A stretch of DNA of 35,262 nucleotides from Octopus bimaculoides (Eukaryota). Within the stretch, counting starts at the first letter, position 1; each line of letters starts with the position of its first letter. Below, piece after piece: positions 1 through 35,262 of this stretch. Made by a program: the position numbers and the translations under genes. The stretch is from contig NC_068998.1 of assembly GCF_001194135.2 (NCBI RefSeq), positions 26,770,272 through 26,805,533 on the forward strand. The letters are read 5' to 3'. Below the pieces are notes generated by a model. The model made no database searches. It saw nothing but the letters and a program-made list of their open reading frames with translations, and had not been told where the DNA came from.

Positions 1-95
1 ATACATACATGCATGCATATATACACACACAAACATACATACATACTTGCATAAATACATACATACATACATGCATAACATGCATACATACATAC

Positions 96-126
<31 letters not shown>

Positions 127-152
127 CATACATACATACATACACACATGCA
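1..152. repeat. (TACA)n/(CATA)n tetranucleotide microsatellite, imperfect
   Basis: Direct reading: atacatacat...tacatacatacata; explains the spurious HTYI-repeat ORF 9..197. Confidence 0.95.
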
Positions 153-439
153 TACATGTCTCGGAAAATCAGAATGCTAAAATTTCCCTTATATTAGCCT
201 CACAAAATCTAAACTGATCTATTCTCATTATTTTACTGACATATGGTAACATTTATCTTCTTTTTACCTAAGGTTCATTAGAAATTTAATATCGTCCTGC
301 ATTTCAATCCATTGTCTGAACATAGAAGACGTTAATGTAAAACTAAATGTTAAAAATTGAAAATTGAGTGCGGAATGTTATTTACTATCTGGCTGCAGCT
401 CTTGTGGTTCCAATGACAATATGAATGCATCGACGTATA

Positions 440-652
440 AAGGAAACTTCTCTAATCTTGGCACAAGGCCCGAATTTTTGGAAGGAGACGGCCAGTTGAT
501 TAGATCGACCCCCATACGCAACTGATACTTAATTCACAGGTACTTAATTTATCGACCCCGAAAGCGGAATTTGACCTCAGAACATAAAGACAGACGAAAT
601 ACCGCTAAGCATTTCGCCCAGTGTGCTAACGTTTCTGCTAGCTCGCCGCCTT
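440..652 (-). mobile_element. tRNA-derived SINE, family A (head GGCGGCGAGCTAGCAGAA), with 8-bp TSD
   Basis: Reverse complement begins ggcggcgagctagcagaaacgttagcacactgggcgaaatgcttagcgg and is homologous to the + strand copies at 4677 and 10041; B-box-like gaggtcaaattcc; direct repeat GACGTATA at 432-439 and 653-660; lacks about 24 nt (gaggtcgactttgcctttcatc segment) present in the other copies. Confidence 0.9.
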
Positions 653-1607
653 GACGTATAGAAGAAACTGTCCTATGATACTGCATAGATTTAATGGAAA
701 GTCAAGTCGTCGCTATAGTAGATAGTTGGGGATGCATGATGGCCGTCTTCTATTCATATTTTTTCTATGACGTCAGAGAGTTGCCTGCCCAAAGAATCAG
801 ATGGATATGATAATAAGTAGATCAGCATGTGGATGTTTAGGCTCTGTGTACAAGTGCCCAAACCTACCAAGCCAGATATTGCGCGTTATCAAAGTGCATG
901 TCGGCTGACTAAAGCTTGGGGTGTTTCAAGGTTTCTTAGTAAATCGCTGCATTGACCTGCGATTTCGACTAAATACATTGATTCGACAGTTACATATAGC
1001 ATGGCACCCCAAGTCATAAATATGTGTTGTTGTTCGTATCTATTTAGCATATGTATGACTATTTGATACAGTAAACTCTTTACAATTACACCATTACAAT
1101 ACCTTACCTTATACTGTCTGATAGTCGACTTTAACTCTTTAACTACCTGAATTAGGTTATAACGCAAAGAAACTTGAACTTATCACTAATATATCTTGAA
1201 GCTTTTATAGTTTCTAACGTATTCGTAACCTGATACCTCCCAACTGGACGTAACTTGTCATGTCAACCTGGCCTTTATAAATTTATCTATTCAGTTATGT
1301 ATTTTTTAAACCTTAACTGAAAATTATTGTTTGAATTTTACTCGTCTAATCTTATTTTTATTTTATATTTATATTTATGTGTATGGAATATTTGATTCTG
1401 AACGTTTGATTTGTATTATTTTTGTTTGCATATGCTTCCCTGATATACAACGGTAACATTTATAGCTGCTGTTAGAGATATCAGTAACATTATATGATGA
1501 AATGTTTTTTATAGATATAAAATTATAAAATTGTTGAAATGAACGGAATAATGGCACGATGAATTGTCTGTTTTCGAATATTATTCCTTATATATATATA
1601 TATATAT

Positions 1608-2534
1608 NNNNNNNNNNNNNNNNNNNNNNNNNNNNNNNNNNNNNNNNNNNNNNNNNNNNNNNNNNNNNNNNNNNNNNNNNNNNNNNNNNNNNNNNNNNNN
1701 NNNNNNNNNNNNNNNNNNNNNNNNNNNNNNNNNNNNNNNNNNNNNNNNNNNNNNNNNNNNNNNNNNNNNNNNNNNNNNNNNNNNNNNNNNNNNNNNNNNN
1801 NNNNNNNNNNNNNNNNNNNNNNNNNNNNNNNNNNNNNNNNNNNNNNNNNNNNNNNNNNNNNNNNNNNNNNNNNNNNNNNNNNNNNNNNNNNNNNNNNNNN
1901 NNNNNNNNNNNNNNNNNNNNNNNNNNNNNNNNNNNNNNNNNNNNNNNNNNNNNNNNNNNNNNNNNNNNNNNNNNNNNNNNNNNNNNNNNNNNNNNNNNNN
2001 NNNNNNNNNNNNNNNNNNNNNNNNNNNNNNNNNNNNNNNNNNNNNNNNNNNNNNNNNNNNNNNNNNNNNNNNNNNNNNNNNNNNNNNNNNNNNNNNNNNN
2101 NNNNNNNNNNNNNNNNNNNNNNNNNNNNNNNNNNNNNNNNNNNNNNNNNNNNNNNNNNNNNNNNNNNNNNNNNNNNNNNNNNNNNNNNNNNNNNNNNNNN
2201 NNNNNNNNNNNNNNNNNNNNNNNNNNNNNNNNNNNNNNNNNNNNNNNNNNNNNNNNNNNNNNNNNNNNNNNNNNNNNNNNNNNNNNNNNNNNNNNNNNNN
2301 NNNNNNNNNNNNNNNNNNNNNNNNNNNNNNNNNNNNNNNNNNNNNNNNNNNNNNNNNNNNNNNNNNNNNNNNNNNNNNNNNNNNNNNNNNNNNNNNNNNN
2401 NNNNNNNNNNNNNNNNNNNNNNNNNNNNNNNNNNNNNNNNNNNNNNNNNNNNNNNNNNNNNNNNNNNNNNNNNNNNNNNNNNNNNNNNNNNNNNNNNNNN
2501 NNNNNNNNNNNNNNNNNNNNNNNNNNNNNNNNNN
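1608..2534. other. assembly gap (N run)
   Basis: N run preceded by (TA)n. Confidence 1.
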
Positions 2535-2655
2535 GAGTGGTGTATGACATACTCCCAACGCCAACAAACGTACACGGATGGGGCTTGAAGGAAGACCAGG
2601 TGTTTAGACGTTGTGGAGAAAGGAGCACACTAGCAAACATCTTTCTGGGTGCAGA
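2535..2655 (+). mobile_element. HERO-like (RLE-type non-LTR retrotransposon) fragment, region before and including a decayed CCHC knuckle
   Basis: Translates VVYDILPTPTNVHGWGLKEDQVFRRCGERSTLANIFLGAE, matching the recalled HERO motif (A/S)VYD(V/L)LP.P.NL..WG..E...C..C...GTL.HILS.C; upstream part lost in the gap. Confidence 0.65.
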
Positions 2656-2658
2656 ATA

Positions 2659-2659
<1 letters not shown>

Positions 2660-2741
<82 letters not shown>

Positions 2742-2828
2742 TGTGTGAGAGAGAGTGTGTGTGTTTGTGTGTATGTGTATGTGTGTGTTGCACTTGTGTG
2801 TGTGTGTGTGCGCGCGCGCGCGCGCGCG
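2660..2828. repeat. compound (GT)n/(GA)n/(GC)n microsatellite
   Basis: Alternating GT, GA blocks ending in a (GC)n run at about 2809-2828. Confidence 0.95.
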
Positions 2829-2845
2829 TGTTTGTACGCATGCAA

Positions 2846-3037
2846 GCCAACTGCCATATCACGTTTGAATGCACCGGTTCTCGTCCGATCACCGAAGTTA
2901 AGCAACGTTAAGCCAGGTTAGTACTTAGATGGGTGACCCCTTGGGAAATCTAGGTGGTGTAAGCATTTCAAACTTCCAAGGCGATGCTCCAGCATGGTTG
3001 CAGTCAAATGACTGAAACAAGTAGAAAATAAAAGAAT
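2846..3037 (+). mobile_element. 5S rRNA-derived retroposon (candidate SINE3 or 5S/SINE-tail chimera)
   Basis: 2846-2966 is a full-length 5S-like sequence (gccaactgccatatcacgtttgaatgcaccggttctcgtccgatcaccgaagttaagcaacg...gtacttagatgggtgacc...gtgtaagcat) with box A (2896-2909) and box C (2925-2938) regions; followed by only TTT and then the tail aaggcgatgctccagcatggttgcagtcaaatgactgaaacaagta (2978-3023), 38/46 identical to the tail of the SINE at 7490-7952, then an A-rich end. Confidence 0.85.
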
Positions 3038-3049
3038 ATATGTGTATAT

Positions 3050-3450
3050 ATTAGGTATTGGACCCTGCGTTGCTCGTGTTTTCTGTGTTGAAGTTAAGCC
3101 CACCTCTGACCTTGTATCGAAATCTTCTATCGTCAACTATTACCCATTAAGATGTTTTATCCGTTTGTTGAAATTTTACACGTGACAAAATGCAAAAGCT
3201 GCAGGGAAAATAACATTGTTATGGGAATTACCATTCAAACACCCGATTGAGCTCACAAAAATCGATGCCAACTGAGCATTATCGAGTTTTTGAATAAAAA
3301 TTTCGACCTTATTTGAACTTCAGGGCATGTGATTCACCTATGTGCCAAAAAATCATTAAAATTGGTTGGACAGTGTGGGAGGAGTTAGAGTAACCCCAAA
3401 CACAGATACACACACACACACAGAGGCAACATTACACATTTATGTATATA
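3050..3450 (+). mobile_element. possible non-autonomous Helitron/DINE-Lep1-like element
   Basis: 5' motif gaccctgcgttgctcgtg resembles the GACCCGGCGTTGCCCGG motif; 3' part tgtgccaaaaaatcattaaaattggttggacagtgtgggaggagttag followed by (CA)n and catttatgtatata resembles the typical subterminal block of these elements. Recognised by resemblance only. Confidence 0.45.
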
Positions 3451-3473
3451 TGTATATATACACACATATATAT

Positions 3474-3508
<35 letters not shown>

Positions 3509-3660
3509 NNNNNNNNNNNNNNNNNNNNNNNNNNNNNNNNNNNNNNNNNNNNNNNNNNNNNNNNNNNNNNNNNNNNNNNNNNNNNNNNNNNNNNNNNNNN
3601 NNNNNNNNNNNNNNNNNNNNNNNNNNNNNNNNNNNNNNNNNNNNNNNNNNNNNNNNNNNN
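3509..3660. other. assembly gap (N run)
   Basis: N run preceded by (TA)n. Confidence 1.
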
Positions 3661-3855
3661 TATGAAATAGACAAATAAGAGTGTGTGAAAACAAATGAAG
3701 TGCATAGGAATCGCAAGTAATGTATTCAATTACAAATCTCTGAAAATTGCAGATATAAGGAAAAACAAAGAAGATAAAGAAAATTTTGTGTGCTTCGAAT
3801 ACTTACAATTTTAGCAACTTCAATTTAAACATTAGCAGCTGCGAAATAACGAAAG

Positions 3856-4260
3856 AGATATGTCGAAGAAAGTCTACAATAACGAATCATTTCTGAACAC
3901 TTATTTAACTTACTGTCATTTTGAAATAAGTTCAATAGTTTCTCATTAAAGCAAAGCTTGCCGTAGAAACTTGAACAGAAACTATTATGTTTATATAGTA
4001 CAACGTGACTGAGAAGCGACCACTGGGTATTAAAGTGAGAGATATTGTTCCTTTCAAAACTCACATATTGTTTGAAGAGACTTGTGCCATATCTTCTTTC
4101 AGGTTTCTTACATGTGTTAATAAGTTGAAAGGACATGATAGTTTCCGTAGAAATCTGCGCTACAAGATTTGTATCAATGAGAAATTATTGTCTTGTTTCA
4201 AAATGACCGTGGGTTATATGAACAACTGCTGGTTTATTACTGAACCTCTTAGAAATATCT
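3856..4260. repeat. degenerate long inverted repeat, old MITE-like element
   Basis: Arm 3856-3987 (gtcattttgaaataagttcaatagtttctcatt...agaaactatta) aligns with reverse complement of 4136-4260 (gtcattttgaaacaagacaataatttctcatt...ggaaactatca); about 150-bp spacer. Confidence 0.7.
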
Positions 4261-4479
4261 ACTTCATAATTTTCTACGTCCAAACGATTAAATTTCAGCA
4301 GTAAAAACTTTAGCAACTAAAAATCATATGAAAAGATTTTCCTTCTCTCGTTCCCAATATTCAAAGATAAACAACACTTAACGGTTATAAGAAATCTCCC
4401 TTACACTGTGACTGTGGTTTCCCATGCAAAATCATTAGTTTGCTCACCTATTGTTCACACACAAACACACACATATAGA

Positions 4480-4676
<197 letters not shown>

Positions 4677-4894
4677 GGGCGGCGACCTGGCAGAATCATT
4701 AGCACGCTGGACGAAATGCTTAGTGGTATTTTGCCTGTCGCTACGCTCTGAGTTCAAATTCCGTCGAGGTCGACTTTGCCTTTCATCCTTTCGTGGTCGA
4801 TACATTAAGTAACAGTGAAACACTGGGTTCTATGTAATCGACTAGTCCCCTCACCCAAAATTTGAGGCCTTGTGTCTCCAATAGAAAAGATTAT
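4677..4894 (+). mobile_element. tRNA-derived SINE, family A
   Basis: ggcggcgacctggcagaatcattagcacg...gagttcaaattccgtcgaggtcgactttgcctttcatcc...ggccttgtg...agaaaagattat; A-box-like tggcagaatcattag and B box gagttcaaattcc; homologous to 440-652 and 10041-10252. Confidence 0.9.
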
Positions 4895-6468
4895 AAGTAT
4901 ACAACAGCTGGAAAAGAAAAAGTTCTAACATCGAGCTACATCAAGTAACATTAAATGCCAGGAACCCTCCTCAGTATCCTAGCTGTCTCTAATAACACTG
5001 TTTTCTGGAGCTGTACTAAACTGTGTTTTATGCCTATTTTTTTCTATCCATCTGTTCAAATCTTTAGGGATAGTTCCCAATGCATCTATGACTACTGGGA
5101 TACATTTTACCCCCACTTTCCATAGTCTCTGTAATTCAATGCCTAGGTACTTTGTATTTTTCCTATACTTCTCATATTAATTTTTTCATCATTTGGGAGT
5201 GTAAAGTCAATTATCTGGCATTTTCTATGCTCTTTATCTACTACTACTAAATCAGGCCTTCTAGCTTCTATTACTATGTCAGTTTGAATGTTAAAGTCAC
5301 ACAACATCTTGTATATCTTACTTTCTAATACTTTACTAGATTCATGTTCATACCATTTATCAGTATGTTCAAATCCTAGCTTTCTACATAACTCCCAGTG
5401 GATTACTCTTCCTAGGTTGTCATGTCTTTTCTACATGCTACATTCACTTACTGTATGAATAACGCTTTTCTCTTTTGATTTGTATAACCTGCATTAGGAA
5501 TCTACTTGGATCTTATCTATCTTGGCTTTTATCCAATTAGTCCTTAATGTTTGATCTTGTGCTGCAACTAACAAACACTCTGTCTCCCCTTTCAGCTTTT
5601 CTTTCTGCAACCACAACCATGTTTCACTACAACTATTTACTCCGTCTTTGGGAATCTACCATGCAACGCCTTCTCCTGTCAGTCAAATAATTTCTGTTCT
5701 TTTTCTGGTTTTTAATTTCGTTTGGGTTTTTGGTTTCCTTATGTCTTGCTGTGACTCTAGCAGCTTTTAATAAACTTTCTTCACTATTACCTACGTAGAA
5801 GTCAATATATACTGTAGCTAACTCCACGCAGTCTTCTAATGATATTAACCCTCTTCTTCCCTCCTTTCTAAGTAAGTATAATCTTGCTACTCTTGCCTTT
5901 GGGTGGAGTCTTCTATTCGTATTGTCTTCCTTCCTAGTTCTTCTGTCTGGCTTTGCTAGTTCAGTTTTTGTCCAATCTACAAAATCTACTGAGTATCTAA
6001 GTAATGATACTGCCCAAGTATTTATAGCCATCAGTAGATTCGGGCCATTTAACTTTGACTTCATTAGCTTCCTCACTTACGGTCTGTATTAAGGAATCTG
6101 TCTCTTTTCATTCTTACTAAAAAGTCTCAGATTATCCATGTAGAGCAAATGGTTAATTTTCCCATTATTATTTCTGAACTGACACCCTGCCTTTGCCTTC
6201 TTTAATACTAAATTGAGGGTGATCAAACACAAGACAAATATTAAAGGGGACAACGAGCCCCACTGGAAAATTCCTCTTTTGATATTAAAATTCCCTAAGA
6301 GTGTGTCACCTGAGTAGAGATCTACTTTCCATTTCTTCTTGCTACAGCTAATTAATTCTCTTATGTTGTCTGCTATATTGAATATACTCATACATTCACT
6401 TATCCATGAGTGTGGGATCATGTCATAGGCTTTCCTATAATCTATCCATGCTATTGTTAGGGTTTTAT
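4895..6468 (-). mobile_element. 5'-truncated, degenerate R4/Dong-clade non-LTR retrotransposon (RT, thumb, CCHC knuckle remnant, RLE endonuclease, short 3' UTR)
   Basis: AWIDYRKAYDMIPHSW, RGIFQWGSLSP, HLLYMDNL (YMDD decayed), LHPKARVARLYLLRKEGRRGL; hand translation of 4951-5630 gives ETECLLVAAQDQTLRTNW, CRL, KRHD, RRPDLVVVD, IIDF and LQKTVLLETARILRRV with stop at 4951-4953; several stops and frameshifts. Confidence 0.9.
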
Positions 6469-6513
6469 ACAATTCCATGGTCATTCATGACCGAAGGGGA
6501 TCTTTACCCTTTA
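6469..6513 (+). mobile_element. isolated 3' tail fragment of the SINE family at 25518-25856
   Basis: ccatggtcattcatgaccgaaggggatcttta (6475-6506) matches the reverse complement of 25522-25553 at 31/32 positions. Confidence 0.8.
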
Positions 6514-6517
6514 CATA

Positions 6518-6548
<31 letters not shown>

Positions 6549-6590
6549 GCGTGTGTGTGCGCGTGTGAGTGCGTGTGTGTGTGTGTGTGT
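6518..6590. repeat. imperfect (GT)n microsatellite
   Basis: Direct reading. Confidence 0.9.
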
Positions 6591-6593
6591 TTA

Positions 6594-6852
6594 GTAAAAT
6601 CTATTTGCCAACGCAAGGTGGCAGACCTGCGTAGGAACATGTTACTACCTTTTGACCCCAGGAAAGAATCTTTACCAGCTGGTTATCGACACACAATATG
6701 TGTCTGAAATATACTGAGTAAGGGAGCGTGCTGCTCCTAGCCACTTGCAATACCAATAGACCTATGGTTTCTGGGTAATGTTTTCCTGGAGTTAAAAGGT
6801 AGTACATGGTCCTACGCAGGACTGCCACCTTACGTTGGTAAATATATTCTAC
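6594..6852. mobile_element. MITE with about 70-bp terminal inverted repeats, flanked by TA
   Basis: Left gtaaaatctatttgccaacgcaaggtggcagacctgcgtaggaacatgttactaccttttgaccccagg versus reverse complement of right end gtagaatatatttaccaacgtaaggtggcagtcctgcgtaggaccatgtactaccttttaactccagg; TA at 6592-6593 and 6853-6854; no coding capacity. Confidence 0.85.
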
Positions 6853-6956
6853 TATGAAGTATAGTTACTACTTTGATCTCATTCAGAGATTTAAAACTAA
6901 CTGTGACTGCCACATTAGAGTGGCAAATAATCTTTACTACACACACACACATATAC

Positions 6957-6959
<3 letters not shown>

Positions 6960-7037
<78 letters not shown>
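6960..7037. repeat. perfect (GT)n microsatellite
   Basis: Direct reading. Confidence 0.97.
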
Positions 7038-7041
<4 letters not shown>

Positions 7042-7489
7042 TGATAGTGACGAGCATTTGCACAGTTTTCTTTAGCCAAATAGTACTCACAAGGCACTGT
7101 TCAAGTTAGGCTATGATGGGAGGCGCTTGACGGATCGATGCGTATTGAGATCGAATCGGGGAACGTTTGCAAAGCAATATATTTTTATAAGCAGACAGTG
7201 ATGTTGTGGCCATACACAACCATCTCTACACACAAGTTGGTTTCATTTTCCAGTGTCTTTTAGTTTTAACATTGGCCTCAAAAATATGAGAGGGGTAATC
7301 GATTTAATACATCTTAGTGTTTGACCGTAACTCATCATCTCAACAAGAGAGACTGTACACAGTTGTTAGAAATAACAGCTAGATTTCCTTCAAATTGTAT
7401 TTTACTTTATACAAAAGACAGTGAGACAGGGGGTGAGAGAAATTGAGAGGCAGATAGAAAGAGACACAGAGAAAGTTTTTCGATATGTT

Positions 7490-7774
7490 TTATCCATCTT
7501 TTACTTGTTTCAATCATTAGACTACGGCCATGATGGGGCACCGCCTTCAAGAATTGCAGTGGAATGAATCGACTCCGGTACTTATTTTATTTTCATTATT
7601 TTTTGTGAAGTGTCGTATTTATTTTATCGGTGTCTTTTGCCGAACTGCAAAGTTACGGGATGTAAACACACCAACACCGGTTGTCAAGCGGTTGTGGAGA
7701 ACAAACACAGACACAGAGACACACATACAAACACACATACACATAGATAGATAGATAGATAGATAGATAAATAA

Positions 7775-7805
<31 letters not shown>

Positions 7806-7952
7806 TGCGACGGGCTTCTTTAAGGTTTTGTCTACGAAATCCACTGATAGGGATAGTAGATGATATTTGCCCAAGTTGCCACGTAATAGGACTGAGCCCA
7901 GAACCATGTGGTTGGGAAGCAAACTTCTTACCACGCAGCCATGCCAGCACCT
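7490..7952 (-). mobile_element. tRNA-derived CORE-like SINE with internal (CA)/(GATA)n expansion
   Basis: Reverse complement: head aggtgctggcatggctgcgtggtaagaagtttgcttcccaaccacatggttctgggctcagtcc, CORE-like cttgggcaaatatc, internal microsatellite 7720-7805, tail aaggcggtgccccatcatggccgtagtctaatgattgaaacaagtaaaag. Confidence 0.8.
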
Positions 7953-8540
7953 ATAACGTTAATCTAAAAAAAGAACGAGATGGCCACAGCTGGAACGCTT
8001 ACATTGCCGATGACCTTAAGTTAAACAACAATTGACGCTTAAGTTACATCCAAAGTTTTAATGATTCAAGAAGCATCTTCGCTGTTTTCTAGACGAGACA
8101 TTTTATATGTTGTAAATACTCTTTCCAATATAGAATAACACACTGCCTTCAAAAACATTCAATATTTCTTTTTTATTTCTAGATGCCTTAGCTCTATGTC
8201 TAACGATGTATGTACTGCTACTTAAACACACACACATATTATATATTACATATATTATATATTACATATATCCATATATGTATGTGTGTTTGCGTTTATT
8301 TATGTATTTATATATTTGCCTCTGTGTGTGTGTGTCTGTATGCATACAAGTATAACTACATGAATGCACATATAAGTATACGTATTTATGTGTTTCAGTA
8401 ATCATTTCACTCTGTCCATCCCTTTCTGTCTACCCATCCACCTCTCTAATTCTCTGTAAGGATATACTGCAACCCTTCTCGTTCTTCTTCTCGTTTATTG
8501 AATTTACCACCTCATGTTCTTCCATCCATCTCCTCTTCAG

Positions 8541-8544
<4 letters not shown>

Positions 8545-8620
<76 letters not shown>
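8545..8620. repeat. perfect (CT)n microsatellite within a pyrimidine-rich tract
   Basis: Direct reading. Confidence 0.97.
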
Positions 8621-8625
<5 letters not shown>

Positions 8626-9174
8626 TTCTCTCTCCTCCCTCTCCGTATTTAACTAATCATCTCTGACTTTGTCACTCACTCAATAGAACTAATCACTATC
8701 TCTTACTTCATCCACTTTAAGCTCTCGCTCTTTCTTTCTCTCTGTCTCTGTCCTACTCTCTCTCTCTCTCTATCCATGTAATCAGTAACTACTTCACATT
8801 CTCATCTCACATTTTCAGTAAACAATTGCCATACTTTTATAGTTCCATTACCCTTCAGTAATCAGCAACTACCTCTCACTCTTCTCTTTCGCACACTCTC
8901 TCTCTTTCTCTCCCTGTTTCTCTCTTTCTTTTTCTCTCTCTCTTTCTCACTCTCTCACTGTCTCATTCGAGAGACAGTTATTTACCTATTTCTCGACCAA
9001 TATACTCCACTAATGTCTGTGCCATTTCCCACACAGACCATCAACCTTCACCATAAGAACATTAAATAACACATGACCAATGTAAAATGTCATTACAACT
9101 ATTAACTGAAATTTGTTTATTTGTATTTCTTTCCTTTTTGTTTTATAGTTTTCGTTTTATTGGGAAGTGTTGTT

Positions 9175-9890
9175 GTCTCTACTGCACTACTCACCCTCCA
9201 TCTTTACAATCCACCTTTTTTCATCTCTGTTGCCCAACCATATCGTCTGTATCGCACAACTACTTCACTACTGCCCAGCTTTCTTATCTCTAATGCTTAC
9301 TCTCTTCTCTAGTGCCCAGCTTTCTTATCTCTACCGACCACGTTCTTTGCTTTACTGTTCGCATTTTTTTCCATATCTATTATACAGTCACTCATCTCTG
9401 CTGCTCCCTTTGGCATCTCTATTGCACAATTTCGTATGTCAATGGTTTACACTTCCGTCTTTACTACCCTTTTTTCCTTTCTCTATTGTCCAATGCCTCA
9501 TCTTTAGTGCACACACTTCCTCTCTCAACTAACCACTCTCTCTTTTCTACTGCCAAATCCTCGTCTGTTTTACCTCATCTCTCATCTCTATTGAACATTC
9601 TTCTTGCATAAACTGCAAAACCTCATTTCTACCGCAATCTTCTTCATCTCTGGTGACCACTGTTTTTCTTTTCTCTATTCCCCAATCTCGAATTTATACT
9701 ACCAGCCCTTCTCATCTCAACTGACCAACAATCTCGTATCCCCTACTCATCTACATTTTCTTTAAAGCCCACACTCTCATTGTTACTGCTCACCTTTTCC
9801 ATCTTAAATCTCCACACTACAGGTGTCATCTGACTTGTCTTCCTTATCGTCACTATTTTTATCTTTTCTACGCACACATCTCATCCATGC
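9175..9890. repeat. cryptic degenerate pyrimidine-rich minisatellite
   Basis: Recurring CTA(C/T)TGC...CATCTC-like units, e.g. ctactgcccagctttcttatctcta and ctagtgcccagctttcttatctcta about 40 bp apart, ctactgccaaatcc, ctaccgcaatcttcttcatctc, ttactgctcaccttttccatctt. Confidence 0.55.
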
Positions 9891-10040
9891 TGCCTGTAGG
9901 AAATATGGATTTTATGTTGAAAGATAGATTTCATCTTTTACTATCTACAGTAAGGAAGAACCCTTATTGCTGTATACATATGGCTCTAGCAAAAATATGT
10001 GTATGTAGACTGCTGAGATCATTATGAGTACAATATGCTC

Positions 10041-10252
10041 GGGTGGCGAGCTAGCAGGATCGTTAACAGGCCGGATAAAATGCTTTGTGGCCACTTCTTC
10101 CAGCTCTACGTTATTCCACCGAGGTCGACTTTGCTTTTCATCCTTTCGGGCTCAATAAAATAAATACCAGTCGAGCAATGGGATCGATGAAATCGACAAA
10201 CCTCCTCTCTTCAAAAGTTCAGGTCTTGTGTCTATAGTAGAAAGAATTACGT
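10041..10252 (+). mobile_element. tRNA-derived SINE, family A, with 13-bp TSD
   Basis: gggtggcgagctagcaggatcgttaac...cgaggtcgacttttgcttttcatcc-like body...ggtcttgtgtctatagtagaaagaatta; GTACAATATGCTC at 10028-10040 and 10253-10265; the B-box segment is deleted. Confidence 0.9.
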
Positions 10253-10719
10253 GTACAATATGCTCTATCTTCCTTTTACTGGTAAGGGTGGGGAAGGAAC
10301 ATGTTCGTCGTTGCATGTCCATGGGAATGTAATTTACTGACTATTGGGTTATATATTTAAACTAGAATACTTATGAAGAATATGTAGCAGTTACACATAC
10401 GTTTAAAACTTGTCTTAAAAATACATAATGTCTATATATAAATGTATTTATGTGCATACACACTATTGTAAGGGGGGGGGGGTGCTATGTCTGTTAAAAT
10501 GAACTTTTACTTTCTCAATTATTGTTAGATTGTTCCACTTCTATGAAGTTTTACAGTAATCTACAACCAGTAGGAAGCTTGTTGACTCAAACTAAATGAT
10601 CTATTCCAATATCCATGAATGACAATGGGGGAGTGTCTATGAGTTTTTAATTGTTCAGATTGTAGTTTTGTTTTATGGAATTCGGTAATTTCCACGGTTA
10701 ATCTTTTATTCATTTTCAG

Positions 10720-11800
10720 AGTTCAACACATAACATCCCTGGCATTTTATGATGTCAATGGATGACTCGTGCTTTAGGATCGTAATTTGCTAGTGTTGGT
10801 TTGGTGACAACAATTCTGATGATGATTCTATTATAGAAGTCGTGTTTACTTCCAGAGTCCCAGAATCACTGCACTGTCTCGGAGACTTTGGAACTATTGT
10901 TAGGCCACTTCTTTCAGTGTGGCAATTTGAATTTCAGTGTCGTTGTCTTTTGTGACTGAAAGGAGATCAATTGCATTGATGACGTAACTCACAAAAGACC
11001 AAAGTGAAGACGGTCAAGACAAAATAGCCTGGATGAGCTAATTACTTGGTCGTGAATACGGTTTACAGTAAATGTGTCACGCAGTCTGACGTTTGTTAAG
11101 AATCAACAGAAGCAAATGAAGGTCAAAATAGCAGGAAAAACCATGCCAATAGTTAAAAACAAACCTGTAAAATGTTTAGGGCGATGGTAAGCTAACTCGC
11201 TGTCCGATAAGAGTAGCGGCATTGAGATCAAAGTACAAGCCGCGGATGGATGAGGAGCAATAGATAAGTCAAAACTACCGGGAAAATACAAGATTTGATA
11301 TTTGCAGTTTGGTTTTTATCCCTGCCTTGCTTGGCCCCTGCTCATAAACTAAGTAGCATTGTCGAGAGTGGACATCATGGAGCAAAAATGCAGTATCTAT
11401 ATCAGGATATGGCTTGATCTACCTCGCAGGATTAACAGTTGAACACTATATCTGAAGTGAGGGTCTCTTCAACTACCTATAACATCATTCGTTGGTACCT
11501 ACAAAGGTGCGAACAGTTATGATGTTGAAGGTGTCCGATGATGTAGAAAGACGAAATAATCAGCCAGATGGCAAAACTACAAGAAAATGGTGTTAAAACG
11601 AGAGAAGCAGAGGAAACTGAACTGCATTTGATTCTATGCTTTCAAAAAGATCAGATGACCAAACAGGAAGAAGAGGTTATTGGAAGGAAAGTGGGATGAA
11701 ATGAGATGTGAAGTGGGAGCACATCATGATTGAGTTTCTGTCTTCGAGCTACCTATGATTTACTGCCAATCACCTTCAAACAAATGCTATCTTGAAAGCA
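10720..11800 (+). mobile_element. degenerate HERO-like (RLE-type) non-LTR retrotransposon fragment, RT C-terminal half and thumb
   Basis: Hand translation: IDDVT (YxDD position), LDELITWS*IRF, RSLTFVKNQ, MPIVKNKPVKCLGRW, AIDKSKLPGKYKI, AWPLL, IRIWLDLPR, GSLQLPITS, RATYDLLP; matches recalled HERO motifs (PVKSLGRWY, IDK..LPGK.K, RATYD.LP); many stops. Confidence 0.8.
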
Positions 11801-12715
11801 ATCCATGACAGCTGAGAGATCCGACCATTAAGTATGGCCAAAAGGGGATTATAAAACTTGGCTGGAAAGGTAATAAGGATGTGAGGCAAGCACTTGCCTG
11901 TATGGCAAATCAGACCTACATGCCTCCACAATTCGAATGTGGTGACGATCCCGAAATGAACTTAAGATTGAATAAGTTAGCCGATCCAGTAGGAGGAACC
12001 ACATGTAAGTGAGGTGGGAGGGATGCAACGCGCTGCAAGGCTGTCGAGAGGAGGGCCCCGAAACGGTACGTTTTCTCTACGAATGACCCCTGAAACCCAC
12101 TGATGTTCGGTATGCGGAGCTTTTGACCTACTGCACTCGTACCTCTGCTCTATATGGCCTAATTCTGATTTGCTTTCAAGCAATTAGATCTTGGAAAGAG
12201 TATCTCGTATATAAACATTTTCCCTTTTTCTGCATACCGCAGCGAGGGCATATCATTATAACGCTGGAAAATTGCACTACAGAGCTGCGATGAGTAATTT
12301 GAGGAAGATAGATTCTAGAGCCTTATCATCATTAAACACTTGTCCTTACTTTCCAAAAATGTAGCAGTGAAACATCTTTCATACGTGTACGATGAATAAC
12401 ATTTATTTATCTTGCAACGAGTTTCCGCATCACAGGATTGCATCAAGAAACAGATTGCATCTTTCTTGTATCAAGCAGCAGTTGCATCCTTCTTGCAGTT
12501 GTAAATCTTTGTTGTTTCATTTACATCAAAGTATTTCAGACCAGATAAAATAGTGCACTTCGTTTGCTTGGTATAACGCTGTATGTGAGTAGAGACCCAT
12601 ATCTAGTCATATCATCCTTAAGTTCTCTAAAAGATGCATCTTGGTTACTTAGGTGACCTATGACCCCGCCTCAAAAAAAAAATAAACAAAATCACTTCAA
12701 ACGTTTTGTTTCATA

Positions 12716-13530
12716 GGACTAGCATCTGGGAGACATCTTGTACCTTAGTGGGGACAAGCTCGAGTCTTTCGACGTCATCAGATGACTTATGCACTGGACT
12801 TCCGTTTCGCTAATTTGCATTTGCTCCTGCCGAGTAGGGTCCCGTGTTGATATTAAGATACCATCCATAGGGCATTTTGTCTTTAATTCGCCGGTCCAAT
12901 TCTGGAACACAAAATCATTTGTAGAGTTCTATTGGTACCTCTCTCAAAACCCTTTTAACTTATTCGGTATGTGTAAGATTGGCACACTGACAGTGACGCA
13001 TCCAACTTCCAGTAACTAGATCCCAATCTGCGGAGTCACATAAGTCTAACATATATATCGCAATTTGTTGTCTATATATCCGGCGATTTAAAATTGTGGA
13101 GAACCGTTGATACTGCCCAACAGAATACTCTATCTCGATACGATCTGGATGACCCGATGCAGTTTATTCATGCCCACATTGGCACATTTGGTAAATCCAG
13201 TTAGTCCTACACAATCCAGACGTGCATCCAAGACGGCGTTCTAGTATTCCATAAGTACTCAAGATCGAAACGTTCCGAAGAAAACGTCCACCCACGTGAA
13301 GAAATCTGGCAGCACCACCCCTTTCGAGGCATAAATAGCTGCTAATATGAAGACATCCTCTTCGCTGCTGGTCAAATTATCTTCTAAATAATTATCACGA
13401 GATCTATGTCTTTCCGAAAAAACACAGCGATTCCTCTCCTCAGTCTCAGTTGCCTTGAAGATGTACATTTCGTATCCATCAAAATTGAGCGTGAGGGTGT
13501 GTTACTCAGAGATTCCGATCTCGCATTACT
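12716..13530 (-). mobile_element. L1/Tx1-like ORF2 5' fragment (APE endonuclease plus linker), pseudogenised
   Basis: Minus-strand pieces ILAAIYAS, PDFFTWVDVFFGTFRS*VLMEY*NAVLDARLDCVG (decayed GDWN motif), GSSRSYRDRVF (SYLDR motif) and SYWKLDASL (GYWKLN.SLL motif). Confidence 0.75.
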
Positions 13531-14204
13531 AGATACCTACAGAACAGAAATACTATAAACATACAGGAGGGAATTACAAAGCAAGCATTCCCTCGGATAA
13601 GCCAATAATCTCAAACAGTACTACCGAGAAAGAAATCAGTTTTAATCAGTCTGGACAAATGATAATATATATCTCTAAAATAAATTCATAAATTATCCAA
13701 ATATAAACGTCTGGAAATGCAGAGCACCAGAACTTTCGTGCAAAAAACAGCAACAATCTCTATAGTAATAGACTCTTGTGTGAATTATATTAAAAAGAAA
13801 TTGAGCAAAAACCTAACCAAAACCCCAGTGTTTACACAAACAATACAGAAAATAGCCTAACTAGTCATTGTACATACGTTATGCAGAGTAATTTTACTTC
13901 AGACCACCAAAACAAAACAAAACACCGCACGTACAGAGACGCACGTACTTGCAGAGCAAAAGTAAGGAGTAAGAATATGGCCTTAAAAATAACAAATATT
14001 ACCGTTGCTCCTACATACACATAATACAAGCATACTCAGTGTAGAGGTTTCTGAAAAATAAATAATTTCTGAGATAAAATTCTTATAGCAATACTCAAGT
14101 TTTGTTAATGAGATAGCACTATGGCCAAAACGCACGATTGTGCATAAATAATAACACTGATGACAACCGCATCGCCGACACCCATCACCAACGAGACGGC
14201 GTCA

Positions 14205-14325
14205 ATGACGATGATCATGATTATGATTAGGATTGTGATCATCACCGCTGTCATCATCGTCGTCGTCATGGGGCGGGGTTGGCGGTGGCGGCGGTGGTGG
14301 CGGCGGTGGTGGCGGCGGAGGCAGT
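14205..14325. repeat. GC-rich mixed trinucleotide repeat (GAT/CAT/CGT then GGC/GGT)
   Basis: atgacgatgatcatg...catcatcgtcgtcgtc...ggcggtggcggcggtggtggcggcggtggtggcggcgg; source of poly-P and poly-D ORFs. Confidence 0.85.
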
Positions 14326-14589
14326 GCCGATGTCAACAACAGTAACATCAAGCGATATACATTAGAAGGACTTCTTAATATATTCTCAACACGTAAAACC
14401 AGATTATTTTCCTTTTCATTTTCTATTTGCACGAAGTTCTAAATTACAGGATTTCCCATTATAAAACACACCTTTCCACAGCAAATGTCAACAACTATTA
14501 TCTATATTGCATGTTGATTTATTTCTGGTTTTCAAAAATACAATTTGCTATTGTTCTTTTGACGTGTGGAACTTGCGCAATTTTTTCAC

Positions 14590-14785
14590 CCGGAATACAT
14601 AAACATGCATGCATGCATACATACATAGATACACACATACATACATACATACATACATACATACATACATACATACACACATATATACATGACTACATAG
14701 ACGCATGCTTCTAGTTACATGTGTATGTGTGTATGTGTGTGCATGTGTGTGTGTATGCATACACGCAGACATTCACACACATGTA
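14590..14785. repeat. (CATA)n and (GT)n/(GTAT)n compound microsatellite
   Basis: Direct reading. Confidence 0.9.
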
Positions 14786-15189
14786 TATATATTTCAAAAT
14801 GTCGTTTGCAATGAATCTCAATTTCTAAGTGGCCTTTTGATTCTAATACCACAAATAATACTCCCGAACTATTAAAGATTGACTTCAGGTTTGAAATATT
14901 AGTGAAATATCTATTTTTTTCTGTGTAGAAATTTATGAGCAATATTGTCATTGAATACTGATTTTCAATCTCTGGCTCACTGTTTTTACTATCCGCGAAA
15001 GTAACAAAGGAGTTTTTGTAAAACGGTGCAAAACAATTATCGGGAGGGTCTCCATTCAATAAGTATCGATTTTATAGTCGATCGCATCCTTCGCCGATAT
15101 ACATCACCGAACCGTATACATACAAATATGTAGGTATGTATGTAGGCATACATACATGTGTTTATTTGTGTGTGTGTGTGTGTGTGTAT

Positions 15190-18165
15190 GTTATGGGGGT
15201 GTCTATCAATATTTATTCCTAAACATTCTTTCTTCCTAATATTGTTTTTTTGCGACAACGCGGTATCGCATAGGGAGATGGTAACTCGATGACCTTTTCG
15301 GGCAGCCGCTAATCACATGTGCGATGTCTTCCACAGAAATATGACGTCATTAACATTTACGGTTGCATTTTGGGACTCCAGGGGCTTCGCTGACTCTTTT
15401 ACTTATTAGGTATTTCATAGTAATCTCTTGTTTTTTTGTTGTTTTTTTTTTGTATGGCAAATGCAAAGCCTTCGAAGTGTAATGTGATGTAGCGGTCACG
15501 ATTCCAAAAGAGGCTGCGCTTCATGTCAACATTCCTGTCTTCATATCCTCGGGAAGAATATCCATCTGTGGTCTTTCAATTTTTTTTTTCTTACATACTG
15601 GTATGGTGTTGTATAGGAGGTCATCAGGAAGAGAGTGTTTCCGGATGAGCTCGTTGCTGGCGTGAAGGGTATTGTTCTTTTCATTGATCATCACTAAGTC
15701 AATGTATTTGGTTTTGCTGCCGTTGCTTAGCAAGTGTTGTCTGAGAGAGACGATACGTCATTCGAAGGTTATCTGCACTGATCTCAGGCCTCTACCACCT
15801 TTAGCTCTTTTTAGGTAGAGCCTGTCGATATCACTATTTCTGTGGAGATTTCCAGCTGATGTTAGTTCCTTGCAGGTTTTAACGTCCATAGAGTGAGTTT
15901 CTTCTACAGACCAGCGAAGTATCCCTAATGTTGGAATCGGTGGTGGTACTGCAAATGCATTGTGGGATATTGTCTTGTTATAAGAGGATAGTTACGACAG
16001 CCATATTTTTCTAAGTCTGGCATAAACTCTCGGATCACCCCGTCTTTATTCACAGTACCTTCTTATGATATATTTTCCTCAATGCCTAGGTATTTACAGC
16101 ATTCTTTGTGTGGGACAGGAGAGATAGAGCATCCATTGATGCACATGTTTGGGGGCTGGGGGACTGATTTTCTACGTTCAACAATCAATTATGAACATTT
16201 CTTTTGACCAAATTCCATTCCTATGTCAGTTGAAAATGTTATTGACTCTAGCTTAACAATTTTAACATAAATATTGAGGACATCGACGTAGAAATTATGG
16301 GTTACATTAATGCCTCTAGCATTTGCAGACCCTAGCATGTAGCCATTTTACTTTTGTAGCAGGAATAATGGATTTAATGCCAAAAGGATAAGAATTACAG
16401 AAAGACTATCTCCTTGGAATATTCCCTTTGAAATATTTACATATCATTGCAGACGATCGTTCCGCTCTCAGTTCTAAGTGTAAGAATTCTTACCCAGCTC
16501 TTTGTGAGTTTCTAAATGCAGCACTTAAGGTAGCAGGCACTTTGCCAAATGTAGAGACTTCAGCAGCCATGTGTGGGTTAGAGTCAAATGCCTCCCAATA
16601 ATCAAGTCACACTGTTGCAACGCTCCTACGATGTTTTTTCACTTCATACAATACAGCTTTCTGCTTAAAAAGTTGTTCGGTACATTCGCAATCCCTTCGT
16701 CAGTTGTGCTCACAATGATACTGCAAGAATTGATTGAGACAGCTTGTGTACAGTTTATACGTAATGTTTAGGCAACTAATGGATCTATAGTTTTCTGGCA
16801 ACTCGATGGTTTCATTCTTGGCTACAAGATTCGTCCGTTCTATAGAAAGCCAATTTGGTGTGTCAATCTGACCCTTCATAATGTTTTTGAATATACTTAT
16901 TGGTGGTTTCCTGTATAATGTCAGCCTCTCATAACAGTATCCAACTATTAGACCCTTTCAAGATGCCTTCCCATTATGCAGTTTGCCTACATCTATGATG
17001 AAAGTTTTCAGGTCAATTGCATATGTTTCACTGTTGATGTTGGTACAGTTTTATCTCCTTACTGCATTTACCCACGATGCATTAAGGTTCAAAGCCTTCT
17101 TTTCGTTCCAGATCTTCAACTAGATTAATTCAAGATCTTCTTGGGAGGAGGGCTTTCTTAATGGTAATATTTTCCTTCCTCATTTCTCTGAATAATGTCT
17201 GTGGGTTAGAAGGTTTTCGCTCACCGCGCTGGGCTCATATTTTAGAGTAATTAAACTTCCCCCAAGAGCTTGGTGTGAAGAGTCGCCATAGAGTTTTGTT
17301 AATTTATTCATAAGATTATCTGATACGGTGTAAACTCATTATTCCTGTTACATTTATTATCGTGGTTAACCATTCAATATGGAGGCACAGAATGCTTACG
17401 GTTTCTTCAAGTTTTGTTTACCATCTAGTTTGCTTCCATTTAGTAGTTTCGTTACCATGTATACTGCTTATTTCTCCAAGGCGTTCTTTAATGATAGCAG
17501 TTGTGTATATGAAGGTATTAATATTCCAGTAATTAACATAACATGTTTCCATGAGCTCTCCAGGGACATCGTCGATAACATTCAACATTAGAGCTGTTGA
17601 AGTTTTTCTTAGTCTTGTTAAGAATGGCCTGTCGCTTAACGATAGTTTCAAAAAGGTAGAAAAGTTTTCGAAGAACTGTGGTTTCAGGGGCTGTTTCTAA
17701 GTTGAATATATTCCACTGTTGTCTCTATTGACTCAGCTACATTTAGAAGGACACCAGAATTTAGTGATAACGGCAGCGGCTCCTTTACATTATTTCCTAT
17801 CTCTCCTCTGTCAGGCTTTGCCCAGTTCTCTGTGTTTTTGAGAAAATCCATTTACATCACGAGAGCAAGCCACTATTTTTTTAATGTAAGAAGCTTGTTC
17901 TCGAAGATGTTTTGCAGTAAAGGTGCTAAAGTTGAGGGTGATCTTCAACCCAGTTTTGTTTTAACCGTTTCATATATCCGATAGAAGAGTCCTCACGGGC
18001 TTTTTCATAGCGTTGCTGTTAAATGAGAGGAGTACTTACGTATTCACAGATAGCGTCCTCGTGCTATAGTGCTGTTTTCGTCAGTGGTGGTGTTATCTAC
18101 TTCAGCCATGGTCGTGTTAGCGAAATTCCTCGGGCTATGCGGTATATCTATAAGATTCATTCAGA
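15190..18165 (-). mobile_element. long degenerate R4/Dong-like non-LTR retrotransposon, N-terminal domain through CCHC knuckle, RLE domain missing
   Basis: Hand translation: GYMKRLKQNWVEDHP/HLREQASYIKK (N-terminal domain), KLHNGKA, PENYRSISCLNITYKLYTS, LDYWEAFDS, GIFQGDSLS, THNFYVDV, FSTDIGMEFGQKKC, LHRNSDIDRLYLKRAKGGRGL, FEGFAFAIQ, EDIAHVISGCPK; many stops and frameshifts; ends at a (GT)n tract near 15190. Confidence 0.88.
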
Positions 18166-18289
18166 ATAACGCTACCTTGGTAAGTAAAACGATTTTCTCC
18201 TATTTAAAATTGGAGAAATACACGCTGAGACCGGTATATTGCTGCACAAGATAAATATTTTGAAAGAGATGATGCTTAAACACATACAC

Positions 18290-18430
18290 ACACACACGCA
18301 CACACAAACACACACAAACACACACAAACACACACACATATAAACATACACATACAACGGACTTCTATACATTTTCTGTCTTATAAATTGTATTCGCAAG
18401 ATACTAGACAACCCGGTAGTCTAAAAGTGG
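18290..18430 (-). mobile_element. highly degenerate fragment of the CORE-like SINE family of 7490-7952
   Basis: (CA)-rich tract followed by caacggacttctatacattttctgtcttataaattg resembles gcgacgggcttctttaaggttttgtctacgaaatcc at 7805-7845. Confidence 0.4.
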
Positions 18431-19640
18431 TGAACTTCAAATGGGATCGAACTTGGAATTATATAACATATAGCAATGTTGTTTTAGTTTTCGTATGTAG
18501 GCATAATTAACAATACATTCATAGTAAAAAGGAATAGTATGTCGTGGGATGCATTCATTTTCCAGTAACATTTGACATAAAAAGTGATTTGAAATATCCA
18601 ACTGAGAATTGAAACCATGGCGCTTTTTCTTGAGTGAATTTTTTAACATAAAACTTGAAATATAAAGTAAAATAAAACAATATTTTTTTGCTCATTTTTT
18701 AATGTATTTTTTCCTTTATTTATATTTTTTGCATTTATTTCTTTGGTCAAAGCTAATTGGTCCATTCAGTACAGATAGAGATTTCCCAGTCGATTCTATA
18801 AACAGATTCACAAAGAAACGTTTCTTTAAAAATGTGTCAGAATCATTGATGGAATAAATAGCTAACGGTTAGTGACATGCCTAAATAGTTATGGAACGAT
18901 CAACATTAAAAATAATTACAAGAAAATAAATGTCATTGAATTAAAAGAGAAGTTGAAGAGTAAAAATAGATGGAAATTGACGGAAACGAAAATTACAGAA
19001 GAATTTCATCCATTCTTAGTCATATTGGTTGTATGTACTGGCGAGTTTTTTTTTTCTTACTTTCCATTCAGGAGCAAAACAGTAATGTGAGTAGAAATTG
19101 TAAGAAACAACGTGTGGTATACTTATACTAATATAAAGCAAATGTAATACGTAATTGGCGATGTCTTTAAGTATCTTCTCTGGTTGAAAGCAGTTTCTTA
19201 ATTTGATTCAACCTGTCCGTTTCTACATTCTAACGAAATTGGTTCAAAGGAAACTTCTATCAACAATCCCCAAGAAATTTCTCATCGTTCGCTTTAAACT
19301 GTGCAATCTAAATTTAATCCATAATTGTAAGCTAGTTCTCCTGGAATGATTATCTATGTTATTACTTTCTACATGCTTAGAATGAGATCTACCTTAGAGG
19401 TACACAAGTTCACGTACGTACACACACATATGCATAAGTGGATTTTGAGTGCATCTGTGTATGTGTGAGCGTGTGCGCGCGAGTGTGCGTGTGTGTTAAT
19501 GTATAGTGTATACTTAGATAGATATTTACATAGTCTAATGTACAGTATAACTGTATATGTGTTTGTATGATTAAAGAGAGGAGGTGGAGAAAGGAAGAGA
19601 GCAAACGAGAAAGAGTAAAAGTGAGCGAATAGAGATTCGA

Positions 19641-19642
<2 letters not shown>

Positions 19643-19722
<80 letters not shown>

Positions 19723-19730
19723 ACACACAA
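19643..19730. repeat. (CA)n microsatellite
   Basis: Direct reading. Confidence 0.97.
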
Positions 19731-19769
19731 ACACACAAACACGTATGCATATATATACATACATATATA

Positions 19770-21026
19770 CAGGGGTGGGACAACATAATGGAAACACCTA
19801 GCATCATAGCATCATAATTTTGAAATATCTATAAAACCGTCAAAAGCTTGTTTTTTTTTCATTTATTATTAGTGTATTATTATTACCTTTGCTAAAATTT
19901 TTGTTTCTTTTCAGATATCATGAGAAAAAGGTAATTAAAATTTATTAAACTGACTGATCAATTGGACTTTCAAAGAGGTCAAATTGTTGGTGCTTGTATA
20001 GCAGACGCTAGCGTAACGAAAACAGCCGAAATGTTTGGTGTATGAAGAAGTGCTGTCTCGAAAGTAATGACAGCCTTTGAGAAAGAGGGAAAAACCGCCT
20101 CGTCGAAACAAAACTCTGGAAGAAAGCAAAAACTTTCTGATAGGGACCGTCCAACTCTTACGCGAATTGTTAGAAAAGATCACAAAAGTACAACTCCTAA
20201 AATTACTGTAGAGCTTAATGACCACCTCGAGAACCCAGTTTCCACAAAAACTGTTCGCCGTGAGCTGCAGAAAGCTGGATTTCACAGGAGGGCTGCAATC
20301 AGAAAACCACTACTTTCAAAAACAATTGTTGCAAGGCGTTTAGAGTGGAGTAAAAACCTACAGAATTGGTCCCTAGAGCAGTGGAAGAATGTTATTTTCT
20401 CGGACGAGTAATCCCTTACCTTATTTCCGACCACTGGCCGAGTATACGTGTGGAGACAGCCAAAAGAAGCATTTGACCCAGACTGCCTTCTTCCAACTGT
20501 TAAACATGGAGAATGATCTGTGATGATCTGGGGGGCTATCCTGGAAATCAACCGGCCTAATGGTTTCCCTTCATGGCAGAATTAATAGTCAAGACTATTT
20601 AAGCATTTTATCTGATCAAATTCATACTATGGTTGCGGAACTGTTTCCGGAGGGAAACGTAATCTTTCAGGATGACAATGCACCAATTCACACAGCTAAA
20701 GTTGATACTGAATGGCATGAGGAACATTCTAGTGAAGTTGAACATCTTATCTGGCCACCACAGTCCCCAGATCTCAATATTATTGAATATTTATGGTGCA
20801 TTTTAGAAAAACAAGTAAGGAGTTGATATCCTCCACTATCATCACTACAAGAACTGGAGACTGTTTTAGCTGAAGAATGGACAAAAATTCAAAATTTGTA
20901 CGAGTCCATACCTCGTAGAATTACTGCCAAATTACTGTAATTACTGCCAAAGGCGGTCCTACCCAATAGTAAAATGAATTTGTTTGAAATTTTAAGGTGT
21001 TTCCATTATTTTGTCCAACCCCTATG
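19770..21026 (+). mobile_element. near full-length Tc1-like DNA transposon, DD36E (Incomer-type), about 1.26 kb, TA TSD
   Basis: Left TIR caggggtgggacaacataatggaaacacct (19770-19799) versus reverse complement of right end cataggggttggacaaaataatggaaacacct (20995-21026; two mismatches plus a 2-nt insertion); TA at 19768-19769 and 21027-21028; internal transposase remnant. Confidence 0.93.
19950..20969 (+). pseudogene. Tc1-family transposase pseudogene (DD36E)
   Basis: DFQRGQIVGA, SGRKQKLSDRD, VRREL, NVIFSDE, KHGE*SVMIWGA, FQDDNAPIH, WPPQSPDLNIIE, SIPRRI, AKGGPT; 36 residues between D of DNAP and E of NIIE; start codon decayed (CTG), at least four premature stops and one frameshift near 20541. 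Confidence 0.92.
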
Positions 21027-21124
21027 TACATATATATACACACACACATACACACATAATCATGTACACTTACACACACATGCAGATAAACAGATAGTCA
21101 GACACTCAAATAGACAAAGAGAAA

Positions 21125-21143
21125 GACAGACAGTCAGACAGAC

Positions 21144-21187
<44 letters not shown>

Positions 21188-21200
21188 GGATAGATAGATA
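21125..21200. repeat. (GACA)n/(GATA)n microsatellite
   Basis: Direct reading. Confidence 0.92.
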
Positions 21201-21380
21201 AGAAACAGGAAACAAGGAAGTATGTGGATGAGGCGCAGCAAATAGAAAGAGGAGGAGATGAATAACGTTGCCGGAAAATGTTTCCTATAATGAAAGAGAA
21301 TGAAGAGAACGAAGTAAGTAGATAATAATACTTTTGATAGCATTTTATAGGATAATAATCGTCTAACTAGTGATTTGCTG

Positions 21381-21498
21381 ATTTAGCCCAAGTGGTAGCG
21401 ATGCTATCTACAGACATGGACTCTATACTTATCAACGGAATATCGTCTCCACTAAGTTTAGCCACACCTTGAAAGACGTCCATCAGTCTAGTTCTATT
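21381..21498 (+). repeat. unassigned 118-bp dispersed repeat, copy 1
   Basis: atttagcccaagtggtagcgat...acggaatatcgtctccactaagtttagccacaccttgaaagacgtccatcagtctagttctatt; near-identical to 23797-23913. Confidence 0.9.
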
Positions 21499-21741
21499 GA
21501 TTTCTTTCAAACAAGCCATTATTTTCTCACAACAACAATAATAATAATAACAATTATTATTATTGTTTTTATTGCTATTGTTGTTGTTGTAACTGGTGTT
21601 GTCGCGTTAGTGCTCTTGTCGCTGTTGTTATTGTAGTTGTTACTATTTTTATTATTATTTGATCTCGCAGCAATGAAAATTATTAGTGAACGTAAAGTTA
21701 CTTATCTTCCAATCGTTATCGCTCTCCAGCTCACTCTCACA

Positions 21742-21752
<11 letters not shown>

Positions 21753-21812
<60 letters not shown>
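21753..21812. repeat. (CT)n microsatellite
   Basis: Direct reading. Confidence 0.97.
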
Positions 21813-21817
<5 letters not shown>

Positions 21818-22879
21818 GTCTCTACCTGCTTGATTTATTACTACTGTTAATAAAAGAAAACAAAACTATGAAAACATCAACTAAACAACAAACGCTTTTT
21901 TTATAGATGCAAAATTATGGTAAAGAGAAAATCTGATATTGGGAGCATTTGATTATAAATATAGAATATAACCGACATCGAACCCCGTGGCACAGGGTTA
22001 CTGCAGCCAAAAAAATCCTTATTTGATGCGTGATCATTGATAGTTGATATCAAGAGACAAGAGCATACAGATACAAAGTGTGTGTGTGTGTGTGTGTGTG
22101 TGTGTCTGTGTGTGTGTCTGTGTGTGTGTCTGTGTGTGTTGTTATGTTTTCTCTTAAGAACATCTTCACGTAAAGAGCAAAATAAATCAATATATATATA
22201 ATGTTTGCATTATTTTATTAGTTTATAAAGTTAACTTTGGTTTCGGTCCTTGGCGACCGCGTTCACTAGTGACTACAGCCAAAGTGAGGGCTAAAGAGAT
22301 GTTTTACAAGAGAAAATAGTACAGCGTTAAATTACTATTTTGTCTTACGGTTCCCAACCCCTCTGTATCGTGCTTATGTTTAAATACATATATAGCCAGA
22401 TCTAATGCTTGCGCACTAGACTCAAAAGAAATCGCAAGAGGATAATCTTAAATAAAATGTGTGAATATACTTAAATGGACCAACGTTGATAACTACTATG
22501 TTTAAATTGAGGCTAAAAATGTGGTATAGAATTAAGTTAAGAAGACTGAAAATAGCTTGACCTGTAGCCTAAAAGGCTAGATAGAATGCCAACACTCAGA
22601 ATAGTCTTTACAACTACACGATCTAGCAACCACACCGACACGCACGCACACAAGTGTCCACATTGAGGTAAAATGTACCTAAGTTTACTATACTGGCAAG
22701 AAAACACAGACACATTAAAATCATGCACACCCATATATAATCATACAGATGGTATATAGATACTTAAATAAACTTACAAGCCAAGATATATAGATCAAGA
22801 CATTTATATGCTTACATATAAGCATACATAAAAAAAATTCTCCGAGACAATTATTTGTGCGTGTGTACATATTATTTGT

Positions 22880-22910
22880 GCGTGTGTATGAATGTATGGA
22901 TATATGTATG

Positions 22911-22941
<31 letters not shown>

Positions 22942-23070
22942 ACGTATATATATATATGTATGTATGTATGTATGCATGTATATATGTATGTATGCATATA
23001 TGTATGCAGGTATGTATGTATGCATGTTTGTATGTATGTATATATGTATATATATATGTATGTATGCATG

Positions 23071-23104
<34 letters not shown>

Positions 23105-23170
23105 TGTATGTTTGTATGTATATATATATATATATATGTATGTATGTACGTATGTATGTATAGACAGATA
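22880..23170. repeat. long imperfect (TATG)n/(TA)n microsatellite
   Basis: Direct reading; source of the MYVC/HTYI ORFs. Confidence 0.95.
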
Positions 23171-23544
23171 GATAAACTCACAGAGGTAGAGACATACATG
23201 AACTCAAATTTAGCCACATATATATATCTTCACAGATAAATTCATACACATTCACTAAAAGCTTAAATATATTGAAGTATAAAGAAACATATACACATAA
23301 TGCTTGCCTTTGAGGGACACATTCACACACACACAGATGTATGCACACGCATATATGTATACAGGGACATCGCTGTGTTGCTTCATTTTCATTTACAAAC
23401 AATAATTGCTAACACATATACATATACACATTCTTACATATACGTATGTATAATTTCCACACATAATTACACACACATGCACACACGCGCACGCAGACAC
23501 ATTCAAACATACACAAACACACATATATTTATATATATAGGGAG

Positions 23545-23698
23545 AATTCACAAAAAAAAAAGAAGACGAAGACAGGTGGTGTAGACAACAAACAGATGTA
23601 TTAGTATAACGCTAGGGAAGTGAAAAAGTCTTTAACGTTTCGAGCTTACGCTCTTCCACAGAAAGGAACACAGTAAGAAACAAGGAGAGAAAAAAAAA
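23545..23698 (-). mobile_element. short Penelope-like-element pseudo-LTR-type repeat carrying a hammerhead-like motif
   Basis: Reverse complement ...ttcctttctgtggaagagcgtaagctcgaaacgttaaagactttttcacttccctagcgttatactaatacatctgtttgttgtctacaccacctgtctt parallels the recalled layout of PLE 3' ends (ctgaagaagagc...gctcgaaa...cccacc..gtct); no ORF attached. Confidence 0.6.
23628..23669 (-). ncRNA. minimal type I hammerhead ribozyme-like motif (variant core CUGUGGA)
   Basis: Minus strand GUUCCUUU-CUGUGGA-A-GAGC-GUAA-GCUC-GAAA-CGU-U-AAAGAC: perfect 4-bp stem II with GUAA tetraloop, GAAA core, palindromic ACGU stem III, stem I CUUU/AAAG; A6 of CUGANGA is U. Confidence 0.6.
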
Positions 23699-23796
23699 GT
23701 ATGTGTATTGGCTAGCTATCTAAAAAGATATATACTGACACATGCACATACATTTATACAATCTTCATTATATCTGATTCAACTTGAGATTTACTC

Positions 23797-23913
23797 ATTT
23801 AGCCCAAGTGATAGCGATAGTATCTGAGACATGAACTGCATACTTATGAACGGAATATCGTCTCCATTAAGTTTAGCCACACCTTGAAAGACGCCCATTA
23901 GTCTAGTTCTATT
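23797..23913 (+). repeat. unassigned 117-bp dispersed repeat, copy 2
   Basis: atttagcccaagtgatagcgat...acggaatatcgtctccattaagtttagccacaccttgaaagacgcccattagtctagttctatt; same orientation as 21381-21498. Confidence 0.9.
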
Positions 23914-24805
23914 ATTTTCTCATAATAATGGGCTAACAGCGAAATAGATGAAAGTAAACAAAATCATATCTAAAAGATATTACAATTTAATCTAGACGAC
24001 TATAAATTAAAGGTGTAGAAAGAAAATTTTCTATGGAAAGGTTTCAGTAAAGTCGAGATTTTTTTTCGGAGAAAAGAAGTATGTCAAGATTTCAAAGTCA
24101 TGTGCATGAAACAGTCAGTCTTCTATGAATATTTGTTGGGAGTTGGAATTTTTGTGAAAAGCATTTCCATATATTTAGCCGGACAAATTTTGTACCATTC
24201 AACAAATTTTGAACAAAAAAAAAATTGTGTGTATGATCATTTTCCATCTTAATTTGTGTGAGTCATTTCTTTTTTTCTAGTTCCTAAATATAGCTTGATA
24301 ATAAGGTGTTATTTCATTTAAGTGGGTTTCGGAATGTATTATTGTGTTGGTTATAGTATAATCTAAAAGGACTTGTAGTATGGCCATATATGCTTTGAAA
24401 AACTGTCTCCTACTCGACAGTTGGAGCATACGAGTGGACAAATATTCGGGTTGTGAAAGCTACGATTGGTAGTAAGTGATTGTGTGTTTGGTAAGTTCAC
24501 TTAGCAAAGATTGGGGTAATGAGGGGCTGAACGAATATTTGAGAAATAGGGAAGTTTAATAATGCAATATAGTGTCTACTGAAATAGATTCTGTTAGGTT
24601 AAACGAAGAATTGAATAGCCTAATATTTATTTTCCTAATCCTGTTTGAAATTTCATGTTTAGTATTTACAGGTGATACTTCAACATATTTCATCTTCTCT
24701 GCAAATCGACTACAGAGATTTATTGCAGTATGTTCATGAATGTGCGAATATTTTTGCTTTTTTTTTGTTAGCTAAAAGCTTTGAGAGACTAAGAGGGATG
24801 TTCGT

Positions 24806-25435
24806 NNNNNNNNNNNNNNNNNNNNNNNNNNNNNNNNNNNNNNNNNNNNNNNNNNNNNNNNNNNNNNNNNNNNNNNNNNNNNNNNNNNNNNNNNNNNNNN
24901 NNNNNNNNNNNNNNNNNNNNNNNNNNNNNNNNNNNNNNNNNNNNNNNNNNNNNNNNNNNNNNNNNNNNNNNNNNNNNNNNNNNNNNNNNNNNNNNNNNNN
25001 NNNNNNNNNNNNNNNNNNNNNNNNNNNNNNNNNNNNNNNNNNNNNNNNNNNNNNNNNNNNNNNNNNNNNNNNNNNNNNNNNNNNNNNNNNNNNNNNNNNN
25101 NNNNNNNNNNNNNNNNNNNNNNNNNNNNNNNNNNNNNNNNNNNNNNNNNNNNNNNNNNNNNNNNNNNNNNNNNNNNNNNNNNNNNNNNNNNNNNNNNNNN
25201 NNNNNNNNNNNNNNNNNNNNNNNNNNNNNNNNNNNNNNNNNNNNNNNNNNNNNNNNNNNNNNNNNNNNNNNNNNNNNNNNNNNNNNNNNNNNNNNNNNNN
25301 NNNNNNNNNNNNNNNNNNNNNNNNNNNNNNNNNNNNNNNNNNNNNNNNNNNNNNNNNNNNNNNNNNNNNNNNNNNNNNNNNNNNNNNNNNNNNNNNNNNN
25401 NNNNNNNNNNNNNNNNNNNNNNNNNNNNNNNNNNN
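24806..25435. other. assembly gap (N run)
   Basis: N run followed by (GT)n. Confidence 1.
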
Positions 25436-25458
25436 GTGTGTGTGTGTGTGTGTGTGTG

Positions 25459-25493
<35 letters not shown>

Positions 25494-25517
25494 GTGTGTG
25501 TGTGTGAATATATAAAA

Positions 25518-25856
25518 AGGCTAAAGACCCCCTTCGGTCATGAATGACCATGGGATAGCACCTAGAAAGTTTCCCTCCAAGGCACAAGTCTGAGCAAGGT
25601 TGTTTATGGAAGACCGGCGGTTGTCCATGAATACCAGCCCCACCTCTCCACCCCGCCGATGTTATCCAAAGGAAAGGCAAAGGACGATACAGCTTGGCAC
25701 CAGTGTCGTCGCAACTCTTTTCTACAGCTGTGTGAAACAGCAACGTGAAATAAAGTGTCTTGCTCAAGAACACAATACACAGCACGGTTTGAGAATCGAA
25801 ATCACTTCCTCATAATTATGAGCCCGACATCCTAACCACTAAGCCATGCGCCTTCA
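25518..25856 (-). mobile_element. tRNA-derived CORE-like SINE, family B
   Basis: Reverse complement head tgaaggcgcatggcttagtggttaggatgtcggg with A box tggcttagtgg (25836-25846), decayed B box gatttcgattctc, CORE-like ttgagcaagacacttt, tail cccatggtcattcatgaccgaagggggtcttt. Confidence 0.82.
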
Positions 25857-25888
25857 AACCTGTCTGTGTGTGTCCGTGTTCTTGTGTA

Positions 25889-27111
<1,223 letters not shown>

Positions 27112-27131
27112 GAAGAGTGTTTATAATTGTG

Positions 27132-27420
27132 TGCAATAAAGAATTAACCTTTTATCTTTAAATTGTGGATTTTATATTTCATGTCGCTCGCAGACAGTGA
27201 GGAGATGAAATATGAGTGATAATAATGGTTTTTGATTGCAATTTCTAAACATGTAAGGGTTTCTGCAACCCGCTCCGTTACAATTGTGATTCATTCATAA
27301 TTATAAACGCTCTTCTTTTATGTAATTTATTATTACATGTTTGGCCATTGATATTTTTATAAATAATTATTAATTGTTTATGACATAGCCTTCGTTATAT
27401 ACTTTTACATTCCTTTTTAA
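27132..27420 (+). repeat. local direct repeat, copy 1 (about 290 bp)
   Basis: gcaataaagaattaaccttttat...cgctcgcagacag...taaacatgtaagggttt...ttataaacgctcttcttttatgtaatttattattacatgtttggccattgatat...ttacattccttttta; repeated at 27713-28018. Confidence 0.92.
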
Positions 27421-27712
27421 GTATTAAATTTTCTCACTCATATCCGGTATTTTGCTGTGGCTCGATTTATCGGTCTTTTCTTATGGACGTTGTGCATGAC
27501 GTTGGTATTCAGAAATTGAATGTGTAGATAGAGGTTGATACACTATTTTTGCCGGTTGGGATACATGTAAGCCTCAAGGTATGGTTTTTGTATCAACTTG
27601 TATCTATAAGAATATTCTCCTGATGAGAGGAATGGAACCGTTATATTGTATATATCCGTTATTTTACGATACGGTATATAATATGGTATAATAGGCTCCT
27701 TAACTTAGAAAT

Positions 27713-28018
27713 TGCAATAGAGAATTAACCTTTTATTTTTAAATTGTGGATTTTATGTCATGCCGCTCGCAGACAGCTTTATTGTGAGGAGATAAAATAT
27801 AAGTGATAAAAGTGGCTTTATAGTGGTTTTTAACTGCTATTTTTAAACATGTAAGGGTTTTTGCAACCCGGTCCGTTATAATTGTGATTTATTCATGATT
27901 ATAAACGCTCTTCTTTTATGTAATTTATTATTACATGTTTGGCCATTGATATATTTATAAATAATTATTAATTGTTTATGATATAGTTTTCGTAATGTAT
28001 ATTTACATTCCTTTTTAG
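27713..28018 (+). repeat. local direct repeat, copy 2 (about 305 bp)
   Basis: Same blocks as 27132-27420 with two small indels (ctttattg; gtggctttata); followed by (GT)n and a gap. Confidence 0.92.
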
Positions 28019-28038
28019 TTGTGTGTGTGTGTGTGTGT

Positions 28039-28896
28039 NNNNNNNNNNNNNNNNNNNNNNNNNNNNNNNNNNNNNNNNNNNNNNNNNNNNNNNNNNNNNN
28101 NNNNNNNNNNNNNNNNNNNNNNNNNNNNNNNNNNNNNNNNNNNNNNNNNNNNNNNNNNNNNNNNNNNNNNNNNNNNNNNNNNNNNNNNNNNNNNNNNNNN
28201 NNNNNNNNNNNNNNNNNNNNNNNNNNNNNNNNNNNNNNNNNNNNNNNNNNNNNNNNNNNNNNNNNNNNNNNNNNNNNNNNNNNNNNNNNNNNNNNNNNNN
28301 NNNNNNNNNNNNNNNNNNNNNNNNNNNNNNNNNNNNNNNNNNNNNNNNNNNNNNNNNNNNNNNNNNNNNNNNNNNNNNNNNNNNNNNNNNNNNNNNNNNN
28401 NNNNNNNNNNNNNNNNNNNNNNNNNNNNNNNNNNNNNNNNNNNNNNNNNNNNNNNNNNNNNNNNNNNNNNNNNNNNNNNNNNNNNNNNNNNNNNNNNNNN
28501 NNNNNNNNNNNNNNNNNNNNNNNNNNNNNNNNNNNNNNNNNNNNNNNNNNNNNNNNNNNNNNNNNNNNNNNNNNNNNNNNNNNNNNNNNNNNNNNNNNNN
28601 NNNNNNNNNNNNNNNNNNNNNNNNNNNNNNNNNNNNNNNNNNNNNNNNNNNNNNNNNNNNNNNNNNNNNNNNNNNNNNNNNNNNNNNNNNNNNNNNNNNN
28701 NNNNNNNNNNNNNNNNNNNNNNNNNNNNNNNNNNNNNNNNNNNNNNNNNNNNNNNNNNNNNNNNNNNNNNNNNNNNNNNNNNNNNNNNNNNNNNNNNNNN
28801 NNNNNNNNNNNNNNNNNNNNNNNNNNNNNNNNNNNNNNNNNNNNNNNNNNNNNNNNNNNNNNNNNNNNNNNNNNNNNNNNNNNNNNNNNNNNNNNN
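28039..28896. other. assembly gap (N run)
   Basis: N run flanked by (GT)n and (TA)/(TATG)n. Confidence 1.
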
Positions 28897-28984
28897 ATAT
28901 ATATGTATGTATGTATATATATATATATATATATGTATGCATGTATGTATGTATGTATGTATGTCATAACATTCCAAGAGAAAA

Positions 28985-29660
28985 GCAGGCCGAACCATAT
29001 AATCTTATTAGGTTTGATTTTTGGCTACATTGTTTTATTATTGTAGGAGAAAATTCCTAGATAAATTCCTTGATAGATAAGATTTACAGCCATAGGTATA
29101 ATGAAATACTTCCAATAGAGGTTCCCTGAAAGCTTCGTATAACTGCTGCCCCAGAATGGAAAATATATTTACACGTAAGTCACACCAGACTCCCTCTCCA
29201 TTACGTAACTTTTAAAACTCAGATACTTGCCCACTCCATTAGGCGAGCATGGTTAACGCTGTTGTGTACGAAACCGAGATCACCTCAGTTCTACTGAAAA
29301 ACGAAACTCAAATGAAGTGATTTAAAAAAGAAAACATGTCAACGACAAGTCTTGCTTTTAGCACGTAGACAAAAAGAAAACTACTAAGTTGGTTAACCAT
29401 ATCTGGGAGCTGAAGGCCAAATATAGCCCACACGCCATCATGTGGAGCATTGTTGAGCGATCCACGCTATACGTTAATGGATTTTCGAGTAGCAGGCTTT
29501 GTATGGCTGAAATAACTCATACCCTTTCCTTATTTGTGAAATCCACTGAGCAACTTGACTCGAGATCAGAAATTTTCAAAAAATGCTAGCATTTCAACAA
29601 ATTTATACTACCGAAGTGGCGAACACTACCCTCGCCGGATTAGGCATATAATCGAATAAA
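28985..29660 (+). mobile_element. Penelope-like element 3' fragment (RT C-terminal linker plus GIY-YIG endonuclease), degenerate
   Basis: Hand translation: NRGSLKASYNCCPRMENIF (FNR...K.SYSC.PNM motif), CPL..NAVVYETEIT, NHIWELKAK, IMWSIVERS, RLCMAE, LDSRSEIFKKC*HFNKFIL (LN.RSE....CRH..KF.L motif). Confidence 0.8.
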
Positions 29661-29977
29661 CTTTAACCACTCACCGTAAAGTTAACCCACGCCAACCTTT
29701 ATCTAATGGGTCAAAGGGACACGACTCTCCCTTCCCCGCAAGCTTTTCTGTTTATTATTTTCTTTTCTCTGCTGAGCTTTTCTTTTTTTTTCTCGTTTTG
29801 TCTTGTTTTTTGTAAGGGAGTAGCTATGTTTAGTTTGAGCTTGAAAGATTGCAGGATAGTACACAGCACGTTTTACAAGTTCATCTGAGTTCTGTACAAC
29901 AGGAATATGAAACTTATAATAGGTCACATTTAAATCCTGCGTGTATTAAATGATACACCTGCACAAAGGCATATACA

Positions 29978-29979
<2 letters not shown>

Positions 29980-30017
<38 letters not shown>

Positions 30018-30022
30018 GATCG

Positions 30023-30058
<36 letters not shown>

Positions 30059-30075
30059 GTCTGTCTGTCTGTCTG
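29980..30075. repeat. (TATC)n/(TGTC)n microsatellite
   Basis: Direct reading. Confidence 0.95.
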
Positions 30076-30384
30076 TTTGTCTGCTATGTACATATCTATC
30101 TGTCTATCTTACATAGATACATATATATAGATATATGTATATACATATATACTTATACACATAGATATATACATACGCACATCCCCCCACACACACACAA
30201 ACACGCGCGCGCATGCACATATATTTTCATGCACGTCTAATGCAACGTATATCACAACTGATGGTTGAATAACCGTTTGGTAGAATTTTAGATACAATCT
30301 CAAATTCTATAATAAATTGGACCCTATTTTCTATATTGACTTTCAACCTTAATTTAACCACTCACCCACAAATATATGCAGAGA

Positions 30385-30392
30385 GAAAGAGG

Positions 30393-30428
<36 letters not shown>

Positions 30429-30483
30429 NNNNNNNNNNNNNNNNNNNNNNNNNNNNNNNNNNNNNNNNNNNNNNNNNNNNNNN

Positions 30484-30534
<51 letters not shown>

Positions 30535-30700
30535 AAGAGAGAGACAGAGAGAGAGAGAAAGAGAGAGACAGAGAGAGAGAGAGACAGAGAGAGAAAGATA
30601 GAGACAGAGAGAGAAAGAGAGAGACTGAGAGAAAGAGAGAGACAGAGAGAAAGAGAGAGAGAGGGAGGGACACAGACAGAGAAGGAGAAAAAAAAAGAGA
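30385..30700. repeat. (GA)n-rich purine tract interrupted by an N gap at 30429-30483
   Basis: Direct reading; source of RE/SL ORFs. Confidence 0.95.
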
Positions 30701-31052
30701 TGGGTGAATATGGGTGTAATATAATTATAATAGTTATATATATATATAAATTAGATGCCTTGATTTGATGAACTAAGGAAATAAGTAATGTGTTGTATAT
30801 ACCCACATTTCCCTTCTTACATACAAAATTTATGACTAGAAATAACACTTGTGAAGCCTACGGAAATTAGCAGGTGACATTTTCTATGTTACCATGTTAT
30901 TTTTAATAAAATGTCAGCAGTTATAATGCAAAAACTACGTGCATAATGAAATAATGAAAGAATCATTTTAAATGCATTCTAATAAATCAGAATCTCGAGG
31001 ACTATGTAACTTGTTGAGTTTCTCATAGTGTTCGTTTTTTGTAATGTTCATG

Positions 31053-31083
<31 letters not shown>

Positions 31084-31245
31084 GAATGTACATATATGTC
31101 TCTGTGCATAGACGTATATCTCTTCTTTGTTGTTTTAGTTCCTCCGACGTTGTCGACGATGACCAAGGACATCATATGGGAGAAGAAGACGGGGCGCGGT
31201 GCATACCGTACATATATATTAAATACAATAACGTCATAACATATA

Positions 31246-31286
<41 letters not shown>

Positions 31287-31296
31287 NNNNNNNNNN
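31287..31296. other. assembly gap (N run) within (TA)n
   Basis: 10 N. Confidence 1.
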
Positions 31297-31322
31297 TACA
31301 TCATACATACACACACACACAC

Positions 31323-31361
<39 letters not shown>

Positions 31362-31776
31362 ACAAACTTAGCGGCACATGAAGGTATTTACATCTGAATA
31401 TGCTTGTGTCATTCTCATATATCTTACGTATTTGTGACATACTCCTCAACTTCATTGATTTATTATATTGATATGCATTATTATGCATTCCTTATCGAAT
31501 CAAACAGCGCACGTATATACGTATGAAGATGAAAGTACTATCGCTGCCTCACACTCTCCCTCTGTTACTCTCTCATTTACTCTCTCTCCTTCTGTTACAC
31601 TCTCACTAACTCTCTCCCTCTCATTTACTCTTTCTCGCTCTCTCGCATACGCCAACGCAGAATTCAATATTTCATACATTCTTCCACTAACACACGCACA
31701 CACCCATGTACGCACAAATACATACATCCATACATATATTTACTTGTGTATGTATATATATATGTATATGTATATA

Positions 31777-32215
31777 NNNNNNNNNNNNNNNNNNNNNNNN
31801 NNNNNNNNNNNNNNNNNNNNNNNNNNNNNNNNNNNNNNNNNNNNNNNNNNNNNNNNNNNNNNNNNNNNNNNNNNNNNNNNNNNNNNNNNNNNNNNNNNNN
31901 NNNNNNNNNNNNNNNNNNNNNNNNNNNNNNNNNNNNNNNNNNNNNNNNNNNNNNNNNNNNNNNNNNNNNNNNNNNNNNNNNNNNNNNNNNNNNNNNNNNN
32001 NNNNNNNNNNNNNNNNNNNNNNNNNNNNNNNNNNNNNNNNNNNNNNNNNNNNNNNNNNNNNNNNNNNNNNNNNNNNNNNNNNNNNNNNNNNNNNNNNNNN
32101 NNNNNNNNNNNNNNNNNNNNNNNNNNNNNNNNNNNNNNNNNNNNNNNNNNNNNNNNNNNNNNNNNNNNNNNNNNNNNNNNNNNNNNNNNNNNNNNNNNNN
32201 NNNNNNNNNNNNNNN
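31777..32215. other. assembly gap (N run)
   Basis: N run flanked by (TA)n. Confidence 1.
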
Positions 32216-32249
32216 TAAATATATATATATATATATATAAATATATGTA

Positions 32250-32324
<75 letters not shown>

Positions 32325-32803
32325 CCCTTTATATACACACATACAAACATCACATTATCCACCCACTTGCATACTCACTCAAAAAGAAACACTGAAATGA
32401 ATATGCAAGCATGCAGTAATTAATACACACGCACACACATACTCTCACACACGCACCGATACACGCACTCACACACACACACACACACACACACAGCAGA
32501 TGTGACATTTATTTAGCTACTGTTGCATAATTCATCATTGACCTTCTTGAGAAGCAAACATTTTATAGTTTAATAGTGAAATCAAAATTGTTGCTACTTT
32601 TTTTTTCGTATGACTATTTACCAGATCTTAGCTAAGCTATTTGACAACACGTTGCAATAATGAAAAAATAAAAGAAAAAACATCATTTATCTTTTACAAC
32701 TTTGGAATGGAAGAGATGTCACCTAAACTTGGTCTGTTGATCTCAAGAGGACATAACACGTTATTTATGGTAGTTGATGTAGTAGTTAACTTAGTAGGCA
32801 GTA

Positions 32804-32841
<38 letters not shown>

Positions 32842-32870
32842 ATACTACTACTAATACTGCTACCACTACC
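32804..32870. repeat. (CTA)n microsatellite
   Basis: Direct reading. Confidence 0.93.
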
Positions 32871-33439
32871 AGGTAGTAGTAGTTATATTTAACCCATGTC
32901 AATTCAGATTGTGCAGATCTGTGTTCCAAAGAAATTTTACTCGTGACCATCACTTTTGTCCTTCAAAATCTATGTACATCTTTGATTCAATGTGCTTTAC
33001 TGGATCTATGTGTATCAATGTTTATCTAGATTCAGAGTATCAATGTATATGCTTGTATATTTAGATAAACATAAATATGTGTATCAACATGCAGTATATC
33101 AATGTGTATTTAGAGTCACGTTGTGCTAAAATGATTTGAAAAAATTTAGTGGGTTTTTTTTATCTCGAAGGGAGAGTGACCACCTAGTGGTGTTGCTTAA
33201 CTCCAGGTTAGTCCTGATTCAGTAGACTTATGGATCAAATGCATTCCAACTATGACCATCCTGTTTTTCCATGAGTAGGTCTATATTATCGATTAATGAA
33301 TAATGGGCACATGGAATTGCTTGGTTTGATACCACCAGCTGGCCTTTAAGTTGCAAGCATTAGATCCAGGTTTCGAACATTGGACTGTCGTCACTATTCA
33401 ATGGCACCGCCATCCTATACTCTTCTGGAAATGCCAAAA

Positions 33440-34075
33440 CCAAGCACCAAGCCTGATGGGCTACTTTTCTTCCTTTCTCTCGATGTCCATGGATTTCTAT
33501 CTTGCCTAACTCCTACTTATCACCTCTTACACGCAGATCTCACTGCTCCTTCCTCGGCGAGGCACACACAAACCTCTTAATCCATGTCTCCGATCCATCT
33601 CAACTGTTCACTTTGGACTCTATTGTAACCTCATAACCGAAACGTTACAGCTTGTAACTGACTTTTTCAATTGGAAAGCAACAATAAGGATTTCTAGTTA
33701 GACAGATTCAAAGTCACCCTCATTCACTCTTTCAGTTACTCCACCCACTAAATGCATCTACACCCTCTACCCACCTCCTAACTCCTCTTACCATTAGAAT
33801 CTATTTGAATGTATTTCCTCCTGCATTGATGACATCCATCTTATTTTCTTTCTTCGAAAACAAAGCACTCGGTGACTTCAAAATGCATAACTCCGATGGC
33901 AACGGTGCTGAAACCGAAACTTATACAAGCTTTGACTCTCTTCATCAACTTGTCTCATCCTCTAGCCCTATCTCAGATCGACGCACAGCCATCCCCAAAC
34001 TGTTGATCTCTTTCTCATCTCTAACAAATTGTGACCGTGTCTGCACCTATCGGGACGTCTGACTGCGCTCTCATT
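33440..34075 (+). mobile_element. decayed CR1/Jockey-group APE endonuclease fragment
   Basis: LGDFKMHN (GDFN.H motif), LHQLVSS, DLFLISN in a shifted frame (LDLFLTS motif) and APIGTSDCALI (G.SDH..I motif) occur in the expected order. Confidence 0.55.
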
Positions 34076-34720
34076 GTAACTACCCAACACACACATACAC
34101 ATCACAAGATCTACCAAGTTCGCACCCTCTGTGATACTTCAAGTTAGCTAATTGGCTAGAGTTCCATCAGTTTTATGCTAACCACACATGACGCCGTATC
34201 TGCTTCATACCCGGCCCTTTAGTTAAAGCCAAGCAAGAGATTGAAACCATAAGAAAATAAACTTCAAAATTTTCCAATGGGCACCACTGCTAGTCCATCT
34301 GGGGCTCTGCTTTTTACATTGTCCAATTTCTCCGTTAGATCAACGATTGTCAGTCTTTCTATCGTCGTGGTTCACTGGAGATCAAACAAAGAATTACTGG
34401 CACACTTCACACGGAAAGTTACAAAGAACTGTTTTAAAGTTGAAAATGTAGGAAACATTTTACAAAACTACGTTTTCGTTCTACTAACCGTACTTCTACG
34501 TCACAGAATCATGAATAACAGGAAACAGTATAACTTTCTAGAGCTTTAAACTATGTTTTTCAAACTCTGTAACGCACTTAAAGGCACTTTGCATCGCACC
34601 AGTGCACCACAATGGTTCGTTTGAGAAACAATGGGGGGTGCTTTTCTTGTTATAGCTTGCATGACGACTGATGGTTTGTTCACTTTGTTCATTGGCTCCT
34701 GTAGCGCAGCAGCAGCAGTT

Positions 34721-34723
<3 letters not shown>

Positions 34724-34770
<47 letters not shown>
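34724..34770. repeat. (TAG)n microsatellite
   Basis: Direct reading. Confidence 0.95.
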
Positions 34771-34771
<1 letters not shown>

Positions 34772-34847
34772 TACTAACAGTGGTAGCCACAGCGTCGGCG
34801 TCGGCGACGTTAGTGGTAGTGATATTTCTGGTTGTAATATTAATGAT

Positions 34848-35236
34848 GTGGAGGCGCAATGGCCCAGTGGTTAGGGCAGCGGACTCGCGGTCGTAGGATC
34901 GCGGTTTCGATTACCAGACCGGGCGTTGTGAGTGTTTATTGAGCGAAAACACCTAAAGCTCCACGAGGCTCCGGCAGGGGATGGTGGCGAACCCTGCTGT
35001 ACTCTTTCACCACAACTTTCTCTCACTCTTACTTCCTCTTTCTGTTGTACTTGTATTTCAAAGGGCCGGCCTTGTCACACTCTGTCTTACGCTGAATCTA
35101 CCCGAGAACTACGTTAAGGGTACACGTGTCTGTGGAGTACTCAGCCACTTGCACGTTAATTTCACGAGCAGGCTGTTCCGTTGATCGGATCAACTGGAAC
35201 CCTCATCGTCGTAACCGACGGAGTGCCAACCAACCG
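34848..35236 (+). mobile_element. full-length tRNA-derived SINE (family D) with 11-bp TSD
   Basis: Head ggaggcgcaatggcccagtggttagggcagcggactcgcggtcgtaggatcgcggtttcgattacc with A box tggcccagtgg (34860-34870) and B-box-like ggtttcgattacc (34903-34915); about 300-bp non-tRNA body; aaccaacc tail; ATATTAATGAT at 34837-34847 and 35237-35247. Confidence 0.92.
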
Positions 35237-35262
35237 ATATTAATGATAACAATAATACTTTC

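What the first reader, a model, noticed from the sequence alone, without database searches (positions are those of the whole stretch)
2846..3037. Full-length 5S rRNA head fused to a SINE 3' tail: candidate 5S-derived SINE (SINE3)
Seen: a 121-nt 5S-like sequence is followed, after only TTT (no T4+ Pol III terminator), by a tail 38/46 identical to the 3' tail of the tRNA/CORE SINE at 7490-7952. That tail keeps a perfect CAGTC-AAAT-GACTG hairpin and ends in an A-rich stretch. Helix I is broken (5' GCCAAC cannot fully pair with 3' GTAAGC) and box C reads TAGATGGG instead of TGGATGGG, so this is not a working 5S gene. Established: SINE3 elements use the type 1 internal Pol III promoter of 5S RNA and borrow a LINE-recognised tail, and are far rarer than tRNA SINEs. 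Inference: either a family of 5S-headed SINEs sharing a mobilising LINE with the CORE SINE, or a one-off template-switch chimera like U6/L1 fusions. No TSD is visible. I do not know whether such a family is already catalogued for cephalopods.
Basis: partly seen in the sequence, partly recalled or inferred. Interest (0 to 1): 0.78.

Follow-up and report, generated by a model that had tools for sequence, protein, structure and literature searches.

The report
5S rRNA fused to SINE tail
A dead retrocopy in an octopus-like genome joins a complete 5S ribosomal RNA sequence to the last ~70 bases of a local SINE; it is probably one copy of a 5S-headed SINE, a known and already machine-annotated kind of element, but I could not measure its copy number.

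Summary
Rfam finds one full-length 5S rRNA match at 2846-2965 (85.3 bits, E 5e-17). It has a broken helix I and a changed box C. It is followed by TTT only.

From base 2964 the sequence is homologous to the 3' end of the SINE copy at 7483-7561 on the minus strand (81% over 52 nt, E 6e-9). That stretch includes the CAGTC-AAAT-GACTG hairpin and an A-rich end. There is no T4 run inside the element and no credible target-site duplication.

The structure is what reverse-transcriptase template switching from a SINE or LINE tail RNA onto 5S rRNA would produce.

I could not test whether the fusion then multiplied as a SINE family. No tool available here holds DNA of this organism, and every collection scan was empty even for the tail alone.

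The literature supports a family only indirectly:
- Marino et al. 2022, Table S2, lists SINE/5S (1,095 copies) and SINE/5S-Core-RTE (778 copies) in Octopus bimaculoides, and about 996 SINE/5S copies in O. vulgaris.
- The giant squid genome paper reports about 24,000 loci derived from 5S rRNA.
- HaSE3 of Helicoverpa is a described 5S SINE with the same kind of build.

Verdict: a real feature and a new member of a known kind. Family membership is about 50% likely, a one-off chimera about 35%. Interest is modest.

The parts
2846..2965 (+). Complete 5S rRNA-derived head, decayed. Four of the nine helix I pairs are non-standard.
   Evidence: Rfam RF00001, 85.3 bits, E 4.9e-17, model positions 1-120 of 120. 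It is the only 5S match in the window.
2895..2909 (+). Box A of the type 1 Pol III internal promoter (5S positions 50-64), AAGTTAAGCAACGTT. Appears intact.
   Evidence: Position read-out. These bases match the Rfam consensus in the alignment. The box numbering follows the Xenopus 5S convention (my own knowledge).
2912..2917 (+). Intermediate element (5S positions 67-72), GCCAGG.
   Evidence: The numbering follows the Xenopus convention (my own knowledge).
2925..2942 (+). Box C (5S positions 80-97), TTAGATGGGTGACCCCTT. It differs from the consensus at several bases, including the G-to-A in TAGATGGG.
2966..2968 (+). TTT at the junction. It corresponds to the U-run at the 3' end of a 5S transcript and is too short to terminate Pol III.
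   Evidence: Sequence. No run of four or more T lies inside the element.
2966..3037 (+). SINE-type tail, homologous to the 3' end of the SINE copy at 7483-7561 (minus strand).
   Evidence: blastn 80.8% over 52 nt, E 6e-9. The gapped alignment covers 2964-3041 against 7561-7483, 60 of 81 columns.
3001..3014 (+). Hairpin with a 5-bp stem and a 4-nt loop, CAGTC AAAT GACTG. It is a candidate recognition element for the partner LINE's reverse transcriptase.
   Evidence: Present in the minimum-energy fold. The other copy reads TAGTC TAAT GATTG, which can still pair through two G-U wobbles (read by eye). Function is inferred.
3015..3037 (+). A-rich 3' end (AAACAAGTAGAAAATAAAAGAAT).
   Evidence: Sequence. 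It aligns with AAACAAGTAAAAGATGGATAA of the other SINE copy.
3079..3082 (+). First TTTT downstream, where a Pol III transcript starting in this copy would be expected to end.
   Evidence: The role is inferred.
7483..7955 (-). The only other carrier of the same tail in the window: a roughly 470-nt SINE copy interrupted by a (TCTA)n microsatellite.
   Evidence: No tRNA is detected in its head by ARAGORN or Rfam.

Best explanation
The locus is a dead copy of a 5S-headed SINE (SINE3-type, simple form: head plus LINE-type tail).

Origin (inferred). During target-primed reverse transcription, the reverse transcriptase of the LINE that mobilises the local CORE-type SINE copied about 70 nt of that tail. 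It then switched template to the 3' end of a 5S rRNA and copied it to its 5' end. The product was 5S + UUU + tail.

Why it could multiply (inferred). A 5S sequence carries its Pol III promoter internally (box A, intermediate element, box C), and the fusion has no T4 terminator. A copy landing in a permissive site could therefore be transcribed through the tail. The tail, with its hairpin and A-rich end, would be recognised in trans by the same LINE. That would make the fusion a founder that multiplies.

This copy (shown). It has since decayed: helix I is broken, box C is mutated, and the tail is about 20% diverged from the one other copy in the window. It is most likely inactive.

Shown here: the anatomy and the tail homology. 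Inferred: template switching, Pol III transcription, LINE dependence, and above all the existence of many copies with this same junction.
For: The head is a full-length 5S. The tail homology begins exactly at the 5S 3' end, after the U-run. There is no internal T4, and the first TTTT lies 45 nt downstream. The locus is solitary and not in a 5S array.

Published repeat censuses list 5S-class SINEs in octopuses: 1,095 SINE/5S and 778 SINE/5S-Core-RTE copies in O. bimaculoides, and about 996 SINE/5S in O. vulgaris (PMC8967140 Table S2; arithmetic). They also list SINE/5S-Deu-L2 in the giant squid, which has about 24,000 loci derived from 5S rRNA (PMC6962438).

If the window was drawn without regard to this feature, meeting such a fusion in 32 kb is roughly 100 to 1,000 times more likely with thousands of copies in the genome than with a handful (inference).

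A described analogue exists. HaSE3 of Helicoverpa has a 5S head on the body and tail of the tRNA SINE HaSE1, with an RTE partner (PMC3272025).

The window is octopod-like. Its Tc1 transposase remnant is 82% identical to part of an O. bimaculoides gene model.
Against: Only one copy was seen, and the recurrence of the junction was not tested. No target-site duplication is visible.

The published 5S-Core-RTE class implies a CORE body between head and tail, and this element has none. SINE/5S labels from RepeatMasker can also be ordinary 5S pseudogenes that hit a shared 5S module; SINEBase gives this caveat.

The window's species is not established. The window holds only one CORE-type SINE copy, while O. 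bimaculoides averages about one per 1.8 kb. The census may therefore not apply to this genome.

Type 1 promoters depend on upstream context, so retroposed 5S copies are usually silent (argument cited in PMC3272025).
Confidence: 0.5

Rival explanations
1. A one-off or very low-copy chimeric retropseudogene. The same template switch from a SINE or LINE tail RNA to 5S rRNA happened, but the product never multiplied. This would resemble the U6-L1, 5S-L1 and 5S-Alu chimeric retrogenes of mammals.
For: The structure is exactly what this mechanism produces: a complete small RNA with its U-run joined to a 3' fragment of a retroelement. Only one copy was seen. The preference of reverse transcriptases for switching to small RNAs in chimeric retrogenes is noted in PMC4758252. 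Retroposed 5S promoters are usually silent (PMC3272025).
Against: A handful of such events in a genome of about 2 Gb would rarely land in a given 35-kb window (this argument is weak if windows were pre-selected). 5S-class SINE families are reported in octopus repeat censuses. Chimeric retrogenes normally carry clear target-site duplications, and none is seen here, although the flanking microsatellite may have erased one.
Confidence: 0.35
2. Two independent events. A 5S gene remnant or 5S retropseudogene was later hit, exactly at its 3' end, by the insertion of a SINE copy truncated at its 5' end to the last ~70 nt.
For: Copies truncated at the 5' end are common for SINEs mobilised by LINEs (for example truncated HaSE1, PMC3272025). 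A T-rich 5S terminator could attract an endonuclease that prefers T/A-rich sites (speculation).
Against: The truncation point would have to coincide to the base with the end of the 5S U-run. No remnant of a longer T-run or of 5S flanking sequence is present. No target-site duplication surrounds the tail alone.
Confidence: 0.08
3. An assembly artefact. The short-read assembler wrongly joined a 5S repeat to a high-copy SINE tail.
For: The window is a gapped scaffold with seven N runs making up 8.7% of it. The element sits in a contig piece of only 974 nt, between gaps ending at 2534 and starting at 3509. Both parts are repeats.
Against: The join is at a biologically meaningful point, the exact 5S 3' end with its U-run. 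Both parts show similar decay. The two repeats share no long k-mer that would cause a false join.
Confidence: 0.04
4. A working, dispersed variant 5S rRNA gene that happens to lie next to a SINE fragment.
For: The 5S match is full-length and box A is intact.
Against: Four of the nine helix I pairs are broken and box C is altered. There is no T4 terminator after the gene. The locus is solitary.
Confidence: 0.02

Closest known systems
HaSE3 (Helicoverpa armigera and related moths), a 5S rRNA-derived SINE that shares its 3' region with the tRNA-derived SINE HaSE1; partner LINE HaRTE1 (PMC3272025)
   Same: A 5S head with type 1 promoter boxes is joined to the 3' part of a co-resident tRNA-type SINE. 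The proposed origin is template switching from the SINE RNA to 5S rRNA. Its abundance is much lower than that of the tRNA SINE. Some copies lack target-site duplications.
   Different: HaSE3 keeps both the body and the tail of HaSE1, whereas this element keeps only about 70 nt of tail. HaSE3 is documented in many copies and several species, and its LINE partner has been identified. None of that was shown here.
SINE3 / AmnSINE1 / OS-SINE1 (5S-Deu-L2 class; Kapitonov and Jurka 2003; Nishihara et al. 2006, cited)
   Same: A 5S-derived head supplies a type 1 internal Pol III promoter, and a LINE-related 3' tail supplies recognition by the partner LINE.
   Different: Those families carry a Deu central domain and an L2-type tail (my own knowledge). 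This element has no central domain, and its tail is that of an octopod SINE.
SINE/5S and SINE/5S-Core-RTE repeat classes annotated by RepeatModeler/RepeatMasker in Octopus bimaculoides and O. vulgaris (Marino et al. 2022, PMC8967140 Table S2)
   Same: The same animal group and the same head type. The 5S-Core-RTE label suggests a 5S-headed counterpart of the dominant octopus tRNA-Core SINE.
   Different: These are automatic class labels with no published consensus that I could read, so identity with this element is untested. The element lacks a CORE domain. SINE/5S labels can include ordinary 5S pseudogenes (caveat).
Chimeric retrogenes of mammals (U6, 5S rRNA, 7SL or U3 fused to L1, Alu or mRNA 3' parts; Buzdin et al. 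2003, cited in PMC4758252)
   Same: A full-length small RNA at the 5' end is joined directly to a 3' fragment of a retroelement. Formation is by reverse-transcriptase template switching.
   Different: Those are independent single events with variable junctions, poly(A) ends and clear target-site duplications (my own knowledge). Here there is no target-site duplication, and the tail is a specific LINE-type tail rather than poly(A).

Membership tests
SINE (SINEBase definition, PMC3531059) | Short (<1 kb), interspersed, non-tandem genomic repeat | tested here: inconclusive
   The element is 192 nt and solitary; there is no second 5S in 35 kb. Whether it is repeated elsewhere in the genome could not be tested.
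SINE (SINEBase definition) | [quoted passage not shown] | not testable with these tools
   No collection here holds this organism's DNA. Only indirect published counts exist: 1,095 SINE/5S and 778 SINE/5S-Core-RTE copies in O. bimaculoides.
SINE (SINEBase definition) | At least 60% identity to tRNA, 5S rRNA or 7SL RNA over at least 60 nt | tested here: met
   Full-length Rfam 5S_rRNA match over 120 nt, 85.3 bits.
SINE (SINEBase definition) | Distinguished from an RNA pseudogene by extra (body or tail) sequence, or by diagnostic substitutions shared among copies | tested here: met
   The first criterion is met. About 70 nt of extra sequence, homologous to another SINE's 3' end, follows the 5S. 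Shared diagnostic substitutions could not be tested with a single copy.
5S-derived SINE (SINE3 type) | Type 1 internal Pol III promoter (box A, intermediate element, box C) retained in the head | tested here: inconclusive
   Box A is intact and the intermediate element is close to consensus. Box C carries several changes, including G-to-A in TGGATGGG. This fits a decayed copy of an active master but shows nothing about the master.
5S-derived SINE (SINE3 type) | No Pol III terminator between head and tail, so that the tail is transcribed | tested here: met
   Only TTT follows the 5S, there is no T4 in 2846-3037, and the first TTTT is at 3079-3082.
5S-derived SINE (SINE3 type) | 3' tail shared with a partner LINE | not tested
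   The tail is shared with another SINE copy in the window. No LINE 3' end carrying it is in the window: the LINE remnant at 5146-6484 (minus strand) has a different 3' end.
5S-derived SINE (SINE3 type) | Flanking target-site duplication from retroposition | tested here: not met
   The best direct repeat is a 10-mer with one mismatch, with about 0.1 probability by chance, and it is wrongly placed. The 5' flank is a GC/GT microsatellite that could have erased a duplication.
SINE/5S-Core-RTE class (Dfam/RepeatMasker scheme) | CORE central domain between the 5S head and the RTE-type end | tested here: not met
   The 5S end joins the terminal ~70 nt directly. No room is left for a central domain.
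Functional 5S rRNA gene | Intact helix I and a T4+ terminator | tested here: not met
   Four of the nine helix I pairs are non-standard and only TTT follows the 5S.

The most novel reading that the evidence does not exclude
This is one copy of a so far undescribed, octopod-specific 'simple' 5S SINE family: a 5S head joined directly to the LINE-recognition tail of the dominant octopus CORE-type SINE, with no central domain. It would be the first characterised 5S-derived SINE in molluscs. [quoted passage not shown] It would also be an independent repeat of the head swap seen in moth HaSE3.
Probability: 0.45. Interest if true: 0.4.

Novelty: new member of a known kind. Interest (0 to 1): 0.3.

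Why it matters
If this is a family, it adds molluscs to the short list of animal groups with 5S-headed SINEs. It would also give a clean natural example of promoter-module swapping, with a tRNA head replaced by a 5S head on one and the same LINE-recognised tail. That bears on how new SINEs are born by template switching. It would also help identify the LINE behind the very large SINE expansion in octopuses.

If it is a one-off, it is an ordinary chimeric retropseudogene. Either way this copy is dead, and nothing suggests it has a function for the host.

Tried and rejected

2. Pattern scans with a 5S box C to tail pattern found nothing in metagenome contigs or genome contigs. Scans with the tail 20-mer alone also found nothing there or in viral contigs. 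These collections hold no DNA of this organism, so the zeros say nothing about copy number.

3. A protein search with the six-frame translation of the junction gave no hit at E<=10.

4. A full HMMER scan of 1.84 billion representative proteins with the 42-residue junction peptide gave four hits. The three whose sequences show a match are antisense translations of tandem 5S rDNA arrays of other organisms, and the fourth has no aligned stretch. None carries the junction.

5. I tried to sample more of the genome through transposon proteins. The window's reverse transcriptase remnant has only relatives at 57% identity or less, from non-octopus contigs. The Tc1 remnant hits an O. bimaculoides UniRef model at 82%, but that protein has no genome position on record.

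6. The search for a target-site duplication found nothing convincing.

7. Folding of the tail and of the whole element was not better than shuffles.

8. Searches for a tRNA in the heads of the two other SINE types, with ARAGORN and with permissive Rfam scans, found nothing. Their tRNA origin therefore rests on motifs read by eye only.

9. Literature: no paper combines 5S-Deu-L2, 5S-Core-RTE or 5S-RTE with cephalopod terms in its main text. A search for the tail sequence as text found nothing. Albertin et al. 2015 and Walker and Doolittle 1983 are not held. I therefore had no octopus 5S reference sequence with which to date the head.

Full report
WHAT IS THERE

The window is a gapped scaffold with seven N runs (8.7% of the bases), about 37% G+C, and many microsatellites.

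Rfam finds exactly one match above a family's gathering score. It is 5S_rRNA at 2846-2965 on the plus strand, covering the full model (1-120 of 120), at 85.3 bits and E 4.9e-17. A permissive scan at E<=1 gives no second 5S; all its other matches are far below their families' gathering scores and most are microRNA families lying in the window's simple repeats. The locus is therefore a solitary 5S-like sequence and not part of a 5S rDNA array.

The copy is damaged. cmscan marks 4 of the 9 pairs of helix I as non-standard. Box A (AAGTTAAGCAACGTT) is intact.

The 5S is followed by TTT and then C. There is no run of four T anywhere in 2846-3037, and the first TTTT is at 3079-3082.

THE TAIL

blastn of the element against the window finds one significant partner: 2978-3029 against 7547-7496 on the minus strand, 80.8% over 52 nt, E 6e-9. 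A gapped local alignment extends this to 2964-3041 against 7561-7483, with 60 of 81 columns identical. The homology therefore starts at the very end of the 5S sequence.

The 22-mer around the hairpin occurs only at these two places in the window, and shuffles expect none. The partner is the 3' end of a SINE copy of about 470 nt (7483-7955, minus strand) that is interrupted by a (TCTA)n microsatellite.

The hairpin CAGTC-AAAT-GACTG is perfect in the 5S element. In the other copy (TAGTC-TAAT-GATTG) it can still pair through two G-U wobbles. It appears in the predicted fold, but the fold as a whole is not better than shuffles (z = -1.15). With two sequences, no covariation claim can be made.

No credible target-site duplication flanks the element. 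The 5' flank is a GT/GC microsatellite that may have overwritten one.

WHAT ORGANISM

The window carries a nearly intact Tc1-type transposase remnant (Pfam HTH_Tnp_Tc3_2 and DDE_3). Part of it is 82% identical to an Octopus bimaculoides gene model in UniRef (A0A0L8GWG0). From memory, which is a lead and not a test, the SINE sequences here resemble the very abundant octopus SINEs.

The window holds only one copy of the CORE-type SINE and three copies of a second SINE type. O. bimaculoides averages about one tRNA-Core copy per 1.8 kb. The source may therefore be another octopod, or this may be a SINE-poor region.

HOW IT MOST LIKELY AROSE

A complete small RNA, including the U-run of its transcript end, is joined directly to the terminal piece of a retroelement. 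This is the signature of template switching by a LINE reverse transcriptase. Reverse transcription starts on the tail RNA at the target nick, and after about 70 nt the enzyme jumps to the 3' end of a 5S rRNA and copies it to the end.

This mechanism is the accepted origin of mammalian chimeric retrogenes (cited in PMC4758252). It was also proposed for the moth 5S SINE HaSE3, which carries the body and tail of the tRNA SINE HaSE1 (PMC3272025).

I put about 0.85 on this step, summed over the family and one-off readings. The alternatives are less likely:
- A truncated SINE inserted by chance exactly at the end of a 5S pseudogene. This needs a coincidence to the base.
- An assembly misjoin. The two repeats share no long k-mer that would cause one.
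- A working 5S gene. The broken helix I and the missing terminator contradict it.

FAMILY OR ONE-OFF?

This is the decisive question, and I could not answer it directly. Every route to more DNA of this organism failed:
- The metagenome, prokaryote-genome and viral collections lack even the SINE tail.
- Protein-based routes to more DNA of this genome failed.

The indirect evidence favours a family.

(a) Marino et al. 2022 (PMC8967140, Table S2) list repeat classes as percentages of annotated elements. For O. bimaculoides the percentages convert to whole numbers on the paper's total of 3,637,615 elements: 1,095 SINE/5S and 778 SINE/5S-Core-RTE copies. For O. vulgaris, SINE/5S comes to about 996 copies on a total I derived from the paper's Table S3. 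A. dux has SINE/5S-Deu-L2 at 1.18% and SINE/5S at 0.19%.

(b) The giant squid genome paper reports about 24,000 loci derived from 5S rRNA, 'many likely SINEs' (PMC6962438).

(c) With about 1,900 copies, the expected number per 32 kb is about 0.03. With a handful of chimeras it would be 100 to 1,000 times lower. If windows are drawn blindly, that ratio favours the multi-copy reading.

Against a family:
- The 5S-Core-RTE label implies a CORE domain, and this element has none.
- SINE/5S labels from RepeatMasker may include ordinary 5S pseudogenes (the SINEBase caveat).
- The census species may not be the source species.
- No target-site duplication is visible.
- Retroposed type 1 promoters are usually silent.

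I therefore give 0.5 to 'copy of a 5S-headed SINE family', 0.35 to 'one-off or low-copy chimera', 0.08 to two independent events, 0.04 to an assembly artefact, and 0.02 to a functional 5S variant.

HOW A FAMILY WOULD WORK (INFERRED)

TFIIIA and TFIIIC/TFIIIB would assemble on box A, the intermediate element and box C inside the head. Pol III would start at 5S position 1 and read through the TTT into the tail, because there is no T4. It would stop at the first T-run in the flank. The tail, with its hairpin and A-rich or short-repeat end, would be bound by the reverse transcriptase of the LINE that also mobilises the CORE-type SINE, and the RNA would be copied into a new site.

The partner LINE is unknown. 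RTE-BovB is the most abundant LINE class in octopuses. The only LINE remnant in the window (5146-6484, minus strand) has a different 3' end.

COMPARISON WITH KNOWN THINGS

The element works like SINE3-type elements. In build it is closest to HaSE3, with a 5S head on the 3' part of a co-resident tRNA-type SINE.

Against the SINEBase criteria:
- Length and head identity are met.
- Extra non-5S sequence is present.
- The requirement of at least 100 copies is untestable here.
- The target-site duplication criterion is not met.
- The element cannot be filed under 5S-Core-RTE or 5S-Deu-L2, because it has no central domain.

[quoted passage not shown] A characterised mollusc family would therefore be new in the descriptive literature. 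However, automatic annotation has already flagged the class in cephalopods.

VERDICT

It is a known kind of element. This particular copy is dead, and its family status is unresolved but testable with a single genome BLAST. Interest is modest (0.3).

Noticed in passing
window 4681-4912 (+), 10045-10249 (+), 552-647 (-): A second SINE-like repeat occurs in three copies that are 72-81% identical to each other. By eye its head has tRNA-like box A and box B motifs, but ARAGORN and Rfam do not call a tRNA. The first copy directly follows a microsatellite of about 150 nt, (ATT)n, at 4530-4680.
   Followed up: partly
window 5146-6484 (-): A LINE reverse-transcriptase remnant (Pfam RVT_1) with in-frame stops and a frameshift. 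Its best relatives in the protein collection are only 57% identical and come from non-octopus contigs. Its 3' end does not carry the SINE tail.
   Followed up: partly
window 19900-20900 (+): A nearly complete Tc1-type transposase remnant with about three stops and one frameshift (Pfam HTH_Tnp_Tc3_2 and DDE_3). Part of it is 82% identical to an Octopus bimaculoides UniRef gene model annotated as a PDZ-domain protein. That model has evidently absorbed a transposon piece.
   Followed up: partly
window 26000-26800 (+): A second DDE-transposase-like remnant. By eye it looks mariner-like, with the motif VWQQDSTPGHT. It has no Pfam hit at E<=0.01.
   Followed up: partly
window-wide, e.g. 6-157, 14592-14793, 22908-23177, 31044-31387, 32218-32457: Dozens of Rfam matches to mir-297, mir-466, mir-3149, mir-1277 and sno_ZL1, all below their gathering scores, fall in the window's simple repeats (TG/TA-rich by eye). 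I take them for low-complexity artefacts and not microRNA genes.
   Followed up: no
window 3090-3099: The 10-mer GAAGTTAAGC, identical to part of 5S box A (2894-2903), recurs about 55 nt downstream of the element. No wider similarity surrounds it, so it is probably chance.
   Followed up: partly
proteins P0127, P0128, P0130 (public protein collection, not the window): Predicted 'proteins' that are antisense read-throughs of tandem 5S rDNA arrays. One is a 2,609-residue entry that matched the query peptide in 21 stretches; its repeating units are near-identical by eye. P0128 implies a 5S repeat unit of only about 177 bp. These are gene-calling artefacts in the database.
   Followed up: no
window 1608-2534, 3509-3660, 24806-25435, 28039-28896, 30429-30483, 31287-31296, 31777-32215: Seven assembly gaps (N runs). 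Most of the long ORFs in the mechanical ORF list run across these gaps or across microsatellites and are not genes.
   Followed up: yes
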